From: Octopus vulgaris
Lineage: Eukaryota
Direction: 5' to 3'
DNA length: 64,000 nucleotides
NCBI GenBank assembly: GCA_951406725.2
Contig: OX597830.1
Coordinates: 74,710,001-74,774,000 of the forward strand
Below the pieces are notes generated by a model. The model had not been told where the DNA came from. It saw only the letters and a program-made list of their open reading frames with translations, and ran no database searches. The position numbers and the translations under genes are program-made. Position 1 is the stretch's first letter, and each line of letters starts with the position of its first letter. This document shows, in pieces, positions 1-64,000 of this stretch.

Positions 1-164
1 TTCGCTCTCATTCTTTCACACATACATACACACACACACGTATTTATACATATAAGAATACATTATTCCTATATACATATTTATAAATCCTAACTACATA
101 TATATGAATACGGATCAATACACGTGTTTGTGTGTATCTATAAAACTATAAATACGTAAATATA

Positions 165-214
<50 letters not shown>

Positions 215-234
215 GCAAATATGTATAAATAAAC

Positions 235-265
<31 letters not shown>

Positions 266-865
266 TTGTCTAATAGATTGACAGATACAAAAAGATGCAT
301 ATATACATAGATAGGTATTATATATATATGAATATGTGTGAACATGCGTCTGTACGCATTTGTGCTGCGTTGATACTCTAGGCACAGGGAAACTGTGGTA
401 TTCTAGCTCAGCCATTAAAAAACATGGCTACAATCAAGGCAGACCAGCTTTTAACCAATGCGTTGATCCAAGGAGAGTATCTAGTTACACCGAAAATACT
501 GAAATTTCAAGTAAAAACATTGGATGTCTGATCAGAGAAAGGGAGTGCTTGTAACGAGAACTCTGAATTCGCCGGTCCTACTTGGACACAGCCACGCAGC
601 TTGGAATGAGCGAAAGTTTAAAAAAAAGCAAACACATACACACACTCGCACGCACACACACGCACACATACGCAATCACATAAACGCGCGCACACGTGCT
701 TACCCTTAGATTGATTTGTGATTGCTTAGGATGCGTTTCGTGAATCTTTCTTCATTATACAAGTAAACGGTCGACAAAAATCGCAAAGCACTTAGTGCGT
801 ACCGAGATGATCGCAACATTGTAATTAACACAAACGGCCACTTTCATATGTTTGTGTTTTCTTAG

Positions 866-917
<52 letters not shown>

Positions 918-1011
918 GTATATGCTTATATATGAAGACATACATATATATCTATCTCTATATATATAACATATGTGTGCATATGAATATATTATACATG
1001 CATATATATGC

Positions 1012-1061
<50 letters not shown>

Positions 1062-1959
1062 TATATATATATACACACACATGCATATATATATATGCTT
1101 ATAATTATAAATGTATGTATTTGTGAATATGTATATCTGTATATATACATATGTACATATATATACATATCTGTATGAAATATTTGTAAATATATACAGA
1201 CGTAATAAAAAAAAATAATATATAAAAATCGTTTATATATATATATGTAAAAATCAGTATGAAATAAGCATACATACATATATGCATACATAGCCTTGTA
1301 GCGTCTGTAAGAAATGTGGAATATGGTTGTAGTTTGGAAAATACCAAAAGCAAAAAGAAAAAAAAAATTAGCTAAACCCCTTCGAAATATTAACGAAAAC
1401 AATAACTCTCAGACACCCACTCACCCACCCACCCGCCGCCCTCGTTCCCACCATACCGAGAAAAACAAAAAATAAAACACACAAACACGGAATAAAGCCA
1501 ACCGTAAGCAAAACCAAAAAACGAACAGAATTGCTATTTATTTTATTACTACAATACAAACCTGTAATTCAATAATTCCGTCGAACTACAAATCTATTCT
1601 GGCGAATTTTATTTGGAAAATATTGAGATAAAGGACTTTATGTTTCCACCGTTGAGTTTCTTCCGCCACCACCACCACCACCGGCAACACTTTTATCTAT
1701 TTATTCTCTCTCTTTTCTCTTCAGTTAGTTTCTTTCTCTCTCAGGCGCACGTATCCACACTATTTCTGTTATTTTCTCTCTATTTCTGTTTTTCTCTCTG
1801 TATCAACGTATTTCTAAATACATCTATCGAAAATACTCACAATATATTATGTGTGTTTGCATTTATGATTCTATGCATATGCTTCTTTATAAATGCCTTT
1901 ATACACATGTATACATATATGTTAAGGTGTGTGTATGTAGGCATACATATGTATGTATG

Positions 1960-1989
<30 letters not shown>

Positions 1990-2004
<15 letters not shown>

Positions 2005-2146
2005 AAATATATAAACGTATATATATATATATATATAAATATATAAACGTATATATATATATATATATATATATAAATATATAAACGTATATATATATAT
2101 ATATATATATAAATATATAAACGTATATATATATATATATATATAT
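1990..2146. repeat. Higher-order microsatellite: four copies of TAAATATATAAACGT separated by (AT)n
   Basis: Unit ATATAAATATATAAACGT(AT)n repeated four times inside a (TA)n tract. Confidence 0.85.
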
Positions 2147-2342
2147 AGACAGAAAGAGAGAGGGAGGGAGTGAAAATAGATACAAAGATAGATGGATTGA
2201 TAGATATGTATAAGCACACAGATTTATGTATATAAATATATATTTATTTATATGTGTGTGTGTATTTACGCATATCCATCTATCTTTGTATCTATCTTTC
2301 TCTCCCTCCTCTCTCTCTGTCTATATATGTATGTATACATGT

Positions 2343-2401
<59 letters not shown>

Positions 2402-2574
2402 GATAGATAGATATGCATACATATGTGCACACATTAATATATATTATATATGTATTGTATGTGTGTATGTATCGAAGAAATTTATGTAATTACTACTAGC
2501 TTCGAGACACAAAACTCAATATAATTACATATTAAATTTTTTGAGGTTATCAAAGTATTCAAACATCTCAAAGG

Positions 2575-2830
2575 AGCTAGCAGTTTCATCCCTTGAGTGA
2601 ATCCTCAGTTCGAGGAAATTTATTGTTTCTCTTTCAGTGTTATGTTTTTTTTCTTTCTGTATTCTTCTGCTTTTGGTTCTTATGAAGTCAGTACAAATAA
2701 ATAGTAACCTTTATTTGCAGGTATTAAAGTGATAAATTCTAGCACATGCTCTTCGTTTCATGCCAATCCTGAAATTTCTTTTTTTCACTTTTTTCTCTCT
2801 TGCTGCAGTTTATCATAAACGTACGCCACC
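2575..2830 (-). mobile_element. Decayed Penelope-like remnant with hammerhead-like core
   Basis: Minus strand reads CTGAGGA-ttcactcaagggat-GAAA-ctg at 2608-2581. The upstream minus-strand sequence is A-rich, stop-riddled and coding-like (YHFNTCK), loosely like a GIY-YIG C-terminus. Confidence 0.3.
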
Positions 2831-3134
2831 TTCTATTTATCTGTCTTGTTAGCTTCTCTATCTCTCTATCTGTATATACATATATACGTACACACATATA
2901 TATATGTATGCATGCATAGATATATATATATATGCACATATGCATATATATGTGTATATATATATATATATATATGTATGCATGTATACATATGTATATA
3001 TATGTATAAATATGTATATATAAATGTATATATATATATGTATATATGTATATATATATGTATATATATGTATATATGTATATATATATGTATATATATA
3101 TATGTATATATATATATATGTATATATGTATATA

Positions 3135-3232
<98 letters not shown>

Positions 3233-3940
3233 CATATACATATACATATGCATGTACGTACGTATGTATATGTGTCCGTATCCATTTGTCCGTCTGCTTT
3301 TTATATGACAGTATTTAGTGCATTTTTTTTTAGTGAAAATTGATTTAGGAAACAGGGCCCTATGCATATGTGCCTGAAAATCCTATTTGTTTGCTTGAGC
3401 ACCAAATTCCCAAGGATAATTTAAAAAAAAAAAATGTAAATGCACCACCGACTTCACTGCGTCCATCTTACCGACATTTGGCATTGCTTAACTTCCTTCT
3501 TTAATCCTCCATTTTTCATTTGAGGGTATTTTTTGTGTTTTGTATTCACCATACACTCCCGTTTTTCTTTTTTCTGTTCAGATCTTTTATTCATATTTAC
3601 GTTTTGTATAAAATCTCTGTATTGTTGTCGTCGTTGTTGTTATTGTTGTTGTAGTTCTTTTGTATTTTTAAATTAAATATATTGGGTCTTGATTTGCAAT
3701 TTTTCTCTATTGTTTTAATATTGTGTTGGTATGTTTTTCTTTTTTCAAAACAATCTTTTCGTTTTGTTCCAGTATTTTTTTTTCATTCCTTGATTTTTTC
3801 TTTCATTTCTTCCTTTCTCTGTATCTGTCAATTTATTTCTTTTGTGTTTGATGTAGAGTTTAACCCGTTTTCTAGTTTTTGCTTTTGTATTCTATAAACG
3901 TGTACCTTCGTACATTTGTCATGTGAATTAAGTACGTAAG

Positions 3941-3974
<34 letters not shown>

Positions 3975-4211
3975 GTTGTATGTTTGTTATGTGTGTGTGC
4001 GTGTTTGTGTGTGTGCGTGTGTGTGTGTGAGTGTGTGTCTCTATATATACACATATATATTTATAAATATATGTGTATTTATATTTACACTGTTTAGTTT
4101 ACCCAGTTTCACTCTCGAAGTTTTGTCAAATCGAGGCTTTTGTAACAGACTATTGTCCATGTGATTCCTCAATGGGATCGAATCCCTAAGCAGGAGGTCA
4201 ATAATAATAAT

Positions 4212-4246
<35 letters not shown>

Positions 4247-4271
4247 GTGATGATGATGAAATCAAATTTAG

Positions 4272-4390
4272 ATTTCATCGAACTCCAGTGTTTAACTGGT
4301 GCATATTTTATCGACCCCGAAAAGATGAAAAGCAAAGTCGATCCCAGCAGCATTGGAACTCAGAGTGCGAAGACAAGCCTCTAAGCAATA
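4272..4390 (-). mobile_element. SINE family B, degenerate fragment
   Basis: ttatcgaccccgaaaagatgaaaagcaaagtcga matches the reverse complement of the family B core at 6331-6365. Confidence 0.75.
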
Positions 4391-4398
4391 ATGATAAT

Positions 4399-4632
4399 GA
4401 TCTTTTCTATTATAGACAAAAGGTCTGAAATTTTGGTCGTGGTCGTCGTGGTGGGGATGGGACCAATCGATTACATCGATCCCAGTGTTTGTCTGGTACT
4501 TAATTTATCGACTCCAATAGAATGAATGGCAATGTCGTCCTCGGCGGAATTTGAACTCAGAACGTAAAGACGGGCAACGTACCGCTAAGCATTTTGCCCG
4601 GTGTGCTAACGATTCTGCCAGCTCACCGACTT
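4399..4632 (-). mobile_element. SINE family B (tail type 2)
   Basis: Head (gctaacgattctgccagctcaccg), B-box (ggaatttgaactc) and core all match 6238-6410 in reverse. Confidence 0.88.
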
Positions 4633-4742
4633 AGATAATAATTATGATGATGATGATGTTGATGATGATTATGATGGTGATGTAATAATAATAATAATAA
4701 TAATAATAATTATAATTATTTTTATTATTATTATTATTATCA

Positions 4743-4776
<34 letters not shown>

Positions 4777-4796
4777 CATCATCATCATCATCATCA

Positions 4797-4861
<65 letters not shown>

Positions 4862-4881
4862 GTTATTAGAGTTATAGTAAT

Positions 4882-5614
4882 AAACAAAATGAAACCATCG
4901 ATCATGTTATCTCCATGTGCAGTCTTCTTGCGCCTACAGAGTATCTCAACAGGCATGATAGTGCTGCATAATATTTTCACTGGGTAATTGGCAAAAATTT
5001 GACCTGTCCTATGATAAAAAAACTGGTGGGAACAAAAACCACCTCCAGTGCTCGAAAATAACCACGTCTCACTCCTCTAGATCTTCACCGTTCAACTAAC
5101 AGAGAGATAGATGCGAATAGGCCAGGCATTATAATGAAGGACTTCAGACAAAAATCATGCCCCCTCATTGACATAACTGTCCCAGTCGACATCAACGTAT
5201 CTGGGAAAACCTACCAAGAACTGAGCTAGTATAAAGATCTTGAAATAGAAATTGGCAAAATGTGGTACCTCAAGACTAAAACAATATCTGTTGTCATAAG
5301 TGCCCTAGAGATGATAGCAAAAGGGCCTGATTGTTACCTAGCTCAGATACCTGGAAATCCCCAAATGGCAGAAATTCAAAAGATAGTGCTCATGGGAACT
5401 GCCCTTATGCTACGTAAAATATTTTCTATGTAATCTCAAATTTTAAAACAAAATTATCTTGTTTTCTTAAACATTCTCTAGAACAATATTTTCTGCAAAA
5501 CCATATATATGACTCCCCAAGCATAACATCAGCCTGAACTTCTAACTTGTCTCTCGAGGTCTCTGGGTGAGACTTGGAGACAGCTTGTACAAATACAAAA
5601 CAAAAGTCAAACAT
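4882..5614 (+). mobile_element. 5'-truncated, decayed R4/Dong-clade non-LTR retrotransposon 3' end (zinc knuckle, restriction-like endonuclease, 3' UTR)
   Basis: Translation across stops and frameshifts gives ETIDHVISMC...EYLNRHD, NRPGII...LIDITVP...YKDLEIEIGKMW, QKIVLMGTALMLRKIFSM* (TAA 5431-5433). This is the CCHC tail, RHD and PD-(D/E)xK layout of RLE LINEs, with PD mutated to PG. The 3' UTR runs into (AAT/GAT)n. Confidence 0.9.
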
Positions 5615-5659
5615 ATTATAATAATGATGATGATCATGATCATAATGATAATAATAATG

Positions 5660-5698
<39 letters not shown>

Positions 5699-5769
5699 TA
5701 ATAATAATAATATGTATTTTAATTTAACTTTAAAATAAAAATGATCGAACTATTGAGTTTAGTTTAATG

Positions 5770-5872
5770 GCCTACCAATGTATACTATGAGTGTCTTTGC
5801 CCTAGGAGTCGGGAAGACACTCGGCAAGAAATGGAAGCAAATTTGAAAGAAGAAAAAAAAAAAAATAATAAT
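5770..5872 (+). mobile_element. Probable extreme 3' terminus of a second RLE-type LINE family
   Basis: Stem GAGTGTCTT (5789-5797) / AAGACACTC (5814-5822), then an A-rich tract and AAT repeats. It parallels the stem-loop in the 3' UTR at about 5549-5582. Confidence 0.4.
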
Positions 5873-6237
5873 GACAGATCACACACAATAACAGGAATAT
5901 TACCGTGTAAGTGTACAAACTGTAAGTAATACAGATGCATTTCGTATACCAGCTCAGCCAATTTCAGTCCCTTCCATAAAATATCCTAGTCTTACTCTTA
6001 CTGCCTTCTCTCTGAGATGCATATACTACATCTGACACCAACCTGTATGATAAAATATAACAACATTGTACTAATTAATTATTTACGCGGCAGTACAAAA
6101 TGATTATCACGTTATAGAGAACGAGCTGAACAAGTTAGGAATTAATTCTAGTGGACTAGTGTCGATTTTAAACCACTACAGAAGTTAAGAAACATGTCTA
6201 TATAAGACACTTTTAGAGCGATATAATATCACTTCAC

Positions 6238-6469
6238 AAGGCGGCGAGCTGGCAGAAACGTTAGCACGCCGGGCGAAATGCGCGGCCGTTTTCCGTCTGC
6301 CGTTACGTTCTGAGTTCAAATTCCGCCGAGGTCGACTTTGCCTTTCATCCTTTCGGGGTCGATAAATTAAGTACCAGTTACGCACTGGGGTCGATGTAAT
6401 CGACTTAATCCGTTTGTCTGTCCTTGTTTGTCCACTCTGTGTTTAGCCCCTTGTGGGTAGTAAAGAAAT
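6238..6469 (+). mobile_element. SINE family B, full-length young copy (tail type 1) with 17-bp target-site duplication
   Basis: tRNA-like head with A-box (TGGCAGAAACG) and B-box (GAGTTCAAATTCC). Core GCCTTTCATCCTTTCGGGGTCGATAAATTAAGTACCAG resembles the Meta domain. ATATAATATCACTTCAC is duplicated at 6221-6237 and 6470-6486. Confidence 0.95.
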
Positions 6470-6907
6470 ATATAATATCACTTCACCTAAAACATTTACA
6501 GATTATGGATAAAGGTAATCCATAGCTATCGAATTTCTGGAATACAAGTCGACGTATTATGTATTATGTAGAGTAAATATGAACAGTAACAGTTCAAGCG
6601 TTGTTAGTGTTTTCTCAAATCTTGCTTAATTTCACATGAAACTTTTGCTCCTCCAGCATCATCCTACTGATGTTGGCTGTTAATTTTGGTCTGAAAAGTC
6701 AGGCTTGCTTTCCAGAAAGTACTTTACATTCTAGGAAAATAGAAATACTAGGATCAGCAAATATCGTTAGATTGCATCTTCGTCAGTTTTCGGAAAAAAG
6801 AATATTGAGTTGTTCGCTAAAACTGAATTGCCCTGTTTATTGAATTAACGAGTAAGCGCCTGAACATCACACACTTGCGCGCGCAAGCAGCGGGCTGCCA
6901 GAAATGT

Positions 6908-7027
6908 TCCTTCTATCAAATCCACTCGGATCTTAGAGCAGAAGACCCTTGCCTAAGGAGCAGTACAGAGAAACTGACCACCCAAAACCACGTACTCGCA
7001 AAGCGAGCTTCTTAACCCCTCAGCCAT
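6908..7027 (-). mobile_element. SINE family A head, highly degenerate
   Basis: caaatccactc...agaagacccttgcctaagg...gagcttcttaacccctcagcca aligns with 21495-21626. Confidence 0.6.
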
Positions 7028-7239
7028 CTATAACTGCTGTCCATAGATTTATTGGTATTTGCCAAGGTTTACTGAATTGTTTTTTAAAAAAGGTAATTTA
7101 TATTCAAAATCTGTAACAAAGAGGATAATAATAATATTTTAAAGCTTAAACCTTATAAGCTATCACCGTTTTTTGACTGAAGAAAATAATCTAGTATTAA
7201 AACATATAGGCCCTCGACGGAAAAAAATAGTGGATTTAC

Positions 7240-7310
7240 CGTAAGCATAGGATTCGAACCTACACCTCTTATATTCACGAAAAGCGTGCTAACCATTACA
7301 CCAACGTATA
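7240..7310 (-). pseudogene. tRNA-like sequence (pseudogene or orphan SINE head)
   Basis: Minus strand has D-arm GTGT-AATGGTTA-GCAC, anticodon arm ctttt-CGTGAAT-ataag and T-arm GTAGG-TTCGAAT-CCTAT. The acceptor stem does not pair and U33 is missing. Confidence 0.7.
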
Positions 7311-8501
7311 TATCAATTATCGCAGAGGTGGTAATATGTTCAACCAGCTGCCAAACACGCTTGAGTCAGGTTAAGTAGAATGTAAAATGCTTTTGCTAAT
7401 TGTTTAATTATTTTTTTTTGTCTGTGTATAGTGTGGGTCACGGATGATCATTCCACTACCCCCACTTCCCTTTGATAACTGAACATCTAGATTGTAACAG
7501 CTGAAGTGAAAGAGCTCTACACCAACGGCTCAGTTGGTGCCCCTTCTCAGGTGAGTCAACTAGGGCAAACAAACGTGAATTACAGTTACTTGTTTAAGGT
7601 CTCAACGCGCCACCCAGTCAGGAATCGGATCAACGAATATGTTGCACCGAAACCATAGCCAACAGATTACGCACCTGCGCAATAATGACGATGATAATGA
7701 AGACGGTGATTGCCGTGGTGGTGTTGTTGGTGGTGTTGTTGTTGGTGGTGTTGTTGGCGGTGGTGGTGACGACGACGATGCATGTGATGATGATGATAAT
7801 GATAGTAATAACTATAATAGCGCAACGTTAATAATAGTTTTATCTTTATATTATTAAAAAGGCAATAATGATAATTCATTGTAATGATTTATTTTATTGT
7901 CACAAGGATGACAACAGATGGGGTCCATTACATGTTATGATTATGATGATGATGATAATAGTGATGGTGGTGGTGATGGTGGTGTTAGTAGTAGTAGTAG
8001 TAGTCGTGTTGGTAGTAGTAATTGTAGTAGTAAGTAGAAAATGTTTGTCACAATGAAACTATTTGTTTTACAAAGAGAGAGAATCCAATCCATTGTTTCG
8101 ATGTTGTTTAATAAAGCGGGTTAGGGAAGACGTTAGTTGAATAACTGCTAGGTCAATCACCAAATAACCAGATAAAACCCTGGAATAATGACCAAGAATA
8201 ATAGCGAAAAACTGTGATAGTAACAGCTAATGCATGTCTACCTACGAAGACCTCCCACAACTCCAAATTACAATCAAAATTGCCAAAAAGGTTTTATATG
8301 TGCAAACATATATATTGCTTTCAAATTTTGACACAAAGCCAGCAATTTCATGCTGTGACTGTATGGTAAGACGTTTGTGCCCCAAACACATTGGTCAGTA
8401 GTCATCTGCGACAGCTTGGTCTGAACGTAACCTTTTGATTGTATTCAGTAGAAGGAAATTAAACGATACTTAGCGTGTATACATACGTCCATACCTACCT
8501 A

Positions 8502-8775
8502 CATCATTTACATTTACAATTGACGGATATTCGTCCTCATCTTGTTTGTTTTTAACACAACGTTTCGGCTGATATACCCTCCAGACTTCATCACGTGTCT
8601 TGGGAACATTTCGAACCTGGATTCTCATTCCGAAGTTATTTTTCGATGTTGTTGTTGTTGTTGTTGTTATTATCATTATTATTATTATTATTATTATTCA
8701 CGTCACTGCCTGGAATCGAACTCGGAATCTTGGGGTTAGTAGCCCGCGCTCTTGACCACTACTCCATTGTCTGTT
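8502..8775 (-). mobile_element. tRNA-headed short retroposon with (AAT)n linker and hammerhead-bearing 3' module (core C3 mutated)
   Basis: A-box TGGAGTAGTGG (8766-8756), anticodon-like loop CTACTAA, B-box GAGTTCGATTCC (8723-8712), (AAT/AAC)n, then gacac-GTGATGA-agtctgg...cagcc-GAAA-CGTT-gtgtt. Confidence 0.8.
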
Positions 8776-8798
8776 GTGACGTGAATAATAATAATAAC

Positions 8799-8854
<56 letters not shown>

Positions 8855-9064
8855 CAAGAACAACAACAATAATAATAACAACAACAACAACAGCATCGAA
8901 AAATACCTTAGGAATGAGAACCCATGTTCGAAATTTCCCCAAGACATCTGATGAAGGCTGAAGCGTATCTCAGCCGAAACGTTGTGTTAACAACAAACAA
9001 GATGACAAATATCCGTCGAATGTAAATAATGTACATAATTCCTCATGTCTTAAATATAGAACTG
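8776..9064 (+). mobile_element. Inverted, head-less second copy of the same element
   Basis: Starts GTGACGTGAATAAT (reverse complement of 8693-8706). 8894-9030 is a diverged reverse complement of 8510-8648. Confidence 0.88.
8943..8988 (+). ncRNA. Minimal type I hammerhead ribozyme motif (Penelope-like)
   Basis: Stem I GACAT/GTGTT. Core CTGATGA 8948-8954 plus an extra A. Stem II GGCTG (8956-8960)/CAGCC (8971-8975). GAAA 8976-8979. Helix III reduced to the palindrome ACGT. Predicted cleavage after GUU. Confidence 0.72.
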
Positions 9065-9304
9065 TTATACCTACATACATACATACATACTTACATACAT
9101 ACATGCATACATACATACCTACATACATACAAACACACATACGCAAACAGACATTCACTCATGAACACACATTCTCTCTCTCTCTCTCTTTCTCTCTCTG
9201 TCATTCTCTGTCTCTCTTTCTCTCTTTCTCTCTTTCTCTCTCACACACTCACTCACACATCTATGTATATGTTCTTTTGTTATTTAAATTCGTCTTCCCG
9301 CGAC

Positions 9305-9505
9305 CTCTTGACAAACAGCTTTGGTTTGTTTACATCTCCGTGAGTTAAAGGTTCGACGAAAAAGTGACCGATTGATTAAGTACCAGGCTTGGTTATAAAC
9401 ATAAATAAGTACTCGGGTAGATAGGCTCGACAAAACCCGTCATGGCGGCACCTCAACGTGGCCCGCATTCTGATGACCGAATCACGTATAAAAGTATAAA
9501 AGATA
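9305..9505 (+). mobile_element. SINE family A-related 3' half, degenerate
   Basis: cttgacaaacagctttggtttgtttacatctccgt...accgattgattaagtaccaggctt...atgaccgaatcacgtataaaag aligns with 29565-29740. Confidence 0.7.
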
Positions 9506-9727
9506 TAATAGACCGGTGGTCACGGGAATTTCCATTCATCTTGGGTCTGCTCAAACAAGTACACATGTGTGTTCGCAGCTTATAGCAACAACAGCAACAA
9601 CAAATAACAGATCCATTTCCTGGTATTGTTTCCGTATTCTAGCTGTGTGTGAGATTTAGAAGTTGTCCTCCGATTGAGTACAAACAATATTTTTACCGGT
9701 CCCAGCCAACTACTGCTGCTGCTGCCG

Positions 9728-9808
<81 letters not shown>

Positions 9809-10349
9809 AAACTACTACTACTACTACAATACGTCGTGTATTAAAGATACAGTGAATTAATAAAATGAATTAATAACTACTAAGAATGAAAGAAGCGGTG
9901 TTTATTTAAGATTTGAATTATTATTACTATTGATATTATTTTGGGGATTATTATTATTATCATTATTATTATTATTAATATTATTATTATCATTATTATT
10001 ATCGTTATTCGAAAAGAACATCAAAGACACGAAGAAATAATAATAATACAAAATAAATAAAATTATGATAGTGTAAATATGTTTAAGATTATCAGAATGA
10101 TGATGCTATTGCTGCTGCTGATTATGATGATGATGATGATGATGATAATGATTAGAATAAGGAGGAGGAGCAGGAGGATGAAGATGCCGATGATTACTTG
10201 TAAAGGTAATGGATGTTCAATTTTATCGAAATTGTGTTGTCGATTCGCTTGGACGAGAAAATTACCGCCTCGGTGAAAGCATCACCGAATATTAATTAAT
10301 CCTAATTATTATCATCATCATTATTATTATTATCATCATCATCGACATA

Positions 10350-10392
<43 letters not shown>

Positions 10393-10513
10393 GCATATTC
10401 TTTATTAGTCAAAAAAGCGACAGAAATCCAGCAGCAAAATTTAAAGCAACAAAGATGCGAAAACCCGAATAATTGAAGGTATACGTACATAAATACATGC
10501 ATATATACACACG

Positions 10514-10559
<46 letters not shown>

Positions 10560-10695
10560 TACCTACATACTGACATATATACATACTTACACACACATAT
10601 ATATATATATATATATATTTATGTAATTTTAATATACATATATTAAAATTATATTAATATACATATATACATATATTTTAATATACATCTTTGTA

Positions 10696-10840
10696 AGCGT
10701 AGGAGTGGGTTGGCTGTGTGGCTGTTCCGGGTTCAGTCCCATTGTGTGGCACCTTGGGCAAGTCACTTGTACTATAACCTCAGGCCGACCAAATCGTTGT
10801 GAGTGGATTTGGTAGACCAAAACTGAAAGAAGCCCGTTGT
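10696..10840 (+). mobile_element. SINE family A 5' half
   Basis: gcgtaggagtgg...ccgggttcagtccc...ggcaccttgggcaagt...gaaagaagcccg followed by (TA)n. Confidence 0.88.
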
Positions 10841-10880
10841 ATATATATATATATATATCGTTTTTATCTTAATTCGATAT

Positions 10881-11070
10881 AAGGCGTTGAGCCTGGAGGA
10901 CTGTTAGCAGGTCAGGGGAAATGCTTAGCAGAAGTTGATCAGTTTTCTTGTTTGGAATTTAAATGTCGGCATGGTCGACTTTGCCTTGTGACCAATCGGA
11001 GTCGAATGAACCCTTGAAGGCACTGCTCCGGTATGGCTGTAGCCCAATGACTGAACCATGGAAAAGAAGT
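10881..11070 (+). mobile_element. Degenerate SINE with family B head and family A-type tail
   Basis: aaggcgttgagc...gttagcaggtcaggggaaatgcttagc...ggtcgactttgcctt (B) joined to aaggcactgctccggtatggctgtagcccaatgactgaacc (A tail). Confidence 0.6.
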
Positions 11071-11617
11071 TATACGCCTGTGTTTGTGTGAGTGTATGTA
11101 TCTACCGTCAGCCCCTGGTAGGTACAATATTACATCAACCCTAGAATGGACGAAAACATTGAAAAAGATTGGAACACATAATTTACAAAACGTAACCCCC
11201 CAAAAACCGCAAATCGTTTTGTTCGGTGCTCTCCCAATATTTCCATCATGCAAAGGGAACAAGACATTATGCAGCATTTTGTTCTCTTGTTTTCTATTTT
11301 GATTTCGAACTCCACTATGATAAACACTGTTTTCCTTTTTCCTTCCTGGGTCGATATGTTCGACTATAGCACTCCTTAAAAACGTTGTGGCCTTGTATAT
11401 ATCATGATAGAAATCAATAAGGAAAAGGAGTAGATAATATATATTGGCTAACGTTAACAACATCAACTAAAGAATGCAAAAGGCGTAGAGCTTAATCCTT
11501 CTAAGCTGCTAGCAATAATATCGATTAGTTTTGACTAGACGGAACGCCGTCTTGTTGCTTAGAAGAAATCGAATAAGCCGACTGTGAATCGACTTTTCTA
11601 ATATATACGTTGTGGAT

Positions 11618-11685
11618 ATTTAGCCTCAGGTCAGCCCTGAACGAGCAGACCTATCATCAAAGGCGTTCCAACCATGACCATCCTA
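11618..11685 (-). mobile_element. Repeat family C 3' end
   Basis: tttagcctcaggtcagccctgaacgagcagacctatcatcaaaggcgttccaaccatgaccatcc. Related copies near 13358, 17550-17790, 18800-18870, 19000-19075, 23224-23270, 45545-45600, 57830-58060 and 58520-58595, mostly ending in (AAC)n. Confidence 0.7.
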
Positions 11686-11900
11686 ATACATATTAAAAAC
11701 AAATAATAAGAATAACGTATGAATGAACTGGCGACAATATTATCGAATGTGGCAATCCCTATTCCGATTTCTTTTTTTTTTTTTTTCTCTTTTTGTTGTT
11801 TTTGTAATTAGTTTGTAAGAAATGATATCTGAGGAAAACGTGACCGATAAATTTTAGCGTGGCAAAAATTTAAAGATAAATTTGCGCTTTGAATGCATCG

Positions 11901-11901
<1 letters not shown>

Positions 11902-11987
<86 letters not shown>
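11902..11987. repeat. (CA)n microsatellite
   Basis: Uninterrupted CA run of about 85 bp. Confidence 0.97.
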
Positions 11988-11991
<4 letters not shown>

Positions 11992-12232
11992 AACGCACAC
12001 ACTTCAATTCACAGATAGAGTTGTGGTGAAGAGTGCGTACGAGTGCTGAACGCCACACTTGGTGGATAAATATATTCTTTCTGAGTAGATTAACGATGCT
12101 AGCTTTGGTTCCATGCAAAAAGCTTCGCAATTTCAAGCATCCCACTTAGAAATGTTGGTAATCCGTTTCCATAAGTCAATGGTGGCATTATTAATTCACA
12201 AAATAAGAAATATATATATACATACATTCATT

Positions 12233-12430
12233 TATTCTTTTATTCTCTTAGTTGTTTAATCGTTTGACTGCCACCATGCTGGAGCACCACATTTATTCGA
12301 CGGCAGGACTCCTTTTTTTGTAAGCGTAATACTTATTCTATGGGTCTCTTTTGCGTTAGCACTAAATTACGGGACGTAAACTCACCAACATCGGTTGTCA
12401 AGCGATGGTGGGAGGACAAACACAAACACA
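12233..12430 (-). mobile_element. SINE family A 3' half
   Basis: tttgactgccaccatgctggagcacc...gggacgtaaactcaccaacatcggttgtcaagcgatg matches 21270-21425. Confidence 0.85.
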
Positions 12431-12497
12431 CAAATGCATACACACATACATACACACACACATACTTACATACATATATAGATGTATGTGTGTGTAG

Positions 12498-12630
12498 TGC
12501 TTGTGCGGTAAGAAGCTTGCTTTCCAACCACATGGTTCGGGGTTCAGTCCCACTGTGTGGCACCTTGGGAAACTGTTTTCTACTATAACCTCAGGCAGTC
12601 TAAAGCCTTGTGAACGGAAAGAAGCCCGTC
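12498..12630 (+). mobile_element. SINE family A 5' half
   Basis: ggtaagaagcttgctttccaaccacatggttcggggttcagtcccactgtgtggcaccttgggaaact...gaaagaagcccgtc. Confidence 0.85.
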
Positions 12631-12678
12631 ATATATACATGCATACACATACACCCACCCCATATATATATATGTATG

Positions 12679-12716
<38 letters not shown>

Positions 12717-12739
12717 TATACATCTATATGTATAGACAC

Positions 12740-12773
<34 letters not shown>

Positions 12774-13247
12774 AACTAAGTGCTTTCGGAGAAACATAAG
12801 CATACCTCTTTTTCTCAGAATTTGTCTCTCTCTCTCTCCCTCTCTCTCACTCTTTACACCCACACAAACACACACACACACAAGCACACATACTCACACA
12901 TACATATTTATATACATATATATATATTTCTATATAAATATATGTGAGTGTGTTTGTCTACGTGTATGTAAGCATACATTGTTAGAAACCATGTTTTTTT
13001 TATATAGACACACACAGATACACACATATATGTATGTGTGTATGAAGCTATATATGTCTCTATGTATATATGTATGTATGTATATATTCGTATCTATATA
13101 GAAAAAAAAACGCGGTTGCTAACAATCTTGTCATCATTGCTCTAAAATGGCGGTTGATTGATCACCGTTTAAACTCAACGGAGTAACCACATGGTTGCAC
13201 AAGCGAACATTTTAGCGTATTTTCATCTTATTGATGATGCTACTGAC

Positions 13248-13339
<92 letters not shown>

Positions 13340-13353
13340 CGATGATGATGATG
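13248..13353. repeat. (GAT)n microsatellite
   Basis: Near-perfect GAT run. Confidence 0.97.
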
Positions 13354-13356
13354 ACG

Positions 13357-13545
13357 TCGTTTAGCCCCACGACAGCACTCACAGTACAACCGTTTGAACA
13401 AATGCTCTCCTACCTTGACCATCCCCTATTTTCTTCTTCTCTGCATATATTTCGAATATTGCCCAATGTAATATTGGATTTATTTGTATGACGTTGACAG
13501 CATTTTGCTGCTATTTCCAGCAGACTGATCTACTGTATAAAAGCA
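13357..13545 (-). mobile_element. Repeat family C, degenerate
   Basis: gtttagcccca...gaccatccc...ttgctgctatttccagcagactga corresponds in reverse to 57835-58055. Confidence 0.55.
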
Positions 13546-13947
13546 CTGCGAACAAAGAGAGATCACTCAATACAATGTATTGGAACTAACTTTTTATCTG
13601 AAAAGATACGCAAACTCTAATGTCAGTTTCTCTGAGTTTCATGTATTAATTGGTAACCAGTGCCACATTATCAGAGTAACCTTGATCACACAGCGTAGGA
13701 ATTTATCCTTCTCTTGGGAAGAAATTGCTTTCTAAATATGGATTCCAAATATATATGCAGCCAAATTTAGTTTGGTGAATTACTCGTTATTTTACCACGA
13801 GTAAGAAACCTGAAAACATGAAACTCGGAGTTTAACTAAAATATAATTTATAATACTTTGTATTACTTCATACACACATGCATACATACACACATACATG
13901 CATACACACATACATGCATATATACATACATGCATTTACACACACAC

Positions 13948-13990
<43 letters not shown>

Positions 13991-14038
13991 GCTATATATA
14001 TATATATATGTGTGCATTACTGAGTATGTGCGTACGTG

Positions 14039-14128
<90 letters not shown>

Positions 14129-14526
14129 GCGCGTGTGTATAATACGTATTATATCTGCAGTTTCATTCCCTGTCTGTGAAGCCGTCATGCCTTCTAATGA
14201 ATCAAAGCAACGGTGATCGCTATGACGTCGATGGCGCCAAAAACAAAAACAAAAAAATAAATAATATGAAGCATAAATACCAAACAAACCACATTACACA
14301 TCACACATCATTACCACCACTATCGGCACCACCACCACCACCACCGCCACCACCAACAACAACACTAACGCCAACACCACCACAACTACCACTGGCACCA
14401 CCAACACCACCACCACCACCACCACAACAATATTAATACGCATATCGATTGAAATTGACTTCAACCAATATCAGTAAGGAGAATATTTTCGAACAGGAAT
14501 TTTTGTTTTGATTTCCAGGTGAAGTC

Positions 14527-14597
<71 letters not shown>

Positions 14598-14627
14598 CAT
14601 GTGTGTGTGTGTGTGTGTGTGTATGTA

Positions 14628-14684
<57 letters not shown>

Positions 14685-15329
14685 AAATATATATATATAT
14701 ATATATATATAGGTACATGTATATGTATGTATATAGTTATGTATGTATGTATACATCTGCGTATATGCCCGTATGAATACGTATATGTTTGTGTGTGTGC
14801 GTGCGGCTGTGTGTATTTGGAGGAAATCTATAAAGTCTGCGATGCTTCCTGCAACATATGGAACCAAAACAGTCCGGCAGTTTGTTGATATGCAGTAGAA
14901 GCCGGAAGAATCGAAAATTCACATACCGTTTCTCGGTGTTATGTATATATGATTGCTGCCTTTGCCGAAGCTGCTGCCGTTAATGTTGTTGTTGTTGTTG
15001 TTCCTGGTATTGCGAGTGATCGTTTGCGGTGGTGAGGCTTCTACTGCCGTTGCGGATGGTTATGTTGTTGATTGCTAAATATTTGCGATTCTAAGCGTTG
15101 ATATGTATGTGTGTATGTATGTATGTATGTATGTATGTATGTATGTATGTATGTATGTATGTATGTATGTATACACATATGCGCGCACAAACATTTATAT
15201 ATATGTATATGTATGTGCGTGCGCGTTTTTGTGTGTATATATCCATATATGTATATATATATATATGCATATATATATATATACCTATATCTGTACAAGC
15301 ACACATACACGCACACACACACATACACT

Positions 15330-15369
<40 letters not shown>

Positions 15370-16037
15370 CATATAAGTTTGCGTATATGCATACGTCTAT
15401 TTATATATACATAGATATTTACATCTATATATATTTGCTTATATAAATACATACCTATTATGTATATATATATACACACATACGCACGCACACAGAAACT
15501 CTCGCTCTCACCCTCTCTCTTCTTCACACATACACACGCACACATATATGTAGAGCTGACAGTTTTTTCTAGTTACAATTAAAAAAATGAAGATTAAAAT
15601 GTAGAATTACTCAATGATTTTCAAGGCTAGCGGGCTGAAACTTCGAAGTCACTGTCAGCCCTACATATAACAATGTATGCGTGTGTATGCCTGTGGAAAA
15701 GATAGAGATTGTGGGTAAGAGAGTTTCTTTGTTTGTGTGCGTGTGCATATGCGTATATACATGTAAATATATACGCATATATACACGCACACGCACATAT
15801 ATATATATATATATGTATACGCATGATATACACAGACAAATATATGCGCATGCGTACACACACATATGTACATGGTTACAAATATGCTTGTATGCATATA
15901 CAATCATACACATATAATGCACATATATTATCATATGATGAGAATATGTGTTAACACTCCAAATCTTATTATACATACCATTTGGCGGAAATACAATGTT
16001 TTATATATATATATATATTTAAAAAAAATTTTTTTTG

Positions 16038-16085
16038 TACTTGTTTCAGTCATTTGACTGCGGCCATGCTGGAGCACCGCCTTTT
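16038..16085 (-). mobile_element. SINE family A 3' terminal fragment
   Basis: tacttgtttcagtcatttgactgcggccatgctggagcaccgcc is near-identical in reverse to 26197-26240. Confidence 0.85.
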
Positions 16086-16087
16086 AG

Positions 16088-16253
16088 AGTGGTGAAAGAG
16101 TACAGCAGGGATCACCACCATCCCCTGCCGGAGCCTCGTGGAGCTTTTAGGTGTTTTCGCTCAATAAACACACAACGCCCGGTCTGGGAATCGAAACCGT
16201 GATCCTCCGACCGCAAGTCCGCTGCCCTAACCACTGGGCCATTGCGCCTCCAC
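16088..16253 (-). mobile_element. tRNA-derived SINE family D (Arg-like head, V-domain-like segment), 3'-truncated
   Basis: Minus strand GGAGGCGCAA-TGGCCCAGTGG-TTAGGGCAGCGGACTTGCGGTCGGAGGATCAC-GGTTTCGATTCCC (A and B boxes), then gtgtgtttattgagcgaaaacacctaa. Confidence 0.85.
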
Positions 16254-17169
16254 ATATTATTATGTTTACAATATTTACAATGCTTATGGTGTGTATAAAT
16301 GGATGTATTTGTTTATTAACACATATTTGCATTACTATGTTTGTCTTTTGGGTATATGTAGTTGCTATTATGTTAAAATGTCGTATGTCGTATTTGGCCA
16401 AATGCGTATTTTTTTAATATTTAATTTTGCTTGCAATGACCGGTTCTTTTGGTCAAACTAGCGTATCTCCAGCTGATTCAAATGCCAAGATATCAAAAAT
16501 TGTGCAACGGTTTTGCTATGGAATGGTGAAACATTTTTTTCGTTTTCTGAAAAAGCAACGTTTTGGACTTACGACACTTCTGCTTAATAGCAACTCTATT
16601 TACATCTGTTAAGGTATATTTTGCAATGTAAATATGTATATATGCAGAGGTAATTCCCCCTTTAATATTGACTATATATTTGGATATATTTACAAATCTT
16701 ACGAAGCACAGACGCACAGATGTACTAATAAATGACACACACTTATAAAAACGGACACACATGTAAGGAAACAGATTAACAAGCATATATATATGTACAG
16801 ACAAAAATGCATACATGCACACATAAACGTACACATGGACACCCACAGAAGATGCATGCATCCATATACATATGAGCACATGCACATGTAGTTACATGTA
16901 GAGAAACACACACATGTCACCATAGGCAGATAAAGTATGCATAAATGGATCAATGTGTAAACACGTACTAATATAGAGTATTATAAAAACCCAGACATGT
17001 CTACTCACATATGGATTCGTACAAAGAAAAACTGCAGAAATATATACACAATAGTGTAGATGCACATATTCATATATATACACACACAAGCACACACACT
17101 CGCTCATACACACAGATATAATCACACAGGCGTACACACAGGTACTGATACAGCAAATATATACAGATA

Positions 17170-17284
17170 GGCGTAGGAGTGGTTGTGTGGTAAGTGTCTT
17201 CTACTATAGCCTCGGGCCGACCAAAGCCTTGTGAGTGGATTTGGTTGACGAAAACTGAAAGAAGCCAGTTGTATATATGTATAA

Positions 17285-17327
<43 letters not shown>

Positions 17328-17527
17328 CGTGTGTGTGTTTGTCCCCCCCCAACATCGCTTGACAACCGATGCTGGTGTGTTTACGTCCCCGTAACATTAG
17401 CGGTTCGGGAAAGGGGCCCGATTAAATAAGTCCTGGGATCGATTTGCTCGACTAAAGACGGTACTTCAGCATGGCCACAGTCAAATGACTGAACAAGTAA
17501 AAGAGTAAAAAAGTAAAGAGTAAAGAG
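17170..17527 (+). mobile_element. SINE family A with internal deletion removing the B-box
   Basis: ggcgtaggagtggttgtgtggtAAGTgtcttctact: the head is joined to the core at the AAGT microhomology. Internal (TA)n and the (AAAGAGT)n tail are present. Confidence 0.92.
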
Positions 17528-17549
17528 TATACACCAAACAATCTTCGTC

Positions 17550-17792
17550 ACCTCTCCGAGCTTACTAAAAATAGCAGTTAAATATCAATCCACTCTCTTA
17601 AAAACGGAAGGACGCTTTATATAATGTAGAATCGCATACACTAAGTCTGAAAAGAAACAAATATATAGATAAGTAAATAAATAAATAGAGAAAACGATCA
17701 AGGTTTGAATAAGCTTTTGATCATAAGTATGCTCAGTATGCGCAATAATATCTAACCTAGGGCTAAAGAAAAACAACAACAACAACAACAAC
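17550..17792 (+). mobile_element. Repeat family C
   Basis: ctaaaaatagcagttaaat...cttttgatcataagtatgctc...acctagggctaaa followed by (AAC)n. Confidence 0.6.
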
Positions 17793-18192
17793 AAGCCTAT
17801 ATACTTAACCTAATATCTGAATATCAGAATACAATAAGCCAGGTAACCATTCAACAAATATCAACAAACACAGAGACTGATCATGCGTACCATAAATTCA
17901 ATATGAATTTCCATTTGAGACCATAGCAATGTCATTTTTAACAGACATGCATAAATAATGAAGCAAACCGGAAGCATATGGTTATATAACGCTCGATCTA
18001 TGTACATCACACAACTCTTAGATGGACATAAAACTCTCTTATTTAATACGGTAAAACAGAGCTCCCCATCACCAACATCGCCATCACCATCACCACCATC
18101 CAGCCTCCCGTTCACGTCGCCTCGTCAAGTAAATGTATAGCGTTCCGCCATTGCTCGAAAATCACTATTGTGAATCCTTACAATAGTTTCCA

Positions 18193-18275
<83 letters not shown>

Positions 18276-18492
18276 AATGTATGTATGTATGTATGCATGT
18301 ATTTATGTATGTATGTATGCGTGTGTGTGTGTACATGCGTACGTAAGTAGGTATGTGTATATACATATGAGTGAAAATAGTCTAGTTTGTCAACGAAAGA
18401 GGAAGAAAGCACTCAATACATTTTATGAGTGTATTATTTAGGAAATTCTTGTAACTTGAGTTTCACGCGAATGCGATCTATAGGCGTGTTTA

Positions 18493-18549
<57 letters not shown>

Positions 18550-18643
18550 TTATGCGTATACGTATTCATGGATATGTGTCTGTCTATTTATCTATGTGAC
18601 CGTATATATGTGTATGTATGTATCTATGTAGCTATATTTATTG

Positions 18644-18691
<48 letters not shown>

Positions 18692-19612
18692 GAAGGCTTG
18701 TATGTAATGTTTTCATATGTGTGTGTGTGTACGGGTGCATGTGCATGTATGCATTTACATATAAACGGTGATTGGTCACGGTTGGAGTGTCGTTGATCTT
18801 AAAGTAGACGGAATGCCTTTGATCATAGCTCTGCGCCAATCAGAGCTGAACTGCGGACTAAACAACTGCATCAAGAGCAACATCAACGACAACAACGCCA
18901 ACACCAACATTATAATATCACTAATCCAGTATTGATCTTAGTTCTATTTCGTGCTTGTTGCATATCTTCAGAATGGAGCTAATATTATTTTATATGCTGT
19001 TTCACCCCGGGTCATTTCTGATGATGAAGTGTGCATGAAAATGGAAAGCCTTCCAGGCATGACCGTCCCGTTATTTTAAGAGTTTGAGTTTAAGATTTAA
19101 TTATGCAATGCTCCGTTATCTTTACCTTCCATTTGCCCATGATTGCATTGAGTGGTTTTTAGATGTGAGGCACGTAGCTTCTATTTCTAGCACGTCATAT
19201 GACAATCCAGAACTGTCTCGTTTTGAGCTGGCTGATAAAAATGGACGGCTCATATTTAAGATTAAAATTTATTGAAGGACAATAACTACAATACCTACAT
19301 GTGTGTGGGTAAATACATATATCTGTGTACGTGTGCGTATTTATGCTCACATACATACATACATACATACATACATACATACATACATACATACATACAT
19401 ACATACATACGTACATATACTCACGCACGCACACTCACATATATCATCTTGAGGAGAACCACACGTCATGAATAACAATGCCACAGTACAAGTCACTGCT
19501 TTATACATTATATGGAAGACATGATTAACACAAAGCTAAACTAAGCTTACAAGAAACATAACACAACATAATATAAACTACATTAGATCATAGTGATTTA
19601 CGAGTTTGTGAC

Positions 19613-19646
<34 letters not shown>

Positions 19647-19851
19647 GCGACGACGACGACAACGACAGCGTGTACGACCGCGATAGTGAAGACTAAGATG
19701 GCGGCGATTTCAGTATTGAAGAAAAAAAAGCGACTGATACGGAAACAAATATGTGACGGAGAAGATGATGATGATGGTGATGGGGACAGTTTGTTAAAAA
19801 AAAAAAAGTAGTTGAGCTTTTTAGAATAATTAATTAAAGATAAATATAATT

Positions 19852-20200
19852 GTTTCAAGCTTTAATACAAAGCTAGCAATTTTGAGGAGCAGGATGAATT
19901 GTTTACAGTGGTGGTAAATAGATTACATCGATCCCAATGCTTTATTTTATCGACCCAGAAAAAACACACTCGGTCTAGCAGAATTTGAACTCAAAACGTA
20001 AAGCCCCCATAGGAAACGCCACTATTTATTTTGTCCGATACGTAAAGGGTTCAACCAGCACGCCCCCGTCCATTTTATTATTGATGAATACCTACAATAG
20101 GCACAATACCAGTAAATTTTAGGGAGGTGTCCCATCAATTACATTGACTGTATTATTATGTTGGTTATTATTTTATCGGCCCCGAAATAATGGAAAACGC
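19852..20200 (-). mobile_element. Two tandem degenerate SINE family B copies
   Basis: gattacatcgatcccaatg...ttttatcgacccagaaa...gaatttgaactcaaaacgtaaag, then a second attacattgac...ttttatcggccccgaaa. Confidence 0.7.
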
Positions 20201-20227
20201 TGGGCTACTTTCAATGCAGGACATAAA

Positions 20228-20592
20228 GTAAAGGGTACAGGTAAAGGCCCCCTTCGGTCATGTAGGACCATGAGATTGCACCTAGAAAGTTACCATCCGA
20301 GGCAAAAGTCCGGGTGAAGTTTTTTTTTTTTTTTTTTCGTGGAAGACCCATTGTCACCCATGCATACCATCGTCCCCTATTCACGCCATTGATGTTATCC
20401 AAGGGAATGGTAAAGACTGATGCAGCTTGGTACCAATAAATTCTCAACTTCTTTCTATAACTGAGTGAACTAGAGCAACGTAAATTAGAGTGTCTGTTTC
20501 AAGAATATACCACACAGCCAATTCCGAGAATCGAACTCACTACCTCATGATTGTGAGCCCGATGCTCTAACTACTGAGCTATGCGTTTTCCC
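20228..20592 (-). mobile_element. tRNA-derived SINE family E (V-domain-like), near full length
   Basis: Minus strand A-box TAGCTCAGTAG, B-box GAGTTCGATTCT, then ttcttgaaacagacact...cgttgctctagttcactcag. The tail ends in CCTTTA-like repeats. Degenerate relatives near 7545-7680 and 34405-34500. Confidence 0.8.
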
Positions 20593-21236
20593 CAGAGAAA
20601 TGGAATAATAAAACCACTAGGCCATATATCAGATGCCCTAACGATTCTGGTAATTCACAGTCGTCTCCAAAATATAACGCATGTTTGGCTCATTACAATT
20701 GTTAAAGCTACATTGGCGAGAAAGTAGTAAAAACATGTTACAGATTTTGGGGTTCATCATCCCCACCACCACCACCACCACCACCGCCACCAAATCCACT
20801 TCCCTTAAAAAAACCCAACAAACATACAAATAAGAATTTAGAAAGGAGGGGCAGTGACATCCGTTTAACAGATGCAGCAGGCTCTAGATGTGTCCTGCTG
20901 TTAGCCGCACTTGAGAAGGATTGTCCCGTGACTTGCAAACAATTGGCCCCCAGGAAAAATTTTTTATCCCTTTATCTACTTTGACTGCTGCCCCTACTGA
21001 GACTATCCCTCTCTTGCCCACCCCTAGTCTAACTGCCGACATTTGGAACAGCTTGCTAAAGTGCCTTAACATAGGGAAATAAGAGAGTGCCACATAAACA
21101 CGCCAAGTGGGATCATCTTTAAAAAACGTGTAAAACAGCATTTTTTTCAGGTCTTTCATTTCACTTGAGAGCTCTGATTTATTTATATGTATGTACGTAT
21201 GCCTGTATGTATATATGTATGTATGCATGTATCTAT

Positions 21237-21636
21237 CTCTTTACTCTTTTACTCTTTTACTTGTTTCAGTCATTTGACTGCGGCCACGCTGGAGCAACTC
21301 GACCTCGGGACTTATTCTTTTCTAAGCCCAGTACTTATTCTATCGGTCTCTTTTGCCGAACCGCTAAGTGACGGGGACGTAAACACACCAGCATCGGTTG
21401 TCAAGCAATGCTAGGGGGACAAACACAGACAAACAAACGCATACACACACACTTATATACATACACATATATACGACAGGCTTCTTTCAGTTTCCGTCTA
21501 CCAAATTCACTCACAAGGCATTGGTCGGCCCGGGGCTATATCAGAAGACACTTGCCCAAGATGCCACGCAGTGGGACTGAACCTGGATCCATGTGGTTGG
21601 TAAGCAAGCTACTTACCACACAGCCACTCCTGCGCC
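21237..21636 (-). mobile_element. SINE family A, full length
   Basis: Head GGCGCAGGAGTGGCTGTGTGG, B-box GGTTCAGTCCC, CORE-like GGCATCTTGGGCAAGTGTCTT, internal microsatellite and (AAAAGAGT)n tail. Confidence 0.95.
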
Positions 21637-21918
21637 TACATGTAGGCATTCATAGTTTTACGTATACGTGTCTGTGTACATGTGTACGTATGTATGAATA
21701 TGTATTGTATATGTTTCTATGTATGCGTGTATACATGATTATATCTCTATAAGTTTATTCGTATGTGGTTGTGTATGTGTATGTTAACGCAATGTGCGTC
21801 AGTTTTGCATGTTGGCATTAGCATGGTTTAGCGTACATACTACACACACGTACACACACACGTATATGTACGTATATTTACGCTTCTTAACATACATATA
21901 TAATAAAATAATAAACAT

Positions 21919-21982
21919 GCCGTTTTAAAGCCTAGCCAGGCTCACGGGCCTGGTTTCCTGGTTTCCATGGCGTATGTGTGAC
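21919..21982 (-). mobile_element. Probable SINE 3' tail fragment
   Basis: Minus strand catacgccatggaaaccaggaaaccaggcccgtgagcctggctaggctttaaa resembles V-SINE-type tails. There is no second copy in the window. Confidence 0.4.
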
Positions 21983-22422
21983 CCATGTTAGATTGAGTAG
22001 GCCACGTACGCACAGCCCAAAGATTACTTGTAGAAAAAAGCACAAAAACCTGCCTAGACACGCGCCTCCAACGCAAGAAACTGGTAGTGGCTCATATCTT
22101 TATAATGTGTACATTAAATAATAAATTATATATTGTATATTAAACATACATACATACATACATACATACATACATACATACATACATACAACCTTCGTAA
22201 CGTGGAGTAGATGAAATTAAGGCGACTGAAGAAGGGGAATTTTCCTTGTTTTGTATGTCCTGTACTCTATTTTTTCGTTGTTTTGTTGGGTTTGTGTTTA
22301 TGTTTTCGTTTCTCATTGTGTTCGACGTTTTTTTTTGGTGTCCTGTACCCATATATGCATGTATATATACATGTAGAGGTAGGTACATATATGTATGTAT
22401 ATATGCTTATATTTTATTTATT

Positions 22423-22458
<36 letters not shown>

Positions 22459-23101
22459 GAACGTTCACAAAGTCAGAAATATATACAGACTGCAAGTATA
22501 CGGGGAATATTGGACGATCAACTTCTATTCAGAATGCATTGGTGAACTCAAAACTGAACGGCTGTAGATGCTGTACACAAAACCCTGTGCCATGCGCAAT
22601 AGGAAATAAAGAGGACCACGTGGTTGCGAAGGAAACCCCTTCAACCTCTCAGGCAGTCATGCCCCAAAGATTTCTGATAATTATTAAGAAGAGTCTGTTT
22701 TTAAATTAGTATTTAGAACTGAATGAGAAATAATTTATAACGTGGTCGAAAGTGATCTGTGTTGAAATAACAAATAGTTTTCCACCGCCAGAAAAAAAAA
22801 AAAAAAAAAAAAAACAGTAAGGAAAAAGAAAGAAAGGAAATAACCATTAATATGCTTCTATATGGTCTTTCAACCTGCTAAAAATTGCAGTTAAATTCTT
22901 CTGCAGATTAATCTTCAAAACTACCGATCGAAAAAAAGCTAAAACAGCAACAAAACTGTACCGCGCTGATAACGTAAAGTTAGATAAACATCATATCAGT
23001 TTTAAAGCAAAATAACAACAACAATAACAACAACAACAACAACAACAGTAATAATAATAATAATGGTGATGATAATAATGATGATGATGATGATGATGAT
23101 G

Positions 23102-23137
<36 letters not shown>

Positions 23138-23158
23138 GCATGAACTGCTCTCTCACTC

Positions 23159-23193
<35 letters not shown>

Positions 23194-23825
23194 GACCGGC
23201 ACGATGGTCTTGGTGAAACAATTCTTTGATCAAAGGTTTAGGTGATAGTCGACCTGGGGTTAAACAAAGATTGTAAACAACAACAACAACAACAACAACA
23301 ATAACAAAACAAGCAGGCATTGGTGAACGTCATTAATGCATTGCGAGGTCGCCATGATAGCAGTGGTAGTAAAAAAAATAAATAAATAAAATAAAAATTT
23401 AAAAAATAAAGCAACAACAACAACAACAACAGCAGACAAATAAATAAATAAACACAGCACAGCTGCAATTGATAAATATATCATTAAAGGATATTTGAGC
23501 TTCTGCAGTCAGTCAGACAGTCGTTAAGAGAAAATATCACATAGACCCACACGGGGTATGCACACATACGCACATACATACAGACACAGACACACACACA
23601 CAGACACATGCACACACACACACAAACAGACACGGATGCGTGAGCGCAGACATACGAAGTCACAGACATATATCTTTATTTAGGCATGTGAACGTATGTA
23701 TATGGATGTGTATACATAAATATATATATATATATATATATATATCTATGCACACACACACAGGCATACGCACATACACACACAGAGAGGATCGCAAATA
23801 TATATCTTTCTATGTATGCATAGAC

Positions 23826-23912
<87 letters not shown>

Positions 23913-24026
23913 TTTGTGTACATGTGTGTGTGTGTGTATATCTATATGGATATATATATATAATTCTGTATGTATGACTGTGCACTTATACATAATTATC
24001 TGCATTTGTATATATGCATGTGTGTG

Positions 24027-24082
<56 letters not shown>

Positions 24083-24084
24083 TA

Positions 24085-24149
<65 letters not shown>

Positions 24150-24493
24150 GAATATATGTATGTGTGTACTTATGTATATACGTATTTGTGTATGTTGTGT
24201 GTTTGCTTGTGATATGAGTGTGTATATTGTAAACACCCCCCCACCCCAAAAAAAAAGAAACAAATTTACAAAATCACTGAATGGATATGAGATAGTTAAA
24301 TAAATAGAAAGCTGTTGGCTGTTGGCCGTTTGAATGTAAATATTGTACGAGCTGCTATGTAAAAAAAGAAAAGAAAAACATAACAAACAAAAAATATGCA
24401 ATAATACAAACAAACAAACCTAAACCAAAAAAAAAAAAAAAAAAGAAGCCAAAAATTCGTTAAATCCATATAGAATATACGCCATTTTCTCGA

Positions 24494-24537
<44 letters not shown>

Positions 24538-24812
24538 TGAAGTAAATGGAGTATAAATTTATATGTGTATATATATATATATATATATGTGTATGTGTGT
24601 GTGTGTGTGTATATATGTATATATGTAATGTATATGCACACATACAAATATGCATGCAAGCATATATATATACATACACACCCATGGACACACACAAACA
24701 TCCTTACACAAACATCCTTGTTAATTATCAATTTCTAAGTTTCTGTAAGTTAACCTAGCTAAGACGATGTAGCAGCGCCGCCCACAAATTCTGCATTTCC
24801 ACGTCTGTAATG

Positions 24813-24844
<32 letters not shown>

Positions 24845-24852
24845 TATACATG

Positions 24853-24909
<57 letters not shown>

Positions 24910-25130
24910 ATATATATACATGTATATATATACATATATATACATATATGTCTGTATATATGTATGTATATGTATATTATGTATATGATAATATGTAGAC
25001 AAATATCCGTATAAACTAAGATTGGTGCTATATTACAGAATTTAAGAAGTTTACATGTATTAAGTTATTATTTTACGCATTGGCAGATTCGTAGAATTTA
25101 CATACATAGACATATACAGACACAGATGAT

Positions 25131-25253
<123 letters not shown>

Positions 25254-25842
25254 CAGAGATATAGATAGACCATAGGTAGATTGTGTTGTTCATATGCTAG
25301 TATGTATATAAACATGGCTATAATCTTATACATTTGTGTATATTCCCATATGGGTGTGCTTGTATATTTATGAGACAGCATTTAAAAACATGTGCGCGCA
25401 AAGAGCTAAAAATGCTACTCTTCCGTGTATTACACACGCAGACACACACACACACACACACAGACACACACACACACACAGACACACATGCACATAAGCA
25501 TACACGAGTTTGTGTTCAAATATATATGAGCGCGTGCGTGTGTTGAGTGTGAATACGTGTGTACAAGAACATGCGCAGAGAGAGGTACGTACGCCCTGGG
25601 GATAAAATAATTAGATAATATGCATTTGAATACTAACACATGCCTACAGACGCACACATGCACACATACACATTGAAAGATATACAGATACTATGTATGT
25701 GTAAATGTGAGCATTATGTATTATATAAATATTGTATATATATGAATGTATGTAAGTACAAAATACATATTCTCTCTATATATATGAAACACACACGCAC
25801 AAACACACAAACATATATACATACATACATAATACATACATA

Positions 25843-26255
25843 GGCGCAGGAATGGATGTGTGGTAAGTAGCTTGTTTACCAACCACATGGTTCAGGGTTC
25901 AGTCCCTCTGCGTGGCACCTTGGGCAAGTGTCTTCTACTATAGCCTCGGGCCGACCAAAGCCTTGTGAGTGGATTTGGTTGACGGAGACTGAAAGAAGCC
26001 CGTCGTATGTATGTATATATATATATATATATGCGCGTGTGTGTTTGTGTATCTGTGTTTGTCCCCCTAGCATTGCTTGACAACCGATGCTGGTGTGTTT
26101 ATGTGCCCGTTACTTAGTGGTTCCGCAAATGAAAACCGATAGAATAAGTACTGGGCTTACAAAAGAATAAGTCCCGGGGTCGATTTGCTCGATTAAAGGC
26201 GGTGCTCCAGCATGGCCGCAGTCAAATGACTGAAACTAATGAAAGAGTAAAAGAG
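25843..26255 (+). mobile_element. SINE family A, full length
   Basis: Colinear with 29290-29751 and with 21237-21636 in reverse. Confidence 0.95.
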
Positions 26256-26260
26256 TATAT

Positions 26261-26338
<78 letters not shown>

Positions 26339-26619
26339 GTTTGTATGTACGCATGTGTGTTTGTTTGTATATCCGAATGTGTGACTCAGAATTTTTACGA
26401 GGCAAAAAATTTTGAAGATTCCCCTTGTTTGCCTTTATAACAACGAAAACTTCGAAGTCACTGGCAACGTATTTTTTTCAAGTGTCAATAAATATTTACT
26501 TTCACCTCTACTATAAAAAATTGTTGAGCAATTCTGGGGTTTAATGTCAAATTGTTCTGCTATATAACCTAACACACACACACACAAACAAAAATTGATA
26601 AACCGACAGATTAATAGAT

Positions 26620-26822
<203 letters not shown>

Positions 26823-27193
26823 GGTGGTGTTAAGCGTCAGAAAAGCCTTAAGTGTTAGCATCGAGATAATTCACATCTATTCGTTTTTTCCGCCTTTATG
26901 ACACCCTATCCATTCCCCCTCTGTTCGTTCGCAATACTTTTTCTGATTCCTTCCCTTTTTCCTCTCTCTATACTAGTTTATTTCTCTGCCTTACACTTTC
27001 CCTCTCTGCCTCTCATCTTCCCTATTATTATTTCTACAACTCCGTGATTCTCTCTTCCTCTTTTTTTGCTCACTTTCTTCCCATTTTCTCTCTCTCCCAT
27101 TCTTATTCTTTCTCTCTCAATCTTCTGCGTTTTCTCCCTATGTTATTCTACAAACCTATTGAAAGCTATCATTAAATACTCACCAAGCAAGCG

Positions 27194-27240
<47 letters not shown>

Positions 27241-27506
27241 TTATTTTTCTTTTCGCTTCCTCACACACATCGTTGATATCCAGACTGTTTATGTTGAAAG
27301 GCAGGTGAATTTTTCAGACTAACAATAAAATTAACAGATCATCAAACACACACACACACGCACACACACTCACACACGCGGATACGTACATATAGTGATA
27401 AAAACACACACAGACACACACACAAACACATAAACACACACAAAGTAAAAGAAGCAAACATACACACAAACACACATTCAAATCTGCTTTCATATGTATA
27501 TGTGTG

Positions 27507-27567
<61 letters not shown>

Positions 27568-27647
27568 ATATAACAATTGTGTATTTATGTGCATATATGT
27601 ATATATATGCGTGAGTGAATACGTATAAGTATAATATATCTAATTGA

Positions 27648-27696
<49 letters not shown>

Positions 27697-27889
27697 TATA
27701 TATATAAGAGAACGTTATTCCTAAAAATAGTAACGTCAGTGCCCTCAAGCGTAATAGCCGTACAAGGAAAATTAATTACGTATCAGGTATATAATGTTAT
27801 ACATATATATATACCTCAGTACTACATATGCGCCTGGTTCGCTAAAAATAGAAGTCAAAATATTCCTAACCTACTGAAGAATCACTGAA

Positions 27890-27958
<69 letters not shown>

Positions 27959-28039
27959 AGGTTTGGAGATGATGTACAGTTATTATATATTAGAAGAAAT
28001 GAGGTAATCAGAAATATGTATATTTCTTCTAATATATAT

Positions 28040-28104
28040 ATATATACTTATATGGAAGTATTCATGCGCGCATACATACTAACATACATGCACATATATA
28101 TATA

Positions 28105-28146
<42 letters not shown>

Positions 28147-28207
28147 TATATATATATATATATATATTATATTTATATATATATATATTATATATATATA
28201 TATTATA

Positions 28208-28289
<82 letters not shown>

Positions 28290-28332
28290 TTATATGAAAC
28301 TATTCATGCGCGCATACATACTCACATACATG

Positions 28333-28345
<13 letters not shown>
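28040..28345. repeat. Local direct duplication of ~55 bp flanking a (TA)n tract
   Basis: atacttatatggaagtattcatgcgcgcatacatactaacatacatgcac (about 28044) versus atacttatatgaaactattcatgcgcgcatacatactcacatacatgcac (about 28286). Confidence 0.9.
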
Positions 28346-28386
<41 letters not shown>

Positions 28387-28678
28387 TGTGTGTGTGTGTG
28401 TGTGTGTGTATATGTACATACATATATATAAAAATTCTCTTCTACTGTCAAAACATTGCAACGTGGTTATGTTTGGATGACAATTAATGCGAATAATGAA
28501 AGAACGTCCAGTACTTGTTGCCGAATGCCGTATAATTTATAAGAGTTCACCCTGCTTACCGTTTTTGATTCAAAAACGTTTCGAATGGACAAACTAGTTA
28601 CTCACATAAACCATATGCTTTCCTATAAAACACACACATTGACAGACGGTACGAATATTGATATAATTATACGTATAC

Positions 28679-28727
<49 letters not shown>

Positions 28728-28920
28728 TATATATATATACATACATACATACAGATATATATGTATATATGCATATATATATAGATATATATATATGTGA
28801 TTATACGCTATATATATATATGTATTTATGTATATGTACGTTTATACGTTGATATATATTTGTAGATATATGCATATTTAATATTTTAAATGTGCATGAG
28901 CATAATGCTGGCATGTGTGT

Positions 28921-28964
<44 letters not shown>

Positions 28965-29076
28965 TCTGTTTTTCACTACATACAGTAACATTCAACCAGA
29001 CGTTATCATGTGCGTATACACACTGTCACAAATGCACACACATGGATACACAAACGCACACACACGCTCACACACA

Positions 29077-29139
<63 letters not shown>

Positions 29140-29289
29140 AAATACACTAAATTGGAGCACACAAGCTCCAATTTCGTCAAGGTAAATTCAGCGTATATTT
29201 TAACACGCGAAACTGAAGAAAATGCATTCCCAGTGCCCGTGACAAATTATCTAACTCGTAATACTTTCAGATGTGGAATCAACACTATA

Positions 29290-29454
29290 GGCGCAGGAGT
29301 GGCTGTGTGGTAAGTAGCTTGTTTACCAACCACATGGTTCCAGGTTCAGTCCCATTGCGTGGCATCTTCGGCAAGTGTCTTCTACTATAGCCTCGGGCCG
29401 ACCAAAGCATTGTGAGTGGATTTGGTAGACGGAAACTGAAAGAAGCCCGTCGTA

Positions 29455-29522
<68 letters not shown>

Positions 29523-29751
29523 CGTGTGTGTGTTTGTGTGTCTGTGTTTGTCCCCATAGCATTGCTTGACAACCGATGCTGGTGTGTTTATGTCCCCGTT
29601 ACTTAGCGGTTCGGCAAAAGGGACCGATAGAATAAGTACTGGGCTTACAAAAGAATAAGTCCCGGGGGTCGAGTTGCTTGATTAAAAGTGGTGCTCCAGC
29701 ATGGCCGCAGTCAAATGACTGAAACAAGTAAAAGAGTAAAAGAGTAAAGAG
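29290..29751 (+). mobile_element. SINE family A, full length with expanded internal (TA)n
   Basis: Complete head, core, ~65-bp (TA)n linker, 3' half and (AAAAGAGT)n tail. Confidence 0.95.
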
Positions 29752-30193
29752 TATATACAGGTGCACATGAACTGAAGTTCCTAAACGCGTACACGTATAC
29801 GTTTGTGTGTGTCCGGGTGTGATTCATTGAGTTTCAATCAGACTGCAAAAATTCATTCAAGAAAATAATAAATTGTTAAGTTTGTCGCAAACGTAATTAT
29901 CTGAAAATAAAATAATAATTTATATATACTTCTCTGATTACTGTCCTCTGTGTGTGTGTGTGTGCGTGCGCTCGCTTGTTAATATGTATTTGTGTGAGAT
30001 TACGTGTGTATATTTGTGTGTGTCTCTAAGTGTGAGTGTGTTTGTAAACGTGTGGACGAGTTGCGTGTGAGCATCTGTGCGTGTATGTATGTATGTATGT
30101 ATTTATGTATGTATATATTGCTATGTATTCAACGTATATATATATATATATATATATATAAAAACTTATATGTATTCATTTCTTTCAATATAT

Positions 30194-30290
<97 letters not shown>

Positions 30291-30842
30291 TATACCCATA
30301 TACACACACCCATACACAAATTTATATGATATAATTACACTCACGTAGATATTTTGACAAAAAAAACATAAGTGAAACAAAACAGTTTCGTTTCTCGGTG
30401 AAGGGCAAATTCTAAATTGCTGTAACGTTTCGGAGACATTCTTTCTTCACTTTGTTGTAGATACGATAAACGCCACGAGTTAGGGACGAAAAACTTAAAA
30501 CAGAATATGATGGGTGCGTTGGACAGTCTGTCACAGTAGGTCTGTCCGTTTCAAATAAGTGTATATAAGTACTTATGTAAATCCATACATCTCTCATCCG
30601 TCCATCTTTCGATACAAAAATACATATGCACAAAACCAGCAAACTCCCCACTCACAGACACACGCACGTACTCGCACACTAATATATATACATGCTTGTT
30701 TTTTGTATTTATATTTGAAAAATTAGTTTCAGTTGTGACGATGATCATGAAATACTTCAGATGGTAAGGAACAGCGCATTATACATCACTTCTGTGCCCG
30801 ACTAAAATCCTTCAAGTCCAATGACGTGAAGCATGCAAGAAT

Positions 30843-30884
30843 AAAGGGCATCTATATATATGTGTGTATATATAGATGCCCTTT
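30843..30884. repeat. Perfect 18-bp inverted repeat with 6-nt loop
   Basis: AAAGGGCATCTATATATA-tgtgtg-TATATATAGATGCCCTTT. Confidence 0.9.
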
Positions 30885-30905
30885 TATGTATATATATGTA
30901 TGTTA

Positions 30906-31027
30906 GACCGATAGAATATGTACTAGGCTTACAAAAAATAAAACCTGGGGTCGATTTGCTCGACTAAAGGTGGTGCTCCAGCATGGCAACAGTCAAATGA
31001 CTGAAACAAGTAAAAGAGTAAAATAGT
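30906..31027 (+). mobile_element. SINE family A 3' fragment
   Basis: gaccgatagaatatgtactaggcttac...ggtgctccagcatggcaacagtcaaatgactgaaacaagtaaaagag. Confidence 0.9.
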
Positions 31028-31071
31028 ATATGTATATATATGTATATATGTATATATGCATACATACATGC

Positions 31072-31102
<31 letters not shown>

Positions 31103-31395
31103 TCTATATCTATATATACATAAATATATATACATAGCATATATACGTGTATGCATGTATATATATATATATATATATATGATATATATATGTGTGTGTA
31201 TATGTATGTATACATATGTATGTGTGTGTATGTATGTATATATGTATGCATATATGTATGCGTGTATGTATATATAAGTGTGTATGTGTGTGTGTGTGTG
31301 GATAGCTGTATATGTGCAGGTGCAGACGAACACATATATATTTATTTAGAACGGACAATGCCAAGACAGATACAGCAAAAGATAGATAGATATGT

Positions 31396-31454
<59 letters not shown>

Positions 31455-31467
31455 TGTAGATAGATGG

Positions 31468-31500
<33 letters not shown>

Positions 31501-31502
31501 TT

Positions 31503-31574
<72 letters not shown>

Positions 31575-31933
31575 TAACACTAATAGTGGGAAAGAGAACG
31601 AGAAAGAGAGAGATAGAAAAGAAGTCTGCGGAACAATCTTTCATCAATAGAATCTATAAAGAGAAAGTGAGAAAAAAAAATCGATGATGTAACAACATAG
31701 GATGACCCTGTAAATATTGCTTAATTGCTTGTAATTTATGATGAGAGAATCTGTGTCCATAATTTATATGTATATGTGCATAAGGTATGTGTGTATGTAT
31801 ATACATACAAACACACACGTATATATATATACTCTCATATATATGTTTATGTAAAGTTATATTTATTTATGTATGTTTACACATATTCATACACACATAC
31901 CCAGCCACATACACGTATACATACGTATATATG

Positions 31934-32017
<84 letters not shown>

Positions 32018-32141
32018 AAGAGAAATAAAAGCCTCTGCAATTAGAGTTACCTTACTCTGTAGATAAGTTTATATACATGCAAACAAGCATGCGTGTGTGT
32101 CTGTGTCGAAACACTTCAAAGAATTTAATGTATACACACAG

Positions 32142-32213
<72 letters not shown>

Positions 32214-32410
32214 ATATATATGCATATATGCGCACACATACACGCATACATAAATGCATACATATATGCATACATAAATGCATGCATACATACATATATA
32301 CATATATGCGTGCGTATCACCCTACCAGAAACAAATGTATGTATGTTCTTAGTATATATATATATATATATGCAGACATATATATATATACATACACACA
32401 CATATATATG

Positions 32411-32457
<47 letters not shown>

Positions 32458-32618
32458 GCACACACACACATATATATTTATAGATAGATAGGTAGATAGA
32501 TATTCATATACGTATGTAAATATATACATATATACACACACACACATACATAGATACATACATCCATACACACATGGATACATGTATGCATGCATAAATA
32601 CATACATAGAAACATACA

Positions 32619-32665
<47 letters not shown>

Positions 32666-33262
32666 GTATGTCTCACCCTAACACAAACATATATATATAT
32701 CTACATCTACTTTCTTAGCATTCGTTCCACATATCTATCAGCATTACAGCTTAGAATATTCGCATCATATTGTCACCATCTCCTCACATATATACGCGGG
32801 GGGATATAGCCATCCGGGATGTGTTGATATTTCGATGCATTCTTTTCCTTATGTGTATGTGTGCGTAAATATGAGCGTTGTGAAGATATATGCATGTTTA
32901 CAGGTGAGAAATATTTGCGTTTATTTACGCAACACGCGCCAGTAAATACCTGTATTTATGACAGTAAACACATCTTAATGTGTGAGAGAAGGGATCACTC
33001 TGTTTGATAAATCGGTTGAACCTCGACTTATGAATTACGGTTATGATTGTGCAGCCTGAGGGTTTATACATATATACAAAATATATGGCTTCCAGAAGAA
33101 GTGGTCTTCATTCTAAAAGATTGGAATACAAGCAGTACATGGTAAAAATACAACCAGGTTTTGCAATAATTTTTACAACTGGCGTTGTTTTCACTCCATT
33201 AGAAATAATTGAAGATGCGTATACATACATGACTGCTCTCACACACGCGCGCGCGCGAATTC

Positions 33263-33293
<31 letters not shown>

Positions 33294-33434
33294 TATATAT
33301 GTATATGTATATATGTGTATATATATATATATGTATCTATATAGAGATAGATAGAGAGATAGATTGATAGATATATAGATGTTTATATGTGTGTATATGT
33401 GTTTGTATATGCGTGCATATATATACATACATAC

Positions 33435-33520
<86 letters not shown>

Positions 33521-33553
33521 CATATATATGTATATATATACATGCATATATAC

Positions 33554-33623
<70 letters not shown>

Positions 33624-33874
33624 TTATATATATGTACTTATATACAGCGCTTTATCTCCTTCTCATATAAGACCCTGACATCTGTCTGACGTTGATATCT
33701 TGGAAACACATAAGCAATCATCGATTTCAGTAATATCGAATCAACATGTTTGACGAAACGAATATCGAAATTAAAAAGGAAAGAAACAGGGAAAAAATAT
33801 CTATATGCGATCGCATTGTTAATAATGATGATGATGATGATAATGATGATGTTTATGATGATGGTCATGGTGAT

Positions 33875-33942
<68 letters not shown>

Positions 33943-33979
33943 TCATGATAATGATGATGAAGAAGTTGATGATGATGAT

Positions 33980-34130
33980 GGTTTTGGTACAAGGCTTGCA
34001 AGTTTTATGCGGGTGTTGTTATTGGATACCATCGACCAGAGCACTTGGGTTTTTTTTTCTTATTTCATTCACCCAGAAAGACATCAAAGATTGAATTGAC
34101 TTCTACAGATTTTGAACCCAGAACAAAATG
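33980..34130 (-). mobile_element. SINE family B, very degenerate
   Basis: ggtacaaggcttgcaagtttt...atcgaccagagcact...acccagaaaga...ttttgaacccagaac. Confidence 0.5.
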
Positions 34131-34214
34131 AATGCCAGAATCATTCTGGAAATAACCAACTATGATGAGGATGAGGACGATGAAGATGAAGTTGATGATG
34201 ATGATGATGATGAC

Positions 34215-34285
<71 letters not shown>

Positions 34286-34509
34286 CGGTGTTCATGATTT
34301 GATGAAAGTTATATAATTTTAATTATAATACCAGAAATTTTTATTTTAGTTTCGTTATGCTTCTTTTCGTCACTGGTGTAACTTCCCTGGCACTGCCATA
34401 TATCTTTTACAGCTGAGTGGACTGGGGCAATGTGTCATCAAGTGTTCGGAAGTTGATCCCAAGATTTTATGATCGGGAGTGCACCACTTTAAAGTCTAGG
34501 TGACATAAT

Positions 34510-34545
<36 letters not shown>

Positions 34546-34546
<1 letters not shown>

Positions 34547-34709
34547 TCCTTTCTACTATAGGTAAAAGGGCTCAAATTTGTGGAGAGGGTGTAAGTTGAT
34601 TACACCGACCCCAGTGCATAAAGTCGAACTCGGTGGAAATTGAACTCAGAACACGAAGACGGACGAAATATCTCTAATCGTGCTAACGATTCTGCCAGCT
34701 CACCGCCTT
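34546..34709 (-). mobile_element. SINE family B (tail type 2) with internal deletions
   Basis: atcctttctactatagg...gattacaccgaccccagtg...ttgaactcagaac...gctaacgattctgccagctcaccgcctt. Confidence 0.88.
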
Positions 34710-35096
34710 GCAGTACCAGGCAGTGGCCCTCATGGCTTCTGATCTTAACTGATTGGAAGTGTTATCATGTACATTGTTTTGTCTTGGTATAAAAGATGAG
34801 CTACAGTAAATATTCTGCTCAATACCACAGATTTGCTTGTCAGTTGTTTGACCTTAACCAGTTGAGCTTGTCCCTTCGTGGCTGACGATATGTGCATCTC
34901 TGATCACGAGCAGAAGAAGTGGGGGATCACCATAGCCATGTGTTGAGAGAGATTCTTTGCGGTTTGAATAATTCACTTCTGGAAACATGAGTGTTTCGTT
35001 GATCATCCTTAAACAAAACTTATTCAGGGATCTTTTGAGCGGGGCCCCACCTAACTGGACCCCACCTGCAAGGCTAGCGCTGCTCTCTCACACAAT
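34709..35096 (+). mobile_element. Non-coding interspersed element (family F) ending CTGCTCTCTCACACAAT
   Basis: Balanced-composition block with no ORF. Its 3' end recurs at 23137-23160 (+) and 59698-59717 (-), both directly abutting (AAT)n. Confidence 0.55.
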
Positions 35097-35127
35097 ATAA
35101 CAAAATTATTGATGAGGATGATGATGA

Positions 35128-35760
35128 TTTCAAATTTTGACACTTGGACAGATAGAACGGTACTGGGCGGTTAAAACGACATCAGTACTCTATTAGCTCT
35201 CATGTTATTGCCCCCGGAAGACTGAGTGGAAAAGTCGACCTCGGCGGAATTTGAACTTAGAACGTAAAGACAGAGGAAATACCGCTATGCATCTTGCTCG
35301 GCATGCTAACGATTCTGCCATGGTTTCCAAGTTAGGCACTGCGTTAGAAATTTTAAGAGGCGGGATTTTTGATATCATCTGTAAATGTTACTTCAGTTTA
35401 TAGACTCCGGAAGTATTAAAGGCGAAGTTGTTCTCAGGGAGACTTGGGCTCAAACATAGTGTTACGAAACAAATAATAGCATAAAGCGATTTCTCCAACT
35501 CTCTAAATGATTCAGATAATCATTCCCTCAACCATAAAAGATTTTTGATTTTGATACAAGCCCAATATTTTTGGTAGTAGGTATATCCTCGATACCTAGC
35601 GTCTGGTATTTGACTGAAAATTATTTCATCAACCCCGGAGGGATTCAAGGTTATGTAAACTCGAGTTATGAACACAACATATTAAATACAAAGTTGAAAT
35701 TTCACATGCCATTTTGCCCGAAGTTCTAAACCGTATGTAGTGATGATGATGATGATGACG

Positions 35761-35809
<49 letters not shown>

Positions 35810-36090
35810 TGATGATGATGATGATAATGATAATAATGATGATAATAATGATGATGATGATAATAATAATGACTATGATGATAATAATACTAATAACTGT
35901 TTCAAATTGGAGCAGAGGGCCAGCATATTTTGAGGGGAAGGGGACGTCGATTCATCATCGTCCTCAGTACTTGACTGGTACTTAAATTAATCACACTGGA
36001 ATGATATTAGATCAAGTTGAGCGCGTGGGATTTGAGCTCAGATCTTAAAAAGCCGGAAGAAATACCGCTGCAATGAGACTAGAAGCCAAT
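35128..36090 (-). mobile_element. Cluster of about four co-oriented SINE family B copies of different divergence
   Basis: Copies at about 35128-35320 (aaagtcgacctcggcggaatttgaacttagaacg), 35323-35520, 35545-35730 and 35898-36090. Confidence 0.7.
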
Positions 36091-36094
36091 CATA

Positions 36095-36142
<48 letters not shown>

Positions 36143-36264
36143 GTAAGAATAAGAAGAAAAACAACAAGTAGAATATGCAATTATATATATGCATATATTT
36201 ATATATCCACACACATAGCCATATATATATATGTTTATATATATATGCATACTTAGACATGTGC

Positions 36265-36330
<66 letters not shown>

Positions 36331-36727
36331 GTGTGATTGTATGTGTGTATAAATGTATGTGTACTGTATGGACGAACACGTACACACGGCGTCGTGACTT
36401 AATTTAGCTTAAATTTCAACAGCGTTGACTGTACAATTTAGCAGCATTGGATTATTATGATATTGTATTGATTTTGATACTGTTTTTCCCAATCTATTGT
36501 ATTCCCATTCATAGAAAGAGAAAAGTACAGTATTAAAATAATTGAATAAAGCTTAGATCAAAATATGTATTCCTCCATTTGTATGCTTCATATGTCTATT
36601 TGCGTTTGTATGCATTTATGTATATCAGCGGGTAGGCCATAGTATTATATATGTGTATATATATATATATGTGTGTATGTATATACCTACATATACACAC
36701 ACACACATATATATATCTATATATATA

Positions 36728-36758
<31 letters not shown>

Positions 36759-36898
36759 ATGTGGACATAAATATAGACGTATATAGGCATCTATTCATGT
36801 ATGCTTGTATGCGTGAATGTATGAATATGTGTATACTCATACACGTATATATACATATATATATATGTATATATACACATACATAGATACATAAATAC

Positions 36899-36972
<74 letters not shown>

Positions 36973-37099
36973 ATGTGTATATATACATATATATATTTAT
37001 GTATCTATGCATGTTGATATATATATATATATATATACATACATGCACATATATATATATACATATTTATAGATTTATACACACACACACACACACACA

Positions 37100-37188
<89 letters not shown>

Positions 37189-37189
37189 A

Positions 37190-37355
37190 GATCACTCGCC
37201 GCTACTCATTCTTTATTTTCTCTCCTTGTTTCTTTCTGTGTTCTTTTCCGTGGAAGAGCGTAGTCTTGAAACGTTAAAGACTTTTTCCCTTCCCGTGCAT
37301 TATACTAATACATCTGTTTGTTGTCTACACCACTTCTCTTCGTCTTTTGTTTATA
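37190..37355 (+). mobile_element. Penelope-like terminal repeat fragment with degenerate hammerhead
   Basis: cttttCCGTGGAagagcgtagtcttGAAACGTtaaaga. Homologous in reverse to 62150-62335. Confidence 0.7.
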
Positions 37356-38489
37356 TGAGTAACCTTCGACAACAGCTCTTCACTAGAGAAAATCCATATC
37401 CGTAAACAAATCTGCATAACTGATTTGTTTTACAGTGATCAACCGCATCTACTTTACATTAGCTCTCTCGCTCTATGAAATCGCCGTTGACTGAACAAGG
37501 GCACGGTGCACCACAATTCGGTTGTCGAAGTGATGGCGGAGAAACGTGCGATGAATTGTTTTTTCGAATGAACACAGCGCACAACCCTGTCCAGAATTGG
37601 AAACCAACATATCGCAGTCCTCAATGCAAACACCTAATTATTAGGCTATGCACTCTCGAAGGAGGAATATCTACAAGACTTCAGATAATACTGCGTTGGT
37701 TTGTTCCGTGTGTGTTTGTGTGTGTATGTGTGTGTGTGTGCCTCTGCGTCTGAGTGTGTTTGTTTGTGTGTGTGTGTGCGTGCGCGCGTGTATAAATGTA
37801 TATATATATATATACATATATGTATATTTGTATATACATTTATATATGCATATGCATGTCTATATATATACATTTTTATATATATATTTGTGTATATATA
37901 TATATATGTAAATATATATATATATATTTATGTACATATATAAATATATATGTATGTATGTATATATATACATTTATATATATATATATATATGTGGATA
38001 AGCACATACATGCATACATATATATATGGCATCATATACCCCTATATATTGGTATGTGAGTACCTAGATATACACACTCACACACACACAAACGTATATT
38101 TTTTGCATATAAGTGTGTGTTTATATGCGTGTACGCGCATGTATGTATGTACGTACGTACGTATGTATGTATGTATGTATGTATGTATGTATGTATGTAT
38201 GTATGTATGTATGTATGTATGTATGTATGTATGAATGTATGTTCACAGCATTTAACATATGTACCACATCTGCTGTTGATGTTTCTATCTGATATTTTGC
38301 TGCAAAATACTCGAGAAAATTCTCAGAAGGATAAATATTTTCGCAAGTTAGACGAGTTGTGAAAGTAAAGAATATATGTAAATTTCTAGAGATACACTCA
38401 GTTACATACAGACGAGCACTTACATACACAAGCCTATGCACACAGGCGGGGGTGGGGGACAAATACAGACAAGCACATGAATACAAAAA

Positions 38490-38567
<78 letters not shown>

Positions 38568-38590
38568 AATATATATATATATATATATTA

Positions 38591-38731
38591 TTTCAGTTTC
38601 CGTCTACCAAATTCCTTCACAAGATCGGCCCGAGCCTATAGTAGAAAATACTTGACCAAGGTGCCACGCAGTGGGACTGAGCCCAGAACCATGTGGCTGG
38701 GAAGCAAGCTTCTTCTCACACAGCTACGCCT
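38591..38731 (-). mobile_element. SINE family A 5' half
   Basis: tttcagtttccgtctaccaaatt...gccacgcagtgggactgagcccagaaccatgtgg...cacagctacgcct. Confidence 0.88.
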
Positions 38732-38742
38732 CTGTGTGTGTA

Positions 38743-38794
<52 letters not shown>

Positions 38795-38806
38795 TATATG
38801 TGTTTA

Positions 38807-38848
<42 letters not shown>

Positions 38849-39256
38849 CATGTATGTATGAATGCATGGGTGTATGCACAGACATTGTATATTTCACTAG
38901 TCGCATATTATAATGTTCATACATTCCTAGATTTACAATCCTTCTAAAAATAGTCCTGCACTATCATTGTGTAAAGAAAAAAATCGTACACTACGAAAAA
39001 AAACATTAAAAGTTCCAGTAAGGCGAACCCATTCCATCCACAGCTTTTAACCCTTCCTGATTTCGAAGGAAAATATATAGTCTCTATGAACACCTGAGAG
39101 TAAAAATTATCCATCCAACGCCAAATATTCTTTGCATATTAAGCTTTCACCCAAATCGAAACCATTCCGCATAAGTACATATGTACACGTATTTGGAACT
39201 GCATAACATTGCGTACACATATTTTATCTCTTTTATGTGTTATGCGTGCTTGAAGC

Positions 39257-39287
<31 letters not shown>

Positions 39288-39288
39288 T

Positions 39289-39337
<49 letters not shown>

Positions 39338-39446
39338 CAGACAGATACATACGTACATACATACATAAACAGACACGCACTCAGATTTATTTATATATAT
39401 GTATATGTGTGTTTGTGTGTATTTATGTATGTATTTATGTTCTATG

Positions 39447-39590
39447 TGACGGGCATCCTCTAAATTTCCTCAACCAAATTCACTCACAAGGCATTCGGTG
39501 ATAGTGAGGCCGGGGTTAGAGTAAAGTTCATTTTCCCCTGCAGTAGGACTGAACCCGACACGTCATGGTTACAAAACAAGCTTCCTCATC
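39447..39590 (-). mobile_element. SINE family A 5' half, degenerate
   Basis: gacgggcatcct...accaaattcactcacaaggcatt...gcagtaggactgaacccga. Confidence 0.65.
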
Positions 39591-40879
39591 GCTTTATTCC
39601 TGCTCTACTACACAACAATGCCTGCGACTCCAAACCATTGTCTCCCCCTTTATCTAACTATACCTCATATTGTATCTGACGTTAACATTAGAACATCAGT
39701 GAGAATACGAAGCGAACGACCTATTTACTTATCATTATGAAATTTCACTGAAATTCCTTTTACCGAAGTGAATGTGAGCACTTGACCTTACTATTTCAAG
39801 CTTTATAAATTACTGACAGCTCGCGATGTATTTCCAAAGATTACCCACCACATAAGCATAATGTATGTCTCTCTACACACTCCGCAATGAGTGAGTACAA
39901 AGTCCTCAATGAGTCCTGTTAAATGCACGATTTTACTTTTTTAGTCCTCCATTTTCCGTTCTTCTTTTCCCTGTCTACTGTCTCTGCACAAATTCACCAC
40001 ATGTTAGCATGTATATTCTTAACGATGGGATACCTAATAATCCATGTAGCACTTTTTATCCAGTCCGATAACCTGAGTTACTAGTTCTCATAATCCTAAG
40101 TAGATCTTGACCTTAAACAGAGAGTACTGCTTTGAATTTCTCACTTTTAGGTACGTATATTATATGCATATAGATACATGTACACATACACATATTATGT
40201 TTCCGTGTGTCTATATACACACATACATATATTATTTCTTTACTACCCACAAGGGGCTAAACATAGAGAGTACGTGTGTGTGTATTATAAACCCTCGACA
40301 AGTTATAGAAGAAAAACTCAGAACATGTTTCTGTCCAACAAGTTTTATCTGAATTTTATCCTTGTATATTATCAGTACGTTTATTAACTGCTTGACATAT
40401 GCAACAACATCACTCATGCACAGAAAAGGGGTAAACCGCTCTGTTGAGTTCAAATCGTGATGTATAATGGTTGGTGATATTGTTGCCTGTGACGGAAATT
40501 TATAAAGATATTCATTATAGAGAGCGATTAAATAGCTGATGAACATTATAAGACCGAAAACTTTTGGTTTGTCTCCCTTGTATACTCGATTAATCGTTAT
40601 GAGTGTTGACTGCACCTTCATTTCATCAATCATAGAATTCTGAATATCAAAATTTGATCCCAGGAGTATCTGTACAAGTGACATCTGTGCAGTATTGTAC
40701 ATCGGGCCCTTCGTAGACTACATTGAAATTTTGCTTATGCATCTGGAGCATTACATCTGTTGATACACACAAAAAAAATCACATCATTAAGTAAAAAACA
40801 AAGGCATATAAATACAACTACTCAACTGATTGGTCATTAAAATATTCCTTGAGCAATCATTAGTTATTCCATGAGTCAT

Positions 40880-40980
40880 TTACTCTACAGAATTAGGTGA
40901 GGATGGAGAGAGGAATTCTCTGCTCCAGTAAATGTCATAAATCTTGGGCGACTGTGGATGCAACTGTTGAACGCCTGCAT
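40880..40980 (-). CDS. Candidate (terminal) coding exon, (D)AGVQQLHPQSPKIYDIYWSREFLSPSSPNSVE*, product unidentified
   Basis: Strong acceptor atttgttttctattttacAG, non-repetitive higher-GC sequence and an open frame to TAA at 40882-40880. The phase matches the exon at 42008-42050. Confidence 0.4.
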
Positions 40981-41751
40981 CTGTAAAATAGAAAACAAAT
41001 GTCGTGAGATAGCACTTGCACTTGAGGTCAAGATGATCTCGGATAACTAGGAATGATTTCTTTATTGGTCTCATTTCGATGATCGCCTTTAGAAAGAAGA
41101 CTGTATCATACGTGTTTATGTAATTGTATAATATACTGTGTATATGCAAGGCGGCGAGCTGGCAGAAATGGTTTCGATCTTTAAAACAATTAACAGAATT
41201 TGTAGAATTCAAGTAGAACATTAATAAATAGGCAAAGTCCTCATGTTTAAGTCACTACAACTCTTAAGTGTTGCAGTTACCTGAATTAGCCGATGTATGC
41301 GTTTGTGTGCACACGTTGTGCATATAGACGAGAGCGTGAATAAACCAAACTCTTGTAGGGTGTGTATGTGTGTGTCACAGTAGACACCACGTATGTATCA
41401 TTAATGTTTATGTGTGTGCGTGTATATGCGTATATTTGTTTCATGTGTATACATATATAATGCTTTGCATATGTCCACCCAGGGACTATGAATAGAGAAT
41501 CCCTGAAATGTTTTACAAATTTTCAGTTCCTCTAATCGATTGTGTGTAATGGTTATAAGTATTTGTGCACGCAACTATGCACGTATGTTTGTATGTATGT
41601 ATGTATGTATGTATGTATGTATGTATGTATGTATGTATGTATGTATGTATGTATGTATGTATGTGTGTATGTATGTACGTACGGATATATGTATGTATGT
41701 ATGTATGTATATATGTATGTATGCATGCATGCAAATATCTATGTATGTATG

Positions 41752-41786
<35 letters not shown>

Positions 41787-42007
41787 ATATGTATATGTAT
41801 GTATATATGTATGTATATATGCGTATACGTTTTCATTCCTCAATCTACGTTCATAATAGACACACGTGTACGTGTATCTACTTAAGTAGGTAGTTCGTTA
41901 GATCGGTAGTTCGTAGGATTTACATGAGGAGCTAAGATGAGTAGGGCAGGAAGAAAGGAAGCTGTGGCGATGGGGGGAAGATAGACAGGCAGCGCAGGCC
42001 CGCTCAC

Positions 42008-42050
42008 CGGCAATGAAGACGGGCCGGGAAGGAAAATATTTCTTGAGAAG
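42008..42050 (-). CDS. Candidate 43-nt coding exon LLKKYFPSRPVFIA+G, product unidentified
   Basis: Acceptor acttttcAG and donor CCG|GTGAGC in a GC-rich island. The trailing G plus AT of the next exon forms GAT (Asp). Confidence 0.4.
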
Positions 42051-42324
42051 CTGAAAAGTTCTCAATCTACACTGATAACATCTCTCCTAATCTCAATGGA
42101 GTATTGTGGTGTGAGTGAAGAACCACTTTATTTTGACACAGCATTCAGATAAAGTAACAATAAGAACAATAATACCAACTACAACAACAGCAACAAGAAC
42201 AACGATAGTATACGTACATTTATATACAAGAACACCAACATACTTACAGACACACATACGTCGGCAAGTTCATAAACTGATATATATATATATTTATATA
42301 TATACACGTAAACACAAGCATGCA

Positions 42325-42390
<66 letters not shown>

Positions 42391-42680
42391 TGTATATATA
42401 TAGATATATATATATATATATGCACACGCACACACACACACGACCGGGTGTGTGTCACATTTGTATATGCGGACGCGTAAAAACACAAGAGGCTTCTTCA
42501 AGAAGAAACTACTCCAAATGCTTGCTCGCAAGCAGTCAACTACAACCACACACTCATACACTGAGACACCCATACATAACTATACATACACACATATATA
42601 CACATACATACATACGTACGTCCCTACATACATAAATACATTCATGCATGCATACATACGTACGTACGTACGTACATACA

Positions 42681-42711
<31 letters not shown>

Positions 42712-43058
42712 GTACGTACGTACATACATACATATGTACGTACGTACATACATACATATGTACGTACGTACATACATAGATACGTACGTACGTACATACA
42801 TACATACACATGTATACGGACTCGTAGACACAAGAGGATACTGAAGAGGAAAGCAATTTGATGCAAATTAAGAAATAACAGTACTTATGCCACCCCACGC
42901 CAGCTTCACAAGCACAAACACGCAGTCACACACGCACACACGCTCATACTCACACACACATATATACACAAAAAGCGTCACATTCACATACATACATACA
43001 TAGTGTTGAAACTACCTCCCTCAAAAGTGCTCACATATTTTATGAAAATACCGATGTT

Positions 43059-43095
<37 letters not shown>

Positions 43096-43747
43096 AAGAG
43101 AAAGAAGAATACAGTGGGATGGATCGAGGTAGGGAGAGAGAAGAAGTGCTTGAGAGGAAGAATGAAGGATTGTGATGGACTGAAATAAGAGGAAAAACAA
43201 ATTAAGCAAAGGAAAAACAAATACCCAAAGAGGGTAAGCTGCAAGAAGGATGGAGAGAATGAAGGAAAAGAATTAAAATGAACAAGAGAAAAACACGTGA
43301 AATGAAGGCGTCAAATGAAAGAATTTGATGAAAAGAAAAGCACAAAAAAATGTGAGAGAGAAAGAAAGAAAATAAGGAAGGAAAAGAAAGAAGGAAGGAA
43401 GGAAGGAAGGAGTTGGGAACTATGGAGATAGAGAGTGAATGAAAGGTAAGAATTGAAAAGCGAGATAGATAGAGGAGAGGAGAATAACGGATGAAGGAGA
43501 AAACTAGAGAATGAAAGACAAGGAAGGAGAAATGGATTACATTAGTAAGGTTACTTGATGTTATAGACACACACATGTACAAAGACACACACAAACACAA
43601 CGAGTCCACATACACACATTAACCGAAACAAGTAAAAGACAGAGTACTCAATACCAGTGTTAGAGTATACATTATATATATGTAAGGGTCTGTGGATTGA
43701 TAGCTAGCTAGGCAGCTAACTAGATAGATATGTAGATAAACAGACAG

Positions 43748-43852
<105 letters not shown>

Positions 43853-44356
43853 TATCCGATTAGTTATAAAAAATTGGTGATACAATAATGCTTGAATTTA
43901 GCACAGAAAGATTATAATGGGAGCGATATGATTCAGTTAAAATGGTGCTATTGTTATGTAATATAGTCAGAACTTTAGGTATTTTCCCACCTTATGAGAA
44001 CTCTGATTATGAGAAACCAGAATAATGACAGTTTATGACATGGATCTTCGTTCACAAAAAATCTTATATTTCTCTCCACCTTCTAAATTCTAACATCTAC
44101 GCTTAGATTTCCTTTTTTCAAAGGAGATGACCTCTCGCTCGTAATATTTTTGTAAGGTAAAGGGTTATAATTCTGAACATAATTATGGACATATTTCGCT
44201 ACTGCCCCGTGCCACTTCTCCTCCATAAGCTTTAAGTCATATTGTAACATCTTTTATCCTTCACTCGCTCTGGGACGCTGGATGTGCTTCGGCAAATAAT
44301 CGTAACAAACATGCTGACTAAAAGTATATAATAATAAAAATAACAACAACAATAAT

Positions 44357-44751
44357 AATCCTTTTTACCAAAGTCATTAGGCCTGAAATTTTGGGGGAGG
44401 AGACCAGTTGAATACTTCAACCCTAGTGTTTCACTAGTACTGAATTTATCGACCCCTAAAGGATGAAAGCCAAAGTCGACCTTAGCGGAATTTGAACTCA
44501 AACCGTAAAAAGCCGGAAGAAATGCCGCTAAGCATTTTAAAATAATAATCCTTTAGAGTAAAGGTACAAAGCCTGAAATTTTAGGGAAGGGGACGAGTCG
44601 ATTTCATCGACCCCAATGTTACACTTGTTCTGAATTCATCTACCACGAAAGGATGAATGGCAAACTTGACCTCAGGGGAATTTGAGCTCAGAACGTAAAG
44701 ACGCTAAAAATTTCGTTCAGCATGCTAACGATTCTGCCAGTTCACCGCCTT
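44357..44751 (-). mobile_element. Two tandem SINE family B copies (tail type 2)
   Basis: 44357-44538 (5'-truncated) and 44547-44751 (complete head), each starting at aataatcctt. Confidence 0.9.
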
Positions 44752-44764
44752 CATGATGGTATTC

Positions 44765-44853
<89 letters not shown>

Positions 44854-44979
44854 CAACAACAGAACAACAACAACAACAACGATGACTTTATTTATTTGCT
44901 ACCAGGGCGTAACAATAAATGTCATGGACCGACGGAACAATGAGCGGTATCCGTTCTGACGCTCTTTGTTATATAAATG

Positions 44980-45058
<79 letters not shown>

Positions 45059-45132
45059 GTTTGTGCGAGTGAGTGTATCAAAAATTTCCACAGAATCCGT
45101 GTGCCAAATTCACTAACAAGGCGTTGGGCAGT

Positions 45133-45552
45133 ATAGGGCCATATCAGAAGACCCATGTCCAAGATGTTGTGCTGTGAAGCTGAGCTTCTTAATAAGACAG
45201 CCTTGTCTGCACCGAGGCAGGTAGCTTCAGATTACTAGAAATAGTTGCCATATACCCTTCAAATTACATTATATTAGGAATACAGGGACGACTTCTGTAA
45301 TGAGAGTGTAGATTCAAAATGTCTGCCTAGAAAAAAATGGGATAGGGCCATAATAGAAGACCGTGCCCAGGGTGTTATGCTGTGAAGCTGAACTTCTTAA
45401 TAAGACAGCCTTGTCTGCACCTAGGCAGGTAGCTTCAGATTACTAGAAATAGTTGACATAAACCCTTCAAGTTACATTATATTAGGAATACAGGGACGAC
45501 TTCTGCAATGAGAGTGTAGATTCAAAATGTCTGCCTAGAAAAAATGGGATAG
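45133..45552. repeat. Tandem duplication, 209-bp period, of a SINE A / family C junction
   Basis: Units start atagggccata at 45133 and 45342. Both contain gctgtgaagctga.cttcttaataagacagccttgtctgcacc...caaaatgtctgcctagaaaaaa. ATAG marks the boundaries. Confidence 0.93.
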
Positions 45553-46079
45553 TTGCGGCTGAAATATCTTTGATCATAGTTACATGCGATCAGAGCTCAG
45601 TTTCACCTCGTCTCCCACGTAAACACGCACACGTACACATACACGCACACATATAGAAAACTGCTTCAGGAACAACAACAATTACAATTACAACAACTGC
45701 GTATAGGTACTAATCAAATACAAAAAGTCGAACCGATCAAGTACTGAGTATCGATAAGACAAGTTTATGCTTACGCTCCCTCTTGTCCCACACCCCTTAC
45801 TTTACCTCAGTCAGAGATCAATGTCTATAATCACTGGTGTGCGTCTAATGAAATACAAGGAGGGAGAGAGAGAGAGAGAGAGAGAGAGACGGAAAGAGAG
45901 ATGGGAGAGAGGGAAAGATATATAAGAGGGAGAGAGAGAGAGAGAGAGAGAGCTAGCGTTATATGCATACACTTACACACATATACAAAAACATATGCAC
46001 ACGTATACACGCATATGTATACAAACACACACATATACATGTATACAGTCATATATATTTATATATTGTGTGTATATAC

Positions 46080-46155
<76 letters not shown>

Positions 46156-46221
46156 ATGCATACATACACACATACACACATACACATATATTTATATATA
46201 TGTATGTATATATTCTTATAT

Positions 46222-46270
46222 TCTATTACTTGTTCCAGTCATTTGACTGCGGCTATGCTGGAGCACCACT
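46222..46270 (-). mobile_element. SINE family A 3' terminal fragment
   Basis: ttacttgttccagtcatttgactgcggctatgctggagcaccac. Confidence 0.85.
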
Positions 46271-46327
<57 letters not shown>

Positions 46328-46387
46328 TATATGTATAATTGTATACATAATAATATCAAGAGGAAATTTTATAAAGTGCATAGATAG

Positions 46388-46442
<55 letters not shown>

Positions 46443-46450
46443 CTGACAGC

Positions 46451-46482
<32 letters not shown>

Positions 46483-46553
46483 CAGACAATAAGAGAGACA
46501 GACAGACAGATAAATAGATAGGTAGATAAATAGATAGACAGATAGATAGATAT

Positions 46554-46612
<59 letters not shown>

Positions 46613-46692
46613 TACATCCTGTCATTCCGTCATCATCATCCTACGTCTGCTTTCCTCTACTGGCATGGGTTACACACACACTCACACACAAA

Positions 46693-46748
<56 letters not shown>

Positions 46749-47505
46749 TTAGTGGCTGTAAGGGAGAGGGTTGACAATCCAGAACTAAAAATAGAGAAGC
46801 CAACATCGTGATGGCTGAACGAATAAAAGAGTTTGAGCGAGGAAAAACCCACCGTTCGGAATGGCGAGAACGTATTATTAGATATATATGAAAGATGAAT
46901 ATAAAATAACTAAATATATAACAAAAAAAAAAAAAAAGTATGGAAGGCCAAAAATTTGATTTGACATGGAACTAAGTATTTTTTTATTTCATTTTATTAG
47001 TATATTGGCTGATCTGTTTTTATTGCTTGTTTGTTTTTGTATTGTTATAGTTTTGTTAGGGAAGTTTAGAAGGACAGCGACCTGTCAGTCAAATGGAACA
47101 TCTAGCAGTATTTATTATAGATAGATTGCACCAAGATGTGTTTGAAGTAGCATATCCAGTTATGCTATGTTATGCTCTGTGTGTGTGTGTATTGTATCTG
47201 TATGTGTGCGTGTTTTTGTGTGTATGTTTACGTTTGTGTATGTATATACCTGTATGTATGTATGTTAATACATACGATGCTCATATATTTGAAAGTGTGA
47301 GAATGGCTCTAGTGTGATTGTCTGTATTACTGTCGTCTGTCTTTATTTCCCTCTCACACTCTCTCACCTTGTGTGTGTTTGTATATATATATATATATAT
47401 ATCTATATGTATGTATGTGTGTGCATGTGTGTATGTGCATGTATGCATCTATATATATGTGTGTATGTGTATGTATCTATATATATGTACATGTATGCGC
47501 ATATA

Positions 47506-47582
<77 letters not shown>

Positions 47583-47583
47583 T

Positions 47584-47624
<41 letters not shown>

Positions 47625-49444
47625 ATATATGTATATAATTGAAAAATTGAATAAAACTGCATGTATTTAGTACATTTTTCGTTGTTTATATATCGACATG
47701 ACAGATATATGTGAGTGAAAGTGAGACAGATTGTATATATTTATCAGATATATGGTATTTATACATCGCAGTTCGTTGGTATCTGCAGAAAAAGACATGG
47801 TTGCGTACTCATAGACATATACCTGGAAACAAAACCCCAAACTGAATTAGTGCTTTATTTTATCGTTCCTGAGCTCCGAGCTTAAAGTTCTTGGAATAAA
47901 AATCTGGAACAAATATCGCTCTAATTCTCCTTATAAAATATAGATTTTGTCTGGTGTGTGCGCGTGAGTGTGTGTGTCCGCGCTTGGGTGTGTGCGTGTG
48001 GGTGTGTCTGTGAGTGTGTTATAATTGTAATAAATCAAATTTGCCCCAAACATCTAAATTGCAAAGAAATATTATATAATATCTGCGTCTAATGATTCAA
48101 AATATTCTGTTTCTGAAAAGCTTTTGAAAAAGTGAAAGCAAAGTTTATTTGTTAAAATATAAAGTCTACAATGTTATCTTTAGCTCACACTGAGTTCTCT
48201 TTCTAGCGCTACTCTGCTTCATTCTCGATTGAAGAATTTCTCTATTTCTGGGCAAAATTTACAAATAGGAGATATGCAACTTACAGAAAGAACTAAATAA
48301 GAATGTCTAATTATATATGTGTATATGTATGTGTGTGTGTGAATGTATGTATATGCGTATATGTGTATATATCAATCAATATGTATATGTATGTATACAT
48401 ATATATATGCATAAATACATACGTACTTATATACACACATACATACTCACACACATACATACATGCATGCATACATACGTACATACATACATACATACAT
48501 ACATACATACATACATACATACATACATACATACATACATACATACATACATACATACATTACAAGCATGTACATGTCTGTAATCGTAAAACCTTAAATT
48601 GATTGTTATAAGAGTAACCGAACTATCGTACATACATTTTCATAATACGACATTTACAAACTCGAAACTTTAAACCCTTGCTTCACATTTGTTGCAATTT
48701 AAACTAATAAAAGATTATATTTAAGATAATGTATCCAATTATCAAAATATGCCAAAAAGAAAAGAAACATTAAGAATCATGTGTGATATTGATGGACAGT
48801 TGAATGTATAGGAATGCGGTTTCATGGTAAAAGGACTAAATAACCACTTAAGATAAAACTACATTGCCCAACAGCTGATCCAATCACATTGCCGTCCGCA
48901 TCTTTTCCATTTTCTTCTTTTCCCTTTCATCAGATTTCACATATAGCGTGGCTGGCGAAAAATACGTTTTGCGATTTGAAAAGTGTTTATTTCACCCCAC
49001 ACTTCTCATGTCAAATCAGCCCCCATTCTTTACCCTTCCCCATAGACCTCGAAACATCATCAAAATTTACAAGATTCCAGGGCATCCCCTACATAAATTT
49101 TCTGTCTATCTTCGTCTGTTCTGTTCTTCACTTGTGTTTTCCGCTCTCTCACACACAACCGAATACTTTTCTCTCATTCTTTCTCATCTCCTCTCTATCT
49201 CATCTTCTCTAAATCATACCCTCACAACATCTCTCTTTCTCTCTATTACATCTTCTCAATTTCCCCTCTATTTCTCGCCTCCTCCCTCTGTCTCTCCCTT
49301 TCTTACCCGCTCCCTGCTATTCTCTCACTCATTCTGTCTCTCTATTTCTCTATACATACTTGACTTTACCCCCATCTATTGTCATTTCAAATTATACTTG
49401 AAAACATTAAGGAGGCATTCATTCACTTAAGAAGGTAGAACACC

Positions 49445-50325
49445 TGCCCCTCCAGTTACCTTTAAGTCTACTCCACCCAACCAGACCTCTTTAAATCCAC
49501 TCCTCGCCCTAGTCCCCTTAAAAATCTTCTCTATCCCTCCATTCCTCTTTAAATCTCACTTGTCCTCTAGTCCCTTTAAATCTTCCCTAACTCTTCTGTC
49601 CACTTTAAATCTACCCTACCCTTCAGTCCCCTTTAAATATACCCCCCATGTTCCCTTTAAATCGACCCTGCCCCTTTAGTTCCTTGAAGTGTACTTTACC
49701 CTTCCACCCCCTTATATCTACTCTATGCCTCACGTCCCCTTAAAATCTATACTAGACCTCCAGTCCCGTTTAAAACTTCTCTAACTCTCTAATCCCCTTT
49801 AAACCTGCTCCACCCTCCAAACCCTTATCCTAACCCTCAAGTTCCCTTTAAATCTACTCTACCAGTCAAGACACCTTTAAATCTACTCTACTAGTTAAGA
49901 ACCCTTTAAATCTTCCATACCATCTAACTCCTTTAAATATACCATCCATCTCCAGTTTCCTTTACATCTACTCTACCTCTACATTTCCATTTATATTCTA
50001 CACAACACCGTCAGTCCTCTTTAAACCTGCTGTAACCCTCCAGTTCCCTTTAAACTTACTCTCCCAAACTAGTCCCCTAAAAATCTCTCTAAATCCCCTT
50101 TAAATCTTCACAACACCTTCAAACCATTTTAAGCTTTCTTTTGCCCCTCCAGTCCACTCAAATCATCATTATCCCTTTAACCCTAATCAGATCATCATCA
50201 TCCCTTTAAATCTACTATCACACCACCCCTATTGACCCCTATAAATTTACTATACCCATCAAGTTCACTTTAGATCTATCCTACTCCTTCACTCCCCTTT
50301 AAATCTTCTTTAACCCCTATACTTA
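49445..50325. repeat. Degenerate ~30-bp minisatellite, consensus about CCTTTAAATCTACYCTACCCTCCAGTCC
   Basis: CTTTAAA recurs roughly every 29-31 nt over about 880 bp, with strong C-over-G skew. Confidence 0.9.
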
Positions 50326-50993
50326 AATATATTCTTTACTGTAATGGGATCCATTTCTTTTGTATTTTCCACTCCACCCCCCGTTTGATTGATACTAAGG
50401 TGTCAGTTAGTGTACAAGAATCGTTGGTTATTATGAGTGGGTACAAAATCCTTTGTAATGTTTGTTTTTTTAAATCCATGGCTCAGTGTTAAAACAGTAC
50501 TCAGCCACTTACAGCTAATTCAATGAACTAGGTAGTTCAGTTGATCTGGGCATCTCCTGGCCACTTGATGTGAACAATTGAAGGTTCGTTGAAGCGGATA
50601 GCTCATACTTAGCTGACCCTGTAAATTCTAAGTTATTTCATCTATACAATCGTAATCGTTTGTTCCCGGACAACTCGTAATAAGTTGATCCAGACAACTC
50701 AGGATCATTTGAGTCAAGAAAACCCATGATCTATTTCATGGTCAGTTGAAGCAAACAATTCAAGGTCAGAAATTCTGCCAGAAATCTAAAACTGAAAATA
50801 CTGATAATCCTCAAACGAAAATCTTTGCGATATTTCTTCAGTTTTGGAGTACATACAACCCGTTGTCATTCTCATGAAGGAATTTACGTGAACCAGAAAC
50901 AATAGAGTTCGAATCTTGTAAAATAACAATGCTATTGTTCACCGATTGCATTACAAAATACCTAAAGCAATAATAATAATAATAATAATAATG

Positions 50994-51054
<61 letters not shown>

Positions 51055-51179
51055 AGAATAAAAAGTTTTGAATGGTACAACAATGCACTATGATATAGAC
51101 AATGGGCTATATACCTGTTGTAATTTAGTCATCCATAGTCTGATATGATATTTCGGAATAATATTCCTTCTTCAGGTAT

Positions 51180-51740
51180 TCTTAGATGGAGTCGCTTATA
51201 GGCATTTCGTCTGTCTCTACGAGCTGATCTCATCTTCCAACGAGACCGACTTTTCCTTTCAACCTTTCGTGACCGATAAAATAAGCACCGGTGCTCAGCT
51301 GGCGTCGATGTAATCCACTTACTCCGTCCCCTGAAAGTGCTGACCTTGTACCAAAATTTGAAACCAATTTTAGCTTCAAGTTATGGCACGAGACGAGCAA
51401 TTTGGGGTGAAAGGGACTCAACTGGTAATTATTTTATAGACCTTGAAATTATGAAAGCGACCCAAGCGATATTTAAACTCTGAACATAAAGCCAGAAGAA
51501 AGGCATTTTGTTCAAAGTGCTAGCGATTTTGCCAGCAGGCTGCCTTATAACAGTAATAAGTCTTTCGACTATTTGCACAAGGGCAAAAATTTTAGGAGGA
51601 CGGGTTAGTCGATTACATCGACCCCGTTTCTCAACTGGTCCCTATTTGATCGACCGCTAAATGTCCACATAGGCGTAATTTGAACTCCTAACATTAAATC
51701 GATACCTTTGCTGCCAAGCGTTTTGTTGAGTGTGCTAAAA
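51180..51740. mobile_element. Three degenerate SINE family B copies (one plus, two minus)
   Basis: 51180-51365 (+: cctttcaacctttcgtgaccgataaaataagcaccgg...ccaaaatttgaaacc), 51372-51547 (-) and 51560-51740 (-). Confidence 0.75.
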
Positions 51741-51744
51741 CATC

Positions 51745-51974
51745 TATTTCTTTACTGCCCACAAGGGGCTAAACACAGAGATGGGACAAAGCAGGACAGA
51801 CAAACGGATTAAGTCGATTACATCGACCCCAGTGCGTAACTGGTATTTAATTTATCGACCCCGAAAGGATGAAAGGTAAAGTCGACCTCGGCTGAATTTG
51901 AACTCAGAACGTAACGGCAGACGAAATACCGCTAAACATTTCGCCCGGCGTGCTAACGATTCTGCCAGCTCGCC
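51745..51974 (-). mobile_element. SINE family B, full length (tail type 1)
   Basis: Highly similar in reverse to 6238-6469 over the whole length. Confidence 0.95.
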
Positions 51975-52325
51975 GGGTTATGACAATACTTGTAAAATAG
52001 AACCACGACGAAGATTTATTTCATTGCTTGAGACAGGTTCTCACACTACTTGAATACATTGGGCTATTCCACTGAAATCTTGCGGTCTATTTTCTGCAGT
52101 TATGTGTCACTGCTGTGCTACTGCTGGTGCTGCTGTTGTCATTGCTACCGCTGCGTTGCTGCTGCCTGTTTTCGCGGCTTTATTTATTTGCTTCGTCTAT
52201 TAAGATATTTATTTTCATATTAGTTTGATGCACGGTGAGGAAAAAAAAAAAGTGAGGAAATGGAGCAGATATGACAAGTATGCCTAACGTGTGCTTATGT
52301 ATTTTATTGATAGCACGCGTACACC

Positions 52326-52397
<72 letters not shown>

Positions 52398-52670
52398 CAC
52401 ACACACACACACACACACGTAGCAACACGCACGTATCCACACTCATACGCACATACTGTAATGTAATTGATAGTAACATTGAAGTTTCGAAATTGAACTG
52501 CGAAATCAGACCCTATGTGTGTGTGTGTGTATACATTCATAGAGAGAGAGAGAGAGAGAGAGTGAGAGAGAGAGAGAGAGATGAGAGAGAGAGATGAAAG
52601 AGAGAGAGAGAGGGAGAGGGAAAGACTAGTAGACAGATAGATAGATATATTCTGTGCATGTGTTATATTG

Positions 52671-52711
<41 letters not shown>

Positions 52712-53107
52712 CACCTGTCTTCGTCTTTTTTTATTTCGTAAACTCTCCCTATATATATATATATATATCTGCCTATCTTTTAGTATGCATGTATGTATAT
52801 ATATGTTTGTATGCATATTTATATGTGTACATGTACATATGTGTGTGTGTGTGTGTGTGTGTTATATTAATCATATATTCCCTTGATCTATAAAGCTATT
52901 TTATCGCAAATATTTTCGTATTTCAATTGATACACAAACAGAAGTATAACAGGAGTGATCGAAACCGAATTTAAAACATTGCTTACAATCAAGGAATTTA
53001 AATAGTATTATAAGCTATTGATGACGACGATCACGACGACGACGACGACGACGACGATGATGATGATGATGATGATATTGACAACGGTAATAGTAGTAGT
53101 ATTAATG

Positions 53108-53201
<94 letters not shown>

Positions 53202-53218
53202 TAATAATGAAGATGATG

Positions 53219-53259
<41 letters not shown>

Positions 53260-53751
53260 CGTTTCTTTAATATTAAATAATATGATATTAATAATTCATT
53301 AAAAACATGTCTTAAAATGTAAGACATGTAAATGCTTTCAAGTCAGTCTGGGATGTCTTGTAATTTAAAATAACAGCCAAAAGATGTGATACCAGCCTCC
53401 CTCTCTCCCTCACCACACACACACACACACACACATACAACCACATACCCAAGCACATACACAAAAACAACACACCATTACAAAGAAAGACACTCACAAA
53501 GGTATATACATTTGTGTGTACATGTGTCTGCCTATATAAGTGTACAACACTGAAATGCACGTAAATATTTGAGCACATTTTATGAATGAAAGTATGGAAT
53601 AAGTGTGTATATGTGCGTGTGTGTTGGTGTGGTGGTGTATGCGTTGGTGTGTTTGTGTGTGTGTGTGTGTATTTTTGAGTGTTTAAAAGTTGTCAATGGT
53701 TTCTGATTTCTAAATCTCAAACACTCGGCTTATCAATGCGACAATTTTCCT

Positions 53752-53794
<43 letters not shown>

Positions 53795-53804
53795 GTGTAT
53801 ATTT

Positions 53805-53826
53805 ATACTTGCTTTAGTATAAATAA

Positions 53827-53858
<32 letters not shown>

Positions 53859-53908
53859 GGCCCCTGCACAAGGATGCGACGCGAATTCAAGAAGCGTTAC
53901 TTATTTTT
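53805..53908 (+). pseudogene. U6: U6 snRNA pseudogene, near full length
   Basis: TAAAATTGGAACGATACAGAGAAGATTAGCATGGCCCCTGCaCAAGGATG matches U6 (ACAGAGA 53842-53848, AGC 53854-53856) and ends GAAGCGTT...TATTTTT. The 5' stem-loop and 3' region carry several mutations, and the upstream DNA is (CA)n. Confidence 0.93.
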
Positions 53909-53914
53909 CCTATA

Positions 53915-54326
53915 TGCGCAGGAGTGGCTGTGTGGTAAGTAGCTTGCTTACCAATCACATGGTTCCGAGTTCAGTCCCACTGCGTGGCACCTTAGGCACG
54001 TGTCTTCTACTATAGCCTCAAGCCGACCAAATCCTTGTGAGTGGATTTGGTAGACGGAAACGGAAAGAAGCCCGTCGTATATATGTATGTATATGTATGT
54101 GTGTGTACATGTTTGTGTGTCTGCGTTTGTCCCCCCAACATCGCTTGACAACCGATGCTGGTGTGTTTACGTCCCCGTAATCTAGCGGTTCGGCAAAAAA
54201 GACCGATAAAATAAGTACTAGGCTTACAAAGAATAAGTCCTGGTGTCGATTTGCTCGATTAAGGGCGGTGCTCCAGCATGGCTACAGTCAAATGACTGAA
54301 ACAAGTAAAACAGTAAAGAGTAAGAG
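53915..54326 (+). mobile_element. SINE family A, full length
   Basis: gcgcaggagtggctgtgtgg through to gaaacaagtaaaacagtaaagagtaagag. Confidence 0.95.
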
Positions 54327-54350
54327 TATGTATGTACACGCACACATATA

Positions 54351-54405
<55 letters not shown>

Positions 54406-54738
54406 ATGTAAGCATGTATGTATGTAAACACAAGCAAGTGTGAAGAAGAAGGAAGAAAGTGGCGCTGGCACTCAACACATCCTGTAGGAGTTACACTTAT
54501 TAGTTATTTAATATAAGATTCGGCTCCATTCAACTTAACGTTTAATAGGCTCGATAGACGAACCTATCTCGTCAGGCACAGAGATGAGAACAATGATTTC
54601 CCTTCGCAAATACTAATCAGACACAGAGTGTCGTTAGCCAGCCGGAAGAGATGTCCTCTTGGGGCTAAAATGAACAGTAGCATCGTCCTCTATCGGACCG
54701 TCACATTTAGTTGGCAAATATACGTCACGATTCCCATG

Positions 54739-55100
54739 CTTTTACTCTTTTGTTTCAGTCATTTGACTGTGACCATGCTCGAGTACCGACTTTAGTCGAG
54801 CAAATCGATCCCAAGACATATTCAATGTAAGCCTAGTACTTATTCTATCGATCTCTTCTACCGAACCGCTAAGTTACGGGGACGTAAACACACCAGCATT
54901 GGTTGTCAAGCGATGTTGGTGGGACAAACACAGACACACAATCGTATATACACAGACATATATATATACATACATATATACAACGTGCTTCTTTCAGTTT
55001 TTGTCTAGCAAATCCACTCGCAAGGCTTAGGTCAGCCCGAGGCCATAGTAGAAGACACTTGCCCAAGGTTACACGCAGTGGGACTGAATCCAGAACCGTG
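54739..55100 (-). mobile_element. SINE family A, lacking the first ~40 nt
   Basis: Reverse complement of about 53958-54315. Confidence 0.92.
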
Positions 55101-55136
55101 TTTATTTCTCACTCAGAGATTTATATACATACATAT

Positions 55137-55180
<44 letters not shown>

Positions 55181-55186
<6 letters not shown>

Positions 55187-55299
55187 TATATAGAAGGAGC
55201 TTCTACAGGACTAGTACTGTTTCATTCAAGAGAAATCTTCAAGATTTCTCTTGAATGAAACAGTACTAGTCCTGTAGAAGCTCCTTCTATATAATAAAT
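55181..55299. repeat. Perfect 119-bp palindrome (59-bp arms, 1-nt centre at 55240)
   Basis: ATTTATTATATAGAAGGAGCTTCTACAGGACTAGTACTGTTTCATTCAAGAGAAATCTT-C followed by its exact reverse complement. Confidence 0.97.
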
Positions 55300-55363
55300 T
55301 AATTTTACTCTGCTATGTATTGAGTACCTTACTTACTGTGGTTAACCCCGTATCAACCCGGGA

Positions 55364-55455
<92 letters not shown>

Positions 55456-55706
55456 CAGATTTGTATGCATTTGTGCCGTCTTGTATGTACTTGTGCGTGC
55501 GTGTGTGCATGCACAGGCATGTGTGTATATGATATGTTCGCCTATGCGTTGTAATCCCAGGAAATTCCTACTGCTAAGCTGCGAGGAGGTGCCAGTCTAG
55601 ATTCCAACAATTCCGAGTAGCAGCAGTATCAGTAGAGTCAGTAATAATAATACACTCTTAATAGCGACACAAACAGCTGTAGCATGAGTAACGCAAGAAG
55701 CAATAC

Positions 55707-55845
<139 letters not shown>

Positions 55846-56173
55846 TTTTATTATGGTTGTTACCATTATAGAATAGCAATTGGCTATAGTGAATACGCTT
55901 CGTTATCGTCTTTTCTTCTTCTTCTTCTTCTTCTTCTTCTTCTTCTTCTTCTTCTTCTTCTCTCTCTCTCTCTCTCTCCTCCTACTCTTCCAATTTCTCT
56001 CGTTTTTGTCTTATTCTTCCTATCTGAACTTCGCTTTCTCTCTATGTATCGCTGTTTTTTGTTTTTTTTTGAGTTTTAAGAAATCGCAGTCTTTACTCTA
56101 CACATTTCTTTCTTTTTATCGTCCGTATGTATGTATGTATGTATGTATATATGTATGTATTTATGTATGTATG

Positions 56174-56207
<34 letters not shown>

Positions 56208-56245
56208 TGTATGTATGTATGTATTTATGTATGTATGTACGTATG

Positions 56246-56279
<34 letters not shown>

Positions 56280-56698
56280 TGTATGTATGCATGCATGTAT
56301 GTATGTATGTATGTATGTATGTGTGTATCAATGTATGCATATACGTATGAATGGAAGTCTTTATGTATGTGTATGTGTATATGTCTATGCAAACGTATTG
56401 CAAGTAAGCTTTGTATATACGCATTGTTTTTATATATTCGTATTGAACGTATTCTACATATACATGTATGTAAATCTTATATGCAGCATAAGAATGCATA
56501 TATTGTATGCAGGTTTTGTACCTATGTATTATATATTGCATATTAAATGCATGTATACACGTATATAAGTATTTATGTATTTATGTATGTATAAGGTAAT
56601 CGTTTAATTTTCTATGATACAGCATAAACTGAAAATTATAGATTTACAAGTACGAATTGAGACGTTGAATGTGAGTAAACCGCCGAGAGGAGTGGAAC

Positions 56699-56734
<36 letters not shown>

Positions 56735-56822
56735 GCCGTGTGTTAATGTGCGTGTGTGTATGCGTGTGTGTGTACGTGTTTGCACCTCAGTTTGTGGAAA
56801 CAAGTATATAATAAGATATATA

Positions 56823-56881
<59 letters not shown>

Positions 56882-57190
56882 ACGTGAAGGAATAAATAAC
56901 GAGAAGGAACAATGTTTGGAAATCTCGTAGGTACCGCATTAACGTTCTGGAATGATCCGGATCCGGCTAACCACATTGAATCATAGAGAACATACAGAAC
57001 TGTATAAGATAAACATTTACACGGTACTTCACGTAATAGGTAACTCCGGGGTTCGCTTCATTGGGTATCACACTGCCTCTATAACCAAGACATAAACAAA
57101 TGAGAAGCATACATCCTCTCTACTCTTCTTTATGATGTTTGGCATTACACACACACACACACACACATAAACACACATAAATATATATGC

Positions 57191-57276
<86 letters not shown>

Positions 57277-57301
57277 CTGTTTGTATTTTTCTACATATCT
57301 T

Positions 57302-57341
<40 letters not shown>

Positions 57342-57342
<1 letters not shown>

Positions 57343-57455
57343 CGACGGGCTTCTTTCAGTTTACCTCTACCAAATTCACTCACAGGCAGTGGGAGTGAAC
57401 CCGAGAACATGTGGCTGGTAAGCAACCTACTTACCACAAAGCCACTCCTGCGCCT
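57342..57455 (-). mobile_element. SINE family A 5' half with internal deletion
   Basis: acgacgggcttctttcagttt...caaattcactcaca|ggcagtgggagtgaaccc...gccactcctgcgcc. Confidence 0.88.
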
Positions 57456-57829
57456 TATATGTATATATATATATATATATCATGTGTGTGTGTTTGTGTC
57501 TCAGTGCAAACGCACACACACGTACACACATTATATTTACGCATATACACTCAAGCGTACTTATGTGTGTGATTCCGCGATTCTTCCTTTCTACTTTCTA
57601 CACTCTGCCGACTAAGCGCAATCATAGTCATCATCATCATCACCATCACCACCACCACCACCATCACCACCACCACCATCCACATCATCATCATCGTCAC
57701 CGTCGTCGTCAACGTCATTTTCTCTATAACAATCTGTACTGTGACTAACTATTACAGTTTCTGTTAAAGGGCTGTATCAATAACACACAGAACTAACACT
57801 ACCGCCATCATCATCACCACCATCATGGA

Positions 57830-58060
57830 CAATGTGGCTCATCAGTCTGCTAGAAAAAACAAGTAAATCACTCCAAAATCATACCATAGTGTGTTTTGAC
57901 GTGATTGAATTCTCTCCCCCTATTTTTTTTTTGTTTTTGAAATACCGGAACATTATATAATGTACTCCAGGGTACGCTATGACTGAAAAATTGCGATGGT
58001 CAAGGCTGGCATGTTTTTGGTTATGGGTTCGATCAAGGTGAAGCGAGCTGAAAAACAAAA
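57830..58060 (+). mobile_element. Repeat family C
   Basis: ctcatcagtctgctagaaa...gatggtcaaggctggcatgtttttggttatgggttcgatcaagg. Confidence 0.55.
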
Positions 58061-58103
58061 TTACTGTTTTACAACAGAAAGCACAACCATGCTCAAATCA
58101 TCT

Positions 58104-58112
58104 ATACTACTT

Positions 58113-58168
<56 letters not shown>

Positions 58169-58175
58169 GCTGCTG

Positions 58176-58263
<88 letters not shown>
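58104..58263. repeat. (CTA)n microsatellite
   Basis: About 160 bp of CTA with a short CTG interruption. Confidence 0.97.
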
Positions 58264-58381
58264 ACTTTTATCAACAGTACCAACATCGACACCATAGTCG
58301 AGCCAAAATGGGAGCCATTACGTGGTGCCATAAGATACTAGAAAGAGCAGTGAAATAACCGTAATATCACGCCTTTACGCC

Positions 58382-58412
<31 letters not shown>

Positions 58413-59139
58413 GAGAGAGAAAGAGAGAGTGAAAGAGACAGAGTGTGTGTGAGAGAGAGTGATAGATAGATCGAGAGATTGAGATTGAGAAAGAAAAAAA
58501 AGATTGATCCAGGATTCAAAGAAGACAGGGATAGTCACAGCTGGAATGTCTTTGATCATTTGTTGAATCAATCAGAGCTGGTTGGTCCTAAACAACCACA
58601 ACAACAATAACAACAACATCACTAGCTTACAATACCAATATTAACAATAACACCAATGCCACCATCGCAATAAATATCACCACCACAGCACAACCACAGA
58701 AACATTAAAAACAGTAACCCTTACAGCCAGCATCAGAACATCTACACAACCGCTTCCAAGGCAGTGATGGTAGAATGGTGACGGCCATACTGGTACCCAC
58801 ATTGAGTTCATGGTTGTAGTGGCGCTGGGGATGTTGTTTATATTGGTAATGCAGGTGGTGGTTGTGGTTGTGGTTGTGGTGGTGGTTGTGGTGGTGGTTT
58901 AGGAGATGGTGTTTGTGCGTATGTTGTTGCTGGTGGTATCGTATTTATGTTTGCATTCATGGGGGAGCTGTGGGAAAAATTTTATAGGGGCTGTGGTATT
59001 GGTGGCGGTGGGGAAATTTTTATGCTGGTGTTGATGTTGGTGCTGGGGGTAGAGATGGTAGAGCTGGTAATGGTGGTGGTGGTGCTGATGGTAATGGCAA
59101 AGGTGGCATTGTTTTCAAAGTGGTAACGGTGATGATGAC

Positions 59140-59172
<33 letters not shown>

Positions 59173-59613
59173 TTTGTGATGATGGTGAGGTCGGTGGTGT
59201 TTGTGGCGGTGAGGGTGATGGTGGTGTTTGAAGCAGTGATGGTGATGGCGTTCGTGGTCGTCATGGTGATGGTGGTGTTAGGCACAACAAACAAATAATC
59301 GATATTTCTTAGTAATGGTGGTGCCGTCTCAGTTCGATAAATTGGTTCGATTTCAGTTTTGTCGAAGTTGTTGTTTTGTTGTTGATGATGATGATGAAGA
59401 TGAAGATGCTGCTGCTGCTGCTAATGATGATGATGATGGTGATAATGATGACGATGATGATGATGATGATGATGAAGATGAAGATGATGATGATGACGAT
59501 GATGACGACGACGATGATGATCCTTTTTGCATCAGCATCGTTCACCTCATCTGATGCTTCTCTGGCGTTAATTATTATTATCATTATTATTATTTTTATT
59601 TTTATTATCATCA

Positions 59614-59699
<86 letters not shown>

Positions 59700-60109
59700 G
59701 AGAGAACAGCGCATGCCGTCTAGGAAGGATGATTGTGATGATGGTGGTGGTAGTGATGATGGTGGTTGTGTGGTGGTTGTAGTGATAATGATGATGTTGA
59801 TGATGATGGTGATGATGATGATGATGATGATGATGATAACGATGATGACGACGACGACGACGGCAACGGCAACGACAACGACAACGACGATGAAGGGGTG
59901 ATGAAAGTGGCGTGGATAATGCTTTTGATGTCGCTTTTGATGGTGACGGCGTTGATCGTGTTTGTTGGAAGCGATGTTGGCTAGCTTGGTGTTGGAGGTG
60001 GTGGAGGTCGTGGTAATCGCGGTGATTCTTTGTCGTCATGGTGATGGTAACTGGTCAGAATATTATTGTTAAGAACTTGATATGGTGACGATCATGATCA
60101 TCATCATGG

Positions 60110-60168
<59 letters not shown>

Positions 60169-60410
60169 ATTATTATTATTATTATTATGGCGATAGTGCT
60201 GGTGAGGGTAATGTTGGTTACATTTGTAAAACGTTGTATGGAGAAGTGATTTCGGTTTTAGTGGCAGTAGCGGCTGAGATTATGAGAAAAGTGGAGTTTA
60301 ATATTGCTAGTATAATGATGATGATGATGATGATGATGAGGATGATGATAGTGGTGGTGTTGGTGGTGGTGTTGATGGTGGCGTTGGTGGTAGTGGTTGT
60401 GGTGGTGGGG

Positions 60411-60442
<32 letters not shown>

Positions 60443-60595
60443 GACAATGATGAAATATGAGGTTTCTTTAGATATGATGCTGTGGTTGTACTTCCTGTTG
60501 TTCGTGACTTATACCAAATGTTGAGATTTATTACTAAAACAACTTTATAATTAAACGTGTTTCAGTCTTGTCAATCATATTGCTGTTTTATTTCC

Positions 60596-60890
<295 letters not shown>

Positions 60891-61332
60891 GAACATATGT
60901 ATATGTATATATTCTTATATATATAGATTGATATATATACATATCTAAATATATTTATGCTTTTGTACTTATCACACGTACCCGCTATACGCTTGCCAAC
61001 CTGTGTTGATTTATTTACTTCTCCTTAACTACGACAAAACATACGAAGAGAAATAACGTCAAGACGAGAAAACATTAATATCTTGATCAATGTCATCAAC
61101 CGAAACCCTTCCGACAGGTGCAGTGCAATGGCCGATGCAAATACAAGTTAAAAGATATCAGGGCTCACAAAACGTTTAGAACTCTTTCGTGTCTATAAGA
61201 TGACACTCTTTCGATTAAGGAAGATTTCATTGCTATTTCCAGGAAGACTTTTCTTCTAATAATAGCGCGACAGATGATATTAGTGTTAGTGTTGTTCAAA
61301 TTTGTGGATATTAATCGTTCTGTTAATGAAAG

Positions 61333-61533
61333 TTTCAAACTTTGACACAAGGCCAGCAGATTTTGGAGAGGTGCGAAGTCGATTACATCGACCCTAGTTT
61401 TCCACTGGTTTTTATTTTATCGACCGTGAAACGATGAAAGACAAATGTCGATCTCGGTGGAATTTGAACACAGAACGAAGCGGTGGACGAAATGCTGCCG
61501 CGTATTTTCCAGACGTGCTAACGATTCTGTCAG
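61333..61533 (-). mobile_element. SINE family B (tail type 3)
   Basis: tttcaaactttgacacaaggccagcag...gtcgattacatcgaccc...ggaatttgaacacagaacg...gtgctaacgattctgtcag. Confidence 0.88.
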
Positions 61534-62147
61534 ATAAATTCCTTTTATCATTCTGATAGCTCAGATAACTCTACGTTATCCCTGATCAATGAAGCACTAA
61601 GATTATAGAATTAAAATCCTAGCAATCCTGCATTTTTTTTTAGGAATCCTGTACCAATTAGCTTCTTTTACTGGCATCAACTTGAAGTTAGATATTGCTG
61701 CTGATAATGTTATAAGGTCGATGATGGCGATGTACTTTTAAGAATATTAAACTTTAAATATGGCGGTTCAGTTTATAAACCAGGTCGGATATATTATCGA
61801 TTACATATATTTATCGGGATATTTATTTATCTGTTTTATCTATGTCTGTAAGACTGTGATTATGTGAATCTGTGCGACTTTGAGTATCCGACTGTGTTCT
61901 GTTTATATTGAAGAGGCGTTTTATTTTTTTGTTTGTTGCTGGTGCATTACATTATTACTAAAAGGATTATTATTATTAATAGTACTGTAGACTATAGTTG
62001 AGTATACATACCTATTAACAGATGTGTGTTTATTGCACAAAATACAGTTTGTGTATATGTATATACATGACGTATATATAGATACATATGTGCATATATA
62101 TATGTACATACACACACACACACATATATGTATTTATAGTTGAAACT

Positions 62148-62335
62148 TAAAGAAAAACTAAAGACGAAGACAGGTGTATAAACAACAAGCAGGTGTATTA
62201 TTTTGACATTCGGAAAGGTGAGAAAGTTTTTTACGTTTCGAGCCTACGCTCTTCAACAGAAAGGGACACTATGAAATAAACACAGAGAGAATTTTTTAAA
62301 AAACCCCAAAAAGCTTGTGGATTTAGCGGTCAATC
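62148..62335 (-). mobile_element. Penelope-like terminal repeat fragment with minimal hammerhead-like motif (62228-62263)
   Basis: Minus strand cttt-CTGTTGA-a-GAGC-gtag-GCTC-GAAA-CGT-a-aaaa. Second copy at 37190-37355. Confidence 0.7.
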
Positions 62336-63061
62336 AGATACATACACAAATACACTTAACCACAGAAAAAACACACTAGAATAAGCACAAACGCAAACAG
62401 TATATACACAACCTCAGTTAGACACACACACATGCACACACAGACACATACATACATATACATACATACATGCTTATATATACACACATATTAGACCTTT
62501 CTATTGAAACTTTAATATTCTCCCCACCTTCTAGAACCCGGTACGCTTTCTGTTTCTTTGTAGTTGCATCAACAATGCATGCTATCCTCTGCTTCAAAAT
62601 TACACACAGTGTCACAAAGAAAGTAAGTAATTCAATGAATGACGGAAATTTAACAGCAGGCTAACTTCAATACGCCAAACGCTGGAAAAGATACGGAGAA
62701 AAAATCCCGTCAGATGCTCTCTTGATTCCGCTCACCTACAAAAATTTGTTCCCCCTTTATTGATCCCAACTGGATGAATGAAAAGAACTGAAAACGTTGG
62801 GAATATGTATATTAATACGTTTTGTGAGATTATTTATAATTAAAACCATTCAGTTGAAACCAACTGGCTGAAACAAAACTTTTCAAACACGTGCTACGCA
62901 CATGTTTCGTCGGTCAGCCATTTTGGAATGACAGTATAAATGGCTGACTTTCTGAGTTAAATTATCAATACTTAACTCGATTATTGACTATTTTTGTAAC
63001 CTAGTGTTCAACACAAACAACTACGATAACACACACAGAAAGCACTTACACACACACACAA

Positions 63062-63102
<41 letters not shown>

Positions 63103-63264
63103 CATACACACACACTTACACACTTACACACACACATGTAGATAAGCATTTATGTGTGTATATTCAGAAGTATTCGATTATAATTGTTTCTGTAGAGAGA
63201 TGTATTAACATGCGTTGATGAAGATATCTATCTGTCTGTAAGTCTGTCTCTCTTCTTCTGTTTC

Positions 63265-63358
<94 letters not shown>

Positions 63359-63465
63359 AGTATGTATATATATATGTATGTATATGTGTGTATATATCTA
63401 TGCATGTATCTTACTATTATCAATAAATATATTTATATATATATATATGTGTGTGTATAGGTATT

Positions 63466-63501
<36 letters not shown>

Positions 63502-63657
63502 TGCATGTATGTATATATCTAAGCATGTGTCTTACTATTATTAATAAATATATTTATAAATATATGCATATATATGTATACAAGTACTGTATATGCATAT
63601 AAATATCTATCTATATACCCATATGTATGTATGTGCACACACACGCGCGCGCACACA

Positions 63658-63688
<31 letters not shown>

Positions 63689-64000
63689 ATATATTCAAGT
63701 ACCGCATACAGCTACACGTGCTCAATCCTCCATTTATTTATTTTTTTATATATTTCTTCCAGTTAAAAATCTTTATTTATTTTTCTACAAAATCTCAAAA
63801 TCTCTAAAGTTTAAAACCTCATCTGTTTAATCACCGTGCTGAAAGCCGGACATTTTACCGAGGTTTTCAACCATTTATTTGATTTCATTTTTTAATCTTT
63901 TTTTTTGTTTTTGTTTTCTGTTGAGGTTATTTTATTTTGTTTATTTGTTTGTTCGTTTTGCTTTTATTTCTTCCACCGATTCTGCACTTTTATTTATGTG

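Follow-up and report, generated by a model that had tools for sequence, protein, structure and literature searches.

A tRNA-derived head in the terminal repeat of an octopus Penelope-type element, seen through a head-to-head hairpin insertion

Anatomy of the hairpin locus

The window analysed in this work is a 64,000-nucleotide stretch of the Octopus vulgaris genome, which is 2.8 Gb in size and rich in microsatellites. Positions 8502..9064 of the window are occupied by two arms of one repeat, arranged head to head, with the following features:

8489..8500: probable decayed 12-bp target-site duplication, left copy, in a (TACA)n microsatellite (9/12 identical to 9065-9076)
8501..8648, minus: arm 1 module, i.e., the 5' end of an ORF with a hammerhead; it stops at the shorter 3' end, without tail
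8554..8599, minus: arm 1 minimal type I hammerhead; C3 is replaced by G (8594), and stem II has one mismatch
8649..8698, minus: arm 1 pLTR linker, (AAT)n/(AAC)n, which ORF-linked copies carry too
8699..8774, minus: tRNA-derived head, about -2 to +76, with the anticodon-like ACT at 8740-8738; register exact in 94 copies
8712..8721, minus: B box, read in the sequence
8756..8766, minus: A box, with one substitution in the locus copy (C11 to A)
8775: head-to-head junction of the two arms
8776..8783, plus: arm 2 head remnant, the last 8 nt of the head (5'-truncated)
8784..8893, plus: arm 2 linker, (AAT)n/(AAC)n
8894..9064, plus: arm 2 module, i.e., the end of the 5' UTR and the first ~50 codons of a Penelope ORF (ATG at 8914)
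8943..8988, plus: arm 2 minimal type I hammerhead, core intact, extra A after A9, palindromic ACGT helix III
9040..9064, plus: Penelope "tail", the ~25 nt between alternative 3' ends, on arm 2 only
9065..9076: probable target-site duplication, right copy (9/12 vs 8489-8500)

The inverted arrangement described in an earlier note on this DNA was recovered (162 nt at 86% identity ungapped; modules 86% over ~137 nt), and the minus-strand head with its A and B boxes, linker and module was located where it had been claimed (head 8774-8699). The letter at head position 73 is common to both arms of the locus and is present in 0 of 94 sampled heads. As the target-site duplication is flanked by microsatellite on both sides, it is regarded as tentative. 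The plus-strand hammerhead also agrees with the earlier description (intact core, ACGT palindrome, GUU), with a predicted cut after GUU, at 8983|8984, while in the minus copy the change of C3 to G was confirmed and an additional stem II mismatch, missed previously, was found. In the anole Poseidon hammerhead C3G kills cleavage (PMC11167929), and the hammerhead of arm 1, given this change and the stem II mismatch, is predicted to be inactive. The ORF copy carries a premature stop at 8959 (arm 2, plus strand), and the locus is a dead copy.

Exact 15-mer searches returned 10,469 genomic occurrences for the hammerhead (reversed control, 0) and 6,159 for the head (reversed control, 1). The repeats are thus not due to chance, and from these exact-match counts the family is estimated at tens of thousands of copies. 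For a position-based sample, the first 95 of 100 listed matches on one contig (C1) gave 94 distinct heads, of which three near-identical duplicates were removed, leaving 91 copies. A module in the same orientation lies downstream in 80 of these 91, which bears out the proposed linkage of head and module; an inverted piece lies upstream of the head in 60, and the sample comprises 77 short copies but 14 with a linked ORF.

Numbered from its first G, the head shows T8, an anticodon-like ACT at 34-36 and T54-T55-C56-G57-A58, and when the commonest letter of the 94 copies is taken at each position, both the A and the B box are canonical. Compared with genomic tRNAs (35 distinct calls of 10 tRNA types), it reached 44-47 identities in 74 positions (z up to 7.7 vs shuffles). 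No single parent tRNA could be assigned, since Arg, Thr and Cys scored alike. The acceptor stem does not pair; ARAGORN did not call the locus head at default settings and called 13 of the 94 heads when relaxed, and Rfam gave no tRNA match at E<=10 at the locus or in the intact copy L046. The exact register across 94 copies supports the tRNA-derived A/B-box head that had been read from a single locus, and the head is likely to act as the promoter. Elsewhere in the window, ARAGORN called a tRNA-Ser(TGA) at 7239-7310 (minus), followed by eight T's and by BLAST unrelated to the element head; among the 150 of 575 matches listed from the Rfam scan of the 64-kb window there was a full-length U6 snRNA match with several substitutions (53805-53908, plus; 101.9 bits).

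The hammerhead of the family has the conserved core, an extra nucleotide after A9, G10.1-C11.1 and a palindromic helix III, and it fits the min-HHR description in PMC4209133, so that its earlier assignment to the Penelope-type minimal class holds. Across copies, core positions decay like their flanks (39/959 changes vs 600/12720 in the rest of the module), as is to be expected of dead copies, and position 7 is the sole common non-CpG core polymorphism (21/100). Covariation within the family is not informative, as the copies decay neutrally, and Rfam matched no hammerhead at E<=10 at the locus or in copy L046. Cleavage by the ribozyme is predicted to require either dimers or the assistance of a protein. 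In addition, 13 loci (within L285-L313) carry minimal hammerheads of another, heterogeneous class, whose cores measure 28-29 nt and whose upstream flanks are T-rich; this class shows no motif similarity to the Penelope family, A and B boxes together occur in 0 of 13 within 400 nt upstream, and its stem II sequences vary and are often still paired.

The parent element and its short copies

A coding sequence was found upstream of the head in three of the 30 best module loci. A search with this coding sequence yielded 30 loci, where the head follows the ORF end in 29 of 29 besides the query's own, and the module also follows in 28 of 30. The head lies 30 nt past the ORF stop, upstream of the next ORF start. 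In the parent element an RT lies upstream (Pfam RVT_1, E=1.4e-10 and 1.2e-9, over the cut-off), followed at the C-terminus by a GIY-YIG-like domain that contains an internal CxC and lacks the CX2-5CxxC linker, read by eye in the translations according to the two-cysteine, no-linker criterion in PMC8557442; Pfam GIY-YIG gave no match in the parent translations. The module precedes the ORF in five of the 30 loci (L107, L112, L116, L122 and L123), in which it continues into the ORF, and one locus (L245) has the order module-ORF-head-module, i.e., a pLTR from a partial tandem with the hammerhead. The module is coding (ATG and about 50 codons), with the hammerhead within the first ORF codons.

The commonest codons of the parent ORF contain 0 stops at 800 positions, and their translation is 72% identical to an 806-aa relative (P0134). 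By eye, the final module codons match this relative in its N-terminal region; pairwise comparison of the first 15 module codons with it gave no match, and therefore only the last ones are conserved there. Relatives of the encoded protein (P0001-P0170) stand at 60-72% protein identity. A metagenome scan with one of them (P0001) for the pLTRs of relatives found nothing, and no splice-like RNA joint indicative of a pLTR intron was present among the joints listed. The predicted N-terminus of another protein of the set (P0141) resembles an antisense hammerhead, hinting that the same inverted-arm structure is present in another genome.

The unit consists of module, RT, GIY-YIG-like domain, stop, 30-nt spacer, head, (AAT)n and module. 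The RT, the GIY-YIG-like domain, the head at the ORF end and the 5' module make it a Penelope/Poseidon-type unit with the head inside the pLTR; head, (AAT)n linker and hammerhead module are the pLTR of an autonomous element of the same genome. Every feature of Penelope-like elements that could be tested was found, and the element is assigned to them on these features. The earlier note had asked whether the module flanks RT and GIY-YIG ORFs and had proposed mobilisation by a Penelope RT. In the parent unit the module stands on either side of the RT and the GIY-YIG-like domain, and the mobilisation is supported.

Its other proposal, a separate non-autonomous SINE/retrozyme hybrid, is not supported, as head and module lie in the autonomous unit and the short copies have neither private mutations nor a divergence of their own. 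Between 76 short and 43 ORF-linked copies, 0 of 249 columns show a difference that survives correction. Outside CpG sites the short copies have diverged by 4.7% (n=64) and the ORF-linked ones by 4.9% (n=38; p=0.73). Two linked sites define two subfamilies (p=2e-6), both of which occur in short and in ORF-linked copies. A tRNA-SINE is an independent lineage with masters of its own, and the 76 short copies set against the 43 ORF-linked ones form no such lineage; retrozymes are head-to-tail units with at least two hammerheads, and the locus is head-to-head.

Internally deleted copies, to which small direct repeats are confined, were characterised at tail-to-ORF junctions. From 159 matches 90 were taken, and after 29 chance flanks had been dropped, 61 true junction copies remained (within L315-L404). 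Most of them end, on the 5' side, within the module, and few extend as far as the head; a head in the same orientation lies upstream in six of 61, plus one upon curation. Most are mini-units, in which module and 30-650 nt of ORF start are followed by a jump to a module (25/61) or to a head (9/61), and these look like products of RT template jumping. Two of them (L337 and L338) have one internal-deletion junction in common and different flanks, so that a mini-element may have replicated at least once; mini-units could seed true non-autonomous elements.

Insertion signature and the 5' edge

Copies of the family have two 3' ends, near module positions 146 and 171, about 25 nt apart. In head-to-head pairs the longer end (the tail) is found on one arm only in 90 of 99 cases (P=3e-18). 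Target duplications of 7 bp or longer accompany 52 of the 99, compared with 1.5% when pairs are shuffled. Target duplications of the family span 7-12 bp, and the insertion flanks are 73% AT. The two arms of each pair thus derive from a single insertion event. Variants common to both arms (39/313, 12.5%, vs 4.2% for shuffled partners) suggest a common source locus or later conversion. An inverted 5'-truncated partner copy with a one-ended tail is typical of Penelope-like elements (PMC8557442), opposite-strand hammerhead pairs 100-700 bp apart have been reported (PMC4209133), and the palindrome is this known insertion signature. The hairpin at 8502..9064 is therefore one ordinary insertion of a self-encoding Penelope-type element.

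In the anole Poseidon reaction in vitro (PMC11167929), both target strands are cut and extended, the tail is the stretch between two internal priming sites within the ORF, and insertion proceeds without hammerhead cleavage, which requires protein. The octopus hammerhead, too, is probably dispensable for insertion. Its cleavage was considered as the source of the 5' ends at module 91-100 (window 8984-8993; 16 ends vs 2 at 81-90). The excess is stronger in junction copies, 28/52 of which end in module 91-143 vs 23/118 (p=2e-5). This reading was weakened, as position 91 is not singled out genome-wide and an 8-bp palindrome at module 92-99 underlies the pile-up just after the predicted cut. A cleavage footprint is not claimed because many junctions reach 2-4 nt upstream of the cut.

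Most 5' ends lie at the head. Of the at-risk copies, 74 of 88 end within +22..-14, which per base is roughly 14-fold the rate of the ORF, and 14 of 91 copies run beyond the head. The head 15-mer occurs 6,159 times, compared with 1,336 for one placed 66 nt upstream and 1,539 for one still deeper in the ORF. For 50 of 73 pile-up ends there is no partner arm that terminates in the 5' part of the head. Position -6 is retained by 97 heads when all loci are pooled, a set in which ORF-linked ones are over-represented; 47 continue into the parent spacer and 50 do not, and 48 of these 50 match the parent for at most one base more, which is a sharp 5' edge at G-6. ORF-to-head jumps join exactly at G-6 after at least one A in six of 10 cases, once after A12; these six stem from four independent events, a small number. 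G-6 lies 13 nt upstream of the A box, the typical start distance of type 2 Pol III promoters. TTTT does not occur in the 2.68-kb unit, where base composition predicts 4.8 (P=0.031 by synonymous shuffling). These are indirect signs that the RNA starts at the head, and we consider it rather probable that a Pol III start at -6 in the pLTR, combined with internal priming, produces SINE-like stubs and an ORF-bearing minority. On the other side, G4 runs are missing from the unit as well (3.1 expected), Rfam does not score the head, relaxed ARAGORN calls it in 13 of 94 copies, and few tail-to-ORF junction copies have a head upstream.

With the same Penelope parent, the head could instead be a passive relic, e.g., an old tRNA-SINE in the UTR of an RNA made by Pol II read-through, with 5' ends accumulating by RT stalling or fold-back at the -21..+19 hairpin. 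The spacer at -21..-1 resembles the inverted 5' end of the head, forms the most stable of 124 50-nt windows and has a stem that ends at -7, and therefore stalling or fold-back could yield the same edge. Snap-backs account for 28 of the 50 non-parent -6 ends, so that the edge coincides with structure, and the module 91-100 pile-up is on a palindrome as well, indicating that palindromes attract junctions in this element. Three RNA-seq runs on L094:4467-5995, of unspecified strandedness and size selection and possibly from a related species, showed equal strand depth, no pile-up of starts at the head, and a head-to-ORF depth step of ~3-fold vs ~6-fold in the contig run; they speak neither for nor against a Pol III RNA that is short or confined to the gonad. 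However, the stop rate climbs toward -7 with no peak at the stem entry near +19, the remaining 22 ends stop at -6/-7 without snap-back (A-tailed jumps included), 0 of 10 copies stop at -135, where there is a hairpin about as stable, and both boxes are canonical when the commonest letters are read. We hold this alternative to be rather unlikely, but it is a serious rival.

A start at -6 from an internal Pol II promoter, with the A and B boxes incidental or mere factor-binding sites, would also explain the sharp edge and the A12 tract at one jump, and the ORF must be translated, which favours a capped RNA. An internal TATA-less promoter is present in Drosophila Penelope (PMC2377424). Such a start is nevertheless distinctly improbable in view of the canonical A box 13 nt downstream of it, the B box in exact tRNA register and the absence of T4. 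Least probable of all is an independent, self-cleaving Pol III SINE/retrozyme family with its own masters, served in trans by a Penelope RT: the excess of short copies, the deletion junction common to L337 and L338 and the Sm-alpha precedent speak for it, against the lack of private mutations, the equal age, the occurrence of both subfamilies in both classes and the place of the head in an autonomous unit.

The comparisons above show the parent, the insertion in one event and the lineage common to short and ORF-linked copies; the reading with a Pol III start and internal priming adds a promoter, a polymerase and a priming route that we infer. The element RNA would start at G-6, transcribed by Pol III; the RT-endonuclease would nick both target strands and prime two cDNAs internally, as in anole Poseidon in vitro, using one each of two sites that are separated by ~25 nt and lie shortly after the ORF start. 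Since priming is internal, every transcript would offer a priming site ~330 nt from its 5' end. From the 5'-proximal site the tail, module, linker and head would be copied, followed by run-off, giving ~330-nt stubs, whereas longer-than-unit RNA primed at the downstream repeat would give the ORF-bearing copies, which make up ~15%. The two cDNAs would then join head to head by microhomology or snap-back, and at the A-tailed G-6 jumps the RT may have passed off the 5' end of one RNA onto the 3' end of another. A tRNA-like promoter in the terminal repeat would in this way account for thousands of short copies that mimic SINEs. The anole Poseidon RNA needed ORF sequence past the priming site (PMC11167929), and because the stubs end at the priming sites they probably cannot template again.

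A stronger version, possible but with the chances somewhat against it, is that an autonomous Penelope element has switched to Pol III altogether, the captured tRNA head driving a 2.7-kb T4-free RNA from G-6. If so, internal priming on the same RNA would shed roughly five stubs for each ORF-bearing copy, and the element would show how a hammerhead-bearing repeat of SINE shape, Sm-alpha for instance, can come straight from a Penelope terminal repeat.

Relation to described elements

The closest described elements are Penelope of Drosophila virilis and Poseidon of Anolis carolinensis. According to PMC8557442, PMC11167929 and PMC4209133, they share with the octopus element a single ORF with RT and GIY-YIG-like domains, the pLTR, a minimal hammerhead over the ORF start, an inverted 5'-truncated partner, a one-end tail, two 3' ends and AT-rich targets. 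The octopus pLTR differs by its tRNA-derived A/B-box head and (AAT)n linker, and most octopus copies end at the head; the described Penelope promoter is LINE-like and internal (PMC2377424), unlike this head.

The earlier characterisation as an undescribed system was overstated, since hammerhead-bearing Pol III SINE-like elements are known in Schistosoma. Sm-alpha and Sj-alpha are short high-copy repeats in which a type I hammerhead stands downstream of a Pol III-type promoter (PMC6765202, PMC2770079). They are, however, non-coding, often tandem, SINE-like and equipped with a canonical hammerhead, whereas in octopus a minimal hammerhead lies in coding sequence and the head in an autonomous element. 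TRIMp3 elements (Cassandra, Helenus, Ajax) likewise carry a small-RNA-derived Pol III promoter within the terminal repeat, proposed to stem from SINE insertion; they are non-autonomous LTR elements of <1.3 kb with PBS and PPT, in contrast to the autonomous 2.7-kb Penelope unit (PMC10886601). Metazoan non-LTR retrozymes resemble the family in their type I hammerhead, short unit and proposed pLTR origin, but form tandem arrays with at least two hammerheads and circular RNA, while octopus copies are mostly dispersed or head-to-head (bioRxiv 10.64898/2026.07.22.740005; PMC7229834). A term search of the available text of that preprint gave 0 mentions of tRNA, promoter or Pol III.

The literature searched contained no description of an autonomous Penelope element whose pLTR has a tRNA head, although Repbase, Dfam or SINEBase may already curate the family, and 190 Penelope-like families have been catalogued without description of such a head in the available part of PMC13282606. 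Autonomous non-LTR retrotransposons are held to be Pol II-transcribed, Pol III promoters marking short non-autonomous elements (PMC10886601). This divide becomes less clear with a Penelope element whose pLTR includes a tRNA head, and such an element provides a concrete way in which the terminal repeats of Penelope can turn into SINE-like repeats with hammerheads. The element is SINE-like at its 5' end yet lacks the independent lineage of a SINE, and repeat annotation would likely label its stubs as SINEs. The family also preserves natural traces of how Penelope elements insert, a reaction that is poorly understood, comprising one tailed and one tail-less arm for each event, 7-12 bp duplications and jumps from RNA 5' ends onto A-tailed RNA ends. 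Finally, four near-identical pairs of insertions with common flanks (L139/L140, L156/L157, L136/L137 and L385/L400) are likely local segmental duplications.
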